This document shows, one piece after another, positions 1 to 64,000 of a DNA stretch of 64,000 nucleotides. A program made the position numbers and the translations under genes. Origin of the DNA: Escherichia phage vB_EcoM-pEK20; sequence record MZ868638.1. One strand, given 5' to 3'. Within the stretch, counting starts at the first letter, position 1, and each line of letters starts with the position of its first letter. Below the pieces are notes generated by a model. That model saw only the letters and a list, made by a program, of their open reading frames with translations. It made no database searches and had not been told where the DNA came from.

Positions 1-33
1 AACATTTAAAACAGGAACTTGGAAAGCGTATAT

Positions 34-315
34 ATGAAAACATATAGTGAATTTTTATCAGAATCTATTCTTAACGAAGCTACTGACACATTTGCAACTA
101 AGCTAGGTGCAGCTTTGGTTGAAGCTGAAAGTTTATTAGCACGTATTTCTGAACTTGCTAGTAAGATAGATACTCGCAAATTTGAGCGCACCAGTGATAT
201 CGTTAAGCTTGAAGCCTTGTTGCGTATGTGCGATAAACCGGAAGAAATCGCTAAGAACGGCTCGCTGATGAAACAACGTCTTGAAAAATATATTTCAGGC
301 GCTTCAGAAAAATAG
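34..315 (+). CDS. Internal-protein-like, capsid-targeted (N-terminal CTS MKTYSEFLSE)
   Basis: ORF 19-315, internal ATG at 34; N-terminus matches T4 internal protein capsid targeting sequence MKTYQEFIAE with LxE prohead protease site; sits upstream of denV like ipII/ipIII. Confidence 0.5.
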   Translation: MKTYSEFLSESILNEATDTFATKLGAALVEAESLLARISELASKIDTRKFERTSDIVKLEALLRMCDKPEEIAKNGSLMKQRLEKYISGASEK

Positions 316-316
316 T

Positions 317-346
317 GTTTACTTCCTCCAAGGGTTTTGATACTAT
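317..346 (+). promoter_or_regulatory. T4-type early promoter (GTTTAC -35, TACTAT -10); spacer TTCCTCCAAG is inverted repeat of RBS region CTTGGAGGAA at 361-370
   Basis: GTTTAC at 317-322, 18-nt spacer, TACTAT at 341-346, immediately upstream of denV. Confidence 0.45.
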
Positions 347-373
347 ACATTCATCAACTACTTGGAGGAAATT

Positions 374-787
374 ATGACTCGTATCAATTTAACACTTGTT
401 TCTGAACTGGCCGACCAACATCTTATGGCTGAGTATCGTGAATTACCACGCGTATTTGGTGCAGTCCGTAAACATGTTCAAAACGGTAAACGTGTAAAGG
501 ATTTTAAAATCTCTCCAACATTTATCTTAGGCACAGGTCACGTAACATTCTTTTACGACAAACTCGAATTTTTACGTTTACGCCAAATCGAGCTAATCGC
601 TGAATGCTTGAAACGTGGTTTCAAAATCAAGGACACGACTGTCCAGGATATTTCCGACATCCCTGCCGAATTTCGTAATAATTATGTCCCGTCCGAAGCG
701 TCCATTGCGATAAGTCAAGCACGCTTAGATGAAAAAATTGCTCAACGTCCGACTTGGTACAAATACTATGGTAAATCAATTTACTAA
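374..787 (+). CDS. denV: Endonuclease V, pyrimidine-dimer DNA glycosylase / AP lyase
   Basis: Protein [35 protein letters not shown]... is near-identical to T4 DenV as recalled; start at internal ATG 374 of ORF 362-787. Confidence 0.95.
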
Positions 788-793
788 GGAAAA

Positions 794-910
794 ATGAAAA
801 TGTATCAAGAATTTATCATTGAAGCAGAGGCCAAAGGTCCTAAAGTAGATGTTGACGATATTGGATATGATTTTAACAACTTCGGAATTATTTCTGGCGG
901 TAAAGCTTAA
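794..910 (+). CDS. Small CTS-tagged peptide (38 aa), internal-protein-like
   Basis: ATG 794, MKMYQEFIIEAEAKGPK...; same N-terminal motif as neighbouring ORFs; below the 60-aa cut-off of the ORF track. Confidence 0.35.
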   Translation: MKMYQEFIIEAEAKGPKVDVDDIGYDFNNFGIISGGKA

Positions 911-913
911 ACG

Positions 914-943
914 GTTTACGCTTAAGTATTAATATGGTATAAT
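914..943 (+). promoter_or_regulatory. T4-type early promoter
   Basis: GTTTAC 914-919, TATAAT 938-943, upstream of ORF 974. Confidence 0.4.
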
Positions 944-973
944 TGCTCTATCAAAACAAACAAGGAAACAAAA

Positions 974-1288
974 ATGAAAACCTATAAAGAATTTATTGCA
1001 GAATCCGCCAACCAACGCGTTGAAGGTGGTTATATTTGGATTGAACAAGTTGAGCCACCGAGCCGCACTTCTACAGGTAAATGGAAAATTACTGTTGATG
1101 GTCCTGGTGGTAAACGTAGGACTCTTAAAGAAATTAATGGGTACTATGAAGAAGCTCTTTCGGATGCAGGAACTTACATGATGCAAATCATGATTAAAAA
1201 CCCTGAAAACCGTTTTGCAGCTAAAGTCTTCCGCCGTATTGGTAATAAACTTTATGATGCATATTCTAAAAACTTCCCTAAAGAATAA
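974..1288 (+). CDS. Internal-protein-like, capsid-targeted (CTS MKTYKEFIAE), 104 aa
   Basis: N-terminal CTS motif; rest has no family I can name. Confidence 0.5.
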   Translation: MKTYKEFIAESANQRVEGGYIWIEQVEPPSRTSTGKWKITVDGPGGKRRTLKEINGYYEEALSDAGTYMMQIMIKNPENRFAAKVFRRIGNKLYDAYSKNFPKE

Positions 1289-1314
1289 CATAAATTAAAA
1301 CAATAGGAAAAAAA

Positions 1315-1617
1315 ATGAAAACATATCAAGAATTTATTACTGAAGCGCGAGTGAGTGCAGGTAAATTAGAAGCCGCTATAAATAAAAAGGCCCATTCATT
1401 TCATGATTTGTCCGATAAAGACCGTAAGAAACTTGTAAGCCTTTATATTGACAAAGAGCGTATTCTCGCTCTTCCTGGCGCTAATGAAGGTAAACAGGCC
1501 AAGCCTTTGAATGCCGTCGAAAAGAAAATTGATAACTTTGCTTCTAAATTCGGTATGTCTATGGATGACCTTCAGCAAGCGGCTATCGAAGCAGCTAAAG
1601 TAATTAAAGGTAAATAA
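1315..1617 (+). CDS. Internal protein (T4 IP family), CTS MKTYQEFITE
   Basis: 100 aa; N-terminus and body resemble T4 internal protein sequences as recalled. Confidence 0.55.
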   Translation: MKTYQEFITEARVSAGKLEAAINKKAHSFHDLSDKDRKKLVSLYIDKERILALPGANEGKQAKPLNAVEKKIDNFASKFGMSMDDLQQAAIEAAKVIKGK

Positions 1618-1619
1618 CA

Positions 1620-1649
1620 GTTTACTTTCTCCTAGAATTGTGATAGTAT
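1620..1649 (+). promoter_or_regulatory. T4-type early promoter
   Basis: GTTTAC 1620-1625, TAGTAT 1644-1649; precedes denV-like remnant. Confidence 0.4.
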
Positions 1650-1674
1650 ATTCATAATTACTTGGATGGGTAAA

Positions 1675-1804
1675 ATGACTTATATTAATTTGACTTTAGT
1701 ATCTAAATTTGCTGATCAACATTTAATCGCCGAATACTGTGAATTGCCACGTGTTTTTTGGTATAATTCGTAAACACGTGGCAAAAATATTTACATTCAA
1801 ATAA
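1675..1804 (+). pseudogene. denV-like 5' remnant (N-terminal ~43 codons, frameshifted)
   Basis: [28 protein letters not shown] matches DenV residues 1-28; a T7 run at 1754-1759 shifts frame, +1 frame continues FGIIRKHV (DenV FGAVRKHV) then stops at 1802-1804. Confidence 0.6.
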
Positions 1805-1946
1805 AATGGGAACAACCTGGACCTCATGATTCTATGAGGGATTCCCGCCAACCTGTAATAAGGTCGAGCCCAAGTGCGGTAATGGGTAAATACAGAAATG
1901 GACAATTCATGCGCCACGGAACGGCCCCAACCTTAAGAGAAACTAA

Positions 1947-2486
1947 ATGAGAACATTTTTAACCGGACCTTATCTATCCCTGATGAATGCTTTTACACAC
2001 CATTCTGATGCTAGAGTAGAAGAAATTTGTAAGAACGGTTATGCCCCACCATTTGAAGACGTACTCAAGCAGTACTGTACACTTCGTTTAGACGGTGGCA
2101 GACAATCCGGTAAATCAATTGCTGTGACTAATTTTGCTGCTAATTGGTTGTATGATGGCGGAACGGTTATTGTTCTTTCTAATACTTCAGCTTATGCTAA
2201 AATTTCTGCTGGCAACATTGAAAAAGAATTTTCTCGTTATTCTAGCGACGATATTCGATTCCGTTTATTTACTGATTCTGTTCGTAGTTTTATTGGTAAT
2301 GAAGGACATAAATTCCGTGGATTAACACTTTCTCGTATTCTGTACATAATTGACGAGCCTATTAAAGCTCCTGATATGGATAAGATTTACGACATCCATA
2401 TTAAAACAGTCCAACACTGTTGCAAAAGCAAATATTGCATCGGCGGTAATGCTCGTCCTCAATTTTTTGTGATTGGAATGCAATGA
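1947..2486 (+). CDS. Small P-loop NTPase (Walker A GGRQSGKS, Walker B ILYIIDEP)
   Basis: Motifs read from translation; family not assignable by eye. Confidence 0.4.
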   Translation: MRTFLTGPYLSLMNAFTHHSDARVEEICKNGYAPPFEDVLKQYCTLRLDGGRQSGKSIAVTNFAANWLYDGGTVIVLSNTSAYAKISAGNIEKEFSRYSSDDIRFRLFTDSVRSFIGNEGHKFRGLTLSRILYIIDEPIKAPDMDKIYDIHIKTVQHCCKSKYCIGGNARPQFFVIGMQ

Positions 2487-2791
2487 TGACCGCTATTGAA
2501 GTTTTTGAGTACTGTTATAACAGCCCAGTATGCAATAAAAGGGCCCTTGTAGAAAATTATGAGATTTACCATTTTAAACCTAAACGATACCGTTTGACTA
2601 AAGGTCCGTTCGCAGGGCAGCAGGTTCTTTGTACTGCTCCTAATGCACGGTTGATGACTAGTATTCCACATTTCAAAATGGAATTTATTGATGGGCCATT
2701 TAAAGGATTAATCACTCAAAGTTTAATGGCGTTTAATTCCGACCCATTTTTGATTAAAGAAAAAACTTGGATAAATTTATTTTCTAATTGA
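2483..2791 (+). CDS. Hypothetical protein, start overlaps stop of upstream NTPase (ATGA)
   Basis: ORF with overlapping start/stop suggesting translational coupling. Confidence 0.3.
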   Translation: MMTAIEVFEYCYNSPVCNKRALVENYEIYHFKPKRYRLTKGPFAGQQVLCTAPNARLMTSIPHFKMEFIDGPFKGLITQSLMAFNSDPFLIKEKTWINLFSN

Positions 2792-2797
2792 GGTTAT

Positions 2798-3160
2798 ATG
2801 AAAGCATATCAAATTCTTGAAGGTGAACATAAAGGCACTATTTATTTTGAAGACGGTACTCAAGCCCGGATTATTGTCTCTAAGACTTTTAAAGAAGACA
2901 CTATTGTAGACCCGGAAATTTTCTACGGTTTGAATGCTCGTGAAATTGAAATTGAACATCAACCTAAAGTTAAAATTGAAGGTGGTCAACACCTGAACGT
3001 TAACGTTCTGCGTCGCGAAACTCTGGAAGATGCAGTTAAGCATCCAGAAAAATATCCGCAGCTGACCATCCGTGTATCCGGTTATGCAGTTCGCTTTAAC
3101 TCTCTGACTCCGGAACAGCAGCGCGACGTTATCGCTCGTACCTTTACCGAGAGTCTATAA
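2798..3160 (+). CDS. Autonomous glycyl radical cofactor (GrcA/YfiD-like)
   Basis: C-terminal ~58 aa [59 protein letters not shown] matches E. coli GrcA as recalled, including the glycyl-radical motif RVSGY. Confidence 0.85.
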
Positions 3161-3384
3161 TGGCTAAATTGATTATAGAAGGGTCTGAAGATGTTTTAAA
3201 ATGTTTTGCCGCCTGGTTTAGTTGCCCAGGCGAGCAATCATTCATTGAAGCATTTAGAACGGGTGATATTACTGGAAACTATCCGACAACTGATATCACT
3301 GTACGTGGATATGGTATTAATGAGCCTATCCAATTGGTCGAATATGACCTTGCCACCGATGAGGAAATTCCTTATGTCGATTGA
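3160..3384 (+). CDS. Hypothetical protein
   Basis: ORF only. Confidence 0.3.
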   Translation: MAKLIIEGSEDVLKCFAAWFSCPGEQSFIEAFRTGDITGNYPTTDITVRGYGINEPIQLVEYDLATDEEIPYVD

Positions 3385-3619
3385 AGACATCAAAGGCTAC
3401 AAGCCGCATACCGATGATAAAATCGGTAAAGTGAACGCTATTAAAGATGCCGAAGTTCGTTTAGGACTTATTCTAGACGCCCTGGCAGAAGAAGCATTAT
3501 CAGCAAATACTCCTGAAGCTCTGACGGCTTTGTCCCAATTGAACTGTGCTAAAGAACGCCTAAAGGAAGCTAGTATGTGGGCTTGTCGTGCGGTATTTCA
3601 ACCAGAGGAAAAATACTAA
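3374..3619 (+). CDS. Hypothetical protein
   Basis: Internal ATG of ORF 3206-3619, overlaps upstream stop. Confidence 0.3.
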
Positions 3620-3918
3620 TGGCTCAAATCCTATCAGGCTTTGGAACTCATTATGAAGCATCTCGACGCATAACTGAAAGCAATCCTTTTGGCCTTGTTC
3701 CGAAGCACAAGAAAATTCAAAGCCTTGATGACTTTGAGAATCGCCTATGGGCCCTCTTTAATGAGTACAAGGCATATCTGAAAGAAGACGCTGACGATTG
3801 TCTTGAAGAAGATGAGATTGCGTATTACGAACAACGCCTTGAACAGCTCAAGAACTTCCACCAGGTTCGTGACGAAGTATCTAAAGCAGTTAAAAAGTTA
3901 ATTCCTTTCAAAGAGTAG
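3619..3918 (+). CDS. Hypothetical protein
   Basis: ATG 3619 overlapping upstream stop (TAATG). Confidence 0.3.
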
Positions 3919-3946
3919 TTTACTTCTCCTCTAGTTGTGTTACTAT
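3918..3946 (+). promoter_or_regulatory. T4-type early promoter with stem-loop (PeSL-like)
   Basis: GTTTAC 3918-3923, TACTAT 3941-3946; arm TTCTCCTCTAGTTG 3924-3937 pairs with CAACTAGAGGAGAA 3955-3968. Confidence 0.45.
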
Positions 3947-3974
3947 AGACCTGTCAACTAGAGGAGAAATCAAA

Positions 3975-4433
3975 ATGACTATCAATTCAGACGTTTTTAT
4001 CCGCCGCAATAAACTCCGTCGAATCTTTGAAACGGAGTTCCGCAAAATAAATGCCAGTATAAAAGATGCTGCAAAGTCTCTTGGACTACCGGGCTTTCAT
4101 ATCAAGTATTCTCAACATCTCTTAGATCGTGCCATCCAGAGAGAAATAGATGAGAATTACGTTTTTGAATTATTTCATAAAGTAAAAAATCATGTTAAAG
4201 AAGTTGCAGAATTTTTATCAATGCCGGCACGTCCAGATGTTGATGAAGATTTTGTCGAAGGTGTCGAATATCGCCCAGGCCGTTTAGAAATAACTGATGG
4301 AAATCTTTGGTTAGGACTTACAGTTTGTCGCGAAAATCCAGCATTCAAAATGAAGACTCTTCAATGCAGAATGGCTATTATTAACAATAAACGACTACCA
4401 GGAAAAGCTTCTAAAGCAGTGATTAAAATCTAG
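3975..4433 (+). CDS. regB: RegB-like sequence-specific endoribonuclease
   Basis: 152 aa; resembles T4 RegB as recalled and lies between denV and tk. Confidence 0.55.
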   Translation: MTINSDVFIRRNKLRRIFETEFRKINASIKDAAKSLGLPGFHIKYSQHLLDRAIQREIDENYVFELFHKVKNHVKEVAEFLSMPARPDVDEDFVEGVEYRPGRLEITDGNLWLGLTVCRENPAFKMKTLQCRMAIINNKRLPGKASKAVIKI

Positions 4434-4441
4434 AGGTAAAC

Positions 4442-4984
4442 ATGAGAAAAGCACTACTCGCTGGTCTATTTGCTCTTTCATTATCAGCACATAGCTCCGA
4501 GCATACTTTTAGTAATGTCCAACTCGATAACTTGAATTATGCTTATCAGTTTGGGGAACAGTTTTCTAAGGATGGAAAATTTAAAACGCATGAAAATATG
4601 CATAAGAAAGGACTTGGATACATAATGGCCGCAATACTATGGCAGGAATCATCTGCCGGTATTAATCTTAAAGATAAGAAAGGTCACCATGCGTATGGAA
4701 TGTTCCAAAATTATCTACCAACAATGAGGGCAAGAATTAACCAACTTGGTTATAATATGACTGATGCCCAAATTAAGAAAATGCTATCTAAGCGGTCTAA
4801 TTCAGCCAGATGGGCTTATATAGAATTTTCTTATTGGTTAAATATACATAACGGGGATATAAGGAAAGCCTTATCCTCATATAATGCGGGATGGAAGACA
4901 AGTGCTGGAAGTAAATATGCTTCTGAAGTCCTAGAAAAGGCTAATTACCTTAAATCAAATAAACTACTGGAAATAAAAGAATGA
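4442..4984 (+). CDS. Periplasmic lytic transglycosylase-like protein with signal peptide
   Basis: Signal peptide MRKALLAGLFALSLSA; Slt-type motifs E-S-S (WQESSAG), GMFQ and YNAGW. Confidence 0.5.
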   Translation: MRKALLAGLFALSLSAHSSEHTFSNVQLDNLNYAYQFGEQFSKDGKFKTHENMHKKGLGYIMAAILWQESSAGINLKDKKGHHAYGMFQNYLPTMRARINQLGYNMTDAQIKKMLSKRSNSARWAYIEFSYWLNIHNGDIRKALSSYNAGWKTSAGSKYASEVLEKANYLKSNKLLEIKE

Positions 4985-5328
4985 CCAAAATGTTGGCTTT
5001 AATAGTTGGCTTGGTTTCATTTAACGCTCTTGCTAATACTACATATACTGATGTAACGGAGTATACAAACAGAACGGCGTCTGATTATTGTGGTAAAAGT
5101 CAAGAGTGTAAAGTAGATTTTTCACAAAAATTGTTATATGCGTATAAAGACGGAGAAAAAGACGGGGCGTCTAGTAGGTTCAAGGCGTCTACTTTAATTA
5201 AAAGATACTATAAAAAATGGCAAATATTAGAATGCTCGGTGGCGGAACCTAAAGATAAGGCGGCATGCAATTCTATGGTGGACCGTCTAGTTGACTCTTA
5301 TACTAGAGGACTTGTAGCAAGTGATTAA
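4981..5328 (+). CDS. Secreted small protein (signal peptide, Cys-containing)
   Basis: N-terminal hydrophobic signal MTKMLALIVGLVSFNALA. Confidence 0.35.
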   Translation: MTKMLALIVGLVSFNALANTTYTDVTEYTNRTASDYCGKSQECKVDFSQKLLYAYKDGEKDGASSRFKASTLIKRYYKKWQILECSVAEPKDKAACNSMVDRLVDSYTRGLVASD

Positions 5329-5788
5329 AAACTATATCAAGGGCGATATTGTCGCCCTGTTTTCTAAAGGTAATAATATTGCTCATGGGTGCAATTGTTT
5401 TCATACAATGGGCGCCGGTGTAGCAGGTCAATTGGCAAAGGCTTATCCAAAAATTTTAGAAGCCGATAAACTTCAAACCGAATTCGGAGATGAGTCTAAA
5501 CTCGGGACTTATTCGGTTTATGAAAAATATTTTAAGACCCATAAAGCTTATTGCTTTAATCTTTATACACAGTTTGAGCCGGGACCTAATTTTGAGTACT
5601 ATGCTTTAATGAATTGTATAATAGAATTAAATGAATTCGGAAAAAATAAGATAACAAAGCCTGTAATTTATATGCCAAGAATTGGTGCAGGTATAGGTGG
5701 TGGAAACTGGGATATCATTGAAGAAATTCTTGATACATATTCCACTAAACTAGAAATTGTGATTGTTGATTGGGAACCATTATTATGA
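5321..5788 (+). CDS. Macro-domain protein (ADP-ribose binding / hydrolase family)
   Basis: GDIVALFSKGNNIAHGCNCFHTMGAGVAGQL and PRIGAGIGGGNW resemble macro-domain motifs; GTG start. Confidence 0.5.
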   Translation: MIKNYIKGDIVALFSKGNNIAHGCNCFHTMGAGVAGQLAKAYPKILEADKLQTEFGDESKLGTYSVYEKYFKTHKAYCFNLYTQFEPGPNFEYYALMNCIIELNEFGKNKITKPVIYMPRIGAGIGGGNWDIIEEILDTYSTKLEIVIVDWEPLL

Positions 5789-5997
5789 ATGTGCATTACC
5801 CACATCCGTTTGATCCTAAAAATAAAGCAGTAATTATTCGTCAATGGGAACGCATTTGTCGTACTAAATGTCCAATTAATAGTCCACATGATGTAGATAA
5901 AGACTACATCGGAACATTCGTTGAATATACCTTTATTGATAAGAAAGGTCGTAAACAACATGTAGAAGAATATTGCTTAAAGGTTACATGGTTATGA
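5785..5997 (+). CDS. Hypothetical protein
   Basis: ORF only. Confidence 0.3.
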   Translation: MNVHYPHPFDPKNKAVIIRQWERICRTKCPINSPHDVDKDYIGTFVEYTFIDKKGRKQHVEEYCLKVTWL

Positions 5998-6179
5998 GTT
6001 TAAGTAAAGAACAAAAAGACATACTATTTTCTCTTATTCACGAAGTTATGGATAAAAATAGTGAATTGGAAAAAGTTTGCGATGAATGCGGTCCTTTTAA
6101 TACCGACGAATACGAAGAACTGTGTAAAGATTTCGACGATAAAGAACAAGAACTTATTGATTATATAAATTCCTTATGA
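5994..6179 (+). CDS. Hypothetical acidic protein
   Basis: ORF only. Confidence 0.3.
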   Translation: MSLSKEQKDILFSLIHEVMDKNSELEKVCDECGPFNTDEYEELCKDFDDKEQELIDYINSL

Positions 6180-6373
6180 TTACTCGCGAACAAAAGAATG
6201 AAATACGATTTTTAATCAGCGAAATTATTAGTTTAGAACGAGATTTATCTTTTGAATTGGCTTCGGATTATGGAGATGCTGAAACATACTACGAATTAGT
6301 AAAATCTATCGATAAAGCTGAAAATGATTTAGAAACATATTTAGAAAATTTAACTAAGGACTCTTATGGCTAG
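6176..6373 (+). CDS. Hypothetical acidic protein
   Basis: ORF only. Confidence 0.3.
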   Translation: MITREQKNEIRFLISEIISLERDLSFELASDYGDAETYYELVKSIDKAENDLETYLENLTKDSYG

Positions 6374-6947
6374 TTTAATTTTTACATATGCCGCTATGAA
6401 CGCTGGTAAGTCTGCTTCATTACTTACTGCCGCTCATAACTATAAAGAACGTGGCATGGGTGTATTAGTTCTTAAACCGGCTATTGATACTCGCGATTCA
6501 AAAGGTGAAATAGTCTCTCGTATTGGTATTCGTCAGGACGCCAATATAATTACAAAAGACATGGATATCTTTGAATTCTATAAATGGGCTGCAGCACAAA
6601 AGGATATTCATTGTGTATTTGTTGACGAAGCTCAATTCTTAACTACTGAAAAGGTGTATCAACTTAGTCGTATTGTTGACGTATACAATGTGCCGGTAAT
6701 GGCATATGGACTACGAACAGATTTTAAAGGTAATCTATTTGAAGGTTCTCAAGCATTAATGGCTATTGCCGATAAGCTTGTTGAACTTAAAGGTGTCTGT
6801 CATTGTGGTAAAAAGACCACAATGGTAGCTAGAGTCACGGAAGACGGACTTCCAATTATAGATGGCAGTCAAATTGAAATTGGTGATACTGATAGATATG
6901 TGTCATTATGCCGGAAGCATTGGAATGATTTGACAGGGTTGTTATAA
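6366..6947 (+). CDS. tk: Thymidine kinase
   Basis: P-loop AAMNAGKS plus C-terminal Zn motif CHCGKK...CRKH; matches T4 Tk. Confidence 0.9.
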   Translation: MASLIFTYAAMNAGKSASLLTAAHNYKERGMGVLVLKPAIDTRDSKGEIVSRIGIRQDANIITKDMDIFEFYKWAAAQKDIHCVFVDEAQFLTTEKVYQLSRIVDVYNVPVMAYGLRTDFKGNLFEGSQALMAIADKLVELKGVCHCGKKTTMVARVTEDGLPIIDGSQIEIGDTDRYVSLCRKHWNDLTGLL

Positions 6948-6974
6948 ATACTAATATCTAACCAAGAGGTATAT

Positions 6975-7187
6975 ATGCAGCAATTAAACGAAAGACAACT
7001 TCGTAATCTTACTGTAACCCAATTGGATGAAATCCGAAGAGAATTAGGACATTCTATTTCTCATTTAAACGAGGATATCCGTCAAACTGGTTCTAAAGCT
7101 GATTATACACGCAAGCGCAAGCTGGAAAAATACCTCACAGATGTTAAGGCCGTCCAAAGGCGAAAAATAAATACTGGCCAAAATTAA
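6975..7187 (+). CDS. Hypothetical protein (rI.-1 position)
   Basis: ORF between tk and rI. Confidence 0.35.
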
Positions 7188-7199
7188 CAGGAGGCCTAT

Positions 7200-7502
7200 A
7201 TGGCCTTAAGAGCGATAGCTGTCATAGCGATGCTGGGGTTTTTTGCAGCAACAACTCCTATCGTTGGTACTGCACATATCGACCCATATTTTGATAACTT
7301 TATGGAATCAGGGATTAAAAACGTATATACTTTGTTTGAAATTCAAAATGTCGAGAATTCTGAAAAATTCTATAAGTATATGGCAAAGCATTACAAAAAT
7401 AGCCCCTGTGATGATGCATTTGAATGTCATGAACAAGGCATAAAAACCGCCAGACAATTTGCCGAGTTCATGAAAATAAAATTAGAGCCTACATCTATCT
7501 AA
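7200..7502 (+). CDS. rI: Lysis inhibition regulator RI (antiholin-binding)
   Basis: Signal-anchor plus NxDPxFDxFMESGIxxVYxLFE motif, matches T4 RI as recalled. Confidence 0.8.
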   Translation: MALRAIAVIAMLGFFAATTPIVGTAHIDPYFDNFMESGIKNVYTLFEIQNVENSEKFYKYMAKHYKNSPCDDAFECHEQGIKTARQFAEFMKIKLEPTSI

Positions 7503-7508
7503 TTTACT

Positions 7509-7537
7509 AGCCCCTTCCTTATGGTTGGGGCTTTTTG
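7509..7537 (+). terminator. Rho-independent terminator
   Basis: GCCCC 7510-7514 / GGGGC 7527-7531 hairpin followed by T5. Confidence 0.55.
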
Positions 7538-7547
7538 GCATTTAGCA

Positions 7548-7576
7548 GTTTACTTCTCCTCAGGTTGTGTTATAGT
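7548..7576 (+). promoter_or_regulatory. T4-type early promoter
   Basis: GTTTAC 7548-7553, TATAGT 7571-7576; spacer TTCTCCTC is inverted repeat of GAGGAGAA at RBS. Confidence 0.45.
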
Positions 7577-7603
7577 AGTCCTTACTTACTAGAGGAGAAC
7601 GTT

Positions 7604-7783
7604 ATGACACGTAAAGAAAAAATTTCTAAGTTAATGTTTTTGATTGAAGAGTACGCTAATGCGGTATCTGATTGGGAAAATGCTCATGGTTGCGAAGATG
7701 GAGACATCGACATTAACAGAGCTATGAAAAAGATGGCTGAAGCCCACACCGAATTGCAAATGTATGTTAACGAGATTATGTGA
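7604..7783 (+). CDS. Hypothetical protein
   Basis: Internal ATG with GAGGAGAA SD. Confidence 0.35.
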   Translation: MTRKEKISKLMFLIEEYANAVSDWENAHGCEDGDIDINRAMKKMAEAHTELQMYVNEIM

Positions 7784-7790
7784 GGATATT

Positions 7791-8000
7791 ATGCTTTACG
7801 ATTATACTGGAAAATCTGAAGACGGTGTACTTGAACTTTTACCTGAAAGCGCTGAAGATGACGATATGACGACGGTGATGTTTTGTAAAAATGGCCCTGG
7901 GGATAAGGGATGGATTTATCTTCGTCAAGAAAATGACTTAATTGTTTTGGACCCTAAACAAGTTGAAGAACTTTATCAACATTTAAAACACAATCGGTAG
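7791..8000 (+). CDS. Hypothetical protein
   Basis: ORF only. Confidence 0.3.
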   Translation: MLYDYTGKSEDGVLELLPESAEDDDMTTVMFCKNGPGDKGWIYLRQENDLIVLDPKQVEELYQHLKHNR

Positions 8001-8029
8001 TTTACGTCTTGGTAGGACTATGATATAGT
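8000..8029 (+). promoter_or_regulatory. T4-type early promoter with stem-loop
   Basis: GTTTAC 8000-8005, TATAGT 8024-8029; TTGGTAGGA 8009-8017 pairs with TCCTACCAA 8032-8040. Confidence 0.4.
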
Positions 8030-8345
8030 AATCCTACCAAAACAAATGGAGAACAAAATGAAACTTTTGCTTATCGCTTATGTTGTAGTACAATACAATT
8101 ATCCGATGTTTACTTATAACATGGTAAACGGCATAGTGAATCTTATTGAAACGAGTATGGTAAAATGACCCGTGAACAAGCTAATAAATTGATGGACCTT
8201 ATCCGTGACTTACGTGAAGCCGATTCAGATTTGAATGATGTAGCTTATCATGCGGTAAATGATAACGAAGACTTTTATGAAAATCAGGTTGATGCTTGCC
8301 AGAATGCTTTGGTGAATTTTGTTGAAACTTTAATTGGTGAATAAT

Positions 8346-8879
8346 ATGAAAACTGTAATTGAAACAACCGAGTTGTTTGGTGATTTATGTATCGAAAAAC
8401 GTGGTTATGTGTATGTTCTGACACAAGAAGATGATGCTGCTACTATTCTTCCTATGGAACTGGACAAGATTTTGAAACTCAATCCGTCTGGACGTCGTCG
8501 AGAGGTAATTAACATTGGTAAAGACCTCCAAGTTCGTTTTTATCCTGGTCTTTACAATGTGGCTAATATCGAAACTGAAGACGAATGTTTTTCTATTAAT
8601 AATTGGAAAACATTCGTCACTAAGGTGAAAGAATTAATGGAATCTGAAACAGCCAAAAAGGCCAAACTTCAATGGGCTAAATGCCGTAATGCTTTTATTA
8701 CAAATCAGGACCGCCCTGACTATACAACAGTCCTAGGCGTTAATCCTTCTTATGAAGATGGTGATGTCGTAGTTATTCGTCAAATTGATGACCTTCGTCA
8801 ACATATCGTTACATTAGACAAAGATGAAGCAGTTGCTCTTAAAGCTTATCTTGATTCTATTATCCCGACTTTGAAATAA
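8346..8879 (+). CDS. Hypothetical protein
   Basis: ORF only. Confidence 0.35.
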   Translation: MKTVIETTELFGDLCIEKRGYVYVLTQEDDAATILPMELDKILKLNPSGRRREVINIGKDLQVRFYPGLYNVANIETEDECFSINNWKTFVTKVKELMESETAKKAKLQWAKCRNAFITNQDRPDYTTVLGVNPSYEDGDVVVIRQIDDLRQHIVTLDKDEAVALKAYLDSIIPTLK

Positions 8880-8888
8880 GGAATTATT

Positions 8889-9362
8889 ATGATTATCAAT
8901 GAAAACTCTTGGCACTTTAAAATTTATGCCGCGTTCAATAGTACATGGAATCGCCCGAAAACGTTGTGTGCTTATTTTTGGAAAACGTTAATCCCGGTAT
9001 TGGCTGTTTCAATTATTGGATTTGCGATTTTAGCAGCAGTCGTAATCATTGGCCAGGAAATTTTAACTAAATTCTTTGTTTTTAGCAGTCTATGGACATT
9101 AGTTCCAGCCTCAATTGGCGTAGGCATTTTAATGGTAGCAGTCATGGCTTTTATTGCTACCGGGTTGGTAATTGGCCCGTCTTGGCTGTTAGACAAATAT
9201 AACGACAGAAAATATTATAAAGAAATTGAGCTCATTGCGCAAAACCAAGAACGAATTAAAAATGGACTAGAGCCTATTGAACGTAAGAAATCATTAATAG
9301 GTGAATACCTTAAAGCTCGTAAAGAAAAAATCTGTCCTACTCTTGAATATAAGGCTAAATGA
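8889..9362 (+). CDS. Integral membrane protein (about 3 TM segments)
   Basis: Long hydrophobic stretches in translation. Confidence 0.4.
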   Translation: MIINENSWHFKIYAAFNSTWNRPKTLCAYFWKTLIPVLAVSIIGFAILAAVVIIGQEILTKFFVFSSLWTLVPASIGVGILMVAVMAFIATGLVIGPSWLLDKYNDRKYYKEIELIAQNQERIKNGLEPIERKKSLIGEYLKARKEKICPTLEYKAK

Positions 9363-10348
9363 TGAAAACGATTGTTAAGGCTTACTTTGGTAGCCATCTT
9401 TATGGAACGTCTACTCCTGAATCTGACATCGATTTTAAAGAAATTTATGTCCCTCATGCTCGTGATATCTTGACCGGTAACGTTAAAGAACACATGAGCA
9501 AGAACACGAATAACACATCTTCTAAGAACACAAAAGACGACGTGGACCATGAGTTGTATAGTCTCAAATATTTCTTTAAACTAGCTGCAGATGGCGAAAC
9601 CGTCGCATTAGATATGCTTCACACTCCACCAAGTTTAGTAGTTAAATCTGATTTGCCTGATGTATGGAAGTATATTCAAGATAACAGGTCTCGTTTCTAT
9701 ACCACTAACATGAAATCTTATTTAGGGTATGTCCGTAAGCAAGCTTCTAAATACGGTGTCAAGGGTTCTCGACTGGCTGTTCTTCGTCAAGCCCTTAAAC
9801 GTTCTAATGAATGGGGACAATACTTTGATAATGGTGCAGTAATTCGTTTATCACATATGAAGAATGTTCTGCCTGTAGGTGAATTTGCTTCGTGGATTGA
9901 AACTGAAAACGAGAAAACAGGTAAGCAAACATTCTATAATCTGTTAGACCGTAAATTCCAAGACACGTTAACCAATAAAGAGTTCAATGCCATCCTGGTT
10001 AAACTGGAAGAGAACTATGGTGAACGTGCTCGTAAGGCAGAAGCTAACGAAGGTATTGATTGGAAAGCATTGAGTCATGCATGTCGTGGTGGACTTCAAC
10101 TATTAGAAATTTATAAAACCGGCGACCTGGTTTACCCACTTCAGGATGCTCCATTTATTCTCGATGTTAAGCTCGGTAAACATACGTTTAAAACTGTACA
10201 AGAATTCCTAGAAGATATCGTCGACCAAGTTGAACATGCGTCAGAACAAGCTGCCAAGAACGGTATGCAACAAAAAGTAGATATGAGTTTCTGGGATGAT
10301 TTCCTTGAACAAGTCTATCTCGAAAATCATAATTCTTACTATAAATAA
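9359..10348 (+). CDS. Pol-beta-superfamily nucleotidyltransferase-fold protein
   Basis: FGSHLYGTSTPESDIDF fits the GS-x(9-13)-DxD nucleotidyltransferase signature. Confidence 0.45.
   Translation: MMKTIVKAYFGSHLYGTSTPESDIDFKEIYVPHARDILTGNVKEHMSKNTNNTSSKNTKDDVDHELYSLKYFFKLAADGETVALDMLHTPPSLVVKSDLPDVWKYIQDNRSRFYTTNMKSYLGYVRKQASKYGVKGSRLAVLRQALKRSNEWGQYFDNGAVIRLSHMKNVLPVGEFASWIETENEKTGKQTFYNLLDRKFQDTLTNKEFNAILVKLEENYGERARKAEANEGIDWKALSHACRGGLQLLEIYKTGDLVYPLQDAPFILDVKLGKHTFKTVQEFLEDIVDQVEHASEQAAKNGMQQKVDMSFWDDFLEQVYLENHNSYYK
10340..10347 (+). promoter_or_regulatory. Candidate T4 late promoter TATAAATA
   Basis: Exact TATAAATA 33 nt upstream of ORF 10380. Confidence 0.35.
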
Positions 10349-10379
10349 GTAGATAAATAACCATTAACTTGAGGTAAAT

Positions 10380-10646
10380 ATGAAAAAATTAGTAATTGGT
10401 TTATTCGCAGTAATGATGGCATTCTCTGTTGGTGCTACCACGGGTGCAGGAGCTGGTGGTAACCAGTCTTCTGGGCCTTCTAATGGTTCGGTAAATGCAT
10501 CACATTCTCAGGGTATTGAGAACATTAGATCAAGCTATATTAATAGCACCGCCGGACAAGCAACTGAAGCATGGTCAAAGGGCCGAGTAGTTACTCGCTC
10601 CGTATTCTGTGATATGCCTAATTATGTTGCTAAGTGCGATAAGTAA
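10380..10646 (+). CDS. Small secreted protein (signal peptide, Gly/Ser-rich)
   Basis: MKKLVIGLFAVMMAFSVGA signal. Confidence 0.4.
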   Translation: MKKLVIGLFAVMMAFSVGATTGAGAGGNQSSGPSNGSVNASHSQGIENIRSSYINSTAGQATEAWSKGRVVTRSVFCDMPNYVAKCDK

Positions 10647-10742
10647 ATGTGGGGACCTTCGGGTCCCTTTAGGGGGTTAAAATATTTAAAAAAGTGGTGT
10701 ACATGCTTTTAGGATATGTTATTATAGACCTATCGAAACGAA

Positions 10743-11744
10743 ATGAGTAAATTGGAGAATAAAATGTTCAACGTTCAAATCAAAAAAGGTATCTATCGTA
10801 ATAACGAAATCTCTGGTTCTTATGTTGCCACAAAGACCTGGTTCCCGGCAAAGCTTAATCCTGAATGTTCCCACTTAGGTGATGGTAAAATTTTCGTTAT
10901 GATTGATGGTTCTGAACGTGGAGTATGGGTCTTCAAATCAGACATCGTAATGGAAGGAGTTGAGACGTCACCAGTTGCAGTTGTTGAAAGCACTGAAGAT
11001 ATGAAAACTCGTATCAACAAACGCTTTAAAGTAATGAACATGATGACGAATGGCATTATCGATGGCAAAATTCGTTCACTCATTATTTCAGGTGCAGCCG
11101 GTATTGGTAAGACGTATTCTCTGGATAAAGCACTTAATAATGCTAATGATAACGGTTTCATCAAATACAAAAGCATTAATGGTAAAATCTCCGGTATTGG
11201 CCTTTACGAACAACTTTGGCTCAACCGTGATGCGGACAGCGTTCTCTTAATCGACGACGTTGACGTATTCTCGGATATGGACATCTTGAACCTTCTTAAA
11301 GCAGCATTAGATACCGGAGATAAACGCAAAGTTTGCTGGAGCACTGCGTCATCTTATCTCGATGATAAGGGTATTGATAAAGAATTTGAGTTTGAAGGTA
11401 CTATCGTTTTCATTACAAACGTTGATATCGATAAAGAGTTAGAACGCGGTTCGAAACTTGCCCCACACCTTCAAGCTTTAGTATCTCGTTCAGTGTATCT
11501 CGACCTTGGAGTACACTCTAATGAAGAGATTATGGTTCGAGTTGAAGATGTAATATTATCTACTGACATGATGCAGAAACGTGGTCTGACAGATGCAGAA
11601 ACGTATAAAGCATTGTCCTGGATGAAGGCTAACGTATCTCGTCTTCGCAATGTATCATTACGTACGGCTCTTTACGTAGCAGATTTTATTTCAACTGATA
11701 AAGATGGTTGGGAGGAAATCTCTGAAGTAACTTTACTGAAATAA
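10743..11744 (+). CDS. P-loop ATPase (Walker A GAAGIGKT, Walker B LLIDDVD)
   Basis: Motifs read from translation. Confidence 0.5.
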   Translation: MSKLENKMFNVQIKKGIYRNNEISGSYVATKTWFPAKLNPECSHLGDGKIFVMIDGSERGVWVFKSDIVMEGVETSPVAVVESTEDMKTRINKRFKVMNMMTNGIIDGKIRSLIISGAAGIGKTYSLDKALNNANDNGFIKYKSINGKISGIGLYEQLWLNRDADSVLLIDDVDVFSDMDILNLLKAALDTGDKRKVCWSTASSYLDDKGIDKEFEFEGTIVFITNVDIDKELERGSKLAPHLQALVSRSVYLDLGVHSNEEIMVRVEDVILSTDMMQKRGLTDAETYKALSWMKANVSRLRNVSLRTALYVADFISTDKDGWEEISEVTLLK

Positions 11745-11882
11745 GCTTATAGGAAGTTCTGAGGTAACAAAAGCCATAAAGATGAATAATCATATGGCTT
11801 ACCTCAAAGAAGGACACCAGGAACCTACTGAGGGCATAGAAATATTTAAAAATAATGATGTACAAATCAAAGAGGATATGTT

Positions 11883-12170
11883 ATGGATTTTATGCAAAAA
11901 ATTAAAGCCGCAGTAGAACTCTATGCTCATCGTATGGTTAGTTCTACAATGCAATATAGCGAGGAGGTTCGCCAGGACTCTTCCTTGAAAGGAAAAACTA
12001 AAGCCTTAATTACCTTAGATCGTTTGCAAAAGAATGCCATAGAGATGCTCCAGTACGACAAGGCTGTATATAAGAAAGAACAGGAAGAGAAACTTAAATC
12101 TGAAAAATTACAGAAAATTCCGAAATCGGTTTGGTTCAGTGGAAAAAATACCGAAAAAAGTTTCTTTTAG
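11883..12170 (+). CDS. Hypothetical protein
   Basis: ORF only. Confidence 0.3.
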   Translation: MDFMQKIKAAVELYAHRMVSSTMQYSEEVRQDSSLKGKTKALITLDRLQKNAIEMLQYDKAVYKKEQEEKLKSEKLQKIPKSVWFSGKNTEKSFF

Positions 12171-12172
12171 TT

Positions 12173-12201
12173 GTTTACAAGGTCTATAGTTATGTTATTA
12201 T
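12173..12201 (+). promoter_or_regulatory. T4-type early promoter with stem-loop
   Basis: GTTTAC 12173-12178, TATTAT 12196-12201, GGTCTATA/TATAGACC inverted repeat. Confidence 0.4.
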
Positions 12202-12228
12202 AGACCTATCAACTACTGGAGGTAAAAC

Positions 12229-12756
12229 ATGAACGCTAAAGATATTTTCAACCTGGTAAATTATAACGACGGTAAATTTAAATCTGAAGCACAAAGCAAG
12301 TTCTTTAATGACGTTGCTTATGGTAACGAGATTACCGTGGACGGAGGTCAGATTTTCAAATCTCGCTGGAATTGGATTGCTATCATCGATTCAGTTGGAA
12401 TTGTGGAAGTCTACAAAAACACTAACAAAAAACGTACATTATTCTGGTCTCGTGAAACTAACGAGCAGTACAAAAAGGATAAAGCATCTCGTTTATCCAA
12501 AGTAACCCAGGAAGATATCGAGTTTATCAAGAAAGATATCGAGATGTACGAAAATTTAATCGCTGAAGACCAGGCAGTACTCGACAAGTTTGACGAAATT
12601 AAAGCTTCTCGTGAAATCCCTGACTTCATGAAAGAAACAGTAAATGAACGATACGCTCTCACTTCAGAACGTATTGCAAACTATACAAAACAGAAAGCAG
12701 AACGTATTAGTACTCTTCGGAAATTTGAAGAACGTTTAAAGACGGTTCACGCATAA
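12229..12756 (+). CDS. Hypothetical protein
   Basis: ORF only. Confidence 0.35.
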   Translation: MNAKDIFNLVNYNDGKFKSEAQSKFFNDVAYGNEITVDGGQIFKSRWNWIAIIDSVGIVEVYKNTNKKRTLFWSRETNEQYKKDKASRLSKVTQEDIEFIKKDIEMYENLIAEDQAVLDKFDEIKASREIPDFMKETVNERYALTSERIANYTKQKAERISTLRKFEERLKTVHA

Positions 12757-12818
12757 ACGCTTTACCCAAGGACGGGTTATAATGGTTTTGAGTTCCAATT
12801 CAATCTGAGGAAATAGTT

Positions 12819-13814
12819 ATGAGCATTACATCTGATGCGGTAAAACATGAAATTAACGGTTTATGTGCTTCACAGATTAAAGTGTGGTTTAAAGACCATA
12901 ATGATCGCAGAGCACTTAATTATGAGCAAATTGCTATCCAAGTTCATCAATTACTGACTAGTAAATTTGATTTTCATATGCCGTCTGAAATTTATACTAA
13001 TCTACCACGAGCGCTTATTAAAGCGTGTAAAGGTTACGGAAAATCAATGGCCGATGGAATCTTCAGCGCGCTGAATAAACTTAACGTTCTGTCGATGATT
13101 AACTCTAACAACATCCTGCGTAATCTAGGACGTACTGATTTGTTCGGCCGTGAACAGTGTAAAATGCCTTTGAAATGGATTGTTGCTCATCTTAACGAGA
13201 ACCAAACACGTTTTATGGCCGTATCAGCACGCTTACAAATGGGTCTAGATCGTCAGATGAACTTTAAAACTCATCCACGTTATTCAGGTTCAACAGACTT
13301 TTATAAATGTGAGCTTCAAAAGGTTGCAGGTAAAACTGTCTTAGTAGTTCGTGTAACGTTTGAAGGACGACGTCAAGGATATTTTGACCTAATCGGCTCT
13401 GGACTTAAACATTGTGGATTTATTGACGAAGTTGATATCAAGCGAGACAGCATTGGATACCGTATTGGATATGTTTGTACTCTTAAAGAAGAGATTTCAG
13501 GACCAGCACCAGGACTAAAAGACGTTAGATATAAAGACGAACTCGTTGAAGAAATAAAAGAAGTTGAATATGATATCAACCAAGAAGATGCTCTTAAAGA
13601 CCTTATTGATGAACTAAACCAAGACGTTATTCCGGTTCAGAAATTTGAATCAAAACATGCTGAGCAAATCAAATACTTTGAAGCTTTGATTAACGAACTT
13701 AATGTAACTATTCAACAGACTGATGATGAAATCTCACGATTAGCAGGCTTAAACGGTAAAAATAAAACAGAACGAGCTAATCTTATCCAGGTAGTAAAAC
13801 TTCTTAAGGAATGA
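12819..13814 (+). CDS. Hypothetical protein with C-terminal coiled coil
   Basis: Charged heptad-like C-terminal ~60 aa. Confidence 0.35.
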   Translation: MSITSDAVKHEINGLCASQIKVWFKDHNDRRALNYEQIAIQVHQLLTSKFDFHMPSEIYTNLPRALIKACKGYGKSMADGIFSALNKLNVLSMINSNNILRNLGRTDLFGREQCKMPLKWIVAHLNENQTRFMAVSARLQMGLDRQMNFKTHPRYSGSTDFYKCELQKVAGKTVLVVRVTFEGRRQGYFDLIGSGLKHCGFIDEVDIKRDSIGYRIGYVCTLKEEISGPAPGLKDVRYKDELVEEIKEVEYDINQEDALKDLIDELNQDVIPVQKFESKHAEQIKYFEALINELNVTIQQTDDEISRLAGLNGKNKTERANLIQVVKLLKE

Positions 13815-13869
13815 TGTACAACCAAGGATGGTTGGAGTATAATAAATTTTTCAACATGAGGAATATAAA

Positions 13870-14805
13870 ATGGCTTCTATTACACGTAGAGAACTTATCA
13901 AAGAATTTACCTCGAACGCATATACCCCAGGACCTAATCCTATCCGTATGCCTGTAAAGACTCCTGAAGAGATTGAGGAAATCTGTTCATATTATGGGAT
14001 TAATTCTCGTAAGTTTACTCAATTTGAATGCGTTACTAACACACCCGTTAAAGAGTTCATTAAAAATGGTGAGTTCAGCCGTTTATTAGCCAAACAGAAA
14101 CTTCGTAATTTTTGTATTGGCGGTGAAGGACAATATTTCGCTAAGCAGTTCAGGAATAACCTTAACAATCTGATGGCCATTGCTTCTCGTATTCGTCCTC
14201 AAGCAATTAACATGAAACATTTGAAATATACTTACGATAAGTTAGAAATCATGGTTATCAGTGAGAACGAGTTCACTCTTACGTATAAACCTAAGAATGA
14301 TAACGTTGCTCGTGTATTCCACCAAGCGTTGGAAGTTTTAGGTGATAATATCCACCAGATTAAAGCAATTTATTCTCGTGAGCTTAATATTATCAACCCT
14401 ATCAAGAATAAGGGCCATATCGCTATCCAGGCTCGTGTATCTGTTGGTAAAAAGGTTCCTGCGCCATGGTGGCACAAAGACTCTGAATACTATCAAAATC
14501 TTAAAAAGGAAAATGCAACGTTCGAAGCGTCAATTACTACAACCCCAATTGGCAATGCTGAAGTTCAAGGTGCATATTTTACTGCTCCATCTATATACAC
14601 TTCACCGTCGACTAAACTGGAAATCTCTAACGGTCTTCTTCCTGCCGAAGATTACTATTATAATCAAATCAAAGCCACTGTGGACCAACTGTCTGTTGAA
14701 CTTGACAAAGCACAAGCTAAGCTTCGTGATGCTCAACAAGTAGTTACCAAGCTCCAGTTGCAGTACTCTAAACTTTTTAACGCAATGAATGCATTAAAAT
14801 CATAA
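13870..14805 (+). CDS. Hypothetical protein with C-terminal coiled coil
   Basis: Same architecture as neighbours. Confidence 0.35.
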   Translation: MASITRRELIKEFTSNAYTPGPNPIRMPVKTPEEIEEICSYYGINSRKFTQFECVTNTPVKEFIKNGEFSRLLAKQKLRNFCIGGEGQYFAKQFRNNLNNLMAIASRIRPQAINMKHLKYTYDKLEIMVISENEFTLTYKPKNDNVARVFHQALEVLGDNIHQIKAIYSRELNIINPIKNKGHIAIQARVSVGKKVPAPWWHKDSEYYQNLKKENATFEASITTTPIGNAEVQGAYFTAPSIYTSPSTKLEISNGLLPAEDYYYNQIKATVDQLSVELDKAQAKLRDAQQVVTKLQLQYSKLFNAMNALKS

Positions 14806-14809
14806 ATCA

Positions 14810-14839
14810 GTTTACAACCAAGGATGGTTGGAGTATAAT
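14810..14839 (+). promoter_or_regulatory. T4-type early promoter cassette (repeated)
   Basis: GTTTAC 14810-14815, TATAAT 14834-14839; about 48 nt identical to 57277-57324. Confidence 0.45.
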
Positions 14840-14867
14840 CTTTCTATCTTAACGAGAGGAAAATATT

Positions 14868-15812
14868 ATGACACGTTCACATTACATTGATTATTTTGCA
14901 GGTCTTATCGCTAACGTTCATGCCCAACGTGCTTCTGGTTCATTAGGATTTGATGTTCCACACCGAGTTGTAGTAAGTGGTATTCTTCGCGATTTTGGTA
15001 CATACACAGGCCAAGAAAATCATATCTGTAAAGATACTCAGAATGCATATTCTCATTCATTAGGGACACTGCTTCAATGGTTCAAACGTTCTCGTTTATT
15101 ATCTTCTACTGTAGCTCGCGATAACATTAAAAACTTTATGAAGCCGAGCTTTATTAAATCTGTGACATCTAAAACCGATTTGGTTGAATTCACTATTGTT
15201 AATGATGTTAAAAAGACTCATTTGGCTGATTGGTTATCTACCATTCCTGAAACTAAATTTGCTGATAAATTTGCTTGTGAATTCAATAACCAAGTGAATA
15301 TGCTTTTTAAACATTCTCGTAAATTATTCACAGGCGGCGATGATCGTACAAATAAAGTTCATGTTAAAGATTGGGTTACTGCAGTATTCAAACCAACCGG
15401 TAATGGTAACGCATCATTATCAATTGATATCCAGGTTCCTTATTACTACTCACGTAATCTCGGTACCATGAAAGCCGAAGAAATTAATAAGCACAACAAA
15501 ACCATTCGTTCGCTGTCTTATAAACTTCGCATGATGTTAAGAATCATGGACGTGGTAGAAATGTATGATGAAACCGAAGATAATGGTTCAATGTTATACA
15601 GTTCTCGCATTCAAATTAAGTTGAAGAACCCTAACGAGTATAAGCCTATTAAAGAGCCTAAAGCAGAAAAAGTTGATAACTTAAGAGAAGAACGCGAATA
15701 TCTCAAATCTCGTCTGAAAGAAGTCGAAGCCCAGATTGCAGAACAAACTAAATCGTTAAAAGCTCTGAATGCGAAAGCGGATGGCTTACGAAATGCCATT
15801 GAGGTGTTATAA
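14868..15812 (+). CDS. Hypothetical protein with C-terminal coiled coil
   Basis: Same architecture as neighbours. Confidence 0.35.
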   Translation: MTRSHYIDYFAGLIANVHAQRASGSLGFDVPHRVVVSGILRDFGTYTGQENHICKDTQNAYSHSLGTLLQWFKRSRLLSSTVARDNIKNFMKPSFIKSVTSKTDLVEFTIVNDVKKTHLADWLSTIPETKFADKFACEFNNQVNMLFKHSRKLFTGGDDRTNKVHVKDWVTAVFKPTGNGNASLSIDIQVPYYYSRNLGTMKAEEINKHNKTIRSLSYKLRMMLRIMDVVEMYDETEDNGSMLYSSRIQIKLKNPNEYKPIKEPKAEKVDNLREEREYLKSRLKEVEAQIAEQTKSLKALNAKADGLRNAIEVL

Positions 15813-16117
15813 TGAAACTACGTCTTTTAGAGGATATTGATATGAGCACTAATCATGGCTTGGTTAAGTTTATTGACGATAGTTCAAAGATTGAATTTGT
15901 TCAGCGAGATAAAATCCACGGTGAAGAAGAGTTCGTTCCTCCGGCATGGAACGAAATCATGAAAATGGTTGAACGACGTGAAAATGCTGCCAAATCGGCA
16001 GCAAAACATCCATGTCCGGAATGTGGAACTATCCAAGTCCAACTGGTTAACTGGACCACTGATAACTTGAAATTGAAATGCCGTAAATGCTTCCACAAAT
16101 TTGAGAGAACATTATAA
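15812..16117 (+). CDS. Zinc-ribbon protein (CPECG...CRKC)
   Basis: Two CxxC pairs near C-terminus. Confidence 0.35.
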   Translation: MKLRLLEDIDMSTNHGLVKFIDDSSKIEFVQRDKIHGEEEFVPPAWNEIMKMVERRENAAKSAAKHPCPECGTIQVQLVNWTTDNLKLKCRKCFHKFERTL

Positions 16118-16530
16118 TGAGATATAGCTTTCGTTGTTTTATCGCAGCTTTAGTTTTTGCTATTATTCCATTCATTTGGAACAGCCAGAATACTTACATG
16201 GAAACTAAAGTAATTCCTGTGGAGGTAGTGGAATTAATCTCAGGCCAATCTACAGGAAAATATTCTAAATTAGAATTTATTGCAGTCTATAAAGATGAGC
16301 AAGGACGAGTTTTTGACAGGCGTGTATCGCCGTCGTTTTATACGCTTCTGAATAAAGGTGATACGATAGCTATAGAAATTCGTGAGATGGATATAAAACA
16401 AACTACTAAAGATAACTTGATTTGGTTCTTTGGTACAGTGTTGTTGGTTTCTATCTGTATCACAGGTTTTATTACATGTATTGTATTTGGCATTGCATAT
16501 TTAATCGATGAAAGGAAAAATAATGTTTAA
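16117..16530 (+). CDS. Membrane protein
   Basis: N- and C-terminal hydrophobic segments. Confidence 0.35.
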   Translation: MRYSFRCFIAALVFAIIPFIWNSQNTYMETKVIPVEVVELISGQSTGKYSKLEFIAVYKDEQGRVFDRRVSPSFYTLLNKGDTIAIEIREMDIKQTTKDNLIWFFGTVLLVSICITGFITCIVFGIAYLIDERKNNV

Positions 16531-16786
16531 AGTGTACGGGTATGACTCTACTATTCATAAATGCATTTATTGCGATAATGCGAAACGATTGCTGACTGTT
16601 AAGAAACAACCATTCGAATTCATTAATGTTATGCCAGAAAAAGGTGTGTTCGATGATGAGAAAATTGCTGAGCTTCTGGTTAAGCTTGGTCGTGAATCAC
16701 AAGTTGGATTGACTATGCCTCAAGTGTTTGCTCCTGATGGAACTTCGATCGGTGGCTTTGACCAACTACGAGAATATTTTAAATGA
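16523..16786 (+). CDS. nrdC: Thioredoxin/glutaredoxin for ribonucleotide reductase
   Basis: MFKVYGYDSTIHKCIYCDNAKRLL... matches T4 NrdC as recalled (CxxC motif). Confidence 0.85.
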   Translation: MFKVYGYDSTIHKCIYCDNAKRLLTVKKQPFEFINVMPEKGVFDDEKIAELLVKLGRESQVGLTMPQVFAPDGTSIGGFDQLREYFK

Positions 16787-17139
16787 CATATTCATTAAAT
16801 CTTAAAGATTTCCAAGATGTATACGAAGTTTGTGCCAATGAACTTGGTCCTGATGCTCCAACTATTATTGAAGTTTTAAATGTGCTCCCTTCATCATTAG
16901 CTTACGAAGCCAAATCATGGGGTTGGAACGACACTGTCGTTCGTGATGACCTTTACGTCCTGATGAACGATATGATGGTTAAAAAGGCAGAACCGGTTGC
17001 ACCAATGGTTACCATTACCGTTGAAGAATATAATCGCCTGCAAGCCATTGAAGAGCTTCTGTGGAACATTGAATGTGACCTGCCATCCGGACTAGAATCC
17101 TGGATTGATTATGAAGAGCTCAATAAACTCCGGGGTTAA
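16783..17139 (+). CDS. Hypothetical protein
   Basis: ORF only. Confidence 0.3.
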   Translation: MTYSLNLKDFQDVYEVCANELGPDAPTIIEVLNVLPSSLAYEAKSWGWNDTVVRDDLYVLMNDMMVKKAEPVAPMVTITVEEYNRLQAIEELLWNIECDLPSGLESWIDYEELNKLRG

Positions 17140-17267
17140 ACCGTGGTATTCGGCTCGATGGGAGACAGTCGAGCCAGACGTCGAAACAGTTTACAATGAC
17201 GAAGAAACGTGTTATGATGAACCTTCAATAAATGAATTAATTGATATGGAAATGGGAAGAGATTATT

Positions 17268-17438
17268 ATGCAAGTTAAATTATTGTACCGTTTATTAAAA
17301 AATGGCAAGCATGATTGGTATTTGCTTATTAAAACCGATCCGAATTTTTTCTCTGGACAACCATTTACAGTTCGTCCTACTAAACGTCAGCTTCGCAAAG
17401 CTAAACGTTCTCATCGTAACTTTTATAGAGAATATTGA
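17268..17438 (+). CDS. Small protein with basic C-terminal tail VRPTKRQLRKAKR
   Basis: Internal ATG of ORF 17241-17438; shares tail motif with 17863-18042 and 46456-46668. Confidence 0.35.
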   Translation: MQVKLLYRLLKNGKHDWYLLIKTDPNFFSGQPFTVRPTKRQLRKAKRSHRNFYREY

Positions 17439-17439
17439 T

Positions 17440-17853
17440 ATGAATATTTCTGAAACTCGCGGTAAATGGTTCAAGATTGTTAAAGAAGACGAAGAACTCC
17501 AAGATAAGTTTCCTGAATTAAAGAAAGATACGATCATCAAGGTAATTGGTACTACTACCGAAGATGGTTATGGCGACCATGGCATTATCGAAGTGATGTT
17601 GAACACAGGTGAGAAACTTTGCATCTATGACCGTGATACTTCTCTTTGGTGCTTCTGGGAATCCCATTCAATAGATGAACTCGAAGAAATTGACCAAGTA
17701 GTTTGTGATGGTGGACTTGGCGAATTCAAAGGTGAACGTATTTCTTATGCTTTAGCTAAATTAGCCGCCCAAGAAAATAATGACGGTTATGAAGGTAATC
17801 TGATGCAAGCCGCAGCGGAATACATTGAATATTTAGAAAGACGTTTAAGTTAA
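17440..17853 (+). CDS. Hypothetical protein
   Basis: Internal ATG 17440 of ORF 17302-17853. Confidence 0.35.
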   Translation: MNISETRGKWFKIVKEDEELQDKFPELKKDTIIKVIGTTTEDGYGDHGIIEVMLNTGEKLCIYDRDTSLWCFWESHSIDELEEIDQVVCDGGLGEFKGERISYALAKLAAQENNDGYEGNLMQAAAEYIEYLERRLS

Positions 17854-17862
17854 GGGCTTATT

Positions 17863-18042
17863 ATGAAAACTGCATTATTTTTTGGCGAAAGAACAAACGG
17901 TCAAAAATCTTGGAAATTTGTTATAATTGGTGCTCCAAACAATCCGAACATGAGGACTTCAATCATTTCGGTAACACGTCCTACTAAAAGAATGATTCGC
18001 CAATACAAACGTTTTCATCGAGACTTTTATAACGTTTACTAA
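17863..18042 (+). CDS. Small protein with basic C-terminal tail TRPTKRMIRQYKR (paralog)
   Basis: 59-aa ORF not in track; same tail motif. Confidence 0.35.
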   Translation: MKTALFFGERTNGQKSWKFVIIGAPNNPNMRTSIISVTRPTKRMIRQYKRFHRDFYNVY

Positions 18043-18044
18043 AT

Positions 18045-18052
18045 TATAAATA
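18045..18052 (+). promoter_or_regulatory. T4 late promoter TATAAATA followed by hairpin (CCCTTA / TAAGGG)
   Basis: Exact TATAAATA 30 nt upstream of gene 49; T4 gene 49 is known to have a late promoter. Confidence 0.45.
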
Positions 18053-18081
18053 CCCTTATCTATTTAAGGTAAGGGTTTATC

Positions 18082-18555
18082 ATGTTATTATCAGGCGCAA
18101 AATATAAAGAAGAAAAACAAAAATTTTATGATGCACAGAACGGTAAGTGTCCTATTTGCCACCGTGAATTAGACCCTGATGTTCAAGGTAACCATCTTGA
18201 CCACGACCACGAATTAAACGGGCCAAAAGCCGGTAGAGTTCGTGGATTACTCTGTAATCTGTGCAACGCAGCAGAAGGTCAAATGAAGCATAAGTTCAAC
18301 CGTTCCGGTCTTAAAGGACGTGATGTCGACTACCTCGAATGGCTTGAAGCTCTTCTTGCTTATTTGAAACAAGATTATTCTGATAATAATATCCATCCTA
18401 ATTTTGTTCCAGACAAAACTAAAGAGTTCTCAAGACTAGGTAAAGAGGAAATGATGGCTGAGATGCTTCAAAGAGGATTTGAATATAATGAATCTGATAC
18501 CAAAACACAATTAATAGCTTCATTCAAAAAGCAGCTTAGAAAGAGTTTAAAATGA
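18082..18555 (+). CDS. 49: Endonuclease VII (Holliday junction resolvase)
   Basis: HLDHDHELNGPKAGRVRGLLCNLCN motif and length 157 aa match T4 gp49. Confidence 0.9.
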   Translation: MLLSGAKYKEEKQKFYDAQNGKCPICHRELDPDVQGNHLDHDHELNGPKAGRVRGLLCNLCNAAEGQMKHKFNRSGLKGRDVDYLEWLEALLAYLKQDYSDNNIHPNFVPDKTKEFSRLGKEEMMAEMLQRGFEYNESDTKTQLIASFKKQLRKSLK

Positions 18556-20369
18556 AAATTGAAAAAGAAATTGAAGGATTAATTCATAAAACTAATAAAG
18601 ATCTTTTGAACGAGAATGCTAATAAAGATTCTCGTGTTTTTCCAACTCAACGGGACCTTATGGCTGGTATTGTGTCTAAGCACATTGCCAAAAATATGGT
18701 CCCGTCTTTTATTATGAAAGCACATGAAAGCGGAATTGTCCATTTCCATGATATTGATTATTCCCCTGCTCTTCCATTTACTAATTGCTGTTTAGTAGAT
18801 TTAAAAGGAATGCTTGAAAACGGGTTTAAGCTAGGTAATGCTCAAATTGAAACGCCTAAATCGATTGGTGTTGCTACTGCAATTATGGCACAAATTACCG
18901 CACAGGTTGCTTCACATCAGTACGGCGGAACGACTTTTGCTAATGTAGATAAAGTACTTTCTCCTTATGTTAAACGCACCTATGCAAAACATATTGAGGA
19001 TGCAGAAAAATGGCAAATCGCTGATGCGTTGAATTATGCCCAATCTAAAACAGAAAAAGACGTATACGATGCATTTCAAGCTTATGAGTATGAAGTAAAT
19101 ACTCTTTTTAGCTCAAACGGTCAAACGCCTTTTGTAACAATTACATTTGGTACTGGAACTGACTGGACTGAACGAATTATTCAGAAAGCAATTCTTAAAA
19201 ACCGCATTAAAGGCCTTGGTCGTGATGGAATAACTCCTATTTTCCCTAAACTTGTTATGTTCATTGAAGAGGGTGTCAATCTTTATAAAGACGACCCGAA
19301 CTATGATATTAAGCAGCTTGCTCTAGAGTGTGCAAGCAAAAGAATGTATCCTGATATTATTTCAGCTAAGAACAATAAAGCTATCACTGGTTCATCTATT
19401 CCTGTTTCTCCAATGGGTTGTCGTAGTTTCTTGAGTGTATGGAAAGATTCGACTGGAAATGAAATTCTTGATGGACGTAATAATCTTGGTGTTGTAACAC
19501 TGAATCTTCCTCGTATTGCGTTAGATTCTTATATTGGAACACAATTCAATGAACAGAAATTTGTTGAGCTATTTAATGAACGAATGGATCTGTGTTTTGA
19601 AGCCTTGATGTGTAGAATTAGTTCTTTAAAGGGTGTTAAAGCAACAGTTGCTCCTATTCTTTACCAAGAAGGTGCATTTGGGGTTCGTCTTAAACCTGAT
19701 GATGATATAATTGAGCTATTTAAAAACGGTAGAAGTTCAGTGTCTTTAGGATACATTGGTATTCACGAATTGAATATTCTTGTCGGTCGTGATATTGGAC
19801 AGGAAATTTTGACTAAAATGAATGCTCGTCTTAAGCAGTGGACTGAAAGAACCGGTTTTGCTTTTAGCTTGTATTCTACTCCTGCTGAAAACCTGTGCTA
19901 TCGCTTCTGTAAACTTGATACTGAAAAATATGGAAGTGTAAAAGATGTTACTGATAAAGGCTGGTACACTAATAGTTTCCATGTTTCAGTAGAAGAAAAT
20001 ATCACTCCGTTTGAAAAGATTTCTCGCGAAGCCCCATATCATTTCATTGCGACTGGCGGACACATTTCTTATGTTGAACTTCCTGATATGAAAAATAACC
20101 TAAAAGGTCTTGAGGCTGTCTGGGATTATGCTGCGCAACATTTAGATTATTTTGGTGTTAATATGCCAGTAGATAAATGTTTTACGTGTGGAAGTACCCA
20201 TGAAATGACTCCTACCGAAAACGGATTTGTTTGTTCTATTTGTGGAGAAACTGATCCTAAAAAGATGAACACAATAAGAAGAACTTGTGGTTATCTTGGA
20301 AATCCTAACGAACGTGGATTTAATCTCGGCAAAAATAAAGAAATCATGCATAGGGTTAAACACCAATGA
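18552..20369 (+). CDS. nrdD: Anaerobic ribonucleoside-triphosphate reductase (glycyl radical enzyme)
   Basis: 605 aa, continuous ORF, C-terminal Zn/Cys motif and glycyl-radical region RRTCGY. Confidence 0.95.
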   Translation: MKIEKEIEGLIHKTNKDLLNENANKDSRVFPTQRDLMAGIVSKHIAKNMVPSFIMKAHESGIVHFHDIDYSPALPFTNCCLVDLKGMLENGFKLGNAQIETPKSIGVATAIMAQITAQVASHQYGGTTFANVDKVLSPYVKRTYAKHIEDAEKWQIADALNYAQSKTEKDVYDAFQAYEYEVNTLFSSNGQTPFVTITFGTGTDWTERIIQKAILKNRIKGLGRDGITPIFPKLVMFIEEGVNLYKDDPNYDIKQLALECASKRMYPDIISAKNNKAITGSSIPVSPMGCRSFLSVWKDSTGNEILDGRNNLGVVTLNLPRIALDSYIGTQFNEQKFVELFNERMDLCFEALMCRISSLKGVKATVAPILYQEGAFGVRLKPDDDIIELFKNGRSSVSLGYIGIHELNILVGRDIGQEILTKMNARLKQWTERTGFAFSLYSTPAENLCYRFCKLDTEKYGSVKDVTDKGWYTNSFHVSVEENITPFEKISREAPYHFIATGGHISYVELPDMKNNLKGLEAVWDYAAQHLDYFGVNMPVDKCFTCGSTHEMTPTENGFVCSICGETDPKKMNTIRRTCGYLGNPNERGFNLGKNKEIMHRVKHQ

Positions 20370-20836
20370 ATTATGATAGATTTTATCCTTGCGATTTTGT
20401 GAATGGCCCTGGTTGCAGGGTCGTTCTTTTCGTTACAGGTTGTTTGCATAAATGCGAAGGGTGTTATAATAAATCAACATGGAATGCTAGAAATGGTATT
20501 CCATTCACAGGTGAAACACTAGAGCAATTAATTGAATGTTTGAATAATGATTATATAGAAGGATTAACTATAACTGGAGGAGACCCTCTCTATCCCGATA
20601 ACAGAGATGTTGTTCATTGCATTGCTCAAACAGTAAAAAATCTTTATCCCAATAAAAGCATTTGGTTGTGGACAGGATATAAGTTTGAAGATATTAAACA
20701 ACTAGAAATGCTTAAATATGTTGATGTTATTATTGATGGGAAGTATGAGAAAAATCTTCCGACCAAAAAACTGTGGCGAGGATCAGATAATCAGCGACTT
20801 TGGTCAAATACCGATGGGGTGTGGAAACATGATTAA
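20366..20836 (+). CDS. nrdG: Anaerobic RNR activating enzyme (radical SAM)
   Basis: Cys motif CLHKCEGC; position after nrdD. Confidence 0.9.
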   Translation: MNYDRFYPCDFVNGPGCRVVLFVTGCLHKCEGCYNKSTWNARNGIPFTGETLEQLIECLNNDYIEGLTITGGDPLYPDNRDVVHCIAQTVKNLYPNKSIWLWTGYKFEDIKQLEMLKYVDVIIDGKYEKNLPTKKLWRGSDNQRLWSNTDGVWKHD

Positions 20837-20946
20837 ATTGAATTACATTATGGATACTATAAATGATATGATTTTTCGTTTTGGTCCAGAATTTTATTCG
20901 CAGTATAGTTTGGTGTTTATCAATGCTTAGTTAATTAAGGGTAAAT

Positions 20947-21162
20947 ATGTATAAATTTCGTAAAGGTTTAGCTGATTTTCTTACAACTGTAACGTTCTTT
21001 TTGTTTATGGCAGTTGGAGCTATTTTTCTTATTCCTTTTACTGTTGTATTTTTCTTGATTAGTTTAATTTCTCCGGAAAAGGGTTTATCCTCCAGCGAAT
21101 TCAATGAACGTTTGGACAAAATTACTAATAAACTGAATTCTGTTCTTGATAAAAAGGCTTAA
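20947..21162 (+). CDS. Small membrane protein
   Basis: Hydrophobic core. Confidence 0.35.
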   Translation: MYKFRKGLADFLTTVTFFLFMAVGAIFLIPFTVVFFLISLISPEKGLSSSEFNERLDKITNKLNSVLDKKA

Positions 21163-21164
21163 TT

Positions 21165-21482
21165 ATGATTAGTTTTGAGCGGTATGTGGTAGAGAGTTGG
21201 AAAGGTTTTGATATGTTCGGTAATGACTATTATTTTTACGAATGTAATCTAAATCCTAGTTTTTGGGCTGGACGTGAACGAGATCTCGAAGAAATTAATG
21301 CTCGTGCCGAATTGTTAGGTGAACTGCCTACAGTTTATTTTACCTTTGATGAATCTGGATTTGTTATCCAGGTTTATTTTCCTGAAGAAAACTCTGGCGA
21401 GGATTCTGTTAATCCTCCTTATTGGGCTTACCAAGGAATTATTTCTCGTGGAACAAAACTCGAACTTAAAGAACAAGATTGA
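21165..21482 (+). CDS. Hypothetical protein
   Basis: ORF only. Confidence 0.4.
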   Translation: MISFERYVVESWKGFDMFGNDYYFYECNLNPSFWAGRERDLEEINARAELLGELPTVYFTFDESGFVIQVYFPEENSGEDSVNPPYWAYQGIISRGTKLELKEQD

Positions 21483-21771
21483 AATTTATGGCATCCCTGA
21501 AGAAGTAGGACGTTGTCCGGGATGTTATACTGTTACAAAACTTTTAAAGGAGCTCAATGCTCCTTATACGTTTTATAAAGTCCTCACTAATAATGGTAAG
21601 ATTGAATATGACCGTCCTTTAATCGTATCTCTTGCTAAACGTGCAGGATTCACTTCACTTAATATTCGTTATCCTGTCATATTTTTAAATGATAAGAAAC
21701 AAAAGAATATTGCAGAGTTTAAAAAGTCCTTGATTTCATTAGGATATGACTCCGATATCATAGAAGATTGA
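21478..21771 (+). CDS. nrdH: Glutaredoxin-like protein (CPGC motif), no canonical in-frame start
   Basis: IEIYGIPEEVGRCPGCYT... thioredoxin-fold; the only in-frame ATG (21319) lies in an L-rich overlap with the upstream gene; start given at ATT 21478 is a guess. Confidence 0.45.
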   Translation: MEIYGIPEEVGRCPGCYTVTKLLKELNAPYTFYKVLTNNGKIEYDRPLIVSLAKRAGFTSLNIRYPVIFLNDKKQKNIAEFKKSLISLGYDSDIIED

Positions 21772-21880
21772 CCAGGTGCCGCCTGGTCTTCTTTATCTCA
21801 TTTCTAATATAATCCATTGGAATCTTCACTTCACTATCTCCTTGTGCCCCTCTCAAATCAAAAAATATTTTCATAAAACA

Positions 21881-21909
21881 GTTTACATCCTCAATAGATG
21901 TGTTAAGAT
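21881..21909 (+). promoter_or_regulatory. T4-type early promoter
   Basis: GTTTAC 21881-21886, TAAGAT 21904-21909. Confidence 0.35.
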
Positions 21910-21937
21910 TAAACCATCTACTATAGAGGAAAATAAA

Positions 21938-22120
21938 ATGACAATTGAAGATAAAGAAATTAAGGTCGACCAGTACTATTCTGTCAACGGTAGTGCAGTA
22001 CAGATAACCAGAGTTTCAAGCCTGGATGTTTGGTACCGTTCGATCAAATATCCAGAAATTGGTGAAATGCTTTGTGACCGTGGTATCTTCTGTTCAATTG
22101 CGAAGGAAATTAAGCCATGA
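21938..22120 (+). CDS. Hypothetical protein
   Basis: Internal ATG with SD. Confidence 0.3.
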   Translation: MTIEDKEIKVDQYYSVNGSAVQITRVSSLDVWYRSIKYPEIGEMLCDRGIFCSIAKEIKP

Positions 22121-22365
22121 TTAGTTTAGATTCAAAGAAAGTTGTTCTAACCCTTAAAGTTAATGATGAGCGTCTAGTATTCGTTACCATTTCAGATTTG
22201 CATGTTGAAATTGCTAATGGCGTCCGTACTTATCAAACGTCTAAAACACAATGGGACTATATCCCAATGTTGACGCTTACTCAGCGTTTAGAATCAATCG
22301 GTCTTAAAGACCTTTCAGTAAGTGAAGTGAATTTTATCAAACGCGTTGTATCAATCAACCTCTGA
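22117..22365 (+). CDS. Hypothetical protein
   Basis: ORF only. Confidence 0.3.
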   Translation: MISLDSKKVVLTLKVNDERLVFVTISDLHVEIANGVRTYQTSKTQWDYIPMLTLTQRLESIGLKDLSVSEVNFIKRVVSINL

Positions 22366-22372
22366 GGTACTT

Positions 22373-22666
22373 ATGGGTAAAACGTATCGTCGTAAAGATT
22401 TGAAAGTTCGTGATTACGACTATTTTGGTAAACGTAAAGCTCCTGACGGTGTTAGCCACAAAGACATGGTTGAAAACATTTTCCGCTCAGATAAATGGAA
22501 ACGTATGAAAGGCGTTGATTCTGAAGTCAAGAACGAAATGAATCGACAACTCCGCAAAGAAGTTCGTAAGTTGAAAAAAGATGTTTACAGTAAAGAAGAT
22601 TATGATTATAATACTTCTCATACTGAAGCCAAACGTAAAGCTAATGAATGTTATCGTTACAGTTGA
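22373..22666 (+). CDS. Hypothetical basic protein
   Basis: Internal ATG of ORF 22346-22666. Confidence 0.3.
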   Translation: MGKTYRRKDLKVRDYDYFGKRKAPDGVSHKDMVENIFRSDKWKRMKGVDSEVKNEMNRQLRKEVRKLKKDVYSKEDYDYNTSHTEAKRKANECYRYS

Positions 22667-22673
22667 GGAAATT

Positions 22674-22808
22674 ATGAATATCAAACGAATGCTTTTTAAG
22701 CAGGGATTATATACTTTAAATGTTAATCCAAAGGGTGATACAACTAAATGGTCTGTAAATGACTGGATTAAGTTCATCGATGAAAATGGGGCGTGGAACA
22801 CAAAATGA
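22674..22808 (+). CDS. Hypothetical small protein
   Basis: ATG 22674 with GAGGAA SD. Confidence 0.3.
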   Translation: MNIKRMLFKQGLYTLNVNPKGDTTKWSVNDWIKFIDENGAWNTK

Positions 22809-23005
22809 ATCCTGAAAATATTGTGTCATGGCAACTTCGTGAAGAACGTGCCGAATTCTTTGCCAATATGAAACTCAACGGCGTTGAGGACGAAGACTTT
22901 TTACGTTGGTTCTGGATTTACAAATACAAAGAATGCCAGCACGCTGTACTACTGACTTGTGCAGCTATGTATGAAGGCTGGAAAGGCGCTAAAAAGTTCG
23001 GTTAA
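22805..23005 (+). CDS. Hypothetical protein
   Basis: ORF only. Confidence 0.3.
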   Translation: MNPENIVSWQLREERAEFFANMKLNGVEDEDFLRWFWIYKYKECQHAVLLTCAAMYEGWKGAKKFG

Positions 23006-23068
23006 TAATGTACAACGATAGGAAGACGTGTTATTATCTTCCTATCGTCTTAAAATGAGGAAAATATC

Positions 23069-23308
23069 ATGGAACAAGAATTAGACGTTATTACATCGAA
23101 AAAACGTCTTGAAGTCGTAGTGAATGGCTCAACTATTAAGTTTGTATATGACACTTTAACTGATGCTATTACCGTTAGTTGTGGTGGAAAGGCTTTTAGT
23201 CTAGATTCTACTGAAAACAAATACCCGTTCTATAAAGGTATCTTTGATATGGGTGTTGATATCAGTGTTCGTCAAGCAAACTATTTACATTATCTTATCA
23301 CGGAATAA
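23069..23308 (+). CDS. Hypothetical protein
   Basis: ORF only. Confidence 0.3.
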   Translation: MEQELDVITSKKRLEVVVNGSTIKFVYDTLTDAITVSCGGKAFSLDSTENKYPFYKGIFDMGVDISVRQANYLHYLITE

Positions 23309-23376
23309 TGCACAAACTCTTGAGAGCAGAGTATAATGCTCTCTCATTGGATAATAAAATAACCGAGGAAAATAAT

Positions 23377-23709
23377 ATGTCTACTAAAATCAAAAACGTA
23401 GTTAATTCTTTCGCTTTCGATAAAGTTGTTGCTCTTCTGGAATCCGGCAATATTGTTACTCCTCAAGTCCTTGACGCGTGGGAATTCCGTCTTTATGAAA
23501 TCATGCAAAAACACGACCAGAAAATTGGACGTAATTCTATTCGTGAAATTCTAGTACAATATATTCTTTCTGAATTTGACGTTGCTGCATTTGGTGTTGA
23601 ATCTAAAGCTTATCAGAAACATGAAATCTCTGAAAAGACTATCCGTCGTATGAAAAATCAACGTAAGAAAAAATTCGTTGACCTGAAAATTGTTAAGGCG
23701 GTAAAATGA
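23377..23709 (+). CDS. Hypothetical protein
   Basis: Internal ATG with SD; alternative start 23308. Confidence 0.3.
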   Translation: MSTKIKNVVNSFAFDKVVALLESGNIVTPQVLDAWEFRLYEIMQKHDQKIGRNSIREILVQYILSEFDVAAFGVESKAYQKHEISEKTIRRMKNQRKKKFVDLKIVKAVK

Positions 23710-23933
23710 GTGTATTAACAGAATCTTTGATTAATGACCTGCGTCTAGCTGGTTACGAAGTTGGTACAAATAGCCTAGGTCTTTCTCAGATTGAAGGGCT
23801 TGGATTTATCCTAGAATATGAATTCAAACAATGGTGGCTATATGCTACGGCTGACGATGCGTTGAATATCGATTTCGTTGACCAATTTGATTCGTTGGAT
23901 GATGCTCTTGAAGCAGCAAAGGAACTAGAATGA
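23706..23933 (+). CDS. Hypothetical acidic protein
   Basis: ORF only. Confidence 0.3.
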   Translation: MSVLTESLINDLRLAGYEVGTNSLGLSQIEGLGFILEYEFKQWWLYATADDALNIDFVDQFDSLDDALEAAKELE

Positions 23934-24199
23934 AATTAACTCGAATCAGTATAACTGAAGAAAAGCTGGGCGAATTTTATGTTGACGAATACATGAAAGT
24001 CACGTATTTTCCATTCGTTAAAGGTGTTGGTTTTTGGGAAACTCATGTATCTCAATTAAACGAAGGCGACTATAACGAAACACATGAGAACTTTTTAGAT
24101 TTTCTTTATAATGCCGGTCTTACTGAGCTTTATATCGATATCCATGAGTTCAAACGTTTAATGGAAAAAGTGTTTCAGGCTTATTGTTTGCTCCGATAG
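23930..24199 (+). CDS. Hypothetical protein
   Basis: ORF only. Confidence 0.3.
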   Translation: MKLTRISITEEKLGEFYVDEYMKVTYFPFVKGVGFWETHVSQLNEGDYNETHENFLDFLYNAGLTELYIDIHEFKRLMEKVFQAYCLLR

Positions 24200-24271
24200 T
24201 ATCTCGTGCTTTAAGATAGGTCTCTAAATATTATGATATAATAGACCTATGAATTGAGCTAAGAGGTACTT

Positions 24272-24829
24272 ATGACCGAACAAAAACCTAAAAATAACTA
24301 TGTGAATAATAAAGAGCTTCTCGCCGCTATAATCGAGTGGAAAAAGGAGCTCTTAAATAATAAAGACCCAAACAAAATTATTCGTCAGAATGATACCATC
24401 GGTTTAGCAATTATGCTTATCGCCGAAGGCCTGTCCAAACGTTTCAACTTTTCAGGATATACCCAGTCTTGGAAGCAGGAGATGATTGCAGATGGGATTG
24501 AAGCCTCTATTAAGGGACTTCATAATTTCGACGAAACTAAGTACAATAACCCACATGCATACATAACTCGAGCTTGTTTTAATGCTTTTGTCCAACGTAT
24601 CAAAAAAGAACGTAAGGAAGTTGCAAAGAAATATAGTTACTTCGTTCATAACGTCTACGACAGTCATGACGATGATATGGTAGCGTTGGTAGATGAAACG
24701 TTTATTCAAGACATCTACGATAAAATGACGCATTATGAAGAATCCGCTTATAAAGCTCCTGGGGCTGAAAAGAAGGAAGTTGTTAGCGATTCGCCTAGTT
24801 TGGATTTTTTATATGAGGATGACAATTGA
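24272..24829 (+). CDS. 55: Late transcription sigma factor gp55
   Basis: 185 aa, near-identical to T4 gp55 as recalled. Confidence 0.9.
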
Positions 24830-25028
24830 CATCTCTAACTACTTAGAAGAACCTTTTGACGAAGCAATCCCTTATTTGGTAAAACTGTTGGGTCGTGAAT
24901 TTAAAATTAATTTTGACATCGACCCTTTGAACCCACATGACGTGTCATTTTCGATAAATGGGACTCCGGTTGAGTATGAGTTCTGTATTGAAGAGGATGG
25001 ACGTTTTTATTTTAATTTAATGAGATAA
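24813..25028 (+). CDS. Hypothetical protein
   Basis: Internal ATG of ORF 24735-25028. Confidence 0.3.
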
Positions 25029-25029
25029 T

Positions 25030-25353
25030 ATGACTACCGAGATTATTGAAAATAAAGAAGCAGAAGATGCAGTAGCTAAAATGCTACAAGAAATCCAAAA
25101 GAAAAATGAAGCTGAAGCACGTAAAAAATCCGAAAAGATTCTTAAAAAGAATCGTTTTGAACTAAACCGTCTTTATGCTCATGCTCAAGAAGCAGCAATT
25201 CAAAACAACTTCGAAGCTTACGAATATGCTATTAAGAAATCTCGGGATATTCTACGACAACCATATAATGACAAGTTAATTAAAATCCAGTGGATTACTA
25301 CTCGTCAGGCTATTGAGGACATCATTAATGGCGCTAGTTCAAACAAAGTTTAA
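25030..25353 (+). CDS. Hypothetical protein
   Basis: ORF only. Confidence 0.3.
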   Translation: MTTEIIENKEAEDAVAKMLQEIQKKNEAEARKKSEKILKKNRFELNRLYAHAQEAAIQNNFEAYEYAIKKSRDILRQPYNDKLIKIQWITTRQAIEDIINGASSNKV

Positions 25354-25746
25354 ACGTCTGAAGCTGAACGCAGGGTTCACCCTTAAATTGGGAGGTCCTC
25401 TTTGTGTTAAAATTTCTGAAAAGGAATATCACGACGGTTCTATTACAGAAATTTGTCCGCCTATTGTAAAGGCAGACCCAAAACAACTCGTGTGGGTTGA
25501 TTCATTTCAAGTTAAGAAATGGTGGAAACGATGAGAGAAATCGATTTAGGCATTTTCTGAGAGGTGCTTATGCATGACGAACATCCCGACTTCTGAAAAT
25601 TTCGATAAAATCCGTAAAGGCAAAGCAGAAAGAATGAGACGTTTTAAAGAGTCTTATGATAAAGCTAAAGCCGAAGGAACTATTACATACAAGCCCATTC
25701 GATTTAAAAGTTCAAATGAGCCTCTGTACGGTGTACTATGTGGATA

Positions 25747-25771
25747 GGAACTCTTCGGAGTTCCTTTTTTG
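25747..25771 (+). terminator. Rho-independent terminator (UUCG loop)
   Basis: GGAACTC-TTCG-GAGTTCC then T6. Confidence 0.6.
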
Positions 25772-25793
25772 CTTTATAAACGGATGATAGAAT
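25770..25793 (+). promoter_or_regulatory. Candidate MotA-dependent middle promoter
   Basis: TGCTTTA 25770-25776, 11-nt gap, TAGAAT 25788-25793, upstream of gene 47. Confidence 0.4.
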
Positions 25794-25816
25794 GAATTAA
25801 CTAATGAGGAAATAAT

Positions 25817-26836
25817 ATGAAAATTTTAAATTTAGGTGATTGGCATTTAGGTGTTAAAGCCGATGATGAGTGGGTTCAATCCATTCAGTTGGATGGAATT
25901 AAGCAGGCGATAGAATATTCTAAGAAAAATGGAATTACTACATGGATTCAATACGGCGATATTTTTGATGTGCGAAAAGCAATCACGCATAAAACTATGG
26001 AGTTCGCACGTGAAATAGTTCAAATGCTTGATGATGCTGGTATTACCCTACATACTGTTGTAGGAAACCATGATATGCACTTTAAAAATACTTTAACTCC
26101 AAACGCTTCTACTGAGCTTTTAGCTAAATATCCTAATGTTAAAGTATATGATAAGCCTACTACAGTAGATTTTGACGGATGTTTGATTGATTTAATTCCT
26201 TGGATGTGCGAAGAAAATACTGGTGAAATTCTTGAACATATCAAAACTTCATCTGCTTCTTTTTGTGTTGGGCACTGGGAACTGAATGGTTTTTATTTCT
26301 ATAAAGGAATGAAGTCTCATGGGCTTGAACCTGATTTTTTAAAGACCTATAAACAAGTCTGGTCCGGCCACTTCCACACAATCTCTGAAGCTGCTAACGT
26401 CAAATATATTGGGACACCATGGACCCTTACTGCAGGTGATGAAAACGACCCTCGAGGATTCTGGGTATTTGACACCGATGTTGAACGTATGGAATTTATT
26501 CCTAATGAAACAACATGGCATCGACGAATCACTTATCCGTTTAAAGGCAAAATCAATTATTCTGATTATACTAATCTAGCCGTACGTGTTATAGTATCAG
26601 AAATTGATTCAGAGTTGACTAAGTTTGAATCTGAACTTGAAAAAGTAGTTCACTCTCTTCGTATGGTTTCTAAAGTTGATAACAGTGTTGAATCTGATGA
26701 CGACCAGGAAATCGAGATTAAATCACTTCAAGATATCATTAAAGAATATATTGACGCGATTCCAGATATCTCAGACGAAGACAGAGAAGCGCTGGTCAAA
26801 TATTCCAACGAACTTTATATTGAGGCAACACAATGA
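25817..26836 (+). CDS. 47: Recombination endonuclease subunit gp47 (Mre11-like)
   Basis: Phosphoesterase motifs GDWHLG, GNHD; matches T4 gp47. Confidence 0.9.
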   Translation: MKILNLGDWHLGVKADDEWVQSIQLDGIKQAIEYSKKNGITTWIQYGDIFDVRKAITHKTMEFAREIVQMLDDAGITLHTVVGNHDMHFKNTLTPNASTELLAKYPNVKVYDKPTTVDFDGCLIDLIPWMCEENTGEILEHIKTSSASFCVGHWELNGFYFYKGMKSHGLEPDFLKTYKQVWSGHFHTISEAANVKYIGTPWTLTAGDENDPRGFWVFDTDVERMEFIPNETTWHRRITYPFKGKINYSDYTNLAVRVIVSEIDSELTKFESELEKVVHSLRMVSKVDNSVESDDDQEIEIKSLQDIIKEYIDAIPDISDEDREALVKYSNELYIEATQ

Positions 26837-27090
26837 CTTTAGATGAATTTAACAATGCTGGACTCAGGCTTGAAGTTGAAATGGACGTTAAAGATGATGA
26901 TGGATTCGAGAACACTATCAAGTATTGGATTGAGCCATTACGTGTTGAAGGCAATGAAGTTAAAGCAGTTCATGTCTGCACCGACTGGGCTATTGAATTT
27001 AGCTTTAATATAATGGACAACGATACTCCTGGCTCTATTCTTAAAATGGCTGAAGCGTGTATTGAGGACGCGTATAATGACGAAGACTGA
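26833..27090 (+). CDS. Hypothetical acidic protein
   Basis: ORF only. Confidence 0.3.
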   Translation: MTLDEFNNAGLRLEVEMDVKDDDGFENTIKYWIEPLRVEGNEVKAVHVCTDWAIEFSFNIMDNDTPGSILKMAEACIEDAYNDED

Positions 27091-27937
27091 CTATGAAACT
27101 CAAATTTATAAAATTCTTAAAACCTCCTTCCCTTCGTGGGAAGGACTTGATGAGTATTTAAACTTTATAAAAACTAATTCCACTAATAAAGTAAAAGGAC
27201 TGACTCAGGTTCACCATATACTACCAAAATCTATTTTTCCAGATTTTAAAACATGTAAATGGAACTTGTGTCATTTAAGTCATTATAACCATTTTATTGC
27301 ACATAGCATTTTGGCAAAAACTGGCAACCACAAGATGATTAACGCGCTTCAAAGAATGTATACCGGGCGATTTAATTTAAATTGTACAACGCATGAACTA
27401 AATAATATAGCCGAGGCGTATTCTTTAGAATTCGAAAATGTTTGTAAAGTTAATTCTATAAAAATGACATTATACTATTCCAATCAGGATAATAGAATTA
27501 AGATTAGTCAAGCTTTAAAAGCATGGTTTAAAAATCCGGAAAATTTAAAGAAACATAGAATTATGACAAGTTCAAAGGAATTTAAAGAAACCGTCTCTAT
27601 TATGACCCAAAAGTGGTTTAGTGACCCTATTAATAAACAAAAACATTTGGATGCTTGTCGTAAAATATCTAAAACAACCGAATATAGAGAATCATTATCG
27701 GCTGGAGTTTCACGCAGTTGGAAAAATCCTAAAGTTAGAGACACTCATTTGAAATCTAGAAGAAAAGGATATCATTGGGAAAATTTTGATATGCTTTACG
27801 TTGAATGGGTTAAAATGAACAAACCTAAATATGTAACTTTTTCTAAAAATTTAGTCAATTTAGGATATCCTATACAAAGTTCTTTACAGGCTTTAGTTTC
27901 TGAATTCATGAGGAAAAATTTAAGTGAAAACATTTAA
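27077..27937 (+). mobile_element. Free-standing HNH homing endonuclease gene (mob-like) between genes 47 and 46
   Basis: HNH motif VHHILPKS...N...L...H...H; C-terminal repeated WxNP...KH modules; overlaps GTG start of gene 46. Confidence 0.55.
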
Positions 27938-29612
27938 ATTAAATCGTGTTCGTTATAAAAATATAATGTCTGTTGGGCAAAATTTTATCGATATCCAATT
28001 AGATAAAGTCCAAAAGACCTTAATCACAGGTAAAAATGGTGGTGGTAAATCTACGATGTTAGAAGCCATTACTTTCGGACTTTTCGGTAAACCATTTCGT
28101 GATGTTAAGAAAGGGCAAATCATTAATAGCACGAACAAGAAAGAGCTCTTAGTTGAGCTTTGGATGGAATTCGATGGTAAAAAATACTTCATTAAACGTG
28201 GCCAAAAACCCAATATTTTCGAAATCTCCGTTGACGGTGTTCGTCTTGATGAATCTGCCAGCAGTCGTGACTTCCAAGAAGAATTTGAACGCAGCATCGG
28301 AATGTCATACGCGTCTTTTAAACAAATCGTTGTGCTTGGGACGGCAGGGTATACCCCTTTCATGGCTCTTAGCACCCCTGCTCGCAGAAAACTTGTCGAA
28401 GACCTTTTAGAAGTCGGCACACTCGCTGAAATGGATAAAATCAATAAGTCTCAAGTTCGAGAACTTAATTCCCAGGGACAAGTTCTCGATGCCAAGAAAG
28501 ATGGTATTATCCAACAAATTAAGATTTATAACGAGAATATCGAACGTCAAAAGAAATTATCTGGTGATAATGTAGCGCGTCTACAGAATATGTATGACGA
28601 CCTAGCCAAAGAAGCTCGTTCATTAAAAGCAGAAATCGAAGAAGCTAATGAGCGACTACTTAATATCGTTCTTGATGAAGACCCTACTGAGGCATTCAAC
28701 AAGATAGGACAAGAAGCATTCTTGATTAAATCTAAAATCGACTCATATAACAAAGTTATTAAGATGTATCATGACGGTGGCACATGTCCTACTTGTGCAT
28801 CACAGTTGCACCAGGGTGATCCTATTGTCTCTAAGATTACCGATAAGCTTCACGAATGTAATCACTCATTCGAACAACTTACATGTCACAGAGATAATCT
28901 GAGTGTCTTAGTGGACGAATATAGAGCTAATGTTAAGACTAAACAGGACCTTGCATCTGATATTCGTACCAAGAAACAAGCAATGATTGCCACTATTGAT
29001 AAAGCTAAGAAAGTTAAAGCTGCAATAGAACAAGCCTCAGCGGAATTTATCGACCATGCCGATGAGATAGCTTTGCTTCAAAAAGAACTTGATAAAATCA
29101 TTAAAACAAAATCGGATATCGTTCTTGAAAAATACCATCGTGGTATTATCACAGATATGTTAAAAGATTCTGGTATTAAAGGTGCTATCATTAAAAAATA
29201 TGTGCCTCTGTTCAACAAACAGATTAACCATTATCTTAAAATCATGGAAGCTGATTACGTGTTTTCTATTGACGAAGAATTCAATGAATCTATAAAATCA
29301 CGTGGTCGTGAAGAGTTCAGTTATGCTTCATTTAGTCAAGGTGAAAAGGCACGTATCGATATCGCATTGTTGTTTACATGGCGAGATATTGCTGAAAAGG
29401 TCTCTGGTGTTAGAATCAATACATTAATTATGGACGAAGTCATGGATTCCGCGACTGATTCTGAAGGTATTAAAGCTATTTCAACAATTCTTAACTCTCT
29501 AACCGATGCAAACGTGTTTATAATTAGTCACAGAGACCATGACCCACAAGCTTATGGACAACATCTTCAAATGAGCAAAGTTGGACGATTTACTGTAATG
29601 ACTGTTTCATAA
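27924..29612 (+). CDS. 46: Recombination endonuclease subunit gp46 (Rad50-like)
   Basis: Walker A GKNGGGKST, zinc hook CPTC, near-identical to T4 gp46. Confidence 0.9.
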   Translation: MKTFKLNRVRYKNIMSVGQNFIDIQLDKVQKTLITGKNGGGKSTMLEAITFGLFGKPFRDVKKGQIINSTNKKELLVELWMEFDGKKYFIKRGQKPNIFEISVDGVRLDESASSRDFQEEFERSIGMSYASFKQIVVLGTAGYTPFMALSTPARRKLVEDLLEVGTLAEMDKINKSQVRELNSQGQVLDAKKDGIIQQIKIYNENIERQKKLSGDNVARLQNMYDDLAKEARSLKAEIEEANERLLNIVLDEDPTEAFNKIGQEAFLIKSKIDSYNKVIKMYHDGGTCPTCASQLHQGDPIVSKITDKLHECNHSFEQLTCHRDNLSVLVDEYRANVKTKQDLASDIRTKKQAMIATIDKAKKVKAAIEQASAEFIDHADEIALLQKELDKIIKTKSDIVLEKYHRGIITDMLKDSGIKGAIIKKYVPLFNKQINHYLKIMEADYVFSIDEEFNESIKSRGREEFSYASFSQGEKARIDIALLFTWRDIAEKVSGVRINTLIMDEVMDSATDSEGIKAISTILNSLTDANVFIISHRDHDPQAYGQHLQMSKVGRFTVMTVS

Positions 29613-29666
29613 ACGCTTTAACACGATGTGGTTATAATGACCACATCAAATTAAATGGAGAACAAC

Positions 29667-29855
29667 ATGGAGTATTCAACTGGCCAACATCTTCTCGTTG
29701 TCCCTGAAATTAAAAAATATGTTTTGACCAATACGTTTTCAGGTGAAGAACATATTGTTACTGAACAAATGCTCAAATCTGCTTTTAAAGATGAGTATAA
29801 TAAAATAATGTCTAATCGCAATTCCGCATGGACAGTTACCGACTTCTACGAATAA
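29667..29855 (+). CDS. Hypothetical protein
   Basis: Internal ATG of ORF 29655-29855. Confidence 0.3.
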   Translation: MEYSTGQHLLVVPEIKKYVLTNTFSGEEHIVTEQMLKSAFKDEYNKIMSNRNSAWTVTDFYE

Positions 29856-29867
29856 GAGAGAAATAAT

Positions 29868-30284
29868 ATGTTTACTACTGCTAAAGGTTTCACTGCTGCT
29901 GATCTGAAAGTTACTTCTATCCGTACTGACGCTAACCCACATAACCATAATCGTGTTCGTAAAGCATGGGTCCTGCATTGTGATGACGCAAGTGCTAAAA
30001 AGCTTCAATCTCTTCCACAAGAAACTCGTTTTATGATTTATGGTTTTATTGATAACGATGTATCTGATATGTGGATTCATCTGATGCGTAAGCACTATAA
30101 AGATTCTATTGAAGCCGGCGGAAAAATCGTTCTTGATAAAGATGGTTCTGAGCGTCTGGAAGATTTCTACTGTGTTGATGCCGACGAACAACTAATTGCA
30201 GCTGGCGAAATTGTTGCTTCTAAAATTCCAGAATATATTGAATCACTGCCTGAAGCTATTAAAAAGCAAATGGTTGCTGCATAA
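29868..30284 (+). CDS. rpbA: RNA polymerase binding protein RpbA-like
   Basis: Position between 46 and 45 and size; sequence not verified from memory. Confidence 0.4.
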   Translation: MFTTAKGFTAADLKVTSIRTDANPHNHNRVRKAWVLHCDDASAKKLQSLPQETRFMIYGFIDNDVSDMWIHLMRKHYKDSIEAGGKIVLDKDGSERLEDFYCVDADEQLIAAGEIVASKIPEYIESLPEAIKKQMVAA

Positions 30285-30324
30285 TAAATTTGTTAAACTT
30301 TGAATTGTCTTGAAAGGAAATAAA

Positions 30325-31011
30325 ATGAAACTGTCTAAAGATACTATCGCTATTCTGAAAAACTTTGCCTCTATTAACTCCGGCATTCTGCTGAGTCAAG
30401 GTAAATTTATTATGACTCGTGCAGTTAATGGCACAACTTATGCGGAAGCAAATATCTCTGATGAAATTGATTTTGACGTAGCACTTTATGATTTGAATAG
30501 CTTCTTAAGCATTTTGAGTCTAGTGTCTGATGATGCTGAAATTTCAATGCACACCGATGGCAATATTAAAATTGCAGATACACGTTCCACGGTTTATTGG
30601 CCTGCCGCTGACAAGAGCACCATTGTTTTTCCTAATAAGCCAATTCAATTTCCAGTGGCTTCTGTGATTACTGAAATTAAAGCTGAAGACCTTCAACAAT
30701 TGCTTCGAGTTTCACGTGGTCTTCAGATTGATACAATTGCTATTACAAATAAAGATGGTAAAATTGTTATCAATGGCTATAATAAAGTTGAAGATTCTGG
30801 ACTAACTCGTCCTAAGTATTCTTTGACTCTTACCGATTATGATGGTTCTAACAACTTTAACTTCGTAATCAATATGGCTAATATGAAAATCCAGCCAGGT
30901 AACTATAAAGTAATGTTGTGGGGAGCTGGTGATAAAGTTGCAGCCAAGTTTGAAAGCTCTCAAGTAAGTTATGTTATTGCGATGGAAGCCGATTCTACTC
31001 ACGACTTCTAA
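30325..31011 (+). CDS. 45: Sliding clamp gp45
   Basis: 228 aa from ATG 30325, near-identical to T4 gp45. Confidence 0.9.
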   Translation: MKLSKDTIAILKNFASINSGILLSQGKFIMTRAVNGTTYAEANISDEIDFDVALYDLNSFLSILSLVSDDAEISMHTDGNIKIADTRSTVYWPAADKSTIVFPNKPIQFPVASVITEIKAEDLQQLLRVSRGLQIDTIAITNKDGKIVINGYNKVEDSGLTRPKYSLTLTDYDGSNNFNFVINMANMKIQPGNYKVMLWGAGDKVAAKFESSQVSYVIAMEADSTHDF

Positions 31012-31086
31012 GTCAAAGCTTTACGTTTAATGTAGTACTATTATGGAGGAGAAATCCTCCAGTTTAATGATAATGAGGAAAATTAC

Positions 31087-32049
31087 ATGATTACTATCAA
31101 TTCCAAAGAACACATTCTAGAACAGAAATATCGTCCTTCTTCCATTGACGAATGTATTCTGCCTGCGTATGACCATGAAACATTCAAGTCTTTAGTATCT
31201 AAAGGAAAACTTCCTCATATTATTTTGCACTCTCCTTCTCCTGGTACAGGTAAAACAACCGTAGCAAAAGCATTATGTAATGATATCAATGCCGAAATGA
31301 TGTTCGTCAACGGTTCTGATTGTAAGATTGATTTTGTGCGTGGTCCGTTAACCGCATTCGCTCGTTCAGTCTCAATGGAAGGCAAGCCTAAAGTTATTGT
31401 TATTGATGAATTTGACCGTAGTGGCCTCGCCGAATCACAACGTCACCTTCGTACATTCATGGAAGAATTCTCTAGTAACTGCTCTATTATTATTACTGCT
31501 AACAACATCGATGGAATTATTGAACCATTACGTAGTCGTTGTCGAGTTATCGAATTCGGACGTCCAACCGAAGAAGATAAAATCTCGATGATGAAGAAAA
31601 TGATTCATCGTATGGTTGAAATCTGTAAGAACGAAAATATCGAAATCGCTGATATGAAAGTTGTTGCAGCTCTGGTTAAAAAGAACTTCCCGGACTTTCG
31701 TCGCACAATTGGACAATTAGACCAGTACTCGTCTAAAGGTGTTCTTGATGCGGGTATTTTGTCTATCGTAACTAATGACCGTGGCACGGTCTCTGATGTT
31801 ATCGAAGCAATGAAGAACAAAGATATCAAACAGCTTCGTGCATTAGCTCCAAAATATGCCGCAGATTATTCATGGTTCATCGATAAATTAGTTTCAGAAT
31901 GTTATGACCAAGTTGCACCTGGTAAAAGTATTATTTCGCTTTATGAAATTGCAGGCGAAAACAATAAGTTTCATGGATTAGCAAGTAATATTGAATTACA
32001 TGTTATGTATATGCTTCTTCAACTGACCTGCGAACTGACTTGGAAATAA
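31087..32049 (+). CDS. 44: Clamp loader large subunit gp44 (AAA+)
   Basis: Walker [11 protein letters not shown]; matches T4 gp44. Confidence 0.9.
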
Positions 32050-32050
32050 T

Positions 32051-32614
32051 ATGAACTTATTCGATGATGACGTCCAGCTTAACGAGCACCAAATTGCATG
32101 GAAGTCTAATGACGCTGATGCGATTCAAAAATGTGCTGATATGTTTAAAGAAAAACCTGAGAATGAATTCTTTAAAATCATTAATGCTATTAATGAAAAG
32201 AAATCTATGTCAATTGCTCAGGTCGACTACTCAAAATTTATGGTTGAGAACTCATTATCCCAGTTCCCAGAATGTATGCCAGCTGTTTACATGATGAACT
32301 TAGTCGGTTCTGAATTAAGTGATGAAGCGCACTTCAACTATATGATGGCGGCAATTCCGCGTGGTCGTCGATTCTCTAAATGGGCTAAACTAGTCGAAGA
32401 CACTTCAGAGTTACTAGTTATCAAACTGTTGATGAAACATTACACAATCAACATGAATGATGCTACTGAGTATAAGCGGCTCCTTGAAAAAAATAACAAG
32501 TTGCCAATAGTCCTTAAAGAACTGAAGGCCATGGTCACTGATGAGTTTCTCAAAGAAGTTACAAAAAATGTGAAAGAACAAAAACAATTTAAAAAATTAG
32601 CATTGGAATGGTAA
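32051..32614 (+). CDS. 62: Clamp loader small subunit gp62
   Basis: 187 aa, position and similarity to T4 gp62. Confidence 0.85.
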
Positions 32615-32616
32615 AA

Positions 32617-32985
32617 ATGATTGAAATTAAATTGAAGAACCCTGAAGATTTTCTGAAAGTCAAAGAGACTTTGACCCGTATGGGCATCGCTAATAACAAG
32701 GATAAAGTCCTTTACCAGTCTTGTCATATCCTCCAAAAGCAAGGTAAATACTATATCGTCCACTTTAAAGAAATGCTGCGTATGGACGGACGTCAGGTTG
32801 ATATTGATGGTGAAGACTATCAGCGACGTGATTCGATTGCTCAGTTGCTTGAAGACTGGGGATTGATTGTTATTGAAGACTCTGCTCGTGAAGATCTGTT
32901 TGGTCTGACTAATAACTTCCGCGTTATCTCTTTTAAACAGAAAGATGACTGGACTTTGAAAGCAAAATATACAATTGGTAATTAA
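32617..32985 (+). CDS. regA: Translational repressor RegA
   Basis: MIEIKLKNPEDFLKVKETLTRMGIANNKDKVLYQSCHILQK... matches T4 RegA. Confidence 0.9.
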   Translation: MIEIKLKNPEDFLKVKETLTRMGIANNKDKVLYQSCHILQKQGKYYIVHFKEMLRMDGRQVDIDGEDYQRRDSIAQLLEDWGLIVIEDSAREDLFGLTNNFRVISFKQKDDWTLKAKYTIGN

Positions 32986-32989
32986 AGCA

Positions 32990-33010
32990 ATGGGACTTCG
33001 GTCCCATTTG
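32990..33010 (+). terminator. Rho-independent terminator (UUCG loop)
   Basis: TGGGAC-TTCG-GTCCCA then TTT. Confidence 0.5.
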
Positions 33011-33066
33011 GAGTATAATAAGTTCATCAACAAACAAAAGACAATAACTCGTCTAAAGGAAATTAA

Positions 33067-35778
33067 ATGAAAGAATTTTACTTAACGGTTGAACAGATTG
33101 GTGATTCAATTTTTGAACGTTACATCGATTCTAACGGTCGTGAACGTACTCGTGAAGTAGAATATAAACCATCACTGTTTGCTCATTGTCCAGAAAGTCA
33201 GGCTACGAAATATTTCGATATCTACGGTAAGCCGTGTACTCGTAAGTTGTTCGCCAATATGCGTGATGCCTCCCAATGGATTAAACGCATGGAAGATATC
33301 GGACTTGAAGCACTTGGCATGGACGATTTCAAATTGGCGTATTTGTCCGACACTTATAACTATGAAATAAAATACGACCATACAAAAATTCGTGTGGCTA
33401 ACTTCGACATCGAAGTAACATCTCCAGATGGGTTCCCTGAGCCATCACAAGCAAAACATCCGATTGATGCTATCACTCATTATGACTCAATTGACGACAG
33501 GTTCTACGTATTTGACCTTTTGAATTCTCCATACGGTAATGTAGAAGAATGGTCTATCGAAATTGCGGCTAAGCTTCAAGAACAAGGTGGTGATGAAGTT
33601 CCATCCGAAATTATCGATAAAATCATTTATATGCCGTTTGATAACGAAAAAGAATTGTTGATGGAATATCTCAACTTCTGGCAACAGAAAACTCCTGTCA
33701 TTTTGACTGGATGGAACGTTGAGTCATTTGATATTCCATATGTGTATAACCGAATCAAGAATATTTTTGGCGAATCTACTGCGAAACGTTTATCACCACA
33801 TCGTAAAACTCGTGTTAAAGTTATCGAAAACATGTATGGTTCTCGTGAAATCATTACATTGTTCGGTATCTCTGTTCTTGATTACATTGACCTTTACAAA
33901 AAATTCTCTTTTACCAATCAACCATCATATTCTCTGGATTACATTTCAGAATTTGAATTGAACGTTGGTAAACTGAAATATGACGGCCCTATTTCTAAGC
34001 TTCGTGAAAGCAATCACCAACGATATATTTCTTATAACATTATCGACGTATATCGTGTATTGCAAATTGACGCTAAGCGTCAGTTCATCAACTTGAGTTT
34101 GGACATGGGTTATTATGCTAAGATACAGATTCAATCTGTGTTTAGCCCAATTAAAACATGGGATGCTATTATTTTTAATAGCCTTAAAGAGCAGAACAAG
34201 GTGATTCCACAAGGTCGTTCTCACCCGGTTCAACCTTATCCAGGCGCTTTTGTTAAGGAACCTATTCCAAATCGGTACAAATATGTAATGAGTTTCGACC
34301 TTACATCTCTGTATCCAAGTATTATTCGCCAAGTGAATATTAGCCCAGAAACAATAGCAGGAACGTTTAAAGTAGCTCCATTGCATGATTATATTAACGC
34401 TGTTGCTGAACGTCCTTCTGATGTGTACAGTTGTTCTCCTAACGGCATGATGTATTATAAAGACCGTGACGGTGTTGTTCCAACTGAAATCACTAAGGTC
34501 TTTAATCAACGTAAAGAACATAAAGGTTACATGCTTGCAGCTCAACGTAATGGTGAAATAATTAAAGAGGCATTGCATAATCCTAATCTTTCTGTTGACG
34601 AACCATTAGATGTTGATTATCGTTTCGACTTCAGTGATGAGATTAAAGAAAAGATTAAAAAGTTGTCTGCTAAATCTCTTAACGAAATGTTGTTTAGAGC
34701 TCAACGTACTGAAGTTGCAGGTATGACTGCCCAAATTAACCGTAAATTGCTTATCAACTCACTTTATGGTGCACTTGGCAACGTTTGGTTCCGTTATTAT
34801 GATTTGCGTAATGCTACTGCAATCACAACATTCGGGCAAATGGCTTTACAGTGGATTGAACGTAAAGTTAATGAATATTTGAATGAAGTTTGTGGCACAG
34901 AAGGTGAAGCTTTCGTTCTTTATGGTGATACAGACTCTATTTACGTATCTGCTGATAAAATTATCGATAAGGTTGGTGAATCTAAATTCCGTGATACCAA
35001 CCATTGGGTAGACTTCTTAGATAAGTTTGCACGTGAACGTATGGAACCAGCTATTGATAGAGGTTTCCGTGAAATGTGTGAATACATGAACAATAAACAA
35101 CACTTAATGTTCATGGACCGAGAAGCTATCGCTGGGCCTCCACTCGGTTCTAAAGGTATTGGTGGATTCTGGACTGGTAAGAAACGTTATGCATTAAACG
35201 TGTGGGATATGGAAGGTACTCGTTACGCTGAGCCTAAACTCAAAATCATGGGTCTAGAGACTCAGAAATCTTCGACTCCTAAAGCAGTACAGAAAGCTCT
35301 TAAAGAATGTATTCGTCGTATGCTTCAAGAAGGTGAAGAATCATTACAAGAATATTTTAAAGAGTTTGAAAAAGAATTCCGTCAATTGAATTATATTAGC
35401 ATCGCGTCGGTATCTTCTGCGAATAACATTGCTAAATATGATGTAGGTGGATTCCCTGGTCCCAAATGCCCGTTCCATATTCGTGGAATTCTGACGTATA
35501 ACCGGGCTATCAAAGGTAATATCGATGCACCACAAGTTGTAGAAGGTGAAAAAGTATATGTTCTGCCTTTACGTGAAGGAAACCCATTCGGTGATAAATG
35601 TATCGCATGGCCTTCTGGTACTGAAATCACAGATTTAATTAAAGACGATGTACTTCATTGGATGGACTACACTGTTCTCCTTGAGAAGACATTTATTAAA
35701 CCACTTGAAGGATTCACATCAGCAGCGAAACTCGATTACGAGAAGAAAGCATCTCTGTTCGATATGTTCGATTTTTGA
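33067..35778 (+). CDS. 43: DNA polymerase (family B)
   Basis: 903 aa; matches RB69 gp43 (MKEFYLTVEQIGDSIFERYIDSNGRERTREVEYKPSLFAHCPESQATKYFDIYGKPC...) as recalled; motifs DIE exonuclease, YGDTDS. Confidence 0.97.
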   Translation: MKEFYLTVEQIGDSIFERYIDSNGRERTREVEYKPSLFAHCPESQATKYFDIYGKPCTRKLFANMRDASQWIKRMEDIGLEALGMDDFKLAYLSDTYNYEIKYDHTKIRVANFDIEVTSPDGFPEPSQAKHPIDAITHYDSIDDRFYVFDLLNSPYGNVEEWSIEIAAKLQEQGGDEVPSEIIDKIIYMPFDNEKELLMEYLNFWQQKTPVILTGWNVESFDIPYVYNRIKNIFGESTAKRLSPHRKTRVKVIENMYGSREIITLFGISVLDYIDLYKKFSFTNQPSYSLDYISEFELNVGKLKYDGPISKLRESNHQRYISYNIIDVYRVLQIDAKRQFINLSLDMGYYAKIQIQSVFSPIKTWDAIIFNSLKEQNKVIPQGRSHPVQPYPGAFVKEPIPNRYKYVMSFDLTSLYPSIIRQVNISPETIAGTFKVAPLHDYINAVAERPSDVYSCSPNGMMYYKDRDGVVPTEITKVFNQRKEHKGYMLAAQRNGEIIKEALHNPNLSVDEPLDVDYRFDFSDEIKEKIKKLSAKSLNEMLFRAQRTEVAGMTAQINRKLLINSLYGALGNVWFRYYDLRNATAITTFGQMALQWIERKVNEYLNEVCGTEGEAFVLYGDTDSIYVSADKIIDKVGESKFRDTNHWVDFLDKFARERMEPAIDRGFREMCEYMNNKQHLMFMDREAIAGPPLGSKGIGGFWTGKKRYALNVWDMEGTRYAEPKLKIMGLETQKSSTPKAVQKALKECIRRMLQEGEESLQEYFKEFEKEFRQLNYISIASVSSANNIAKYDVGGFPGPKCPFHIRGILTYNRAIKGNIDAPQVVEGEKVYVLPLREGNPFGDKCIAWPSGTEITDLIKDDVLHWMDYTVLLEKTFIKPLEGFTSAAKLDYEKKASLFDMFDF

Positions 35779-35818
35779 TATAATGTCATGGACGGTAAAC
35801 TAATTAAATGAGAGAAAT

Positions 35819-36454
35819 ATGAAAACTACTCCTATTACTATCGCTATTGACGCAATCATAAAACAAGCTTCTTCTTTGGCCGCTATGGCCAAAGTAATTA
35901 GTCAAAACCCTGCTCGTTATAATGCTATTCTAGAAACTCTTCGACGCCCGGGACTTAGTAATTATGAAAGTCGTGTAATTATTACAGGTGTGGGTAAGAA
36001 TGCTAATATTGCAACTAAAGCTTCTGAGACATTTGCTTCACTTGGTATCCCGAGTATGTACTTGAACACCGGGCATTATTCTCACGGTGATGCAGGATTC
36101 ATTGCGCCTAATGATGTGTTGATTCATATTAGTCGTTCTGGTAAAACTGAAGAAATGATAGGCGTGGCTAAGCATCTTAAAATGATTCGTCCGAACGTCA
36201 AACAGATTCTGTTGCATTGTAACCCAGACATTCCACAAGAAAATGAAGCCCTTTTTGATTACTCTTTCTGTACAGGCATCGCAGTAGAGGTTGATGAGAA
36301 TTCTCTGGCTCCGACTATGTCCACTACATTGTTGTTAGCGCTTATCGATACGTTTGCTATCAACCTTTCGTCTGAACGTGGATTTACCTCTAATGACTTC
36401 CTTAAGTTCCACCCTGGCGGTGCACTAGGTGCCATGTTACGAGGCGAACAATGA
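35819..36454 (+). CDS. SIS-domain sugar-phosphate isomerase, KdsD/GutQ-like (D-arabinose-5-phosphate isomerase family)
   Basis: GVGKNANIATKASETFASLGIPS...HGDAGF...HISRSGKTEE...LAPTMSTT...RGFTSNDFLKFHPGGALG parallels the E. coli KdsD SIS domain motif for motif. Confidence 0.75.
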   Translation: MKTTPITIAIDAIIKQASSLAAMAKVISQNPARYNAILETLRRPGLSNYESRVIITGVGKNANIATKASETFASLGIPSMYLNTGHYSHGDAGFIAPNDVLIHISRSGKTEEMIGVAKHLKMIRPNVKQILLHCNPDIPQENEALFDYSFCTGIAVEVDENSLAPTMSTTLLLALIDTFAINLSSERGFTSNDFLKFHPGGALGAMLRGEQ

Positions 36455-36635
36455 AAGCAATAACAATAGGACTTTTACTATTGATGCTTGTCATGACTAT
36501 CTACTGGAGCTTAACGGCTCCAGTAATGATTCCGACTCTTATAATCGGATGGATTATGATTGGACTACAAGCAAAGTATGAATGCTTTAACTAGAATAGT
36601 GTACAATACTCCTACTTACCAATGAGGACCACAAC

Positions 36636-38324
36636 ATGAAAAAAGCTGTTATTCTTGGTGCTGGACTGGCAACTCGTTTGTATCCAATAACGCATCATAT
36701 TCCTAAGGTGCTTGTTAACTATAAACAAGACACTATTCTGAGCAATTTGTATACAATTTATTCTGACCTTGGCGCAGATGAAATTATTGTAGTAGTTCAT
36801 TCAAAATTTGCTGAAACTGTTCGAGCTTATTGTGAGCAAGAAGGGTTCAATGTGACTATTCGTACAGTTGATGAAGCGTATGGTTCCGCTTATGCTCTTG
36901 CTAAATTACACAAAGATTTAGACGGCCATAATGTAATTGTTAACTGGTGTGATATTATTCCCGATTTTGGTTCATGGTCTTGGAATGTTAACGCAATCTA
37001 TGTTAAGGGCGACGAATGTCGTTATAATTTCGACGGTGAAAATATCACTAACGTAGGTTCAACAGGTGGTAATGTTGTAGGAATTTATCAGTTCAAAGAC
37101 TGGGAATTCTATATGGGTTCTACTGATGAGGAAATTCATGAATACTGCAAAGGACGTGATTTCGTAGAATTCCTTTACGGCAGCGCATTCAATAAATCAG
37201 AGCTTATGAATATCATCGACCTTGGTGATATGCCTAAACTTGAAAAAGCTCATGAAGTTCGTGAACTTAATCGTAGTTTTAATGCAGTTGAAATTGGCGA
37301 AGAAACGGTAACAAAGATTGCTTTAACAGAACAGGGCGTTGCACTTCAAAAAGATGAAGTCAATTGGTATAAGAAAGTTAAATCAGATTCAGTTCCACGG
37401 ATTGTAAGTTATCATCCTGGCGGCCACTTTATTATGGAACGCATTAAAGGTAAGCCAGCATTTGAATATATTAAATCCAAATCGAGTCTTGCTCGTCCAC
37501 AAATTGTTGATGCAATTTTAGACGCACTGAAATTCAGCACAGACACTTATTTTGTAAGTCCTGAAACTGTTCGTCGTGATTTCACTAAAGAATTCTATAC
37601 GAAAGTTATTGATCGTTGTGAAAGTATTCAACCATTGATTGATTCATTTGGTAAAATCACACATGTGAACTACACTAAGATTGGGCGTCTGAAGCCAATG
37701 CTGAAACAAGCTTTAGAACACCTTATTCGTTATCATAACCGTTCTCAGGGACAGTACTCTGTTATTCATGGTGACCCGAACTTCAGTAATACTATGATTA
37801 CTGATAATGGTGAAGTCAAGTTTATCGACCCTCGTGGATATTTTGGTGAAACCAAGATTTATGGGCCAAAATTGTATGATGAAGCTAAAGTGCTTTATGC
37901 TGTTTCAGGTTATGATGAATTCAACGCTAATCCGACCTGGGGTCAGTTTACTATTGATGAAACAACTTGTAATGTGACTATTAACATCAATCCATTAGTT
38001 TACAAATATGGAAAGATGAGTTCGTTTAATGAGTATCATCATTTGGCTGTAGCAATTATCTGGATTGCATTAGGTGGTTATTTCAAGAATAATCCACTTA
38101 AAGCGGTAGCCGCATATTATAAAGGTATGGAACTTCTGACTAAGCAATTACGTAACATGGGCCGTGTACTTCAGGACGGCACTATTAGTTATGATGTAGC
38201 AGAACCTGTAACGGCTACTCTGATTACAAAAAATCCTGGTAAATGGGTACTAACTGATAAAGAAACTGGTGTTTCTTATCGTCCAATCGGTGGCGATATC
38301 ACTCATCAATGGGAACGAATCTAA
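36636..38324 (+). CDS. Bifunctional sugar-1-phosphate nucleotidyltransferase (N-term) / APH-like sugar kinase (C-term)
   Basis: N-term KAVILGAGLATRLYPIT...PKVL is the GxGTRLxPxT nucleotidyltransferase signature; C-term IHGDPNFSNTMI plus KFIDPRGYFG is the HGDxxxxN / D-x-G catalytic pair of APH/choline-kinase-fold kinases. Confidence 0.7.
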   Translation: MKKAVILGAGLATRLYPITHHIPKVLVNYKQDTILSNLYTIYSDLGADEIIVVVHSKFAETVRAYCEQEGFNVTIRTVDEAYGSAYALAKLHKDLDGHNVIVNWCDIIPDFGSWSWNVNAIYVKGDECRYNFDGENITNVGSTGGNVVGIYQFKDWEFYMGSTDEEIHEYCKGRDFVEFLYGSAFNKSELMNIIDLGDMPKLEKAHEVRELNRSFNAVEIGEETVTKIALTEQGVALQKDEVNWYKKVKSDSVPRIVSYHPGGHFIMERIKGKPAFEYIKSKSSLARPQIVDAILDALKFSTDTYFVSPETVRRDFTKEFYTKVIDRCESIQPLIDSFGKITHVNYTKIGRLKPMLKQALEHLIRYHNRSQGQYSVIHGDPNFSNTMITDNGEVKFIDPRGYFGETKIYGPKLYDEAKVLYAVSGYDEFNANPTWGQFTIDETTCNVTININPLVYKYGKMSSFNEYHHLAVAIIWIALGGYFKNNPLKAVAAYYKGMELLTKQLRNMGRVLQDGTISYDVAEPVTATLITKNPGKWVLTDKETGVSYRPIGGDITHQWERI

Positions 38325-38710
38325 TGCACCGTGTAGAAAACATGCTTAATCTTTGTTTTGATGTCGATGATTGTATAACAGAGTGGAATAACAACCGTGA
38401 TTACGTGAACTTCAAACCAGACGTCGAAATGGTGACTGCCATTAATGCCCTGTACGATGCAGGGCATACCATAACGCTTTACACTGCTCGCGGTATGAAG
38501 TCAGTCGGTCCTGGTCGTATAGCAATTGACATTCTCCCAAGTCTGATTCAGAACTTGGCAAACATTGGATTGAAGTACCATAATTTGCTAACACATAAAC
38601 CAGTATATGATTGGATTATCGACGACAAAGCTATGCGTCCTGACGAATTCAAAGCTCTTATGAATAAAGGCGAATTCGAAACATTTAAATCGTATAAACC
38701 GAATCTATAA
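38324..38710 (+). CDS. HAD-superfamily phosphatase, KdsC-like
   Basis: FDVDDCIT (KdsC FDVDGVLT), TLYTAR, IIDDKAM (motif IV DD); start 38324 overlaps upstream stop, alternative 38309. Confidence 0.6.
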   Translation: MHRVENMLNLCFDVDDCITEWNNNRDYVNFKPDVEMVTAINALYDAGHTITLYTARGMKSVGPGRIAIDILPSLIQNLANIGLKYHNLLTHKPVYDWIIDDKAMRPDEFKALMNKGEFETFKSYKPNL

Positions 38711-38766
38711 TAATTTAAGTAAGACCTGCAAAAACCATCGCGTCAATTAACGTGAGATGCAAAAAA

Positions 38767-39927
38767 ATGAATACTTTTAAAATCGGAACGAATTTTGATT
38801 TAGCTCTTCTTGATAAAATCGTAGAGCTCAATAAAACTTATCCTAATAGCTTGATAAACGAAGTATACGGCTCTACAAGAGAAATGGCTTTTGTAGCAGC
38901 CAGACCTGATTTTAGGCTTCCTGACGTTGACAAAAAGATGTTAGAAGATTACGTTAAACGTTGTAACGAATTAGGTATTTGCTTTAACTATACACTCAAC
39001 ACGATAAATCCTGGTTCAAAAAGAGAACTAGTTGAGTGGAAGAAGAAAGCTATTCAGGATTATGTTCAGTATCTTTGGTCAATAGGCGTATGGCGTATTA
39101 CTATCGCTAACCCTGTTGTTATGGAAATTGTTCGTGAAGTCAATAAAGACATTGAGATTGAAGTTTCAACAATTCTACATGTCGATGCTGTAACTCAAAT
39201 CAAATACTTGCATGACCAGTATAATATCAAAAAGGTCTGCTGTGGAATTCATAAGAACCGTTCGGTTTCTTTCCTGAAGCGTGCAGCAGAGTTTTGCAAT
39301 AAGAACAATATAATATTTGAAGTTCTTGTAAATGAGTTCTGTTCTAATGCTGGTAAAGGGTATACAACACATTGTAGCTATCGTGACTCTTGCTATATTT
39401 TCCATAGTACTGATGTTACCGCTGATGATGCTAAATCCTTAAATGGATATCCAATGCAACACTGCATTAAAGCTCGTGATACAGATCCATTTAACTGGTT
39501 GAGAACTCGTTTTGTTCGTCCTCAAGATTTGAAACTTTATAATGATATTGGTATCACTCAATTCAAAGTTTCAGGACGTACAGGTAGCACAGACTACATT
39601 TTGAAAGTTCTTGAAGCTTATGCTTCCGAAAAATTTGAAGGTAATTTGTTGGAATTGTGGAAGCCTTTAGAGACCATTTTCACTCTTGAAAATGAGACCG
39701 AGTTTTCACATACGGTAAATATTGAAACCTCTTTGTTAGATGGCTTTTTAGAAAAAAGGTGGTTCAGACATCCAGATTTCGATTGTGCTAATGAAATCTG
39801 TGGGACGACGTGTACATATTGTGAAAGATATTATAAACGTCAATTATCTAAAAATGGGTTATCAGAAAACTCTATATCTATTATTGATATAACTAACTCT
39901 GACGACGCTTTGAGGTACCCAGAATGA
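38767..39927 (+). CDS. Cys-rich enzyme of unknown family (possible Fe-S/metal-binding)
   Basis: Central Cys cluster KVCCGIH...EFCNKNN...EFCSNAGKGYTTHCSYRDSCY and C-terminal CANEICGTTCTYCERYY; fold not assignable by eye. Confidence 0.4.
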   Translation: MNTFKIGTNFDLALLDKIVELNKTYPNSLINEVYGSTREMAFVAARPDFRLPDVDKKMLEDYVKRCNELGICFNYTLNTINPGSKRELVEWKKKAIQDYVQYLWSIGVWRITIANPVVMEIVREVNKDIEIEVSTILHVDAVTQIKYLHDQYNIKKVCCGIHKNRSVSFLKRAAEFCNKNNIIFEVLVNEFCSNAGKGYTTHCSYRDSCYIFHSTDVTADDAKSLNGYPMQHCIKARDTDPFNWLRTRFVRPQDLKLYNDIGITQFKVSGRTGSTDYILKVLEAYASEKFEGNLLELWKPLETIFTLENETEFSHTVNIETSLLDGFLEKRWFRHPDFDCANEICGTTCTYCERYYKRQLSKNGLSENSISIIDITNSDDALRYPE

Positions 39928-40206
39928 TTTCTAGAAAAACTTTTAACCACCAACTTAATGAAGAGATTTTGACTATGAAAATTAACAGCAACGAACAAAT
40001 TCTTAAAAAGGCCCTTATGGGCCTGTTTGAAACCAAAGCGGCTTAAAGTGATTAAAGAACCTGTTCAATTGTAATACTACGCTGATGCATTTCTTCATAG
40101 TGTCCTTGGAAGTATCGATGCCGAAGCTCTACGTTATATCAACATCGCTAAGAAATTCAAATAAGCTTTATGAATTGAGTATATAATAAATTGTATTGAG
40201 GTAAAC

Positions 40207-40923
40207 ATGGGAAAACATAACACAATGAAATATATTAAAGCCGCAGATTTTCAATCCGCATTTAAAGCTGTCAATCGTGAAATTTTAGAAAACCCGGAAT
40301 TCGTAACTGATTCTCGTATTGGACGTTGTAATGAAATTGGGTCTATGACAGTAGTTGTTGACACTCCATCATCATTCAAAATGACCGACCCACGTATTAA
40401 CCGCATCTCTTATGAATATGCTGAAGACTTCTGGAAGTTTATGGTTTCTGGTGGTACTGATGCAGAAGAAGCATTTAAGGCATATCCTAACGTTGCTAAA
40501 TTTATTTCTAAACCTAAATCAGACGCTTTGCCTGCAAACTTCAACACTTTCTACGGTCCACGAATTGCGGCCCAATTACCAGCTCTTTTAAAAGAACTTA
40601 AAGAGAAGCCTAACTCTCGAAGAGTTGTGTTTCAAATTCTTGAAAGTTCTGATCAGGCTTTGCTTGATTCGGACGAAACGCTTGAATATCCATGTACTGA
40701 CTCAGTGACTTATTATATTCGTGATGGTAAGCTTTATACCCACTGCCATATGCGTTCTCAGAACTGTGCTGTTGTTATGCAGTTGGATTTTTATCTCCAA
40801 GGAAAATTACTTCATTATATCGCTAACGAATGTGGTGTAGAAGTTGGTGATTATACTCATACCATGGTAAGTGCCCATGTGTTTGAACGTGATTTTGATT
40901 ATGTTAAAGGATTCCTTGACTAA
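40207..40923 (+). CDS. 42: Thymidylate-synthase-fold pyrimidine hydroxymethylase (gp42-like, divergent)
   Basis: KPNSRRVVFQIL (TS NPxSRR), YPCTDSV (nucleophile PC), MRSQNCAVVMQLD (TS RSxD...N/D specificity position is Asp); position equals T4 gene 42. Confidence 0.65.
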   Translation: MGKHNTMKYIKAADFQSAFKAVNREILENPEFVTDSRIGRCNEIGSMTVVVDTPSSFKMTDPRINRISYEYAEDFWKFMVSGGTDAEEAFKAYPNVAKFISKPKSDALPANFNTFYGPRIAAQLPALLKELKEKPNSRRVVFQILESSDQALLDSDETLEYPCTDSVTYYIRDGKLYTHCHMRSQNCAVVMQLDFYLQGKLLHYIANECGVEVGDYTHTMVSAHVFERDFDYVKGFLD

Positions 40924-41822
40924 TGGCTATTTTCCGCGTACCTATCTTGAGTATGCGGTCTTATGAAACTGGACAGTATGCTATCCTTAAGGATGGCAAC
41001 TTCCAACTTCATTTGCACCGTGCTAATCCAGGTGATGTGATTACATATCCACGTAATGCATCTGATATTAAAGAATGTGAACGTCTTTTCCCAGAATTTA
41101 AGTTTGTTCCATTATGGTATAAAGATAACGCGTATAACACTCGTAAATATTTCTGGTCTGAAAATGAATTTGTGGTTGATTCATTAATTGCTTATTATGA
41201 TTGTGATTTTCTAATAACAGATATCACTGGATATGATGGTGCTTTTGATGTAGAATTCAATTTCAATATCACCGCAGACCCTAATAAACCGCGTTTTTAT
41301 ATTGACGAATTCTTAAAAACCGACATGTTGTCGGTTAATCGTTCACTTCAAACTACTGTGTTGAATGAACGTCAAAAGGAAGTGCTGGTTAACGCTGGTG
41401 CGGATGGTAATAAGATTATCGTAACGCAGAAAGTTATACGTCCTTCCATCATGCAGCGTCTTGTAGGTGATTTGGCTCCTATTCATCTAGATGGTATTTT
41501 TCATCCATTTCGAATTAGTGACCCGTGCTATCGTTTTGAACAAGTGGTTGAATGTGCAATTCAATTAGGCCAACCGCTTTATATAACCGATCCAAATAAT
41601 AGCTTCGACAGAAATAAGTATCCTGAAGAAGCGCTGATTCGAATTTTTAAACCAACTAAAACCGAGTACTATCAAATTCTTAAAGGACGTCCAAAGATTC
41701 AATATTTCGAAAATCCTGAAGAAGTATTCCATCCAGGTCTTGGTGAGTTCATCTACTTTAATGCTTTAATTTCTTCGCCGTATAATATACCTAAATACGA
41801 AGATGTCGTAATCGAGGAATAA
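40923..41822 (+). CDS. Hypothetical protein at the T4 beta-gt position
   Basis: 299 aa; no motif I can assign. Confidence 0.35.
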   Translation: MAIFRVPILSMRSYETGQYAILKDGNFQLHLHRANPGDVITYPRNASDIKECERLFPEFKFVPLWYKDNAYNTRKYFWSENEFVVDSLIAYYDCDFLITDITGYDGAFDVEFNFNITADPNKPRFYIDEFLKTDMLSVNRSLQTTVLNERQKEVLVNAGADGNKIIVTQKVIRPSIMQRLVGDLAPIHLDGIFHPFRISDPCYRFEQVVECAIQLGQPLYITDPNNSFDRNKYPEEALIRIFKPTKTEYYQILKGRPKIQYFENPEEVFHPGLGEFIYFNALISSPYNIPKYEDVVIEE

Positions 41823-41823
41823 A

Positions 41824-42372
41824 ATGGCTAAAATTATTTTAGTAGATGGCCCGGATAATGCTGGTAAAACAACTTTCATTAATGACATAATGGAAATTAG
41901 TGAAAGATATGTAAAGATTGATTTCCCTAAACGAACGGTTGATGGACGTTTCGATGTTAAGTCTCGAAATGAAGTTGGCTGTTTCGAAACGATGCTGAAT
42001 TATTTAGACCCTACTAAGATTTATCTGTTAGATCGTGGATATATTAGTAACTGGGTTTACGGACGTATTCGACAAGATGCGGACTCGGTTCTTGACGTTT
42101 ATGAACAGGATTATGTTCGTCTTTGCCAAAACCATGATGTGTTCACAATTATTTTAACACGTAACGAAATGACTGAAAGTTTTGAAGACGACCTTATTAC
42201 TTTGTCTTCATTCGGTTTTAATACAGTAATTTCATATTTTGAAGAGTTTGCAATCCATAACGAAATCCAAACGTATCAATTACTTAATCATGATGGTGCT
42301 AACAAAGTTATAGGATTTAATGCAAGCGAACGTAATAATTTGATTACAGAAATTATCAAATGGGCTCGTTAA
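41824..42372 (+). CDS. Tmk-like P-loop nucleoside monophosphate kinase
   Basis: IILVDGPDNAGKTT Walker A and LLDRGYISNWVYG resemble thymidylate kinase DRY motif region. Confidence 0.45.
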   Translation: MAKIILVDGPDNAGKTTFINDIMEISERYVKIDFPKRTVDGRFDVKSRNEVGCFETMLNYLDPTKIYLLDRGYISNWVYGRIRQDADSVLDVYEQDYVRLCQNHDVFTIILTRNEMTESFEDDLITLSSFGFNTVISYFEEFAIHNEIQTYQLLNHDGANKVIGFNASERNNLITEIIKWAR

Positions 42373-42471
42373 GAGCCTGTTTAAAGTTTTAAATGCTGTA
42401 TAACCCTTAGTATATAATCGTCTTATCTTTTAAACATGAGTAAAATATAATGATGCCTATGGAAAAATACA

Positions 42472-43644
42472 ATGTCTGATTTAAAATCTCGTCTGATTAA
42501 AGCTTCTACTTCTAAAATGACTGCAGACTTGACTAAGTCTAAGTTGTTTAATAATCGCGATGAAGTCCCTACTCGTATTCCGATGTTGAATATTGCATTA
42601 GGTGGTGCACTGAATGCTGGGTTGCAATCAGGCTTAACTATTTTTGCTGCTCCTTCTAAACACTTTAAAACGTTGTTTGGACTGACCATGGTTGCAGCAT
42701 ATATGAAGAAATATAAAGATGCAATTTGTTTGTTCTATGATTCAGAATTTGGTGCTTCAGAATCTTATTTTCGTTCGATGGGTGTTGATTTAGACCGTGT
42801 AGTTCATACTCCGATTCAATCTGTCGAACAACTTAAAGTTGATATGACTAATCAGCTTGACGCGATTGAACGCGGTGATAAAGTTATTATCTTTATCGAT
42901 TCAATTGGTAATACTGCATCTAAGAAAGAAACCGAAGATGCGTTGAACGAGAAAGTTGTAGGTGATATGTCTCGTGCTAAGGCACTTAAATCTCTGTTCC
43001 GCATTGTGACTCCTTATCTGACTATTAAAGATATTCCGTGTGTTGCAATCAACCATACAGCAATGGAAATTGGCGGACTATATCCTAAAGAGATTATGGG
43101 TGGTGGTACAGGTATTCTTTACTCTGCTAACACTGTATTCTTTATCTCTAAACGTCAGGTTAAAGAAGGTACAGAATTGACCGGTTATGACTTCACGTTG
43201 AAAGCAGAAAAATCTCGTACAGTTAAAGAGAAATCTACTTTCCCAATCACAGTCAATTTCGATGGCGGTATCGACCCATTCAGTGGCTTGTTAGAAATGG
43301 CAACTGAAATTGGTTTTGTAGTTAAGCCTAAAGCCGGGTGGTATGCTCGAGAATTCCTTGACGAAGAAACAGGCGAAATGATTCGTGAAGAGAAATCATG
43401 GCGTGCTAAAGCTACTGATTGTGTAGAATTCTGGGGACCGTTGTTTAAACACAAACCTTTCCGAGATGCAATTGAAACTAAATATAAACTAGGTGCTATC
43501 TCTTCTATTAAAGAAGTCGATGACGCTGTTAACGACCTTATTAATTGCAAAGCAACAACTAAAGTTCCGGTTAAAACTTCTGATGCTCCGTCTGCAGCAG
43601 ATATAGAAAACGACCTTGACGAAATGGAAGATTTCGATGAATAA
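42472..43644 (+). CDS. uvsX: RecA-like recombinase UvsX
   Basis: 390 aa; RecA core motifs, matches T4 UvsX. Confidence 0.9.
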   Translation: MSDLKSRLIKASTSKMTADLTKSKLFNNRDEVPTRIPMLNIALGGALNAGLQSGLTIFAAPSKHFKTLFGLTMVAAYMKKYKDAICLFYDSEFGASESYFRSMGVDLDRVVHTPIQSVEQLKVDMTNQLDAIERGDKVIIFIDSIGNTASKKETEDALNEKVVGDMSRAKALKSLFRIVTPYLTIKDIPCVAINHTAMEIGGLYPKEIMGGGTGILYSANTVFFISKRQVKEGTELTGYDFTLKAEKSRTVKEKSTFPITVNFDGGIDPFSGLLEMATEIGFVVKPKAGWYAREFLDEETGEMIREEKSWRAKATDCVEFWGPLFKHKPFRDAIETKYKLGAISSIKEVDDAVNDLINCKATTKVPVKTSDAPSAADIENDLDEMEDFDE

Positions 43645-43978
43645 TCTCGATGATTTAAATCTAGAAATCGTTGATGAATCCCCTTCTTCGGAAGGGGAAG
43701 ACATTCGCAAAGAACGAGTGTTTAATGAATCTCTTAAAATTGTCCGTTCAGCAATGGAAAATGTCATTCAAGAGATTCTGATTACGCTTGAAGATGGTTC
43801 TCATCATATAGTCTATATTACAAAACTAGACTGGGTTGATGGTAAAATCGTAATGGACTTTGCAGTTCTTGACCAGGACAGAAAAGCAGAACTTGCACCA
43901 CATGTTGAAAAATGTGTTACAATGCAAGTACAACAAGCTTTTAATGAACGGGCCAAGAAAAAATTTAGATTCTTTTAA
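43637..43978 (+). CDS. 40: Head vertex assembly chaperone gp40-like
   Basis: Position between uvsX and 41; start could be 43616 or 43637. Confidence 0.5.
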   Translation: MNNLDDLNLEIVDESPSSEGEDIRKERVFNESLKIVRSAMENVIQEILITLEDGSHHIVYITKLDWVDGKIVMDFAVLDQDRKAELAPHVEKCVTMQVQQAFNERAKKKFRFF

Positions 43979-43987
43979 GGAGTTATC

Positions 43988-45430
43988 GTGGTAGAAATTA
44001 TTTTGTCTCATCTAGTATACGACCAGGCTTATTTTTCTAAGGTCTGGCCTTATATGGATTCTGAGTATTTTGAGCGTGGACCGGCAAAAAATGTCTTTAA
44101 AATTATAAAGAGCCACGTTAACGAATATAATGCAATGCCGTCTATCAATGCATTAAAGGTGGCTTTAGATAACAGTTCTTTAACTGAAGCCGAATATAAA
44201 GGAACTTCAGACCTAATTGAAAAATTGGCTGATACTCCTGAAGACCACGAATGGTTGGTTAAAGAAACTGAGAAATATGTCCAGCAAAAAGCGATGTATA
44301 ATGCTACATCCAAAATCATTGAGATTCAGTCTAATGCTGAACTACCTCCAGAACAACGTAACAAGAAAATGCCTGACGTAGGAGCTATTCCTGATATTAT
44401 GCGTCAAGCACTTTCAATTTCGTTTGATAGTTATGTTGGACATGACTGGATGGAAGACTATGAAGCACGCTGGCTTTCTTATCTGAACAAAGCACGTAAG
44501 GTCCCGTTCAAATTAAACATTCTGAATAAAATCACTAAAGGTGGTGCTGAAACCGGTACACTGAATGTTTTAATGGCTGGTGTTAACGTTGGTAAATCTT
44601 TAGGCCTTTGTTCACTTGCTGCAGATTATCTTCAAACAGGTCATAATGTTCTTTATATTTCCATGGAAATGGCTGAAGAAGTTTGTGCTAAGCGTATAGA
44701 TGCAAACATGCTTGACGTATCACTCGATGATATCGATGATGGTAACGTATCTTATGCTGAATATAAAGCCAAGATGGAAAAATGGCGTTCAAAATCCACA
44801 TTAGGACGTTTAGTGGTTAAACAGTATCCTACTGGCGGAGCTAATGCTAATACATTCCGTGCATTGCTTAATGAATTGAAACTCAAGAAGAACTTTGTGC
44901 CATCTGTAATCATGGTTGATTACTTAGGTATTTGTGGGTCTTGTCGTATCAGAGTTTACACTGAAAATAGCTACACATTAGTTAAAGCTATCGCAGAAGA
45001 ACTTCGTGCATTAGCAGTAGAATCTGAAACAGTTCTATGGACTGCAGCTCAAGTAGGACGTGCAGCATGGGATGCTTCGGATATGAACATGAGCGATATT
45101 GCAGAATCAGCAGGTTTACCAGCAACGGCAGATTTCATGTTGGCCGTAATTGAAACCGAAGAACTTGCACAAGCTGAACAACAACTTATCAAACAAATCA
45201 AATCACGATATGGTGATAAGAATAAGTGGAATAAATTCCTGATGGGTGTACGTAAAGGCAACCAGAAATGGATTGAGATTGAGCAAGAAGGCATGAACAC
45301 ATCTAACACAGTAAATGAAAACGCAGGTGCTCAGATGCGTCAGGCAGAGGTGAATCGTACGGAACGCGTAGGTAAAGCCAAAGCAACACGTGCTGACCTA
45401 GATAGCTTAGCCAATGAGTTAAAATTTTAA
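43988..45430 (+). CDS. 41: Replicative DNA helicase gp41 (DnaB-like)
   Basis: GTG start MVEIILSHLVYDQAYFSKVWPYMDSEYF matches T4 gp41; Walker A GVNVGKS. Confidence 0.9.
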   Translation: MVEIILSHLVYDQAYFSKVWPYMDSEYFERGPAKNVFKIIKSHVNEYNAMPSINALKVALDNSSLTEAEYKGTSDLIEKLADTPEDHEWLVKETEKYVQQKAMYNATSKIIEIQSNAELPPEQRNKKMPDVGAIPDIMRQALSISFDSYVGHDWMEDYEARWLSYLNKARKVPFKLNILNKITKGGAETGTLNVLMAGVNVGKSLGLCSLAADYLQTGHNVLYISMEMAEEVCAKRIDANMLDVSLDDIDDGNVSYAEYKAKMEKWRSKSTLGRLVVKQYPTGGANANTFRALLNELKLKKNFVPSVIMVDYLGICGSCRIRVYTENSYTLVKAIAEELRALAVESETVLWTAAQVGRAAWDASDMNMSDIAESAGLPATADFMLAVIETEELAQAEQQLIKQIKSRYGDKNKWNKFLMGVRKGNQKWIEIEQEGMNTSNTVNENAGAQMRQAEVNRTERVGKAKATRADLDSLANELKF

Positions 45431-45435
45431 TAAAA

Positions 45436-45456
45436 AGGAGACTTCGGTCTCCTTTC
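45436..45456 (+). terminator. Rho-independent terminator (UUCG loop)
   Basis: GGAGAC-TTCG-GTCTCC then TTT. Confidence 0.5.
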
Positions 45457-45518
45457 GGGGTTTACATCTTCCTCTAGGCATGATATGATGTACTTACACA
45501 AACCAAGAGGAAAACATT

Positions 45519-45893
45519 ATGAATATGTCTCAAGCAATTTTTACTGCAATCACCGAAAACACAACTGTTGAAGTAGTTTCTCCGCTGGCAACCTACGTTA
45601 TTCTTGCTCCTAAAACTATTGTATCTCGTATGGAAAACATGGGCAAACGTATCGTACAAATTGTTGGAGCCGGAAATCAAAAACTTGATTATCTGCGAAC
45701 CATCAAAGCTTATGAACATTTCCAACTCGAAAAAGGTTCTCCTATCCAGGTAGAACTCGTAAATGGTGATATTGTTCGAGCAATGTTCCATCATTTCTAT
45801 GCATTGAATGACCCATCTAAAGCGGTTCGTTTAATTGCATACGACGCAAACCAAAACGAAATCAACGCAGATGTATCTAAATTACGTTTTTAA
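45519..45893 (+). CDS. Hypothetical protein
   Basis: ORF only. Confidence 0.35.
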   Translation: MNMSQAIFTAITENTTVEVVSPLATYVILAPKTIVSRMENMGKRIVQIVGAGNQKLDYLRTIKAYEHFQLEKGSPIQVELVNGDIVRAMFHHFYALNDPSKAVRLIAYDANQNEINADVSKLRF

Positions 45894-45922
45894 GTTTACT
45901 TCTCCAGTAGTTGTGTTATTAT
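45894..45922 (+). promoter_or_regulatory. T4-type early promoter with stem-loop (PeSL-like)
   Basis: GTTTAC 45894-45899, TATTAT 45917-45922; TTCTCCAGTAGTTG pairs with CAACTACTGGAGAA 45931-45944. Confidence 0.45.
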
Positions 45923-45948
45923 AGACCTATCAACTACTGGAGAACAAA

Positions 45949-46266
45949 ATGAAAACCATCGATTGTAAAGCAGAATTTAAGATTTTTTATCACGGTTCAA
46001 GTAGTTCAGCTAACATCGAAAACATGCTTTGTCCTCCTGAGGAAACAGGAGTTCTGTCTGAAACCGGACGTAAGAAAAACTTGGATCGTGTATTCTTTAC
46101 TGAAGATATCGGTTTAGCAAAGATTTATGCAGGACGAGCAGCACGCTCTTATGGAGGTGAACCACGTCTCTATCGAGTAATTTCTCCGGTAGACGTAGTT
46201 CAAATGAATAATACTAAAGGTGCTACAGTTTATCACGCTGAATGGGCATTTTGCGAGGAAATATGA
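45949..46266 (+). CDS. Small protein with PARP-like HGS motif
   Basis: FYHGSSSS...CPPEE...VFFTEDIGLAKIYA parallels the PARP NAD-site HGS...PPE...YFA pattern; only 105 aa. Confidence 0.3.
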   Translation: MKTIDCKAEFKIFYHGSSSSANIENMLCPPEETGVLSETGRKKNLDRVFFTEDIGLAKIYAGRAARSYGGEPRLYRVISPVDVVQMNNTKGATVYHAEWAFCEEI

Positions 46267-46454
46267 GCAAATTAACTAAAGTTACTTTTATTGGTTGGTT
46301 TAAAAGTGGTGAGATGTTCACTAAAGATATCATGTTATCAGGTGACCGTGAAGAAATCGAGTGGGTTGCTGTACAACTCGCTGAAGTGAACAGTGCACTT
46401 GTTAAAGCATTTGTTAATGACGAGAAAGTTTTTGAAGCTGATTTCAGAGGATAA
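46263..46454 (+). CDS. dmd: Dmd, antitoxin against host RnlA/LsoA RNases
   Basis: MSKLTKVTFIGWFKSGEMFTKDIM...VNSALVKAFVNDEKVFEADFRG matches T4 Dmd as recalled. Confidence 0.8.
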   Translation: MSKLTKVTFIGWFKSGEMFTKDIMLSGDREEIEWVAVQLAEVNSALVKAFVNDEKVFEADFRG

Positions 46455-46455
46455 T

Positions 46456-46668
46456 ATGTATTCAACTGTGTTTAAACCATCAACATACGAATTTGCATCA
46501 ACTACACAATGGAAAGCTCTTATTCTGGAAGGATGGGAACTAATGATGGACTGTGAAGCATCTGAAAAGTTTCCACACGGCAAAGTGGACTTCGTTAAAT
46601 TTGCTGTACGTCCGACTAAACGACAGATTCGTCAAGAAAAACGCAAATTTCGCAAAAGTTTAAAATAA
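46456..46668 (+). CDS. Small protein with basic C-terminal tail VRPTKRQIRQEKRK (paralog)
   Basis: Internal ATG of ORF 46393-46668; same tail motif as 17268 and 17863 ORFs. Confidence 0.35.
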   Translation: MYSTVFKPSTYEFASTTQWKALILEGWELMMDCEASEKFPHGKVDFVKFAVRPTKRQIRQEKRKFRKSLK

Positions 46669-46728
46669 CTGTTTACAAGCACCACATACTGTGTTACTAT
46701 CTTTTTATCAACTACAGAGGAAATTGAA

Positions 46729-47097
46729 ATGAAAAAATTAATCGCTTTAGCAATGGTATTTGGATTAACCGGATGTGGTGCCCATGGCTTTATCCCTAAT
46801 AACGTTGGCCAACTGATTTACAATCCGAATGTTAAACAGTATGACCAACCTAAAGTTGAAGTGGAAGACCCGGTTACTGTAGGTAATCGAATGATTCAAG
46901 CTGATGCCCATGCTCAACGTTATCGTGACTCTGATACTGTAGCATTGTCAAAAGAACAACGCGTTAAAGAACATTGTCTACAATCTACTGAAATCGCATT
47001 CATTCGCTATGTTGAAACAACTGGTAAAGAGCCTACCCAGAAACAAATCGCAAATAACTACGTCCAGTGTATTGAACGTTTAAACAAATTTAACTAA
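46729..47097 (+). CDS. Lipoprotein (lipobox LTGC)
   Basis: MKKLIALAMVFGLTGC signal/lipobox. Confidence 0.5.
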   Translation: MKKLIALAMVFGLTGCGAHGFIPNNVGQLIYNPNVKQYDQPKVEVEDPVTVGNRMIQADAHAQRYRDSDTVALSKEQRVKEHCLQSTEIAFIRYVETTGKEPTQKQIANNYVQCIERLNKFN

Positions 47098-47158
47098 TTG
47101 GTTTACACCAAAGTTAAAATAAGATACTATAAACATAACAAATCAAGAGGAAATTAAC

Positions 47159-47407
47159 ATGGAATTATTCGTAGCTAGTTCAGTAGCAGTTTTAATCGCA
47201 GGTATTGGTTCAATCATCATTTACATGTTGCCTTGGGTAATCGCACTTATTCGTGGCACAAAAAGCACAACAGCAATCTTCTTTGTATCTTTACTCTTTA
47301 ACTGGACGATGATTGGTTGGATTGGAACTTTAATTTGGTCTATCGTTGCCGAAAAGAAATCTGCTCAGCAGCCTCAACAAGTAATTATTATTCGCGAAAA
47401 AGAATAA
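47159..47407 (+). CDS. Small two-TM membrane protein, Imm-like (superinfection immunity candidate)
   Basis: Two hydrophobic helices, adjacent to sp. Confidence 0.35.
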   Translation: MELFVASSVAVLIAGIGSIIIYMLPWVIALIRGTKSTTAIFFVSLLFNWTMIGWIGTLIWSIVAEKKSAQQPQQVIIIREKE

Positions 47408-47470
47408 ACTTGTTTACATTATAGATGGACTATAGTATAGTAGTCCTATCAAATCAACTAAGGAGTTAAA

Positions 47471-47764
47471 ATGAAAAAGTTATCATTGGCAGCAATCTTA
47501 CTTGCAGTATCATGTGCACCAGCTCCAGTTACGGCAGGTTATGATAAAGACCTCTGTGAGTGGTCAATGACTGCAAATCAAGAAGATGTTGAACAACAAA
47601 TCTTCTCTGATATCATGAACATCACTAAACGAGACCGTCCTAATATGGTTAATAAAGTTGTTGAACAACTTAAGTCTGGCGGTATCATGCAGTACAACTA
47701 TGTTTTGTATTGTGACCCTAATTTCGATAACAAAGATATCGTAACCGAAATCACAGGTGAATAA
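47471..47764 (+). CDS. sp: Spackle periplasmic protein (superinfection exclusion, gp5 lysozyme inhibitor)
   Basis: AGYDKDLCEWSMTANQEDVEQQI...GGIMQYNYVLYCDPNF matches T4 Sp as recalled. Confidence 0.75.
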   Translation: MKKLSLAAILLAVSCAPAPVTAGYDKDLCEWSMTANQEDVEQQIFSDIMNITKRDRPNMVNKVVEQLKSGGIMQYNYVLYCDPNFDNKDIVTEITGE

Positions 47765-47765
47765 C

Positions 47766-48416
47766 ATGATTTATTACATGCACAAAAATGCGCCATTTAA
47801 ATATGGTAAATTTCCTAATGCGCAATGTTATAATATAACGCCGAATGAAAATAATAACGGATATCATATTGGTGTAATTTTTGTAATTGTTAAAGATAAC
47901 GAAATCGTTGCCTGGGCAGATTTTAAAGGTACAACATATGATGTTAATCCTGTGCCTTTCACATATTACAATATAATGGATTTGGCATATGATTATAATT
48001 GGTTTAATCACGACGCGTTGGCTCATATTGAAGGTGTAGGATTTGACATCTCTTATTCTAGCTATTCATTATGTCCTATGAGCCGAGCTCACGGTAAAGA
48101 TGCATCATATCTTTCATTTCGGAAACGTGTAAACTTCAAACGTAGTACAGAGTATGTCGGTGGACTCTTTGTTAAAGATAATAAAATAACCCGTATTAGT
48201 TATCCTCTAAGTGTAGGTCAAAAAGATGTTGATGTTGATTTAGACTTAACTGAAAATAACATTAATCATATTGCTTCTGTATATTTTGATATCGATGAAA
48301 AAATTGTAGTGTGTGGATACGAATTACCACCCGAAGAAAAGGCTGAAGCAATTGAAGTCGAATTAGAAATTTCTGTCGATGACCAAATATTTAATGCATT
48401 TATGAATCGAGGTTAA
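47766..48416 (+). CDS. Hypothetical protein
   Basis: ORF only. Confidence 0.3.
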   Translation: MIYYMHKNAPFKYGKFPNAQCYNITPNENNNGYHIGVIFVIVKDNEIVAWADFKGTTYDVNPVPFTYYNIMDLAYDYNWFNHDALAHIEGVGFDISYSSYSLCPMSRAHGKDASYLSFRKRVNFKRSTEYVGGLFVKDNKITRISYPLSVGQKDVDVDLDLTENNINHIASVYFDIDEKIVVCGYELPPEEKAEAIEVELEISVDDQIFNAFMNRG

Positions 48417-48417
48417 A

Positions 48418-48615
48418 ATGACTACTGCAATTTGCACTGGTTCTAAAATTAGTGTTTTTACAAGTTTTGAAGATTATGAAGTTATTTCAAAACACCAATG
48501 CCATATTAGCGTAAAAGCTAATGACGGTGTAATTTGGAATATTCCACAGTATGAAGGCACTACATATGAAGTCACAGATATAAATGGTGACAAAGCAATC
48601 TTTGTAATTGATTAA
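48418..48615 (+). CDS. Hypothetical protein
   Basis: ORF only. Confidence 0.3.
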   Translation: MTTAICTGSKISVFTSFEDYEVISKHQCHISVKANDGVIWNIPQYEGTTYEVTDINGDKAIFVID

Positions 48616-48634
48616 ATATACTCAGGAGGTACCT

Positions 48635-49102
48635 ATGGGTATTATTAACACTGCAATAGATTCTGTTTACGCATATAAGTTTATTCGACTAATGCAAAAA
48701 CCTTTTACTGAATGGAAAGCATACGAAGCCAAAATCATCGATGAACGTGGAAGTGTTCTTAAACGTCCTTCCACTCCTGAAGAGAAAGCGGCTTATACAC
48801 CTTTTCATGCTTCAGTTCGTTCAATGAAGCGAATGATGAGCACTGTTCCAGGTCTTAATGGAATGGCCTCAATGATGTCTGCCTGGAGTGCTGTAGCTTC
48901 ACGCTATAACATTACGGAAGAACAGCAGAAAGAAATATTTAAAGAACTCCCTTTATTTGAGGATATGGTTGCTGGTGATTCAGGTGGCAGCCCTCAAGCT
49001 ATTGCATCAGGAACAACTACAGGTGCAGTAGTAAATAAAGGTCCAGAACAAATTCCTTCCAAGAAAAGAAAGCGAATTAAAGTAAATATTAATAAGTTGT
49101 GA
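48635..49102 (+). CDS. Hypothetical protein
   Basis: Internal ATG with GGAGG SD. Confidence 0.35.
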   Translation: MGIINTAIDSVYAYKFIRLMQKPFTEWKAYEAKIIDERGSVLKRPSTPEEKAAYTPFHASVRSMKRMMSTVPGLNGMASMMSAWSAVASRYNITEEQQKEIFKELPLFEDMVAGDSGGSPQAIASGTTTGAVVNKGPEQIPSKKRKRIKVNINKL

Positions 49103-49141
49103 TAAGATGGCCTTATTAATTTAAGGCCTCTGGAGAATACT

Positions 49142-50164
49142 ATGGCTGAATGGATAGATAATGAATTTGCTTATCGCGCGTTTTCTCACCTACCTCGTTT
49201 TAGACAAATCAATAATTCAAGCACATTTAAATTAACATTTCGATGTCCAGTTTGTGGCGACTCCCAGACAGATGCAATGAAAGCTCGCGGATGGTATTAT
49301 GGCGGTACTCCTGGTAATGTACATTGTTATAATTGCCAATACCACAATACAATTTCCGGATACTTAAAAGAGTATGATGAAGAGCTTTATCGCGAATATC
49401 TAATGGAAGTTCGTAAAGAAAAAGCTAGAATGGAACCAAAGATTGAAAAGGTTCCTGAACATAAACCAGAACCGGAGAAAAAGACTATAAATTCTTTGCC
49501 GTCTTGTTCTCGTCTGGACAAGCTGCCCGAAGAGCATCCTATTGTGAAATATGTTAAGTCTCGGTGTATTCCTAAAGAATCGTGGAACAGATTATGGTTC
49601 ACATTAGAATGGCCTAAATTGGTCAACAAGATTCAACCTGGTACGTATAAGAAAGAGATTCCCGAACCACGTTTAGTGATTCCTATTTTTAATAAAGATG
49701 GGAAGGCCGAGTCATTCCAAGGACGTGCACTTCGTAAAGATGCTCCTCAGAAATATATCACTATTAAAGCGTTTGAGTCTGCAACAAAAATTTATGGTGT
49801 TGAACGTGTTAAGGAAGGGGACGTCTGGGTAATGGAAGGCCCTATTGATAGTTTATTCATACCCAATGCAATCGCTATTACAGGCGGCTCAATAGATTTA
49901 GATGTGGTACCATTTAAAGAACGTCGGGTATGGGTAATGGATAATGAACCTAGGCATCCGGATACTATAGCTCGCATGAAGCGATTAGTTGATGCAGGCG
50001 AACGTGTCATGTTCTGGGACCGAGCTCCGTGGAGATCAAAGGATGTGAATGATATGGTAATGAAAGAAAATGCAACACCACAAGAAATTTTAGAATATAT
50101 GAAACAGAATATTTCAAGTGGGTTGCATGCTAAAATGAGATTATCTCGTTATTCGAAGATTTAA
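49142..50164 (+). CDS. 61: DNA primase gp61
   Basis: Zinc ribbon CPVCGD...CYNC and TOPRIM region; matches T4 gp61. Confidence 0.9.
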   Translation: MAEWIDNEFAYRAFSHLPRFRQINNSSTFKLTFRCPVCGDSQTDAMKARGWYYGGTPGNVHCYNCQYHNTISGYLKEYDEELYREYLMEVRKEKARMEPKIEKVPEHKPEPEKKTINSLPSCSRLDKLPEEHPIVKYVKSRCIPKESWNRLWFTLEWPKLVNKIQPGTYKKEIPEPRLVIPIFNKDGKAESFQGRALRKDAPQKYITIKAFESATKIYGVERVKEGDVWVMEGPIDSLFIPNAIAITGGSIDLDVVPFKERRVWVMDNEPRHPDTIARMKRLVDAGERVMFWDRAPWRSKDVNDMVMKENATPQEILEYMKQNISSGLHAKMRLSRYSKI

Positions 50165-50358
50165 ACAAGCCCTATAATAGCAAAGGCCAAATCAACTACA
50201 GTATCCAATGGAACAGAAGGAACCATAACACCATGGGCAACTAACAATGGTGCAATCCCGAAGTTCCATGAAATAATGCCACCTACAACTATTGCAGCGA
50301 TAGCAGTTTTCTTTTTATTGCCTTTAATAGCGTTGATTAACGATGGAAGTTTAAACAT
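50161..50358 (-). CDS. Small two-TM membrane protein on the opposite strand
   Basis: Reverse-strand ORF with strong SD (TAAGGAGATATT-ATG) in an intergenic gap. Confidence 0.45.
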   Translation of the reverse strand: MFKLPSLINAIKGNKKKTAIAAIVVGGIISWNFGIAPLLVAHGVMVPSVPLDTVVDLAFAIIGLV

Positions 50359-50447
50359 AATATCTCCTTAGTTACCTATTATTTATTACGCTTTATAAAA
50401 TTAATGTTAGAATTAACTTCTCTTATACTGAATTGAAAGGAAAAATA

Positions 50448-50969
50448 ATGGCACACTTTAACGAATGTTCACAACTTATTTCTGGTGTTGATAAAGCAGA
50501 AGAAGCTTATTTTAATGCTCTGATTCACGAAGATAAAGACCCTCTGCAGGTAATGCTTGATATGCAGAAATCTTTACAGGTTCGTCTGGCAAATGACAAG
50601 CCTGAACATAACAAACATCCTGATGAATTGGCCACTGCTGGTGATGTTGTTGATTGGCTGCGTAATCAGAAAGATTATATTGATGATGAATTCCGTGAAC
50701 TGTTGACTTCACTTGGTGGTATGAGCAATGGTGAAAAAGCCGCTAGCTCTGTATGGAAGCCGTGGAAAGCACAACATGCTGAATATCGAAATCGTCGTAT
50801 CGATGAACTGTCTCCTGAAGACCAGCTTGAAATTAAATTTGAAATGATTGATATTCTGCATTTCGTTCTAAATATGTTCCAAGGTCTAGGACTTTCTGCT
50901 GAAGAAATCTTCAAACTGTATTACCTGAAAAACCAACACAACTTTGAACGCCAGGATAATGGTTACTAA
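50448..50969 (+). CDS. 56: dCTPase / dCTP pyrophosphatase gp56 (MazG-like)
   Basis: MAHFNECSQLISGVDK...DPLQVMLDMQ...SPEDQLEIKFEMID matches T4 gp56 as recalled. Confidence 0.85.
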   Translation: MAHFNECSQLISGVDKAEEAYFNALIHEDKDPLQVMLDMQKSLQVRLANDKPEHNKHPDELATAGDVVDWLRNQKDYIDDEFRELLTSLGGMSNGEKAASSVWKPWKAQHAEYRNRRIDELSPEDQLEIKFEMIDILHFVLNMFQGLGLSAEEIFKLYYLKNQHNFERQDNGY

Positions 50970-51014
50970 TTAAGTTATAAATACACCTGTAATTAAACAA
51001 CAAAGGAGTTAATT

Positions 51015-51251
51015 ATGGGTGGTTACGTTAATATCAAAACCTTTACGCATCCTGCAGGTGAAGGCAAAGAAGTTAAAGGTATGGAAGTTTCTGTACCGTT
51101 TGAGATTTATTCAAACGAACATCGGATTGCGGATTCTCATTACCAAATCTTTCCGTCAGAAAAGGCAGCTTATTCTGATGTCGTTTCTGATGCAGCAACT
51201 TGGAAAACTAAGAACGCTGCAATGTTTACCCCTACACCAGTAAGTGGTTAA
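51015..51251 (+). CDS. Hypothetical protein
   Basis: ORF only. Confidence 0.3.
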   Translation: MGGYVNIKTFTHPAGEGKEVKGMEVSVPFEIYSNEHRIADSHYQIFPSEKAAYSDVVSDAATWKTKNAAMFTPTPVSG

Positions 51252-51259
51252 ATAATTTA

Positions 51260-51286
51260 AGGAATCCTTCGGGATTCCTTTTTTTG
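51260..51286 (+). terminator. Rho-independent terminator (UUCG loop)
   Basis: GGAATCC-TTCG-GGATTCC then T7. Confidence 0.65.
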
Positions 51287-51352
51287 TTTCTACAGTTTAC
51301 AACCACTAAAAACTGTGTTAAGATATTATTACTTACTCAAGAGGAGAACAAT

Positions 51353-51580
51353 ATGTTAAATCGTTGGATTAAACCTAATAACACATTAGGTGCTTTGATT
51401 GCTCAAGAAGTTTCGTTGAAATATGGTCTTGGATATTATGACGACGTAGTCGTACACTCATTCATGATGGATGGTGAAGACGTCAAATTTAATGCCGAAA
51501 TCCGTTGGGATGATGGTGGTGTTCGTTTTGTTCGAGGAACAATTAATGCTTACGATGCTGAAGAAGTTGTTTGCTGTTAA
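51353..51580 (+). CDS. Hypothetical protein
   Basis: Internal ATG; promoter GTTTAC 51295-51300 upstream. Confidence 0.35.
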   Translation: MLNRWIKPNNTLGALIAQEVSLKYGLGYYDDVVVHSFMMDGEDVKFNAEIRWDDGGVRFVRGTINAYDAEEVVCC

Positions 51581-51593
51581 ACCAGGCGAAGGT

Positions 51594-51782
51594 ATGATGC
51601 CTATTCCTGATACACGTGAAAAGGCTTGGGAATACATTGGTGACGGCATGATGGAAGAAGTTATTCGTCCAAAGTCTGCTTCAAGCTCTTCAAGTTATAA
51701 TCATTCATACGTATCGTCTTGGTCTGGTGATTCTGGGTCAAGTTATTCTGATTGTGATTCAAGCTCAGGGAGCTGCGAATGA
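51594..51782 (+). CDS. Hypothetical protein with Ser-rich C-terminal tail
   Basis: SASSSSSYNHSYVSSWSGDSGSSYSDCDSSSGSCE tail; start uncertain. Confidence 0.25.
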   Translation: MMPIPDTREKAWEYIGDGMMEEVIRPKSASSSSSYNHSYVSSWSGDSGSSYSDCDSSSGSCE

Positions 51783-51957
51783 ACAAGATAGTTAAATGGT
51801 TTAAAAGCTGGGACGATGGTGTCGGTCCAGAAGATTGGCTGGATGTTCTTGAAGAGAATATGGCTAAAGAATTCCAGAAACATGAAGAAAAGCTCGTCGA
51901 AGATGAAGGCGAACGTATTGTAAAACTTTATATGGGTGAACCATCGAGGAAATTATA

Positions 51958-52317
51958 ATGGATGCTATGCTATTTAAAATGTATTTGCTTGAAGCCAAGT
52001 CATTTAAACATATACCAGTGGAAGATAAGACTCCACTAGAAATAGCTATTCTAATTAACAAAAGTCTAAATAATCCGCAATATATCGTAGAAGAATTCTG
52101 CAAATTGCAGATTCCTAAAGGTTACAAAATTCGTGTAGAGCGAGTTGGAGCTATTACTCGTTCTAAAAATTCTCCGTTTAGTCTTGAAGAAGGCATAAAG
52201 GACTTAGGTTATGAATCTACGGAAAATGCAGTTTATGTGAATCCTGAAAAGCGTTTAGACTTGTTTGAAAAGCGAGACCATAAGTATTTTGCCAAAAATA
52301 CTTTATTACATCATTAG
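51958..52317 (+). CDS. Hypothetical protein
   Basis: ORF only. Confidence 0.3.
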   Translation: MDAMLFKMYLLEAKSFKHIPVEDKTPLEIAILINKSLNNPQYIVEEFCKLQIPKGYKIRVERVGAITRSKNSPFSLEEGIKDLGYESTENAVYVNPEKRLDLFEKRDHKYFAKNTLLHH

Positions 52318-52413
52318 CAGATTTAGTCCATTTGCAACGAGCTATTTGGAAATTTTTTAAGACAAAAGGTGTAGCGCTAGAAACATTCTCTGAACCTGCT
52401 AGTTTTTATCTAG

Positions 52414-52602
52414 GTGAATAATATGGACCTTATGAGTATGTTTGACGAGCCTGAAGTTGAGGCTCCTAAAGTGCATCGTAGTGAACTTATTGATGAACTA
52501 GATAGTATTATACAACGACACGGCTTTAGTTTACCTGTTGAAGCCCTGAAAGACCTTGCATCTTATTATGACGACCCTCCACCATGGAGTCCTTGGAAAT
52601 GA
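52414..52602 (+). CDS. Hypothetical acidic protein
   Basis: ORF only. Confidence 0.3.
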   Translation: MNNMDLMSMFDEPEVEAPKVHRSELIDELDSIIQRHGFSLPVEALKDLASYYDDPPPWSPWK

Positions 52603-52818
52603 AAGAGAAATTGAAAGAGAAATTCTTACTAGAAATCAAGGAAAAAGACTTTGAGACATGGTATCGAATGGTGAAAGGGCTGACATTGCTTTTTAAAGCA
52701 TCGTTATTCATGTTAGAACAACCTGGTCCTGATGGGCCTTTAGTAGGAAAGCTTAAAAAGTAGTTTACATTCCCTCCTCTCGTGTTATGATAGGCTTATC
52801 TTTAAATGGAGGTCTATC

Positions 52819-53400
52819 ATGACATGTCAATCTGAACTTCAAGAACGCGAATACCTAACAAATCTGATTGATAGCAAATTCACCCGCCAAGAACAAAACA
52901 TTCTCTGGGCCTGCACCGATTCTAAGGAAGACCCGGATTTCCACTATGAATTAGACCATCTTGTTCGTAAGCATATGACTTCTACAGTGCCAGTAGAACT
53001 CTACCGTGGTGTAACTCCAGAAGAAGTAGAACGTCTTTCCCTTCTTTCTGTGGGATGCCATTGGTCTCCTGGACGAGTAACATCGTTCACAACTGATTTC
53101 AGTACAGCTCGTCAATTCTCCGGGAGATGGGAATATCAGACGTACACTATTCTTAGTCTCAGGAATGCTCCATTCATTTTTGATTACTACCAAAACATGG
53201 TTAACATTGTACTTGCCGGAAAGAACCCTAAGCATGTTATGGAAGAAACGCGTGTTGACGTCCTAGATATGATTGAATCTGAACAAGAATACATGGTCTC
53301 AGGTATCTCTAGATTTGAGATTGTGGAAATTGAAGAGTTAGAGTATGACCCTTTGTCTCGAGTATACAAAATCATTCACTTAAAGATGTTGAATTTTTAG
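52819..53400 (+). CDS. modB: ADP-ribosyltransferase, ModB-like (R-S-E class)
   Basis: LYRGV (Arg), FTTDFSTA (S-T-S region), EQEYMV (E-x-E); position after gene 56 like T4 modB. Confidence 0.5.
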   Translation: MTCQSELQEREYLTNLIDSKFTRQEQNILWACTDSKEDPDFHYELDHLVRKHMTSTVPVELYRGVTPEEVERLSLLSVGCHWSPGRVTSFTTDFSTARQFSGRWEYQTYTILSLRNAPFIFDYYQNMVNIVLAGKNPKHVMEETRVDVLDMIESEQEYMVSGISRFEIVEIEELEYDPLSRVYKIIHLKMLNF

Positions 53401-53457
53401 TGTACAAACTCTACCTACGATGATACTATACTTTTATCAACCACAGGAGAAACCTAA

Positions 53458-54066
53458 ATGTTTATGCCGTATAACGAGTGTGAAATTGAAGAAATGGTTC
53501 GTCGTGCTCAAAACCCCGAATATCAAGATGTATTGCAGTACGAAATTGATAGTCAATTCAGCGACATTGAACAAAGTGTACTGTGGCAGTGTATGGAAAA
53601 CAAGCCAGACTGTATTCAACAGGAGTTAAGTTCAATCGTTCGTAGAAATTGGACGTCTTCTGTTCCTGAGACAATGTATCGTGGAATCTCTAAGAAAACT
53701 ATAGCCACACTCGATGATAAAGGTATTGGTAGTATTATTAAATTTGACAGAGTAATGAGCTTCAGCCCAGTGTTCGGTGTAGCACGTAACTTTGCTTCGT
53801 ATAATTTTTACGGAACATTTAATATGTTCTGCATCAAAGATGCACCATTTGCTTTCAACTTCCGTGAACATATGCTTAATATGATTCTGGCTGCACCATC
53901 TTGTGAGTTCAATGGAGCTTTCCCTGAAGCGACAAGACGGTCTAATGCTAGACTTATATCTGACGAATGTGAATTTATGCTCCCTATAGGGACTACACTG
54001 CGTGTAGATTCTATTATTCAAGATGGACGTTATACAATCTGGAATCTGTCTATTGTCAGTTACTGA
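53458..54066 (+). CDS. modA: ADP-ribosyltransferase, ModA-like (R-S-E class)
   Basis: MYRGI, MSFSPVFGVA, ECEFML; paralog of the upstream gene. Confidence 0.5.
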   Translation: MFMPYNECEIEEMVRRAQNPEYQDVLQYEIDSQFSDIEQSVLWQCMENKPDCIQQELSSIVRRNWTSSVPETMYRGISKKTIATLDDKGIGSIIKFDRVMSFSPVFGVARNFASYNFYGTFNMFCIKDAPFAFNFREHMLNMILAAPSCEFNGAFPEATRRSNARLISDECEFMLPIGTTLRVDSIIQDGRYTIWNLSIVSY

Positions 54067-54218
54067 CTGAATTGGAATAACCGGATGGAACTCAGAACCA
54101 TTATAACACATAAAAAATTAAAGCATTTTATGAAAAAAGAGTGTACACTACCTGAGGGCATGATATTATAAGCTTATCAGCTAAATGACCTAACGTCCGT
54201 AAGACAGAGGAAAATATT

Positions 54219-54965
54219 ATGTTGTCAAATAATAAAATTAACAAAATCAATCGTCGTCTTGACCACACCAGAGCTTCTGCGAAGAGACGCTCTAAGGATT
54301 TTAACTTAGACTTTAATTACCTTAAAAACATTCTTGATCAAAAGGTCTGCGCTTACTCAGGTGAATCTTTTAATAACTCTGTTGAAGGTGAGAAATTATC
54401 CTTAGAACGTTTTAATAATGATATCGGCTACATTAAAGGTAATGTTATCCCAGTTAAGAAAAAATATAACACGGCTCGTTCTGATTTAACATTAGAAGAA
54501 CTTATTGAGAAACGTGATGCCATTGCAAGACGTATCGCTAATCCTTCTGCCCGTAAAGTAGAGAAACTTAATCTCGACGAGAAGAAATGGGCCCAAATTA
54601 AAAAGGTTTATGGTACTATTTTAAAAATCCGAGCAAAACGTGAAAATCGTGTTAAGCATATGGCGAACATGATGAAAAATCAACCTTTATCTAACGAATC
54701 TAAACTTAGAATTGTTGCTTTGAAAGCACGCATTAATGGCTCACATCAAGCAGAAGGCCATGAACTTACTAAACTCAACGTTCTTCTTAAAGGCTCTGAC
54801 TGGAAAACTAAAACTAAATTAACTGACGCTGAATCGCTTTTCGATACATATGATAAAGTTATCCAAGGTCTGCAACGTTTTGAAAAGATTGGTTTCATTG
54901 GTAAATTAAAATTGAAACGTGGCTTACCACTTAGCGCATCATTATTCCAACTGATTAAAGGTTAA
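54219..54965 (+). CDS. Srd-like protein (positional assignment)
   Basis: 248 aa between mod genes and dda; sequence not verified. Confidence 0.3.
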   Translation: MLSNNKINKINRRLDHTRASAKRRSKDFNLDFNYLKNILDQKVCAYSGESFNNSVEGEKLSLERFNNDIGYIKGNVIPVKKKYNTARSDLTLEELIEKRDAIARRIANPSARKVEKLNLDEKKWAQIKKVYGTILKIRAKRENRVKHMANMMKNQPLSNESKLRIVALKARINGSHQAEGHELTKLNVLLKGSDWKTKTKLTDAESLFDTYDKVIQGLQRFEKIGFIGKLKLKRGLPLSASLFQLIKG

Positions 54966-54967
54966 TT

Positions 54968-55279
54968 ATGGTTTATGTATATGCAATAGTTTATCGAGAT
55001 ATGGAAGGATTTACTGTCCCGGTTCCACTTGATGAGCATCGTCCTGCAGTATTTTTTAGAAAAGATATTGCAGATAAAGTTTTCGATACTTTGAAAACAC
55101 AGTATAAAACGGATTTAAAAATGGGAGTTCTAAGAATGGTCGAAACTCCGCGTAAGTTCTGGTTTAATAAGCTTGAAATGAAACACGTTAAACTAGATGC
55201 GGAGACGCAAAAATTGTATCAACGAATCCTGGACACAGGACGTATTGTTAGTATTCCAATTGCAGGGACTTTACGATGA
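54968..55279 (+). CDS. Hypothetical protein
   Basis: ORF only. Confidence 0.3.
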   Translation: MVYVYAIVYRDMEGFTVPVPLDEHRPAVFFRKDIADKVFDTLKTQYKTDLKMGVLRMVETPRKFWFNKLEMKHVKLDAETQKLYQRILDTGRIVSIPIAGTLR

Positions 55280-56589
55280 CATTTGATGATTTGACTGAAG
55301 GCCAGAAAAACGCCTTCAACGTTGTTATGAACGCTATTAAAGAAAAGAAACATCACGTAACTATTAATGGGCCTGCTGGTACAGGTAAAACAACCCTTAC
55401 TAGATTCATCGTTGAAGCCCTTATTTCTTCTGGAGAATCAGGTATTATTTTAGCAGCCCCTACACATGCTGCTAAAAAGGTTCTAAGCAAACTTGCGGGT
55501 CAAGAAGCATCGACTATTCATAGCATTCTTAAAATCAACCCAACTACATACGAAGAAAACGTATTATTTGAACAGAAAAAGGTTCCAGACTTAGCCTTGT
55601 GTCGTGTACTGTTATTTGATGAAGCGTCAATGTGCGACCGTTCTCTGTTTAAAATAATGTTAGCTAGTATCCCTAAATGGTGTACAGTAATTGGAATCGG
55701 CGACCGATGTCAGATTCGTCCGGTAGACCCAGGCGAATCAACTGCGTATCTAAGTCCTTTCTTCACTCACAAAGACTTCGTGCAATGCAACCTTACAGAA
55801 GTTAAACGTAGCAACGCACCAATTATTGATGTTGCGACTGATATTCGTAATGGCAAATGGATCTACGATAAAGTAGTTGATGGGCATGGTGTTCATGGAT
55901 ATACAGACCTTAAATCGTATATGATGAACTATTTTAACGTCGTTAAAACTCCTGAAGACCTTTTCGAAAATCGAATGATGGCATTCACAAATAAGTCGGT
56001 GGACAAGTTAAATTCAATTATTCGCCGAAAACTTCTTGAAACAGAAAAACCATTTATTAAAGACGAAGTCATTGTTCTACAAGAGCCGTTTACTAAGACA
56101 TATAAGCTAGATGGTAAAAATATGACCGAAATGCTTTTCAATAACGGTCAATTCGTTCGTATTCGAGATGCTGTAGAAACGTCTACATTCGTTAAAGCAC
56201 GTGGTGTTTCAGGCGAATATATGATACGATACTGGAATCTTACAGTAGAAACGTATGGGGATGATGAAGAATACATCCGCGAAGATATAAAGGTTATTTC
56301 TTCTGAAGAAGAGCTTTATAAATTCAATTTGTTTTTGGCTAAGACCGCAGAAACATACAAATTTTGGAATAAAGGTGGTAAAGCTCCATGGAGCGAATTC
56401 TGGGATGCTAAACGTATGTTCACTAAGGTGAAGGCACTACCAGTATCAACCTTCCATAAGGCCCAGGGTATGTCTGTTGACACGGCCTTTGTTTATACAC
56501 CGTGTATCCATTACGCCGATTCAGAATTAGCTAAACAGTTATTGTATGTCGGCACAACTCGTGGTCGGTTTGACGTCCATTTTATTTGA
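55276..56589 (+). CDS. dda: Dda DNA helicase (SF1B)
   Basis: Walker A GPAGTGKTT, motif LFDEASM; matches T4 Dda. Confidence 0.9.
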   Translation: MTFDDLTEGQKNAFNVVMNAIKEKKHHVTINGPAGTGKTTLTRFIVEALISSGESGIILAAPTHAAKKVLSKLAGQEASTIHSILKINPTTYEENVLFEQKKVPDLALCRVLLFDEASMCDRSLFKIMLASIPKWCTVIGIGDRCQIRPVDPGESTAYLSPFFTHKDFVQCNLTEVKRSNAPIIDVATDIRNGKWIYDKVVDGHGVHGYTDLKSYMMNYFNVVKTPEDLFENRMMAFTNKSVDKLNSIIRRKLLETEKPFIKDEVIVLQEPFTKTYKLDGKNMTEMLFNNGQFVRIRDAVETSTFVKARGVSGEYMIRYWNLTVETYGDDEEYIREDIKVISSEEELYKFNLFLAKTAETYKFWNKGGKAPWSEFWDAKRMFTKVKALPVSTFHKAQGMSVDTAFVYTPCIHYADSELAKQLLYVGTTRGRFDVHFI

Positions 56590-56598
56590 GAGAAAATT

Positions 56599-57276
56599 AT
56601 GAGCACTGATGTTATTATAGATTTTGAAACATTCGGCAATACATCAAAAGCGGCTGTTATTGACCTTGCGGTTATTGCATATAATTCCGACCCTGAAGTT
56701 GTTGAATCATTTGAAGAACTTGTTCAACGAGGTAAGCGAATTAAATTTAATTTAGCTTCTCAGAAAGGGAAGCGAGTTTTCGCTAAATCCACTATGAAAT
56801 GGTGGAAAGAACAATCGGCTGAAGCACGTAAAAACTTGGCTCCGTCTGAAGACGATGTCACTACGCTTGAAGGCATTAAAATCTTTTTAGACTATTGCCG
56901 AGCTAATAAAGTTGACCAATGGAAATCACAGATGTGGTGTCGTGGTATGAGCTTTGACTTCCCGATATTGGTCGATTTGATTCGTGACCTCTATCGTGAT
57001 GAAGGTGTTCCTGAACCAGAGATTGATACTGATAAATTAGAACCGGTTAAATTCTGGGCTCAACGTGATATTCGTACGGCAATCGAAGCTTACTCGTTGA
57101 CACGAGGATTAAGTATGTGTCCATTACCGATGGGTACGCTAAAAGGATTCGTTGCCCATGATAGTATTCATGATTGTGCTAAAGATATTTTGATGTTAAA
57201 ATATGCTCAGCGTTATGCGCTTGGTCTTGAAGATGTCCCTGAGAATCCTGACCCGTTAAGTGTAAAACAGCGATAA
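56599..57276 (+). CDS. dexA: Exonuclease A (DEDD 3'-5' exonuclease)
   Basis: IIDFETFG exo motif I and HDSIHDCAKD motif; position after dda. Confidence 0.8.
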   Translation: MSTDVIIDFETFGNTSKAAVIDLAVIAYNSDPEVVESFEELVQRGKRIKFNLASQKGKRVFAKSTMKWWKEQSAEARKNLAPSEDDVTTLEGIKIFLDYCRANKVDQWKSQMWCRGMSFDFPILVDLIRDLYRDEGVPEPEIDTDKLEPVKFWAQRDIRTAIEAYSLTRGLSMCPLPMGTLKGFVAHDSIHDCAKDILMLKYAQRYALGLEDVPENPDPLSVKQR

Positions 57277-57281
57277 AATCA

Positions 57282-57311
57282 GTTTACAACCAAGGATGGT
57301 TGGAGTATAAT
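57282..57311 (+). promoter_or_regulatory. T4-type early promoter cassette (repeated)
   Basis: GTTTAC 57282-57287, TATAAT 57306-57311; about 48 nt identical to 14805-14852. Confidence 0.45.
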
Positions 57312-57341
57312 CTTTCTATCTTAACCAAACGGGAAACAATT

Positions 57342-57836
57342 ATGAATATCAATACTACGTCTACTTACATCCTGAAAGACGAAAAACAAATCAACTGGTA
57401 CGGTGCTTCAGTGCGAGCTTATGAAAAGTTTTGTGAAATTTTAGGTGCCACTCAAGGTAATAGTTTCACTATTGTTAACTTCATTAAACAAGTTGAAGGC
57501 CCTTGGTTATTCTTAGAAATTAAAAATTCATACGGTACAATTTCTACTACTGCCATCCCAAGCACCGACTTTGAACTGTTGATTGAAGAAGCACCTGTTA
57601 AAGATGGTCTCCACTTTGATATGGATATCGTTTGTATGTACGGTACTCTGATTAAGCCTATTGAGCCTACTGATTTATTGTGTAAATATGTTTCAATTCG
57701 ACGCCCATTCGATGGTCCAGTAAATGGATGGGTAACTGACCAGTGGATTGAAGATGGGGTTGAACTTCTGAACGTTGTTCATGCCGGTGATTTTAGTGTG
57801 GTTCCACGTAGTGCAGTAGTTAATATTCTAAATTAA
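57342..57836 (+). CDS. Paralog family member A (C-terminal DQWIEDGVELLNVVHAGDFSVV motif)
   Basis: One of three tandem paralogs. Confidence 0.4.
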   Translation: MNINTTSTYILKDEKQINWYGASVRAYEKFCEILGATQGNSFTIVNFIKQVEGPWLFLEIKNSYGTISTTAIPSTDFELLIEEAPVKDGLHFDMDIVCMYGTLIKPIEPTDLLCKYVSIRRPFDGPVNGWVTDQWIEDGVELLNVVHAGDFSVVPRSAVVNILN

Positions 57837-57897
57837 TGTTGTACATCCAAGGATGGATGGAGTATAATGAATTCAATTTAACAAAGAGAGAAAAATT

Positions 57898-58353
57898 ATG
57901 ATTACTATTGGTGAAATTAAGCGTGTATCAACTGCATCCCGGTCTAAAGCCGCAGGTCGTCTGGTTGAAGTGGTAGGACTTCGCACAAATGGCATGGGAC
58001 GCATTAAAGAAGTTAAAGTTCGAATCATTCCTAGTTTTGGACGCCAGGATACTCAGCACGCTTACGTAAGTCCTAAATTCTTGGAAACTCCTGTGAGCGC
58101 TCATTTTGCTTCTACTGAACCTAATGCACAGTTCAAATGGGCCTTGTGTAAAGGTGTTGAATTCCAGACTGATAAAGAATTTGACTTCATCGATGAATAC
58201 GGTTATCCAAGCAAAACTGATACTATGTGTGGCTTCATTAGTGACCAATGGGTTGAAGATGGTGAAAAGTTATACAATATCGTATTCTTAGGTGACTTCC
58301 GAGTTGTTAAAGAATCTGAAATCACTCGTTATGTGTCTCCTCGTAAAGCTTAA
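57898..58353 (+). CDS. Paralog family member B (ISDQWVEDGEKLYNIVFLGDFRVV)
   Basis: Tandem paralog. Confidence 0.4.
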   Translation: MITIGEIKRVSTASRSKAAGRLVEVVGLRTNGMGRIKEVKVRIIPSFGRQDTQHAYVSPKFLETPVSAHFASTEPNAQFKWALCKGVEFQTDKEFDFIDEYGYPSKTDTMCGFISDQWVEDGEKLYNIVFLGDFRVVKESEITRYVSPRKA

Positions 58354-58362
58354 GGAATTATT

Positions 58363-58782
58363 ATGAATATTGTAAATCTCTCTACAGGTGATTACGTATA
58401 TGTATCTGTTGCTTCTCGCTCTAAAGTTGCCGGGAAGTTGGTTGAAGTTCTTTCTGTGAGTGATCCGGTTTTTGGTCGTAACCAAGTTAAAGTTCGTGAC
58501 GCCGATGGTAACATTGGTTACGTTAAAAGCCAATTTATTGAACCAGAAGAAAAAGCGTTCAAATGGAAACTGGGCAGATCAGTTTTAGTTGTAAAAGACT
58601 ACGAGTTCACCATTGCCGCTGCGACAGATGGAACACCGTGGACAACGAATCAAGTTGCTGGTTTTATTTCGGACCAATGGGTAGAAGATGGTGTTAAGCT
58701 TTATAACATTGTTTTCGCTGGGCAGTTCATGGTAGTTCCTGAGTTCCAAATCAAAAAATATTGTCCAGCATCTTTTGCATAA
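58363..58782 (+). CDS. Paralog family member C (ISDQWVEDGVKLYNIVFAGQFMVV)
   Basis: Tandem paralog. Confidence 0.4.
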   Translation: MNIVNLSTGDYVYVSVASRSKVAGKLVEVLSVSDPVFGRNQVKVRDADGNIGYVKSQFIEPEEKAFKWKLGRSVLVVKDYEFTIAAATDGTPWTTNQVAGFISDQWVEDGVKLYNIVFAGQFMVVPEFQIKKYCPASFA

Positions 58783-58841
58783 AGTTGTTTACTTCTCCTC
58801 CGGTTTTGATATTATAACCATATCAACCAGAGGAGAATAAT

Positions 58842-59366
58842 ATGTTAGTTTACCGCGTAGAACGTAGTTTTTGTACTCAACGTGAATCATTACCAGGAAT
58901 TGCTATCGAAGATGGTAAAGCCGTCAGAATTTGGGAAACCTCTTGGAATAAAGAACCTCGTTCGCCGTATGGTTGGTCGGGCACCGACAACTCTGAAGAA
59001 ACATGGGAGTTCCTTGATAAGCATGGAATACTCTCAGGTAACTTCTACCATCACGGCGACAACTATAATGTCCCTAATCGTCCTACAGTAAATGAAGACA
59101 AACTCCTTGAACAAAATATCTTAAGATACTATAGAATTGAGCACACATTTGAATTGAGTGAAGATTGGGCTCAAGGGTTCTATTTTGGATTTGAAAGTGT
59201 TGACGCGGTTTATGCATGGTTTGATGACCAGGTGGATGTTGAACTCTTGAAAGCTAAAGGATACTACATCGCGGTCTATGAAGCACCTGATTTCATCCTC
59301 GGAAGTTGTCAATTAATGTTTAGACGTTCATTGGCAGAACAAGTTGATTTTATTTTGCTAAAATGA
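58842..59366 (+). CDS. Hypothetical protein
   Basis: ORF; promoter GTTTAC 58787-58792 upstream. Confidence 0.35.
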   Translation: MLVYRVERSFCTQRESLPGIAIEDGKAVRIWETSWNKEPRSPYGWSGTDNSEETWEFLDKHGILSGNFYHHGDNYNVPNRPTVNEDKLLEQNILRYYRIEHTFELSEDWAQGFYFGFESVDAVYAWFDDQVDVELLKAKGYYIAVYEAPDFILGSCQLMFRRSLAEQVDFILLK

Positions 59367-59423
59367 TGTACAACAACTATGGTCTATGATACTATAGACC
59401 TATCAAAACAAGAGGAGAATATT

Positions 59424-59651
59424 ATGAAACGTCAAATCATTAAAAACGTAACTACTGATTCAAACATCGATGAGTTTGAAGATGTTCTGTTTAATCCTGA
59501 TTTAGTTGTTGTACAGAAAAACTGGACCGAATTTTTATGCTACACTGAAGTGGTTTACGTTTACGAAAAACTCGGCGATGAAATGCCTATCTATGGTATC
59601 TTCCGTGAAATCACTGAAAACGGTACAACTTATTGGAAGGAAACTTACTAA
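59424..59651 (+). CDS. Hypothetical protein
   Basis: Internal ATG; 5' part of ORF 59379-59651 is a promoter/stem-loop cassette. Confidence 0.35.
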
Positions 59652-60061
59652 TGGCTAATAAATTCCGCGTTAACTCATGGTACCAATTTATAGATAAACG
59701 TGCCCAAGAAGAGTTTATTAAAGACCACACTGATAATGGGATTTATGCACGACGTCTTGGCATGGAACCATTTAAAGTATTAGATGTTGACCATCTTGGT
59801 CGTCCTACTAAAATTGTGACATCTACTGGCACGGTTGGATACGCAACAGGCGGTGATATCCTTGATGAAAACTTTATCTGGCTCTCCACGAATGAAGCAG
59901 AGTTCTTTGACGAAGTTGAAAATCCATATCAAGCGTCCGAAGAGCAAGATTCTGGTGAACTTGAAGAATTGTCTGAATTTCCTGTGATGACGATTACTAT
60001 CGAAAATAATGACCAGGCATGGTCTTTGTATCAAATGTTGAAAGCACATTTTAAGGAATAA
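59651..60061 (+). CDS. Hypothetical acidic protein
   Basis: ATG overlapping upstream stop (TAATG). Confidence 0.35.
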
Positions 60062-60063
60062 TA

Positions 60064-60243
60064 ATGCCCTTATACGACTATAAATGCCAATCTGAAGATT
60101 GTGGTCATGAATATGAAAAAATTAAAAGGATTTCTGAACGAGAAAACGATGTTTGCCCTGAATGTCATCGTCTGTCTACTCGTCGGGTTTCTGCTCCTAA
60201 ACATGTGAACGGTGGTTTTTACGACTTACTTAAGAAGGGTTAA
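60064..60243 (+). CDS. Small zinc-ribbon protein (CxxC...CxxC)
   Basis: 59-aa ORF not in track: MPLYDYKCQSEDCGHEYEK...CPECHRL. Confidence 0.35.
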   Translation: MPLYDYKCQSEDCGHEYEKIKRISERENDVCPECHRLSTRRVSAPKHVNGGFYDLLKKG

Positions 60244-60245
60244 TT

Positions 60246-60671
60246 ATGGCTTTTAAAGGTTTTGAAGTTGGTAAGAAATATCGTATTATCAAAGGACAGG
60301 AAGATAATTTCTTGAGAATTCTTAATACGACTGGTAAACGTCTTAATACTAATCTGCATACTACTTTATTGTCCAAAGATTTTATTGTGGAAGAGATGAT
60401 TGGTTACGGCGTTTCTGTGATTGCTGTAGAAGCCGTAGGCGATTATGGCCGAACTATTCATAGTATGCAAGGTGATATTCTGCTTTATGGTGCAGAATTT
60501 AAATTCTTTGAAGAAGTTCCGGAACCAGATACAGCTGTCGATTTCAAAAAAGGCTCTATAGAATTTGTTGATGGTTCGGTGATCGTATCAGGCGATGTGG
60601 TCATTACAGTTAAAAGTGAACAAGGGCGTTTGGCTGCAATTGATGCACTTCAGAAAATTAAATTTAAATAA
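60246..60671 (+). CDS. Hypothetical protein
   Basis: ORF only. Confidence 0.35.
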   Translation: MAFKGFEVGKKYRIIKGQEDNFLRILNTTGKRLNTNLHTTLLSKDFIVEEMIGYGVSVIAVEAVGDYGRTIHSMQGDILLYGAEFKFFEEVPEPDTAVDFKKGSIEFVDGSVIVSGDVVITVKSEQGRLAAIDALQKIKFK

Positions 60672-60689
60672 GGGCTTCGGCCCTTTTTG
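60671..60689 (+). terminator. Rho-independent terminator (UUCG loop)
   Basis: GGGC-TTCG-GCCC then T5. Confidence 0.55.
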
Positions 60690-60734
60690 CTTTAGATTTC
60701 GGATGATAGAATACCTTCATAACGAGGAGACAAC

Positions 60735-62552
60735 ATGATTAAAAATGAAATTAAGGTATTGTCAGATGTAGAACATATTAAGAAACGCAGTGGCATGTAT
60801 ATTGGTTCTTCGGCTAAAGAAGCACATGAGCGTTTTTTGTTTGGTAAATATCAACAAGTTGAATATGTTCCTGGTCTGGTTAAATTAATCGATGAGATTA
60901 TTGACAACTCGGTTGATGAAGCTATTCGTACATCATTTAAGTTTGCAAATAAAATTGATGTGCAAATTAAAAATAATCAAGTTTCGGTGGAAGATAACGG
61001 ACGTGGTATTCCTCAAGGTTTAGTTACCGACCAAACAGGTGAACAAATTCCTGGGCCTGTAGCAGCCTGGACTATTCCAAAGGCCGGTGGTAACTTTGGT
61101 GATGACTCTGAACGCAAGACTGGTGGTATGAACGGCGTCGGGAGTAGTTTAACTAATATCTTCTCTACGTTGTTTACAGGCATCACGTCAGATGGCGAAA
61201 ATGAAATCACTGTTAACTGTTCAAACGGAATGGAAAACAAATCATGGTCTTCTAAGAAATCTAAAGGTAAAGGCACTAAAGTAATCTTCACTCCTGATTT
61301 CTCTTCATTTGAAGAGCATAATTTATCTCAAATTTATTTAGATATTACTTTAGACCGACTTCAAACATTGGCAGTCGTTTATCCTGATATCAAGTTCACA
61401 TTTAATGGTAAAAAGGTTGATGGTAATTTTAAACGATTTGCTAAACAATTTGGTGAAGATAACATCATTCAAGAAAATGATAAAGTCTCTATAGCATTCA
61501 CAACATCACCAGATGGCTTCCGTCATTTAACTTATGTGAATAACATCCATACTAAAAATGGTGGTCATCATGTTGAATGCGTAATGGATGATATCTGCGA
61601 ACATCTTTTGCCAGGTATTAAAAAGAAATATAAGGGTATTGAAGTCACTAAAGCTCGTGTTAAAGAATGTCTCACAATGTTGATGTTTATTAGAGACATG
61701 AGCAATATGCGTTTTGATTCTCAGACTAAAGAACGTTTAACGTCAACGTATGGTGATATTCGTAATCATATCCAATTAGATGCTAAGAAAATTGCTCAGG
61801 CACTTCTTAAAAACGAAGCCTTGATTATGCCTATTGTTGAAGCAGCATTAGCTCGTAAATTGGCGGCAGAAAAGGCTGCAGAAACTAAAGCAGCTAAAAA
61901 GGCAACTAAAGCTAAGGTTCATAAGCATATTAAAGCTAACCAATGTGGTAAAGATGCAGATACGACATTGTTCTTAACAGAAGGTGATTCGGCAATTGGT
62001 TATCTCATTGATGTTCGTGACCGTGAACTACATGGTGGATTCCCATTACGTGGTAAGGTGATGAATAGCTGGGGTATGTCATATGCTGATATGATGAAGA
62101 ACAAAGAGCTCTTTGATATCTGTGCTATCACAGGTCTTATTCTTGGTGAAAAGGCAGAGAATACGAACTATCGTAATATTGCAATTATGACTGATGCCGA
62201 TCATGACGGTCTTGGAAGCATTTATCCGGCTTTGCTTGCTTTCTTTAGTAATTGGCCTGAATTGTTTGAACAAGGACGTATTCGTTTTGTTAAAACGCCT
62301 GTAATTATTGCACAAATTGGCAAAACTCAAAAATGGTTTTATACTGCAGCTGAGTATGAAGAAGTTAAAGATACACTGCCTAAGCATAGTATTCGATACA
62401 TCAAGGGATTGGGCTCCCTTGAAAAGTCAGAATATCGTGAAATGATTCAGAACCCTGTGTACGACGTAGTTAAACTTCCTGAAAATTGGAAAGAACTATT
62501 TGAAATGTTGATGGGTGACGATTCAGAACTTCGTAAAGAATGGATGTCCTAA
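60735..62552 (+). CDS. 39: Topoisomerase II large (ATPase, GyrB-like) subunit, uninterrupted 39+60 equivalent
   Basis: 605 aa continuous ORF; N-terminal GHKL ATPase and C-terminal TOPRIM (FLTEGDSA, MTDADHDG). Confidence 0.9.
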   Translation: MIKNEIKVLSDVEHIKKRSGMYIGSSAKEAHERFLFGKYQQVEYVPGLVKLIDEIIDNSVDEAIRTSFKFANKIDVQIKNNQVSVEDNGRGIPQGLVTDQTGEQIPGPVAAWTIPKAGGNFGDDSERKTGGMNGVGSSLTNIFSTLFTGITSDGENEITVNCSNGMENKSWSSKKSKGKGTKVIFTPDFSSFEEHNLSQIYLDITLDRLQTLAVVYPDIKFTFNGKKVDGNFKRFAKQFGEDNIIQENDKVSIAFTTSPDGFRHLTYVNNIHTKNGGHHVECVMDDICEHLLPGIKKKYKGIEVTKARVKECLTMLMFIRDMSNMRFDSQTKERLTSTYGDIRNHIQLDAKKIAQALLKNEALIMPIVEAALARKLAAEKAAETKAAKKATKAKVHKHIKANQCGKDADTTLFLTEGDSAIGYLIDVRDRELHGGFPLRGKVMNSWGMSYADMMKNKELFDICAITGLILGEKAENTNYRNIAIMTDADHDGLGSIYPALLAFFSNWPELFEQGRIRFVKTPVIIAQIGKTQKWFYTAAEYEEVKDTLPKHSIRYIKGLGSLEKSEYREMIQNPVYDVVKLPENWKELFEMLMGDDSELRKEWMS

Positions 62553-62594
62553 GCTCCTTCTGGAGCTTCATTTTAATTTTAATAAGGCTTAATT

Positions 62595-63695
62595 ATGAAA
62601 GTTATGTTTATCCCATCTCGTGCAGTCCCATTTAATCCTGACCGTGTACAAGGTGGTCTTGAAGCAGTACATTTAAATGTGTTGAAATATCTTGTGTCCA
62701 TCGGTGCTGATATTGATTATATCGGCTTTGATAATGACACGTTTGGTGACTGGAAAGTTACACACCATCCTGTTGGTCATCTGACTAAATTTAGTCTAGG
62801 TATGAGTTATACTATGGCTCGTAAGATTGTTGAACTAGCCGGCATCCATGAATACGATTTTGTTGTTACTATGGAACCGACTAAACTAACCGTTCAGGCA
62901 ATTAAAGACGCAGGTCTCTCTAAAGTTCATAAGAATTTTATGGCAACACCATTTGAACCGGTATCTCGTGGCATTGTTCAAATTTGGGACCAGACTATTC
63001 AAATTCATAAGAATGGTGGTAAGAGTTATGCTCCTACTAAAGCCTTCCGTGAATTTGAACGCAAATATTGTTATATGACTTCAGGTCTGACTGACAAAAT
63101 TGATTATGATTATTGGCGAGCAAATCCGTTGTTTGAAGCCGAAGATTATCCGGTTATTTGTTTGAATGAGAAACCTGAAGTTCTTCCGGCGACTGATCTG
63201 ATTATTAGTGCACAACGTTATGACACTAAAATGCGTCGTACTGATGTTGCTCTTGAAGCGATTAAAGCACTAGGCGAAAATGGTGTAGGATACTGTCCAA
63301 GCAAATGGGCACCACCAGCTAAATATCCTGTTATTATTGATGCTCCACACAGTGAAATCATGGAACGTCTTAAAACAGCTAAAGCGCTTATTAATACGTG
63401 TCCTGACACAGGTACGGTAGAGAATAGTTCTATTGAAGCCATCTCTAAAGGTGTCCCTGTAATCCAGTTAGTTTTTAAGGATTATCCTCATGCGACATTC
63501 GAATACGACCCAGATACTGTGCGTGTAGAAATTGATTCCTCTACTCCTAAGAAAGAAGTAGTTGCGCTTTACACAAAAGCTGTATTAGAATTCACTGACA
63601 CATACGAAGCTCGAGTTAAACGTGCTGAAGCAGTATGGAAGAAGTATAACCGAGATGCAGTTGTTGCGATGTGGGATAAAATCTTCACAGCGTAA
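62595..63695 (+). CDS. GT-B fold glycosyltransferase (candidate hydroxymethyl-cytosine sugar transferase)
   Basis: N-terminal Rossmann-like beta-strand/Gly loop and E-x7-E-like region SIEAISKGVPVI; sits between gene 39 and rIIA.1. Confidence 0.55.
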   Translation: MKVMFIPSRAVPFNPDRVQGGLEAVHLNVLKYLVSIGADIDYIGFDNDTFGDWKVTHHPVGHLTKFSLGMSYTMARKIVELAGIHEYDFVVTMEPTKLTVQAIKDAGLSKVHKNFMATPFEPVSRGIVQIWDQTIQIHKNGGKSYAPTKAFREFERKYCYMTSGLTDKIDYDYWRANPLFEAEDYPVICLNEKPEVLPATDLIISAQRYDTKMRRTDVALEAIKALGENGVGYCPSKWAPPAKYPVIIDAPHSEIMERLKTAKALINTCPDTGTVENSSIEAISKGVPVIQLVFKDYPHATFEYDPDTVRVEIDSSTPKKEVVALYTKAVLEFTDTYEARVKRAEAVWKKYNRDAVVAMWDKIFTA

Positions 63696-63787
63696 ATCCT
63701 GAATCGCCTGAGGCACTATTACACATAAGATGATAAATTATATGGTCTTTAGTAATAGTGCCCTAGGAATCTACTGAAGAGAATATT

Positions 63788-63988
63788 ATGAGAACATATA
63801 ACGTGGACTTGGAACTTTTTGATAAAGCAGTGCTCCGGGAATTCCGGCTTATCCAAAGATTTTTTGATATCGAATCAGCTGAAGCCTTTAAAGAACGCTT
63901 TAAGGAAATTCGATATAAAATACAAACCGATACAGCTACTAAAGAAGAACTTCTTGAAGTAGCAGAAATTTTTAAACGTAACTTGTGA
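63788..63988 (+). CDS. rIIA.1-like small protein
   Basis: Position at end of the early region; sequence not verified. Confidence 0.3.
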   Translation: MRTYNVDLELFDKAVLREFRLIQRFFDIESAEAFKERFKEIRYKIQTDTATKEELLEVAEIFKRNL

Positions 63989-64000
63989 TGAGAGAAAAAT

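Follow-up and report, generated by a model that had tools for sequence, protein, structure and literature searches.

An internal-protein hotspot with four genes headed by a capsid targeting sequence around denV in Escherichia phage vB_EcoM-pEK20

A hotspot for internal-protein (ip) genes at e-denV-vs.8, and the ip polymorphism found there, were reportedly described by Repoila et al. in 1994. In T4, the targeting of internal proteins to the head, their cleavage, their copy number, their injection and their inhibition of GmrSD enzymes have all been demonstrated in the literature. Mutagenesis of T4 IPIII has assigned targeting to residues 4 and 7 and processing by gp21 to residues 8 and 10, and the gp21 prohead protease cuts after L/I-x-E (PMC9026906). 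Each of the T4 proteins Ip1, Ip2 and Ip3 inhibits one GmrSD variant, the target of Ip2, shown in 2025, being the BREX-embedded GmrSD/BrxU of ECOR21 (PMC12373910), and IpIII is required on ECOR17 (PMC9391042).

Here, we have tried to place one locus among these precedents: which genes does it hold, what do they have in common with the internal proteins of T4 and how did they come to stand side by side? The stretch of DNA analyzed, which we call the window, is 64 kb long; phage JS09 matches it at 98.4%, and it belongs to Mosigvirus, the RB69/JS09 group of T-even phages. The region of interest is the e-denV-vs.8 ip hotspot of a T4-like (RB69-group) phage and has already been described. The array is not new: the locus has been known since 1994, and studies from 2007 to 2025 established its part in anti-restriction. 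Its features are these:

1-37, + strand: 3' end of the lysozyme gene e (the JS09 annotation puts the end of e at window position 37).
34-315, + strand: ORF 34, Ip5-family internal head protein, 93 aa (phrog_3499, "internal head protein," E = 1e-46).
318-370, + strand: PeSL-like element, made of an early promoter, TTTACT-N17-TACTAT (318-346), and a stem-loop (323-370).
374-787, + strand: intact denV, encoding the pyrimidine-dimer DNA glycosylase (endonuclease V), 137 aa (Pfam Pyr_excise, 52.5 bits; phrog_1183, E = 2e-62).
794-910, + strand: ORF 794, ORF125c-type Ip, 38 aa, tag MKMYQEFIIE (phrog_35655).
915-943, + strand: strong early-type promoter, TTTACG-N17-TATAAT, with an extended -10 TG, upstream of Ip10.
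974-1288, + strand: ORF 974, Ip10, 104 aa, tag MKTYKEFIAE (JS09 note, "Ip10; similar to CAA84455 Ip10 [phage Pol]").
1309-1346, + strand: tag-coding repeat of ipII with its Shine-Dalgarno sequence, a recombination joint (blastn breakpoints).
1315-1617, + strand: ORF 1315, IpII (Ip2) ortholog, 100 aa, tag MKTYQEFITE (phrog_7857, E = 4.5e-55).
1621-1773, + strand: remnant of the resident (T4-position) denV, a promoter/stem-loop followed by the first 32 denV codons and a stop (1675-1773).
1808-1946, + strand: homologue of the T4 denV 3' flank and vs.8 5' region (match of 1808-4213 to T4 downstream of denV, 77%).
1947-2486, + strand: vs.8, the conserved right-hand border of the hotspot (phrog_1488, E = 2e-78, and JS09 annotation).

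The order in the window, e / ip / denV / ip / ip / ip / denV' / vs.8, can be laid beside the e-ipIII-ipII-denV-vs.8 of T4, and the ip genes stand in the same position in both, this being the first of the two hotspots for ip genes, e-denV-vs.8 and 57B-tRNA. At the left border, the stop codon TGA of e (35-37) and the start codon ATG of the first ip gene share letters in ATGA. The original prediction had the array flanking denV, and it does, with denV (374-787) between ORF 34 and the other three; its inventory of four ORFs was also right, but it overlooked that ORF 1315 is IpII, that ORF 794 is a deletion remnant and that a second, truncated denV lies at 1675-1773. Near-identical loci in JS09 and many other phages are annotated IpII, Ip10 and internal head protein, and the annotations of JS09, phi25-307 and VR25 at this locus name internal head or virion proteins. 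An Rfam search of the whole window gave no match. Genes 21 and 22 (the gp21 protease and gp22 scaffold core) fall outside the 64-kb window, whose close relatives are complete T4-like genomes.

What the four genes share is a tag, the capsid targeting sequence (CTS) of T4. The pattern MK[TM]Y[SKQ]EF[IL].E occurs exactly four times in the six frames of the 64-kb window, each time at the start of one of these ORFs, and the looser M[KR].Y.[ED]F[ILVM].E likewise finds these same four starts and nothing else. The common start MK(T/M)Y(S/K/Q)EF(I/L)xE that had been claimed for the ORFs at 34, 794, 974 and 1315 is therefore real, with coordinates and strand (+) correct. All four read M-K-[TM]-Y-x-E-F, with Y4, F7, [IL]8 and E10 in every one; the identification of these N-termini with the T4 sequence holds as well, since each keeps the IPIII positions 4, 7, 8 and 10 (PMC9026906), including an aromatic residue at 4 and Phe at 7. 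In each, a gp21-type L/I-x-E site is followed by a small residue: LSE/S, IIE/A, IAE/S and ITE/A, where the slash marks the expected cut. As DNA, the first 30-36 nt of the four ORFs are 77-89% identical, and an AGGA-type ribosome-binding site lies 6-9 nt upstream of each start. Beyond the tag, the likeness ends: it is limited to the N-terminal 11-28 residues, and when the bodies (residue 11 to the end) were compared with each other by BLASTP, the best E value was 1.2, which bears out the earlier claim that they are mutually unrelated. A chance likeness of the N-termini was also considered and was ruled out, with 0 tag matches in 200 shuffles.

The bodies can, nevertheless, be named by their relatives elsewhere. 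ORF 1315 matches T4 IpII along its whole length of 100 residues with 93% identity (E = 2e-66); ORF 974 is 72-73% identical to Ip10 of VR25 and SP18 and 96-100% identical to that of many coliphages; ORF 34 is 47-52% identical to Ip5 of T2, RB32 and VR26. The ORF125c-type protein has no Ip number, and its RefSeq relatives are annotated internal head protein. Apart from the PHROG Ip families, searches of the four proteins against Pfam, NCBIfam and PDB sequences yielded no significant match; a hit to DUF7412 was weak and confined to the tag. For annotation, the value is in the labels: Ip5-like, ORF125c-type Ip (deleted allele), Ip10 and IpII.

From what the present analysis shows, namely the signals in the sequence, the orthology, the identity of the locus and the breakpoints of recombination, we argue that this e-to-vs.8 hotspot with its four CTS-headed genes very probably encodes proteins that are packaged in the head, injected and used against restriction, and that are reshuffled by recombination. 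That these particular four are packaged and injected, and what each of them acts on, we infer. The ten-residue CTS would bind the assembling scaffold core, so that the proteins would be built into the prohead; gp21 would cleave after L/I-x-E at residues 8-10, and in the Ip5-family protein, which has a second such site (LNE/A at residues 13-15), the cut may also or instead fall there. The putative mature forms are about 78-83 aa with a pI of 6.3 for ORF 34, 28 aa for ORF 794, 94 aa with a pI of 9.6 for ORF 974 and 90 aa with a pI of 9.7 for ORF 1315. These products would remain in the head with the DNA, enter the host with it and act before the phage's own genes are expressed. The canonical late promoter TATAAATA was found upstream of none of the four ip genes, its sole regional copy lying inside ipII, and because only early-type promoters are visible at these genes, their late-stage synthesis, at head assembly, is presumed from T4. 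As a general statement, the claim that a diversified array of this kind encodes injected anti-restriction proteins matches the published view (PMC3012670; PMC9391042; PMC12373910).

Could the proteins instead be mainly structural, serving as basic counter-ions to the DNA or as scaffold helpers in head assembly rather than in anti-defence? In T4, the internal proteins are present at about 300 copies each, are basic, bind to DNA when the salt concentration is low and purify together with gp22, and IPIII mutants assemble heads at half the rate and give a burst of about 40% of normal (PMC9026906); Ip10 and IpII here, at pI 9.6-9.7, would fit that part. We consider this very unlikely, however, because the T4 proteins are dispensable on laboratory hosts (PMC9026906), because all three have specific GmrSD targets and host-expressed IpIII without its CTS still rescues infection (PMC9391042, PMC12373910) and because the Ip5-like and ORF125c-type proteins (the latter with a pI of 4.4-4.9) are, unlike classical internal proteins, not basic. 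The extreme turnover of cassettes with unrelated bodies is, moreover, the pattern of genes in an arms race and not that of structural components.

If the array is aimed at restriction, what does each member inhibit? In a comparison with T4 IpII and IpIII, only ORF 1315 proved orthologous to an Ip with a demonstrated GmrSD target, T4 Ip2; the likeness of ORFs 34, 794 and 974 to these two ended with the CTS. By analogy with Ip2, IpII most likely blocks a BrxU-type GmrSD, a type IV restriction enzyme, and such enzymes do act on phages of this group: arabinosylated Mosigvirus DNA is a substrate of BrxU, which also restricts a Mosigvirus (PMC13390438), and RB69 DNA is cut by GmrSD enzymes (PMC6024577). 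IpII would, on the same analogy, predict resistance to BrxU-type GmrSD and so bear on the host range of Mosigvirus phages in therapy collections. For Ip10 and the Ip5-like protein, the most likely role is stoichiometric inhibition of other host nucleases that act early. Silas et al. tested ten ip genes, and Ip4-Ip10 of other T-evens gave no reproducible inhibition across a panel of GmrSD variants (PMC12373910, main text and Supplementary Fig. 9). With that panel negative, reading Ip10 and the Ip5-like protein as GmrSD inhibitors is a matter of analogy.

ORF 794 is probably a decaying allele. Aligned to an 86-aa homologue in phage W143, it has a 144-bp in-frame internal deletion between two GTCCTAAA repeats, which leaves 38 aa, against 86 aa in the full-length RB69ORF125c-type Ip, and takes away 48 of 76 mature residues with the CTS intact. 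In RB69, Ip10 (ORF124c) is C-terminally truncated to 90 aa, and two further homologues have damaged tags, ORF127c being frameshifted through the CTS and ORF123c lacking E10. Within such arrays, function is maintained in some members and lost in others. One might suppose, then, that the array is mostly decaying baggage, with IpII alone functional and the rest hitch-hiking in a recombination hotspot. The deletion in ORF 794, the dead denV copy in the same locus, the damage in RB69 and the inactivity of Ip4-Ip10 against the GmrSD variants tested all lean in this direction. We nevertheless think it unlikely. At 95% identity or more, the Ip5-like protein recurs in 232 phage records and Ip10 in 131, with reading frames intact across several genera; in about 30 phage records, even the short ORF 794 allele (at least 90% identity) is still in frame and still has its CTS; and the Ip10 family has conserved core residues and a confidently predicted fold. 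An initial Ip10 homologue search gave 3 clusters, and AlphaFold2 run on a 4-sequence alignment reached a pLDDT of only 49; with 11 sequences, the pLDDT was 85.4, for a predicted small alpha/beta fold. Foldseek found no solved relative of that model in the PDB (best E = 0.037, TM 0.39) and, across the PDB and BFVD, matched Ip10's own family only, so the fold offers no functional clue.

The history of the locus can be read in its joints. The intact denV product is 92% identical to T4 DenV, and the remnant farther downstream is 82% identical in amino acids to the N-terminus of DenV; the ipII-denV junction is 88% identical as DNA to that of T4, and the body of the resident gene has been deleted between 1774 and about 1807. 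The second, decayed denV preserves a trace of the ancestral gene order, which was like that of T4. The borders of the cassettes coincide with two kinds of site, the end of the 30-mer that encodes the CTS and elements that combine an early promoter with a stem-loop. In three independent comparisons (phi25-307, RB69 and W143), blastn breakpoints, where the homology partner switches, lie at 1337, 1345 and 1346, and seven body families are found among nine loci. The cargo set would thus be reshuffled between phages by recombination in the CTS-coding 30-mers and in PeSL-like elements. We searched for the latter with a regular expression for the PST/T4 consensus TTTACW-N17-TAYWAT (PMC4122927); 318-346 and 915-943 match it, and 1621-1649 (TTTACT-N17-TAGTAT, with a stem-loop, fold z = -2.5) is a degenerate copy, which gives an early promoter and stem-loop at the borders of variable cassettes, as at the cassette borders of the hyperplastic region in other T4-like phages (PMC4122927). 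There are two differences from the PeSL elements described. The stem-loop at 323-370 (inverted repeat I3; fold energy -19.8 kcal/mol, z = -3.3) has the promoter inside it, and its 3' arm takes up and so sequesters the Shine-Dalgarno sequence of denV; and the breakpoints that stand out most clearly are at CTS-coding repeats, not at PeSL-like elements.

The original prediction went further, holding that the array is tuned to a non-glucose modification of hydroxymethylcytosine in the phage's own DNA. Non-glucose stands: neither a-gt nor b-gt is present in the window. A hydroxymethylcytosine derivative it probably is not, 5-hydroxycytosine having been reported; according to papers of 2026, the Mosigvirus modification is arabinose linked to 5-hydroxycytosine (PMC13326640, PMC13390438). 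The window's counterpart of gp42 is 24% identical to T4 gp42, a cluster of SIS isomerase, NTP-transferase and thymidylate-synthase-like genes lies at 35.8-42.4 kb and near-identical relatives are annotated with an arabinose-5-phosphate isomerase. The window, that is, belongs to an arabinosylating phage, and some GmrSD enzymes do discriminate between sugars (UTI89 GmrSD restricts RB69 and not T4; PMC6024577), both of which would favor effectors evolved specifically for the arabinosyl modification. The tuning is, however, contradicted by phage W143, which encodes dCMP hydroxymethylase (gp42), alpha-glucosyltransferase and beta-glucosyl-HMC-alpha-glucosyltransferase, with flanks 95% identical to T4, and yet carries counterparts of all four proteins: IpII and the Ip5-like protein at 100% amino acid identity, Ip10 at 99% and the ORF125c-type Ip in its full-length, 86-aa form. 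We checked the modification genes of W143 directly because NCBI genus labels are unreliable; phage F2 is labeled Tequatrovirus, yet has the Mosigvirus arabinose cluster at 97.8%. The ip modules of the window and W143 are 97-98% identical as DNA, whereas the backbones are only about 77% identical; T4 IpII is 93% identical to that of the window, against 62% for gp43; and the IPI proteins of RB69 and T4 differ by four residues (PMC6024577). Cassettes that move nearly unchanged between phages with different sugars cannot be read as an adaptation to the modification of the phage in which they are found, and we give such specific tuning a very slim chance indeed.

The injected anti-restriction reading leaves room for targets of another kind. 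Ip4-Ip10 were negative on the GmrSD panel, and the Ip5-like protein, the ORF125c-type protein and Ip10 may act on non-GmrSD defenses of the first minute. We suggest this only tentatively, together with the equally tentative thought that the CTS might be a widely used delivery label and not peculiar to the T-evens. When viral metagenome contigs were scanned for the CTS as DNA, at least 132 complete CTS-headed ORFs in at least 48 unrelated body families were found. One of these families is a SAM lyase, which Pfam scored at 52 bits and whose surroundings are those of a marine T4-like phage; others are a 2H phosphoesterase and a protein resembling cytidylyltransferases. In cyanophage S-CREM2, a SAM hydrolase and a cytidylyltransferase begin in a CTS-like way (MKDFDSFLEE and MKNFSSFLTE), and both were detected in virions by mass spectrometry by the S-CREM2 authors. 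Enzyme cargo that carries this tag in marine T4-like phages is the one lead of wider reach, and it lies outside the window.

How, finally, do the members of this array compare with the systems nearest to them? Phage P1 offers a parallel at a distance: its Dar proteins are likewise packaged in the capsid, injected with the DNA and protective against restriction (PMC12810830), but they are large proteins of an unrelated phage, which travel by a route without the CTS and its gp21 L-x-E site and are directed at type I restriction-modification. Within the T-evens, ORF 34 shares with Ip5 of T2, T6 and RB32 its PHROG family, its level of identity and the L/I-x-E at residues 13-15; the gene for T2 Ip5, however, belongs to the second ip locus (57B-ip5-ip7-tRNA), and its product has no E10 (MKTFKEFATK), whereas ORF 34 also has the canonical ten-residue CTS, MKTYSEFLSE, and adjoins e, overlapping its stop codon. 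ORF 974 has the family, the locus and the CTS of the T-even Ip10 proteins (Pol CAA84455, SP18 and VR25). ORF 1315 has the ten-residue CTS architecture of T4 IpII and, as in T4, lies directly upstream of denV (here its remnant), with seven substitutions, A9T inside the CTS among them, and in a phage that arabinosylates its DNA, whereas that of T4 is glucosylated. The ipI gene of T4 is in the other ip locus, outside the window, and the Ip10 model has no fold similarity in the PDB, which is expected to include the solved structure of IPI*. It is, nonetheless, T4 IPI* (Ip1), the inhibitor of the GmrSD of E. coli CT596, that provides the paradigm for what the array would do: packaging by CTS, processing by gp21 and injection with the DNA (PMC3012670).

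What are the four small ORFs near the start of the window, and does anything about them belong to this phage in particular? T-even phages have two classical internal-protein loci, and gene order and earlier annotation together identify the region as one of them; T4 has the order e-ipIII-ipII-denV-vs.8 there, and the window has e(3' end)-Ip-denV-Ip-Ip-IpII-denV'-vs.8 (Ip, internal protein; denV', a truncated second denV). Over its first 2.5 kb, the window shares 98.4% identity with Escherichia phage JS09 (a Mosigvirus, RB69 group), and 38 phage records span at least 80% of that stretch. JS09 bears, in order, the labels 'internal head protein', 'RB69ORF125c', 'Ip10; similar to CAA84455 Ip10 [phage Pol]' and 'IpII internal head protein', along with a short 'DenV' fragment similar to CAA84453 (accessions that we take to be the entries of Repoila et al. 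1994). The array was already known, and the original prediction was right in kind, as others had published before; its sole new element, adaptation to the phage's DNA modification, is wrong.

The tagged ORFs, named by start coordinate, and their repeats are as follows:

34-315, + strand: ORF 34, 93 aa, MKTYSEFLSE
794-910, + strand: ORF 794, 38 aa, MKMYQEFIIE
974-1288, + strand: ORF 974, 104 aa, MKTYKEFIAE
1315-1617, + strand: ORF 1315, 100 aa, MKTYQEFITE
1309-1346, 790-825 and 970-1005: tag-coding 30-36-mer repeats

Searched in all six frames, the 64-kb window has the motif, its loosened form included, exactly four times, always at these ORF starts, and 200 shuffles give none, so the shared N-termini are not a matter of chance. 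The four genes have their first 30-36 nt in common as direct repeats (77-89% DNA identity), each behind an AGGA-type ribosome-binding site; from residue 11 onward, the four bodies show no similarity to each other by BLASTP (best E = 1.2), and they had indeed been called unrelated. Intact denV (374-787, 92% identical to T4 DenV) sets ORF 34, upstream, apart from the three downstream, and the array flanks denV as described. In T4 IPIII, the first 10 residues suffice for head incorporation (Black-laboratory work, reviewed in PMC9026906), residues 4 and 7 serving targeting and 8 and 10 processing, and the prohead protease gp21 cuts after L/I-x-E (PMC9026906). Y4, F7, [IL]8 and E10 are present in all four ORFs, with Ala or Ser as the next residue; at these key positions, their N-termini match the T4 capsid targeting sequence (CTS, or tag) with its protease site, as had been proposed.

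Judged by sequence, ORF 1315 is IpII (93% identical to T4 IpII across all 100 residues), and ORF 974 is Ip10 (72-73% identical to Ip10 of VR25 and SP18, with 95-100% identical copies in 131 phage records). ORF 34 is a member of the Ip5 family (phrog_3499, E = 1e-46; 47-52% identity to Ip5 of T2, RB32 and VR26; copies of 95% identity or more in 232 records), and its start codon shares bases with the stop of lysozyme gene e (ATGA, 34-37). The conserved cleavage motif of that family lies at residues 13-15 (LNE in VR25 and RB69, ITE in T2), and T2 Ip5 lacks E10; ORF 34 has both cleavage sites, at residues 8-10 and 13-15. ORF 794 is not a complete gene: against an 86-aa homologue (W143, RB69, phi25-307, VR25), it is missing 48 codons (144 bp), and this deletion, flanked by two GTCCTAAA repeats, preserves reading frame and tag. 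About 30 records carry the short allele with an identity of at least 90%, and it is probably decaying. RB69 has damage of its own, which may reflect true decay or else mistakes in an old sequence: ORF127c, its Ip5-like copy, has a -1/+1 double frameshift across the tag (residues 5-11, MKTYMNFYQNLSLNE), ORF123c begins MKTYQEFIAA, without Glu10, and ORF124c is Ip10 truncated at the C-terminus (90 aa).

L006 (RB69, AY303349) 2923-3204 and 1450-1779, - strand: RB69 homologues with damaged tags (ORF127c, ORF123c)

Could the array nevertheless be tuned to the modification of its own phage, described originally as non-glucose hmC? The genes concerned are these:

35819-42372, + strand: DNA-modification cluster, arabinosylating Mosigvirus type
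35819-36454, + strand: SIS-domain isomerase
36636-38324, + strand: NTP-transferase fusion
38752-39927, + strand: peptidase-U32-family protein
40207-40923, + strand: thymidylate-synthase-fold counterpart of gp42, only 24% identical to T4 gp42

Non-glucose holds, since a-gt and b-gt are absent from the window (though genes neighbouring them are present) and the cluster is there; hmC probably does not, the chemistry having been revised to arabinose on 5-hydroxycytosine (PMC13326640, PMC13390438). Genus labels are unreliable here, because phage F2, labelled Tequatrovirus at NCBI, has the same cluster at 97.8% identity. Tuning fails on phage W143, whose flanks are 95% identical to T4 and whose genes include dCMP hydroxymethylase, alpha-glucosyltransferase and beta-glucosyl-HMC-alpha-glucosyltransferase. 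Between W143 and the window, the DNA of the Ip5-like/denV/ORF125c/Ip10 module is 97-98% identical, on backbones of only about 77% identity; IpII and the Ip5-like protein of the two are 100% identical and Ip10 is 99% identical. T4 shares IpII with the window at 93% and gp43 at 62%. The internal proteins are not specific to the window phage's modification, and phages that differ in their DNA sugar exchange these cassettes.

The traces of that movement lie in the locus itself and in its relatives (seven body families in the nine loci compared):

RB69: Ip5-like, denV, ORF125c, truncated Ip10, ORF123c
phi25-307: six tagged ORFs, IpIII and an ORF123c-like protein among them
VR25: ip5, denV, ip10, ORF125c-like, ip7
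KaAlpha: Ip10-like only
T4: IpIII and IpII

In three independent comparisons (phi25-307, RB69, W143), the homology partner changes at window 1337-1346, the 3' end of the ipII tag-coding 30-mer, which argues that tag-coding DNA also serves as a joint where recombination adds or removes cassettes; compared with phi25-307, the window has lost ipIII by recombination between two such repeats. Promoters and a denV remnant add to the picture:

318-346: early promoter fitting the promoter-early stem-loop (PeSL) consensus of Comeau et al. (PMC4122927)
915-943: early promoter fitting the same consensus
1621-1649: degenerate copy of a PeSL-type promoter
323-370 and 1618-1675, + strand: predicted stem-loops enclosing the early promoter, upstream of denV and of the denV remnant
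1621-1773, + strand: dead second denV (degenerate promoter/stem-loop, 32 codons, stop); intact counterpart 318-470

In the stem-loops predicted around 318-346 (z = -3.3) and 1621-1649 (z = -2.5), the downstream Shine-Dalgarno sequence pairs with the upstream arm, so that read-through transcripts would be translationally masked and loop-started ones would not. This stem-loop arrangement resembles that of T4 gene e. The 32-codon fragment (1675-1773) sits as denV does in T4, straight after ipII and before vs.8; the ipII-denV junction of T4 (88% DNA identity) and, beyond a deletion, the T4 denV 3' flank are preserved, so the ancestral order was T4-like. Intact denV (79% DNA identity to T4) lies 1.3 kb upstream of the fragment, inside the imported module, and the resident denV decayed once that module, bringing its own copy, had arrived. 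In W143, the resident denV is deleted completely.

As for function, T4 heads hold about 300 copies of each internal protein, injected along with the DNA (PMC9026906). IPI* inhibits the GmrSD of CT596, a type IV restriction enzyme, as had been stated (PMC3012670); IpIII is needed on ECOR17 and, expressed in the host, works even without the CTS (PMC9391042); and for each of Ip1, Ip2 and Ip3 a single, different GmrSD variant is the target, with no cross-protection, that of Ip2 being the BREX-embedded GmrSD/BrxU of ECOR21 (Silas et al. 2025, PMC12373910). The idea of an injected anti-restriction array is already published. Ip4-Ip10 gave nothing reproducible on the panel of GmrSD variants in Supplementary Fig. 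9 of PMC12373910. Such enzymes matter to the window phage because GmrSD enzymes cut RB69 DNA (PMC6024577) and BrxU both cuts Mosigvirus DNA that carries arabinose and restricts a Mosigvirus (PMC13390438). We infer that the IpII ortholog (ORF 1315), once injected, would inhibit BrxU-type GmrSD; for Ip10 and the Ip5-like protein, injected as well, the targets may be other early-acting defences. Synthesis of all four during head assembly is assumed by analogy with T4, and none of the genes has a canonical late promoter upstream. An AlphaFold2 model of Ip10 built from 11 sequences (pLDDT 85.4; three strands, a long helix, a beta-hairpin) has no relatives in the PDB (best E = 0.037, TM 0.39) and none among viral models beyond the Ip10 family. 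A fold without relatives is typical for small dedicated inhibitors, and the predicted one gives no pointer to a target.

A neighbour of another kind, the vs.4 homologue (3374-3619, + strand), lies 1.8 kb downstream of the array. It scores 65.5 bits (cutoff 27) against the Acb2/Tad1 hairpin domain of Pfam and is therefore an anti-CBASS gene of the sponge type, putting two kinds of counter-defence gene close together.

How far does the tag reach? IMG/VR, scanned for MKTYxEFIxE written as DNA, yields, as lower bounds, at least 132 complete tagged ORFs (at least 110 unique; 52-610 aa among those listed) in at least 120 loci, often in arrays of 2-4, with at least 48 unrelated body families. Among those listed are an S-AdoMet lyase (Pfam 52 bits, cutoff 28) with gp44, gp45 and cobS homologues as neighbours, as in marine T4-like phages, a 2H phosphoesterase (35, cutoff 27; weak Acb1 similarity), a cytidylyltransferase-like protein (26, cutoff 21) and a zincin-like HEHTH protein (below threshold). 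Examples from IMG/VR loci and two genes of cyanophage S-CREM2 (OR473000) are these:

L125:5077-5904, - strand: tagged IMG/VR example
L011:3988-4524, + strand: tagged IMG/VR example
L072:754-1311, + strand: tagged IMG/VR example
L130:1987-2397, - strand: tagged IMG/VR example
L132:1207-2451, + strand: S-CREM2 gp6
L133:1109-1969, + strand: S-CREM2 gp154

Enzyme cargo elsewhere leaves the verdict on the window unchanged. Mass spectrometry detected the SAM hydrolase (gp6) and cytidylyltransferase (gp154) of S-CREM2 in virions, where they were reported as non-structural proteins, their presence unexplained (PMC10665884). A tag-like start is found in none of three other virion-detected proteins (gp155, gp156, gp160), and among the papers searched, the sole one to combine 'capsid targeting' with 'cyanophage' is a T4 review. 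Both enzymes begin like the tag (gp6 MKDFDSFLEE, gp154 MKNFSSFLTE), with the same key positions 4, 7, 8 and 10. Taken with the IMG/VR families, this suggests that many phages conserve the T4 tag as a label for delivering cargo of diverse kinds, including enzymes.

Follow-up and report, generated by a model that had tools for sequence, protein, structure and literature searches.

How did a phage genome with an intact denV gene come to carry, further along the same locus, the beginning of a second one behind an early promoter of its own? In T4, denV encodes endonuclease V, a pyrimidine-dimer DNA glycosylase that acts in UV repair. The second denV beginning lies in a 64,000-nucleotide stretch of DNA from Escherichia phage vB_EcoM-pEK20 (MZ868638.1), which is referred to here as the window. 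An initial annotation of the segment had described a dead second promoter-plus-denV-5' unit in a hyperplastic region, which is the internal-protein (IP) locus, had read it as a recombination scar, and had taken the unit to be a copy. The dead unit and the scar both hold up in the analysis below, while the copying does not.

The open reading frames and their relatives place the start of the window inside the IP locus of a T-even phage (Table 1). As judged from its sequence, the window comes from an RB69/JS09-like phage of the genus Mosigvirus that has retained an intact denV of its own. The resident DenV scores 52.5 bits against Pfam PF03013, matches T4 endonuclease V (PDB 2END) at E 1.8e-82 and is 99% identical to RB69 DenV. 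Its promoter matches the T4/PST early-promoter consensus TTTACW-N17-TAYWAT (PMC4122927) and is embedded in a predicted stem-loop (-19.1 kcal/mol, z -4.1). At the other end of the locus, vs.8 is 96.9% identical to RB69, compared with 88.0% to JE01. As a side observation, the shortened ip gene behind the resident denV differs from RB69 ORF125c (261 bp) by a 144-bp in-frame deletion, apparently between CCTAAA repeats; the deletion is present in JS09 and TU01, and AV110 is without it and has a full-length ORF125c.

Table 1. Features of the IP locus and the denV-vs.8 segment (positions in the window).
Feature	Position	Strand	Details
ip gene	19-315
Early promoter of resident intact denV	317..346	+	GTTTAC 317-322, then TTTACT-N17-TACTAT
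Resident intact denV, RB69 type, 137 aa	374..787	+	PHROG 1183 E 2e-62; Pfam PF03013 E 6.6e-14
ORF125c-like ip gene remnant, shortened, 38 codons	794-910
ip10	974-1288
ipII internal-protein gene, left part of the putatively imported Tequatrovirus-type block	1315..1617	+	301/303 identical to JE01 ipII
Flagged stretch with denV stump	1620-1804
Early promoter of former second denV	1620..1649	+	GTTTAC 1620-1625; TTTACT-N17-TAGTAT; TG 1641-1642
Predicted stem-loop over promoter spacer and former Shine-Dalgarno site	1621..1674	+	-15.9 kcal/mol, z -3.2
denV 5' fragment, gene nt 1-110 plus one extra T	1675..1785	+	101/111 identical to JE01 denV
T6 homopolymer, +1 frameshift relative to T5	1754..1759	+
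GGCAAA, single remaining copy of the 6-bp direct repeat at the deletion junction	1780..1785	+
Last 15 nt of former denV (1786-1800), out of frame, then TAA (1802-1804)	1786..1804	+
Conserved leader between denV and vs.8, candidate structured RNA	1807..1927	+
vs.8, P-loop protein of unknown function, RB69-type backbone again	1947..2486	+	PHROG 1488 E 2e-78

A second early promoter had been claimed upstream of the DenV-like codons, and a T4-type early promoter is indeed found there. Its hexamers, TTTACT (1621-1626) and TAGTAT (1644-1649), are separated by a 17-nt spacer and agree with the T4 consensus, equivalently written GTTTAC ... TAttaT, at 11 of 12 positions with one mismatch. The promoter is identical at 55 of 57 positions to those of the full-length denV genes of JE01 and VIPECOOM01, the intact JE01 denV is preceded by the same hexamers at the same spacing, and the equivalent site in phage SA79RD is an annotated T4 early promoter. 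A generic sigma-70 scan listed neither denV promoter (by our own count the stump promoter reaches 8/12, where the tool's cut-off is 9/12), so the promoter calls rest on the T4-specific consensus and on orthology.

The stem-loop predicted over this promoter takes in the former Shine-Dalgarno sequence, GGAG, which now reads GGAT (1664-1667). Equivalent hairpins are predicted in T4, in JE01 and at the resident copy, with different but complementary arms. In T4 (genes e, soc and I-TevI), such hairpins block translation from read-through transcripts, and translation is freed on transcripts that start inside the hairpin. With its promoter adjoining a predicted stem-loop, the stump unit is built like a promoter/stem-loop (PeSL) cassette; the boundaries of the block and of the deletion described below do not coincide with that cassette. 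A likely residual role of the stump region would be to start early transcripts into the leader and vs.8.

What follows the promoter is recognizably denV. The first 28 codons had been called a clear DenV N-terminus, and from the ATG at 1675 they share 82% identity with the resident DenV (tblastn E 4e-10). A frameshift had been placed at a run of seven Ts; the shift is real, and the run contains six Ts rather than seven. The +1 frame past the run reads GIIRKHVA, corresponding to DenV residues 29-36. In its present state the ORF from ATG 1675 stops at TAA 1771-1773, and the DenV-like reading is over by 1804, as had been stated, ending at TAA 1802-1804. Once frame-corrected, the stump peptide aligns with the endonuclease V family PHROG 1183 over positions 1-37 (E 1.6e-13), and this match, together with 91% nucleotide identity to JE01 denV, establishes the homology of the kept segment to denV. 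Against PF03013, the corrected 42-aa peptide scores 18.8 bits, where the gathering cut-off is 23, and covers profile positions 1-35 of 81; it falls short of a full-length domain of ~138 aa above the gathering threshold. All DenV residues beyond 36 are missing, and those that remain carry the substitutions R3Y, E11K, L12F, R22C and V31I. Among Thr2, Arg3, Arg22, Glu23 and Arg26, the catalytic and DNA-binding residues of T4 endonuclease V, the stump keeps Thr2, Glu23 and Arg26 and has Tyr for Arg3 and Cys for Arg22. These two arginines are DNA-contact residues of the T4 enzyme (structures 2END and 1VAS are among the matches). We infer that the stump would encode no enzyme.

Comparison with other T-even phages indicated which denV this had been. 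The promoter of the stump (57 nt) is 96.5% identical, and its first 110 coding nucleotides are 91.0% identical, to the Tequatrovirus denV allele represented by JE01 and VIPECOOM01, here called JE01-type, and its coding part is 79% identical to T4 denV. T4, JE01 and VIPECOOM01 share the gene order ipII-promoter-denV-leader-vs.8, in which denV occupies the same slot as the stump. In a four-way alignment, the window and T4 run collinear across ipII and the promoter and into denV for ~110 nt; after a gap, collinearity resumes just past the T4 denV stop codon. From these identities, the gene order and the alignment, the stump can be placed in the T4 denV slot and assigned to the JE01-type allele.

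The gap has the form of a deletion between short direct repeats. The hexamer GGCAAA occurs twice in JE01 denV, at gene offsets 104 and 396; what the stump lacks is denV nt 105-396, 292 bp reaching from one repeat to the other, and the window holds a single copy where JE01 has one at either end. Alignment to JE01, VIPECOOM01, TB004, HX01 and BYEP01 assigns the nucleotides behind the remaining copy to the 3' end of denV. The former denV stop codon TAA has become CAA at 1798-1800, a change common to the stumps that keep the 3' end, and TAA 1802-1804 is the stop of the stump ORF in relatives with five Ts. Since 292 is not a multiple of three, the denV tail is no longer read in frame, and the stump ORF runs to 1802-1804. 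That the denV 3' end is still present at 1786-1800 speaks against the proposal that a promoter-plus-5'-coding unit was the piece that moved. The junction is identical in JS09, AV110, TU01 and ESCO47, and an exact search of IMG/VR for this junction (type A) returned no contig. The 292-bp deletion is the primary lesion, and the T-run frameshift is secondary to it, as relatives with T5 are equally shortened.

The stump has also decayed. Relative to JE01, nine substitutions were counted in 110 nt of the stump versus two in 303 nt of the adjacent ipII. Six of the nine fall within non-synonymous codon changes and three are synonymous; some of the differences from JE01 are allelic, with TB004 sharing I31 and the H34 codon. 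In order of increasing decay, the genomes that share the junction are TU01, ESCO47, JS09, and the window together with AV110.

To place the stump in its surroundings, the locus was compared by BLAST with RB69, JE01 and T4. Positions 1-1345 of the window are RB69-like (97-98%), apart from the internal deletion in ORF125c. Positions 1346-1847 find no match in RB69, which carries an unrelated ip gene, ORF123c, at this place and matches again from 1848. Positions 1279-1785 are 94.9% identical to JE01; within them, ipII is 99.3% identical to JE01 and matches T4 ipII at 292 of 303 positions. The left switch falls at about 1279-1345, in the ribosome-binding site and capsid-targeting 5' end that ip genes share, and inspection of the leader put the right-hand switch at about 1911-1925. 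The crossovers therefore map to the ip 5' end and the vs.8 leader instead of the promoter/stem-loop cassettes through which recombination had been suggested.

We consider it highly probable, taking the explanation as a whole, that a T4-like block was imported and that its denV was then lost by microhomology deletion. As the mosaic boundaries suggest, a ~0.9-kb Tequatrovirus block running from ipII through the denV promoter and a complete JE01-type denV into the 5' part of the vs.8 leader would have been imported; the block now spans about 1300-1920. It would have replaced the resident ip gene (RB69 ORF123c) by homologous exchange, with one crossover in the conserved ip 5' end (about 1279-1345) and the other in the conserved leader (about 1911-1925), leaving a phage with two denV genes. 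The incoming denV lost nt 105-396 in a 292-bp deletion between the GGCAAA direct repeats, an event resembling slipped mispairing or recombination at microhomology. Still in place are the promoter, 36 initial codons, a single copy of the repeat and, out of frame, the final 15 nt. The stump then drifted, gaining R3Y, E11K, L12F and R22C, the change of GGAG to GGAT and, in the lineage of the window and AV110, the extra T. The promoter and stem-loop may still start transcripts that run into the leader RNA and vs.8.

Import first and deletion second is the order we infer, since no intermediate with two intact copies was found; the block could have been imported already deleted. The search used a chimeric query of the resident denV through ip10, ipII and the promoter to a complete JE01-type denV. 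Among 50,697 phage genomes, no record had both copies intact in this arrangement, and the best coverage, 85%, corresponded to the deleted state.

Independent losses of the same allele in the same slot were observed in other phages. HX01, W143 and Tequatrovirus BYEP01 have lost 347 bp of JE01-type denV between GACTCG repeats and keep the last ~70 nt, and TB004 has lost 187 bp between AATGG repeats. In phi25-307 and SA79RD, a deletion between GGTAAA repeats has removed the whole of denV together with two-thirds of the leader on its 5' side. The promoter is left in place by each of the deletion types A, B, C and D. One imported denV allele has been shortened on at least four separate occasions, each time at 5-6-bp repeats. 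Further states are seen in IMG/VR contigs, in which only the last ~20 nt remain or a 3' piece of the RB69-type allele is present, and stumps assignable to both denV alleles occur in the IP locus. One such T-even contig (L018 1318-1425) holds a 36-codon 3' fragment of an RB69-type denV.

Not all of these phages have an intact gene to fall back on. ESCO47, which has the window's stump, and TB004, which has another, show no intact denV between e and vs.8 in the stretches covered, which reach back to the e lysozyme gene in ESCO47 (L013 1-1933) and 3 kb upstream in the unannotated TB004 record (L006 1-3433). On these stretches near e-vs.8, the two may be natural DenV-less phages. A stump without an intact denV implies that the loss is independent of redundancy and that denV is dispensable. 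T4 denV mutants are viable and UV-sensitive.

The gene has also been found in two places within one genome. BYEP01 (L008) carries a JE01-type denV at 2556-2972, directly after gene e, and then ip10-ipII followed by a type-B stump in the T4 slot (3614-3894). With two JE01-type units in one phage, denV has been duplicated or relocated within one allele lineage too. JE01, TB004 and VIPECOOM01, whose records each showed two matching places, were suspected of having two denV copies, and each was found to have a single denV-like region in the locus examined. Separately, two small ORFs of the vs.3-vs.5 region are annotated as pyrimidine dimer DNA glycosylase (HX01 gp073, L003 4759-5058; ESCO47_00050, L013 2813-3031). 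A tblastn search with DenV gave no match to either, and the label may be an annotation artefact or denote a distinct family.

The leader adjoins the stump, bounds its synteny on the downstream side and contains the right-hand crossover. The element at 1807-1927 appears to be a previously undescribed structured phage RNA. As coding sequence the leader shows no conservation: in T4 it is joined to vs.8, the window carries a 38-codon ORF of its own there, and the reading frames in JE01 and RB69 meet early stops. Given these differing frames, and given that most annotators start vs.8 at the methionine of MRTFLTG, the overlapping 38-codon ORF (1834-1950) is probably spurious and the T4 vs.8 annotation (216 aa, L002 3316-3966) probably has an N-terminus extended too far, into the RNA-like element. 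The leader has matches in more than 1000 phage records. Its core (1851-1885) has the form ACCTGTAATAAGGTCGAGC-N5-6-GCGGTAA, and the same core occurs in rV5-like Vequintaviruses, about 550-600 nt upstream of a tRNA cluster, and inside the tRNA cluster of Pseudomonas phage PsgM04F. Nine Campylobacter phage records were listed in the BLAST tally, at tally level only.

Evidence for structure comes from the variation among copies. The covariance model matches the leader with 75.7 bits (E 2e-17). The closing helix is formed by at least ten different but complementary sequences, and a variable base pair of the second pairing appears as A-U, U-A, U-G, C-G or G-U and is canonical or wobble in 35/35 distinct sequences. 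In an alignment of 28 distinct copies, which was fitted to the model and so is biased toward structure, 90.6% of cells were paired compared with 28-48% in slid controls. Eleven pairs showed double changes, and the covariation score was 0.18 versus 0.076 for shuffles (0/500 reached it) and at most 0.069 for slid controls. The folding energy of the single sequence is unremarkable (z 0.37), and a mixed MAFFT alignment yielded a poor structure in RNAalifold. Nothing relevant came up in Rfam scans of 1-6000 and 1780-1970, no family matched any leader copy, and a tRNA scan of 1600-2100 was empty. An alternative RNAfold fold of the core was set aside, as natural variants, compared by eye and untallied, apparently contradict it; the extra matches of a relaxed motif pattern look like chance and probably lie inside coding sequence. 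In bacterial genomes, the core 18-mer was absent save for two chance matches lacking the rest of the motif, and literature searches on the RNA core sequence and on JS09/denV found nothing. The core is gone in the natural deletion of SA79RD, so the element is dispensable. Two IMG/VR T-even contigs have weak second matches to the RNA model about 300-400 nt from the main copy (L035 9896-9983, 17 bits; L027 10236-10312, 11 bits), which may be degenerate second copies.

Could the leader be the reason that the stump is still there? Selection on the promoter and transcribed spacer, for expression of the leader RNA and of vs.8 to regB, is compatible with import followed by deletion, as it concerns only why the stump persists. 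That deletion types A, B, C and D spare the promoter agrees with such selection, as does the T4 arrangement, in which the leader directly follows the denV stop codon and co-transcription is probable. denV transcripts are also detectable early in T4 infection (PMC1702504). Against such selection, RB69 and the IMG/VR contigs L014, L016, L017 and L018 have an ip gene directly before the leader, and RB69-type arrays have no promoter directly before it. Moreover, SA79RD kept the promoter but lost most of the leader, and selection on deletion endpoints could not be shown from only four cases. We regard this reading as possible and somewhat doubtful. Equally tentative is the suggestion that regulation is all that still works in the interval: the early promoter of the dead gene might now mainly transcribe the ~120-nt element at 1807-1927, with the denV stump as a tolerated spacer in an RNA-expression unit.

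The origin proposed initially was local duplication: by way of promoter/stem-loop cassettes, a copy of the resident promoter with the first ~30 codons of denV would have been placed 1.3 kb downstream, and a frameshift would have followed. Two promoter-plus-denV-5' units do lie 1301 bp apart, with 78% mean column identity over a 243-column alignment, and the BYEP01 genome holds two units of one allele type. IP loci are, besides, known for promoter/stem-loop-associated shuffling (PMC2839356). Aligning the flagged unit to the run at 317-483, the check that had been proposed, yielded 71.7% identity in the promoter and 71.2% in the coding part (79/111 over 1675-1785). A copy of the resident gene is not supported by these values, as the stump is 71-72% identical to the resident unit versus 91-96% to the JE01-type allele. 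The stump also keeps a denV 3' end and a microhomology junction, its flanks are those of the T4 slot, and the crossover points lie outside the promoter. We consider a local duplication very improbable, and prefer import of a JE01-type denV.

An artefact, with the extra T as a homopolymer error or the deletion as an assembly collapse hiding a longer ORF, seems just as improbable. Homopolymer runs are error-prone, and JS09, the closest relative in this segment, has T5, as do TU01, JE01 and T4; ESCO47 reads GTTTT. However, AV110, which was sequenced independently and is otherwise distinguishable, carries the same T6, and the 292-bp junction recurs identically in the four genomes named above. It had been argued that finding six Ts and an intact second denV would overturn the initial reading; the sequence already has six, and five would restore only a 42-codon stump (the ORF is 42-45 codons in JS09 and TU01, which have T5). 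With the same T6 in AV110, a distinct genome by its full-length ORF125c, the extra T is most likely a real, inherited, secondary mutation.

Least credible is a functional mini-gene, whose product, an N-terminal DenV peptide of about 32-45 aa, would have taken on a new role: the stump is annotated as a CDS in JS09, TU01 and ESCO47 and keeps its promoter and ATG, but the window and AV110 have a broken frame, the GGAG of the Shine-Dalgarno site is gone, the substitutions look neutral (6 non-synonymous versus 3 synonymous), other phages keep a different part of denV or none, and the Pfam score stays below the gathering cut-off.

The segment at 1620-1804 is an ordinary pseudogene scar in a locus already known as a recombination hot spot, and a well-resolved instance of known processes. 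The denV stumps offer a clean natural example of T-even gene loss after cassette exchange that can be ordered by decay. By itself the stump is of little weight, and the adjacent RNA-like element at 1807-1927 is the more promising lead.

Set beside T4 denV (PF03013; PDB 2END, 1VAS), the stump has 36 initial codons homologous to DenV residues 1-36 and a matching early promoter, stem-loop architecture and genomic slot. Unlike the T4 gene, it lacks 102 of 138 codons, has Arg3 and Arg22 replaced, and has had its frame shifted twice, by the 292-bp deletion and by the additional T. The short 'DenV' CDS of other phages (JS09_060, TU01 QYC95579 and ESCO47_00047) share its junction and locus at 95-99.6% identity. 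They differ in having no extra T (TTTTT in JS09 and TU01, GTTTT in ESCO47) and an ORF of 42-45 codons, whereas the ORF is shorter in the window and AV110, both of which have T6. In JS09, TU01 and ESCO47 these CDS are wrongly annotated as a gene, and a pseudogene label is due.

Deletions between short direct repeats in T4 were reportedly described by Singer and Westlye in 1988. The denV deletions resemble these in that 5-6-bp direct repeats flank the loss and one copy is left, in four independent cases here; they differ in being natural variants of wild phages and not laboratory rII or HPR deletions. According to PMC2839356, T4 short-repeat deletions and a GGGC/GCCC motif were described by Mosig et al. 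1998; that motif is absent at the denV deletion junctions. The same source credits Repoila et al. 1994 with polymorphism of the internal-protein locus and its promoter/stem-loop cassettes, and promoter/stem-loop elements (PeSLs) have been proposed to drive shuffling of the IP locus (PMC2839356, PMC4122927). The locus described here resembles that system in lying in the hyperplastic region between e and vs.8, in its swapped ip genes and in having early promoters inside stem-loops. It differs in that the exchange took place at the ip 5' coding end and the leader, and in that the stump itself arose from a short-direct-repeat deletion and not from excision of a cassette at promoters.

Follow-up and report, generated by a model that had tools for sequence, protein, structure and literature searches.

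A predicted stand-alone paralogue of the terminase ATPase core and a conserved structured RNA at the head of the vs gene cluster of a T4-like phage

The product of vs.8, the first of the two overlapping genes considered here, is, judged from sequence profiles and the predicted structure, a free-standing paralogue of the RecA-like ATPase core of gp17, the large terminase of the T4 type. Of all features in the region, the conserved structured RNA that precedes vs.8 has the greatest novelty; the gene pair itself was already known, and that Vs.8 is an ATPase-type, terminase-like protein is already in print. The coordinates of all features are collected in Table 1.

Gene content of the locus

The window (the whole stretch of 64,000 nucleotides that was analysed) derives from a Mosigvirus (Tevenvirinae), a T4 relative of the JS09/RB69 type. 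The 1.6 kb around the two genes showed 96.8% DNA identity to Escherichia phage vB_EcoM_JS09 and were matched by 887 phage records in a megablast search. In the JS09 record the genes are named vs.8 and vs.7 and are followed by vs.6, vs.5, vs.4, vs.3 and regB. The gene order of T4 is identical: denV, vs.8, vs.7, vs.6, vs.5, vs.4, vs.3, regB. Homology and synteny thus identify the pair as orthologous to T4 vs.8 and vs.7, with which the early cluster that extends from vs.8 to vs.3 begins. The original prediction had placed them correctly in a variable region after denV, but had described them as an unknown gene pair, which they are not, since these orthologues occur in about 1,000 sequenced phages. 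The product of vs.4 is an Acb2 homologue; in T4, Acb2 is Vs.4 itself.

Table 1. Features of the vs region (positions are those of the window)
Feature	Position	Strand	Remarks
denV	362-787		just upstream of the vs region; Pfam Pyr_excise 7e-14
denV remnant	1666-1803	+	equivalent ORF annotated as denV fragment in JS09
Candidate promoter, extended -10-like TGGTATAAT	1759-1767	+	in the loop of a 13-bp inverted repeat (1745-1757/1772-1784) within the denV remnant
Conserved structured non-coding RNA element	1815-1927	+	directly 5' of vs.8; covariation
RNA helix P0	1817-1819/1893-1895	+
RNA helix P1	1822-1827/1834-1839	+
RNA helix P2	1844-1847/1883-1886	+
RNA helix P3	1851-1854/1861-1864	+
31-nt RNA core	1852-1882	+	nearly invariant among T4-like copies
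Small RNA hairpin	1868-1869/1876-1877	+
3' RNA hairpin	1913-1915/1923-1925	+
38-codon upstream ORF	1834-1950	+	crosses the RNA element; its TGA overlaps the ATG of vs.8
vs.8 orthologue	1947-2486	+	179 aa, predicted stand-alone P-loop ATPase, putative paralogue of the large-terminase ATPase core
Walker A/P-loop GGRQSGKS	2094-2117	+	residues 50-57; R52-Q53 as in SRQLGKT, the terminase-type sequence of gp17
R124-G125 and the following Walker B ILYIIDEP, which includes catalytic E137	2316-2360	+	FRG..IIDE aligned to VRG..YIDE
Walker B ILYIIDEP	2337-2360	+	residues 131-138
C-terminal G-M-Q and stop	2475-2486	+	in the place of the terminase coupling motif (motif III)
vs.7 orthologue	2483-2791	+	102 aa; two N-terminal helices and a small SH3-like beta-barrel (predicted)
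vs.6, GrcA-like glycyl-radical protein	2798-3160	+	Pfam Gly_radical 2e-18
vs.5	3160-3384	+	co-directional vs cluster
vs.4, Acb2 homologue	3374-3619	+	Pfam Acb2_Tad1_hairpin 4.9e-18
vs.3, TadIV-1 homologue	3619-3918	+	59% identity to T4 Vs.3, E 1e-37
regB, true copy	3975-4433		Pfam REGB_T4 1e-69

A tblastn search with vs.8 matched 1,009 phage records, of which 1,007 contain one full-length copy; vs.7 was found in 933 records. All phages with matches to vs.8 or vs.7 are T4-like and have enterobacterial hosts. The position of vs.8 downstream of denV or of ip genes is kept, as synteny in 35 viral loci showed. Phage T2 carries an apparently fragmented copy (a 57-aa T2 fragment was among the matches), which implies that vs.8 is dispensable, at least in T2. 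Searches of Pfam and NCBIfam returned no family for either protein, and Vs.8 corresponds to phrog_1488, with a full-length profile match of 2.1e-78 over residues 3-179. The label 'endoribonuclease RegB' that some GenBank records attach to both vs.8 and vs.7 was rejected as annotation spill-over, because the real RegB of the window is encoded further downstream, at 3975-4433.

Vs.8 as a small P-loop ATPase

Vs.8 possesses both nucleotide-binding motifs: a Walker A sequence of the type GxxxxGK[ST] (G50-GRQS-G55-K56-S57) and a Walker B sequence followed by the catalytic glutamate (I131-LYII-D136-E137), in which D136 varies only between D and E. Among 19 homologues with identities down to 37%, the residues D49-GGRQSGK56, R113, R124-G125, E137-P138, G177 and Q179 were invariant, and D136 showed a single conservative change to glutamate. 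The family is a small one. When 1.84 billion representatives were searched with a profile, no more than 57 clusters were recovered at E<=1e-3, almost all of them 140-190 aa long, and the patterns GxRQxGK[ST] and h4[DE][ED] were kept, with two exceptions, in all 33 tabulated clusters (E<=1e-10). The structural model shows a RecA-like alpha/beta fold with a parallel sheet and the P-loop between strand and helix. By these sequence and model criteria Vs.8 is a genuine small P-loop ATPase of the ASCE type.

The small Walker A/B NTPase proposed originally is thus well founded, with both motifs present and conserved and a RecA-like fold modelled. That the motifs might be chance matches can be set aside, since they are kept across the 19 homologues and in the wider clusters; the structure prediction and profile comparison recommended at the time returned a RecA-like NTPase fold and homology to gp17.

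A sister clade of about a dozen remote clusters (E 4e-8 to 1e-3) has histidine in place of the Walker lysine (R-x-S-G-H-S/T). These sequences, which come from contigs of less than 600 nt, also lack the catalytic glutamate and the terminal GxQ. Loss of the catalytic set suggests that one or more branches of the wider family act without canonical hydrolysis.

Relationship to the large terminase

The relationship of Vs.8 to the large terminase is remote. Early hints were weak (Pfam Terminase_6N, E 0.047; phrog_2 TerL, 1.9e-4), and searches of the PDB with the single sequence or a narrow profile gave non-significant matches only, none of them a terminase. BLASTP of Vs.8 against the phage's own gp17 was not significant, and hhalign of a shallow Vs.8 profile against gp17 gave a probability of only 14.6%. 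Homology to gp17 became significant only once distant members had joined the family profile (59 sequences). With this profile the T4 gp17 entries were the top three matches in the PDB (9.3e-7, 4.8e-6 and 1.2e-5), and the TerL of P74-26 was found at 3.9e-3. Comparison of the Vs.8 family with JS09 gp17 (locus L038) by hhalign gave a probability of 93.8% and an E-value of 1.7e-7 over 92 columns.

The alignment pairs GRQSGKS of Vs.8 with SRQLGKT of gp17, FRG with VRG and IIDE with YIDE. The RecA-like ASCE core is common to Vs.8 and the ATPase of gp17-type large terminases (PDB 2O0H, 3CPE, 3EZK), and the likeness extends to the Arg-Gln within Walker A, the R-G before the Walker B strand and the glutamate that follows Walker B. 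R52, which is invariant, is aligned with R162 in the SRQLGKT of gp17, the P-loop cis-arginine that is typical of large terminases (PMC5727402). R124 is placed between alpha3 and beta4, where trans-arginine fingers are located; the motors of D6E and phi29 have their finger arginine there (PMC5727402).

The differences are equally clear. While gp17 comprises 610 aa, Vs.8 has 179. The adenine-binding Y142-Q143 of gp17, upstream of Walker A, is not found in Vs.8, and the aligned columns (about 35-37) are variable in the family. The last strand of the Vs.8 model covers residues 172-176 and the protein ends three residues later, with G-M-Q in place of the coupling motif TTT of gp17. Because it stops right after the fifth strand, Vs.8 would be without the lid (N-subdomain II of gp17), the C-terminal RNase H-like nuclease and the portal-binding domain of large terminases, all of which are absent from its sequence. 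The genomic context differs as well. Large terminase genes lie in the late module together with the small terminase and portal genes, whereas vs.8 is an early gene between denV and regB; in JS09, genes 16 and 17 adjoin gp18-gp20, about 36 kb from vs.8. From its predicted domain content Vs.8 cannot be a packaging enzyme and would be unable to cut DNA. It would act as the nucleotide-binding heart of a terminase does, without being a terminase. The earlier statement that the protein is too short for a terminase obscured what matters most here, the homology to the terminase ATPase core.

In structure comparison the predicted fold of Vs.8 matched the RecA1 domains of helicases as well as it matched terminases. 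Helicases of superfamily 2 (DEAD-box and others), however, have a second RecA domain and the Q, Ia, Ib and SAT motifs, all of which are absent from Vs.8. The profiles favour the terminase, since gp17 was found at 9e-7 and the best helicase, with the same 59-sequence profile, at 2e-3.

The vs.8-vs.7 junction and the nature of Vs.7

The stop codon of vs.8 (TGA, 2484-2486) overlaps the start codon of vs.7 (ATG, 2483-2485) in an ATGA, just as first described. The junction GGAATGCAATGATGA is conserved across loci, and an overlap between the stop of vs.8 and the following start codon is present in 35 of the 38 loci (25 times as ATGA, 10 times as TAATG). In three loci (L017, L036, L037) there is no vs.7; the next gene is vs.5-like and is coupled to vs.8 in the same way. 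Translational coupling from vs.8 to vs.7 is likely on the basis of this arrangement.

It might be thought that such an arrangement reflects a dedicated two-gene module, as was originally proposed. The overlap is weak evidence for this part of the proposal, because ATGA overlaps are routine in the genome; moreover, vs.7 is missing in the three loci just mentioned, and co-evolution of the pair was not seen. Of 26 adjacent junctions in the JS09 region, 11 overlap, and in 6 of these the overlap is likewise 4 nt. The pairwise divergences of Vs.8 and Vs.7 were uncorrelated (Spearman 0.12, 32 loci). Two loci with identical Vs.7 (L010 and L024) encode adjoining Vs.8 proteins that are only 43% identical, yet between T4-type and JS09-type phages it is Vs.8 that is the more similar (91% identity, against 68% for Vs.7). 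A co-adapted complex of Vs.8 and Vs.7 is not supported by these sequence comparisons.

Vs.7 belongs to phrog_2049 (profile match 1.4e-48). Its homologues carry a precomputed PF26834.1, and the Pfam search run on the window gave no PF26834 match for Vs.7. The model consists of two helices and an SH3-like barrel, with a conserved core at about residues 34-88 (GPF...G...S..D). The predicted barrel (34-88) superposes on SH3-like and Spt5 KOW domains, and the model weakly resembles the SH3 inserts of the helicases Dda, RecD and Pif1. Vs.7 would be an optional SH3-like accessory or adaptor rather than an obligate subunit.

A conserved structured RNA upstream of vs.8

The conserved structured RNA was noticed during a search for promoters. 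It occupies about 85-115 nt upstream of vs.8, and roughly 150 nt before the gene are conserved at the DNA level even where the proteins of the loci are only about 40% identical. A strict pattern for the 31-nt core had a single match in the window; of the 38 loci, 36 have one copy ahead of vs.8, and the pattern is present in 35 viral contigs. Three loci (L016, L031, L034) have a 1-nt deletion in the core.

Four helices (P0-P3) are clearly supported by covariation in the aligned sequences. P2, which encloses the core, occurs in the lineage variants CCC/GGG, CUGG/CCAG, CGCG/CGCG and UACGCG/UGCGUG, and P3 shows a switch from A-U to G-C between lineages. In 30 distinct sequences, 88.4% of the P2/P3 cells paired, compared with 78.0±1.7% in shuffled data (0 of 500 shuffles reached the observed value), and the covariation score was 0.318 against 0.110 for the shuffles (again 0 of 500). 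One pair of the P2/P3 set occurred as five pair types with zero exceptions. RNAalifold, applied to the B and C types, revealed P1 as a long hairpin with a covarying C-G/A-U pair and P0 as a long-range helix with at least 12 sequence variants, among them CGC/GCG, ACCA/UGGU, CUCGA/UCGAG and CACAC/GUGUG. The pairing of P0 between a sequence's own flanks was matched by none of 20,000 partner permutations. Other approaches were less informative: MFE z-scores of the T4-like copies were not significant, RNAalifold on a mixed MAFFT alignment gave only 9 pairs, and a naive scan of all columns against each other suffered from too much noise.

The element also occurs in two unrelated phages, whose copies of the core differ at two or three positions. 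In a lambdoid-like contig (L066) the core, with its own P0, P1 and P2, lies downstream of an endolysin gene and is followed by an intrinsic terminator (fold z -2.07). In the Kagunavirus-like phage Ivi, likewise with its own P0, P1 and P2, it is situated between two terminators. The element looks like a stand-alone small RNA in these two phages and like a 5' leader in the T4-like phages. A metagenome scan added one partial Ivi-like copy and no more, a scan of genome contigs with an over-loose pattern gave chance matches only, and nothing similar was found in E. coli genomes.

A junction of several helices, a conserved unpaired core and variable, covarying stems are typical of riboswitch aptamers, small ribozymes and processed sRNAs, and all are seen in the element. 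No Rfam 15 family of cis-regulatory RNAs or sRNAs matched any tested lineage: there was no relevant match to the window at E<=10 and none in L066, L010, L017, L033 and L194 at E<=1. The tRNA scan of the element was negative.

Coding explanations of the conservation were considered and rejected. The frame of the core is open everywhere, but a start codon is missing in many lineages, three lineages carry the 1-nt deletion, and the conserved 3' block lies in differing frames depending on the type. Coding on the minus strand was also rejected on reading of the frame. The 38-codon ORF that crosses the element, whose downstream part varies between lineages in length as well as in frame, is, on this comparison, probably not a conserved coding feature. 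In the T4 RefSeq record the same stretch is annotated as an N-terminal extension that gives a Vs.8 of 219 aa. This is probably an over-call, because throughout the family the start is at M-R/K-T-F-L-T, as assumed here.

Upstream of vs.8, no MotA box was found, and a scan with sigma-70 promoter and terminator consensus sequences did no better than on shuffled sequence. A candidate extended -10-like promoter lies within the denV remnant (Table 1). As the 5' leader of vs.8 the RNA may control or stabilise the transcript.

Published functions of the vs cluster

An AlphaFold 3 screen against the terminase sensor EcAvs2 picked T4 Vs.8, described there as an 'uncharacterized ATPase-like protein' that is homologous to the terminase ATPase and has both Walker motifs, A and B (Nature Communications, August 2026; PMC13601566). 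Recognition by EcAvs2 was modelled with an AF3 ipTM of 0.84, co-expression of T4 vs.8 with EcAvs2 was toxic, and the authors suggested that Avs2 activators such as Vs.8 may be anti-defence proteins (PMC13601566). The non-terminase Avs2 activators Ksap1 and Ksap2 are, like Vs.8, small phage proteins with a terminase-ATPase-like sheet. All three are lineage-restricted and are predicted to lie in the sensor pocket of Avs2, but Vs.8 alone among such activators has sequence homology to terminase and intact Walker motifs (PMC13601566).

Other members of the cluster have been studied in the context of type IV Thoeris, against which T4 Vs.3 (TadIV-1) acts as a sponge (PMC13243611). The T4 fragment from vs.8 to vs.3 was clonable with its own promoter, and in uninfected E. 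coli 'the promoter of vs.8' was used to express each of Vs.3-Vs.8 singly; only Vs.3 blocked type IV Thoeris (PMC13243611). Vs.4 (Acb2) and Vs.3 resemble Vs.8 in being small early proteins of one co-directional gene run. Their unrelated folds bind signalling nucleotides, whereas Vs.8 has an ATPase fold and is inactive against type IV Thoeris.

The original suggestion that the pair is a candidate for anti-defence or host takeover is reasonable in view of the Acb2 and TadIV-1 homologues in the cluster and the toxicity with EcAvs2, but it has to accommodate that neither Vs.8 nor Vs.7 had an effect on type IV Thoeris. Guilt by association is weak evidence in an accessory region of a phage genome, and the anti-defence idea is plausible but unproven for both proteins.

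Possible roles of Vs.8

We tentatively favour, while giving it somewhat less than an even chance, the explanation that Vs.8 has been selected as a terminase look-alike in conflict with immune systems that sense terminase. Vs.8 would bind Mg-ATP and probably hydrolyse it as a small oligomer. Made early, ahead of the real terminase, it would show an ATP-loaded, terminase-like face and could engage, titrate or mistime terminase-watching proteins of the host; in that case EcAvs2 would be a sensor that has turned this mimicry against the phage. Vs.7, translated by coupling through the ATGA, would be an optional accessory or adaptor, and the structured RNA would serve as a 5' leader that controls or stabilises the transcript. 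The look-alike explanation is favoured by the homology to the terminase core, the invariant catalytic residues, the truncation, the published toxicity with EcAvs2 and the neighbours in the cluster, an Acb2 domain protein and a TadIV-1 homologue. It is weakened because EcAvs2 is activated and not blocked by Vs.8, which is bad for the phage, because Vs.8 and Vs.7 singly failed against type IV Thoeris, and because the T2 copy is fragmented and vs.7 is optional and does not co-evolve with vs.8. Moreover, a passive decoy would not need a strictly conserved catalytic glutamate and finger arginine, which points to real enzymatic turnover.

Conservation of this kind is what would be expected if Vs.8 were a small ring-forming ATPase, descended from a motor of the terminase/helicase-like kind and acting on nucleic acid or protein of host or phage in early takeover, with Vs.7 as an SH3/KOW-like adaptor that binds nucleic acid or protein and with recognition by Avs2 as an accident due to ancestry. 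This is the main rival explanation, possible but on the whole doubtful. The Walker A lysine, the catalytic glutamate and the arginines of the P-loop and the finger position are invariant, and the Walker B aspartate is only ever D or E. The fold is as close to helicase RecA1 domains as to terminases, and the Vs.7 model recalls SH3-like/KOW domains and, weakly, the SH3 inserts of Dda, RecD and Pif1. Furthermore, isolated terminase ATPase domains can far outpace the full-length protein, in D6E with an increase from 7.8 to 458 per min (PMC5727402). Against a takeover enzyme of this kind it can be argued that a single RecA-like domain with no lid, no second domain and no obvious DNA-binding surface offers no known route to translocation, that vs.7 can be missing and reassorts freely with respect to vs.8, and that the neighbouring genes suggest no substrate.

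A joint reading of both elements of the locus would be that the region of about 1815-1927 represents a new class of phage structured RNA and that Vs.8 is a purpose-built early terminase mimic. The RNA would form a P0/P1/P2 junction around the 31-nt core, moving between unrelated phage families, and might be a sensing leader, a self-processing RNA or a decoy at the head of an anti-defence cluster in which an RNA device and a protein mimic stand beside two sponges for nucleotides. Taken as a whole, this combination is rather unlikely.

Vs.8 might instead tune packaging in its own phage by forming mixed oligomers with gp17 or by competing for gp16, thereby delaying the terminase. We consider this improbable. 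Vs.8 is homologous to exactly that part of gp17 which oligomerises and bears the finger arginine, and it is confined to phages with T4-type terminases. It is encoded in the early region, however, far from the late genes 16 and 17, and is dispensable in some phages. Its own gp17 is so remotely similar, by BLASTP and by narrow-profile hhalign, that conservation of an interface between the two is doubtful.

A small ATPase with a small partner is the architecture of some toxin-antitoxin and abortive-infection modules. That vs.8 and vs.7 are a toxin-antidote-like or selfish pair, in which the coupled partner neutralises a toxic ATPase, is nevertheless highly improbable: their codons overlap and the gene order is conserved, but overlapping junctions are generic in the genome, three loci have vs.8 but no vs.7, the two show no co-evolution, the T4 fragment could be cloned and each gene expressed alone in E. 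coli, and this single-gene expression implies that Vs.8 alone is not toxic (PMC13243611).

Implications

Terminase is one of the main molecular patterns by which the bacterial STAND/Avs and Upx systems sense tailed phages. An early, trimmed copy of the terminase ATPase beside two proven sponges for immune signals raises the question of whether phages mimic their own conserved proteins in order to blunt or mistime recognition. To what has been published the present analysis adds a set of residues for mutation (K56, E137, R52 and R124), the view of Vs.7 as an optional SH3-like accessory, and a sister clade that has lost the catalytic lysine and glutamate. The RNA upstream of vs.8, which is conserved far beyond the flanking proteins and is common to unrelated phages, is a new candidate RNA function in the T-even phages, a group that has been studied for decades.

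Genes surrounding vs.8 and vs.7

The cluster in which vs.8 and vs.7 reside carried several genes of recognisable type (see table). Homologues of Acb2 and TadIV-1, both characterised anti-defence sponges, were the third and fourth genes downstream of vs.7. The product of vs.6 is the T4 Y06I protein, which is known to rescue pyruvate formate-lyase damaged by oxygen. The N-terminus of vs.1 resembled a signal peptide. In several phage records vs.8, vs.7 and vs.1 are named 'endoribonuclease RegB' (examples are GenBank MN850590, which is our locus L002, and the proteins P0003, P0006 and P0028). We rejected this name as a propagated mis-annotation; the true RegB is encoded by a separate gene.

Features of the vs cluster, its upstream region and related loci
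Feature	Locus	Position	Strand	Remarks
Ip10-like and IpII-like genes	window	974-1288, 1315-1617		internal-head-protein-like; between denV and its remnant
denV remnant	window	1666-1803		internally deleted; about 0.9 kb past intact denV (362-787)
RNA element	window	1815-1927	+	core 1852-1882
Upstream ORF	window	1834-1950		38 codons; TGA overlaps vs.8 ATG
vs.6	window	2798-3160		resembles GrcA, a glycyl-radical 'spare part' protein; match to Pfam Gly_radical, 2e-18
Acb2 homologue	window	3374-3619		Pfam Acb2_Tad1_hairpin, 4.9e-18
TadIV-1 homologue	window	3619-3918		long form; 59% identity to T4 Vs.3
RegB gene	window	3975-4433
vs.1	window	4442-4984		weak SLT lytic transglycosylase match, 1.3e-3
tk.4-like gene	window	5321-5788		Macro domain protein, 2.3e-6
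T4 equivalent of upstream ORF	NC_000866 (L197)	64793-64912 (4294-4413)	-
RNA element copy	L066	1800-1965	-	unrelated phage
RNA element copy	L194	2490-2690	+	unrelated phage
Second RNA element copy	L011	3874-3928		diverged; 45 bits, model R1
Second RNA element copy	L023	3881-3934		diverged; 32 bits, model R1
Full RNA element	L020-L022, L030	about 3470-3600		5' of a different, ip-like gene

Variation of vs.8

In the T4 RefSeq record the stretch equivalent to the short ORF preceding vs.8 is included as an N-terminal extension, giving a protein of 219 aa. Comparative sequence data suggest that this call was extended too far. In a distant sister clade of the vs.8 family (P0059, P0063, P0065, P0067, P0068, P0071 and P0074-P0079) the Walker A lysine was replaced by histidine (R-x-S-G-H-S/T), and neither the catalytic glutamate nor the GxQ at the C-terminus was retained; its members may be pseudo-ATPases. 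The tblastn match to vs.8 in phage T2 (NC_054931.1, 61767-62299) was split into three pieces, and BFVD includes a T2 fragment of 57 aa. The gene may be disrupted in T2, from which it would follow that vs.8 is dispensable.

Upstream region and the RNA element

The two internal-head-protein-like genes encode products with a common N-terminus of the capsid-targeting type, MKTY(K/Q)EFI(A/T)E. Because a remnant of denV lies beyond the intact gene and downstream of these two genes, we suggest that an ip cassette arrived through recombination. The remnant contains an inverted repeat with perfectly matched 13-bp arms (1745-1757/1772-1784); the loop between them includes TGGTATAAT, possibly an extended -10 promoter that arose through changes relative to intact denV.

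Immediately 5' of vs.8 we found a conserved, structured non-coding RNA with four helices (P0-P3), all of them covarying, which matched no family in Rfam 15. The element was also present in unrelated phages, namely an IMG/VR contig and the Kagunavirus-like phage Ivi, where it was located 3' of the endolysin gene and formed one unit with terminators on its flanks. Some T4-like phages possessed two elements in tandem, the second one diverged. In four loci (L020-L022 and L030) the complete element, about 500 nt 5' of vs.8, headed an ip-like gene, and the only part repeated before vs.8 was the 3' hairpin. The RNA element behaves like a mobile gene-leader cassette.
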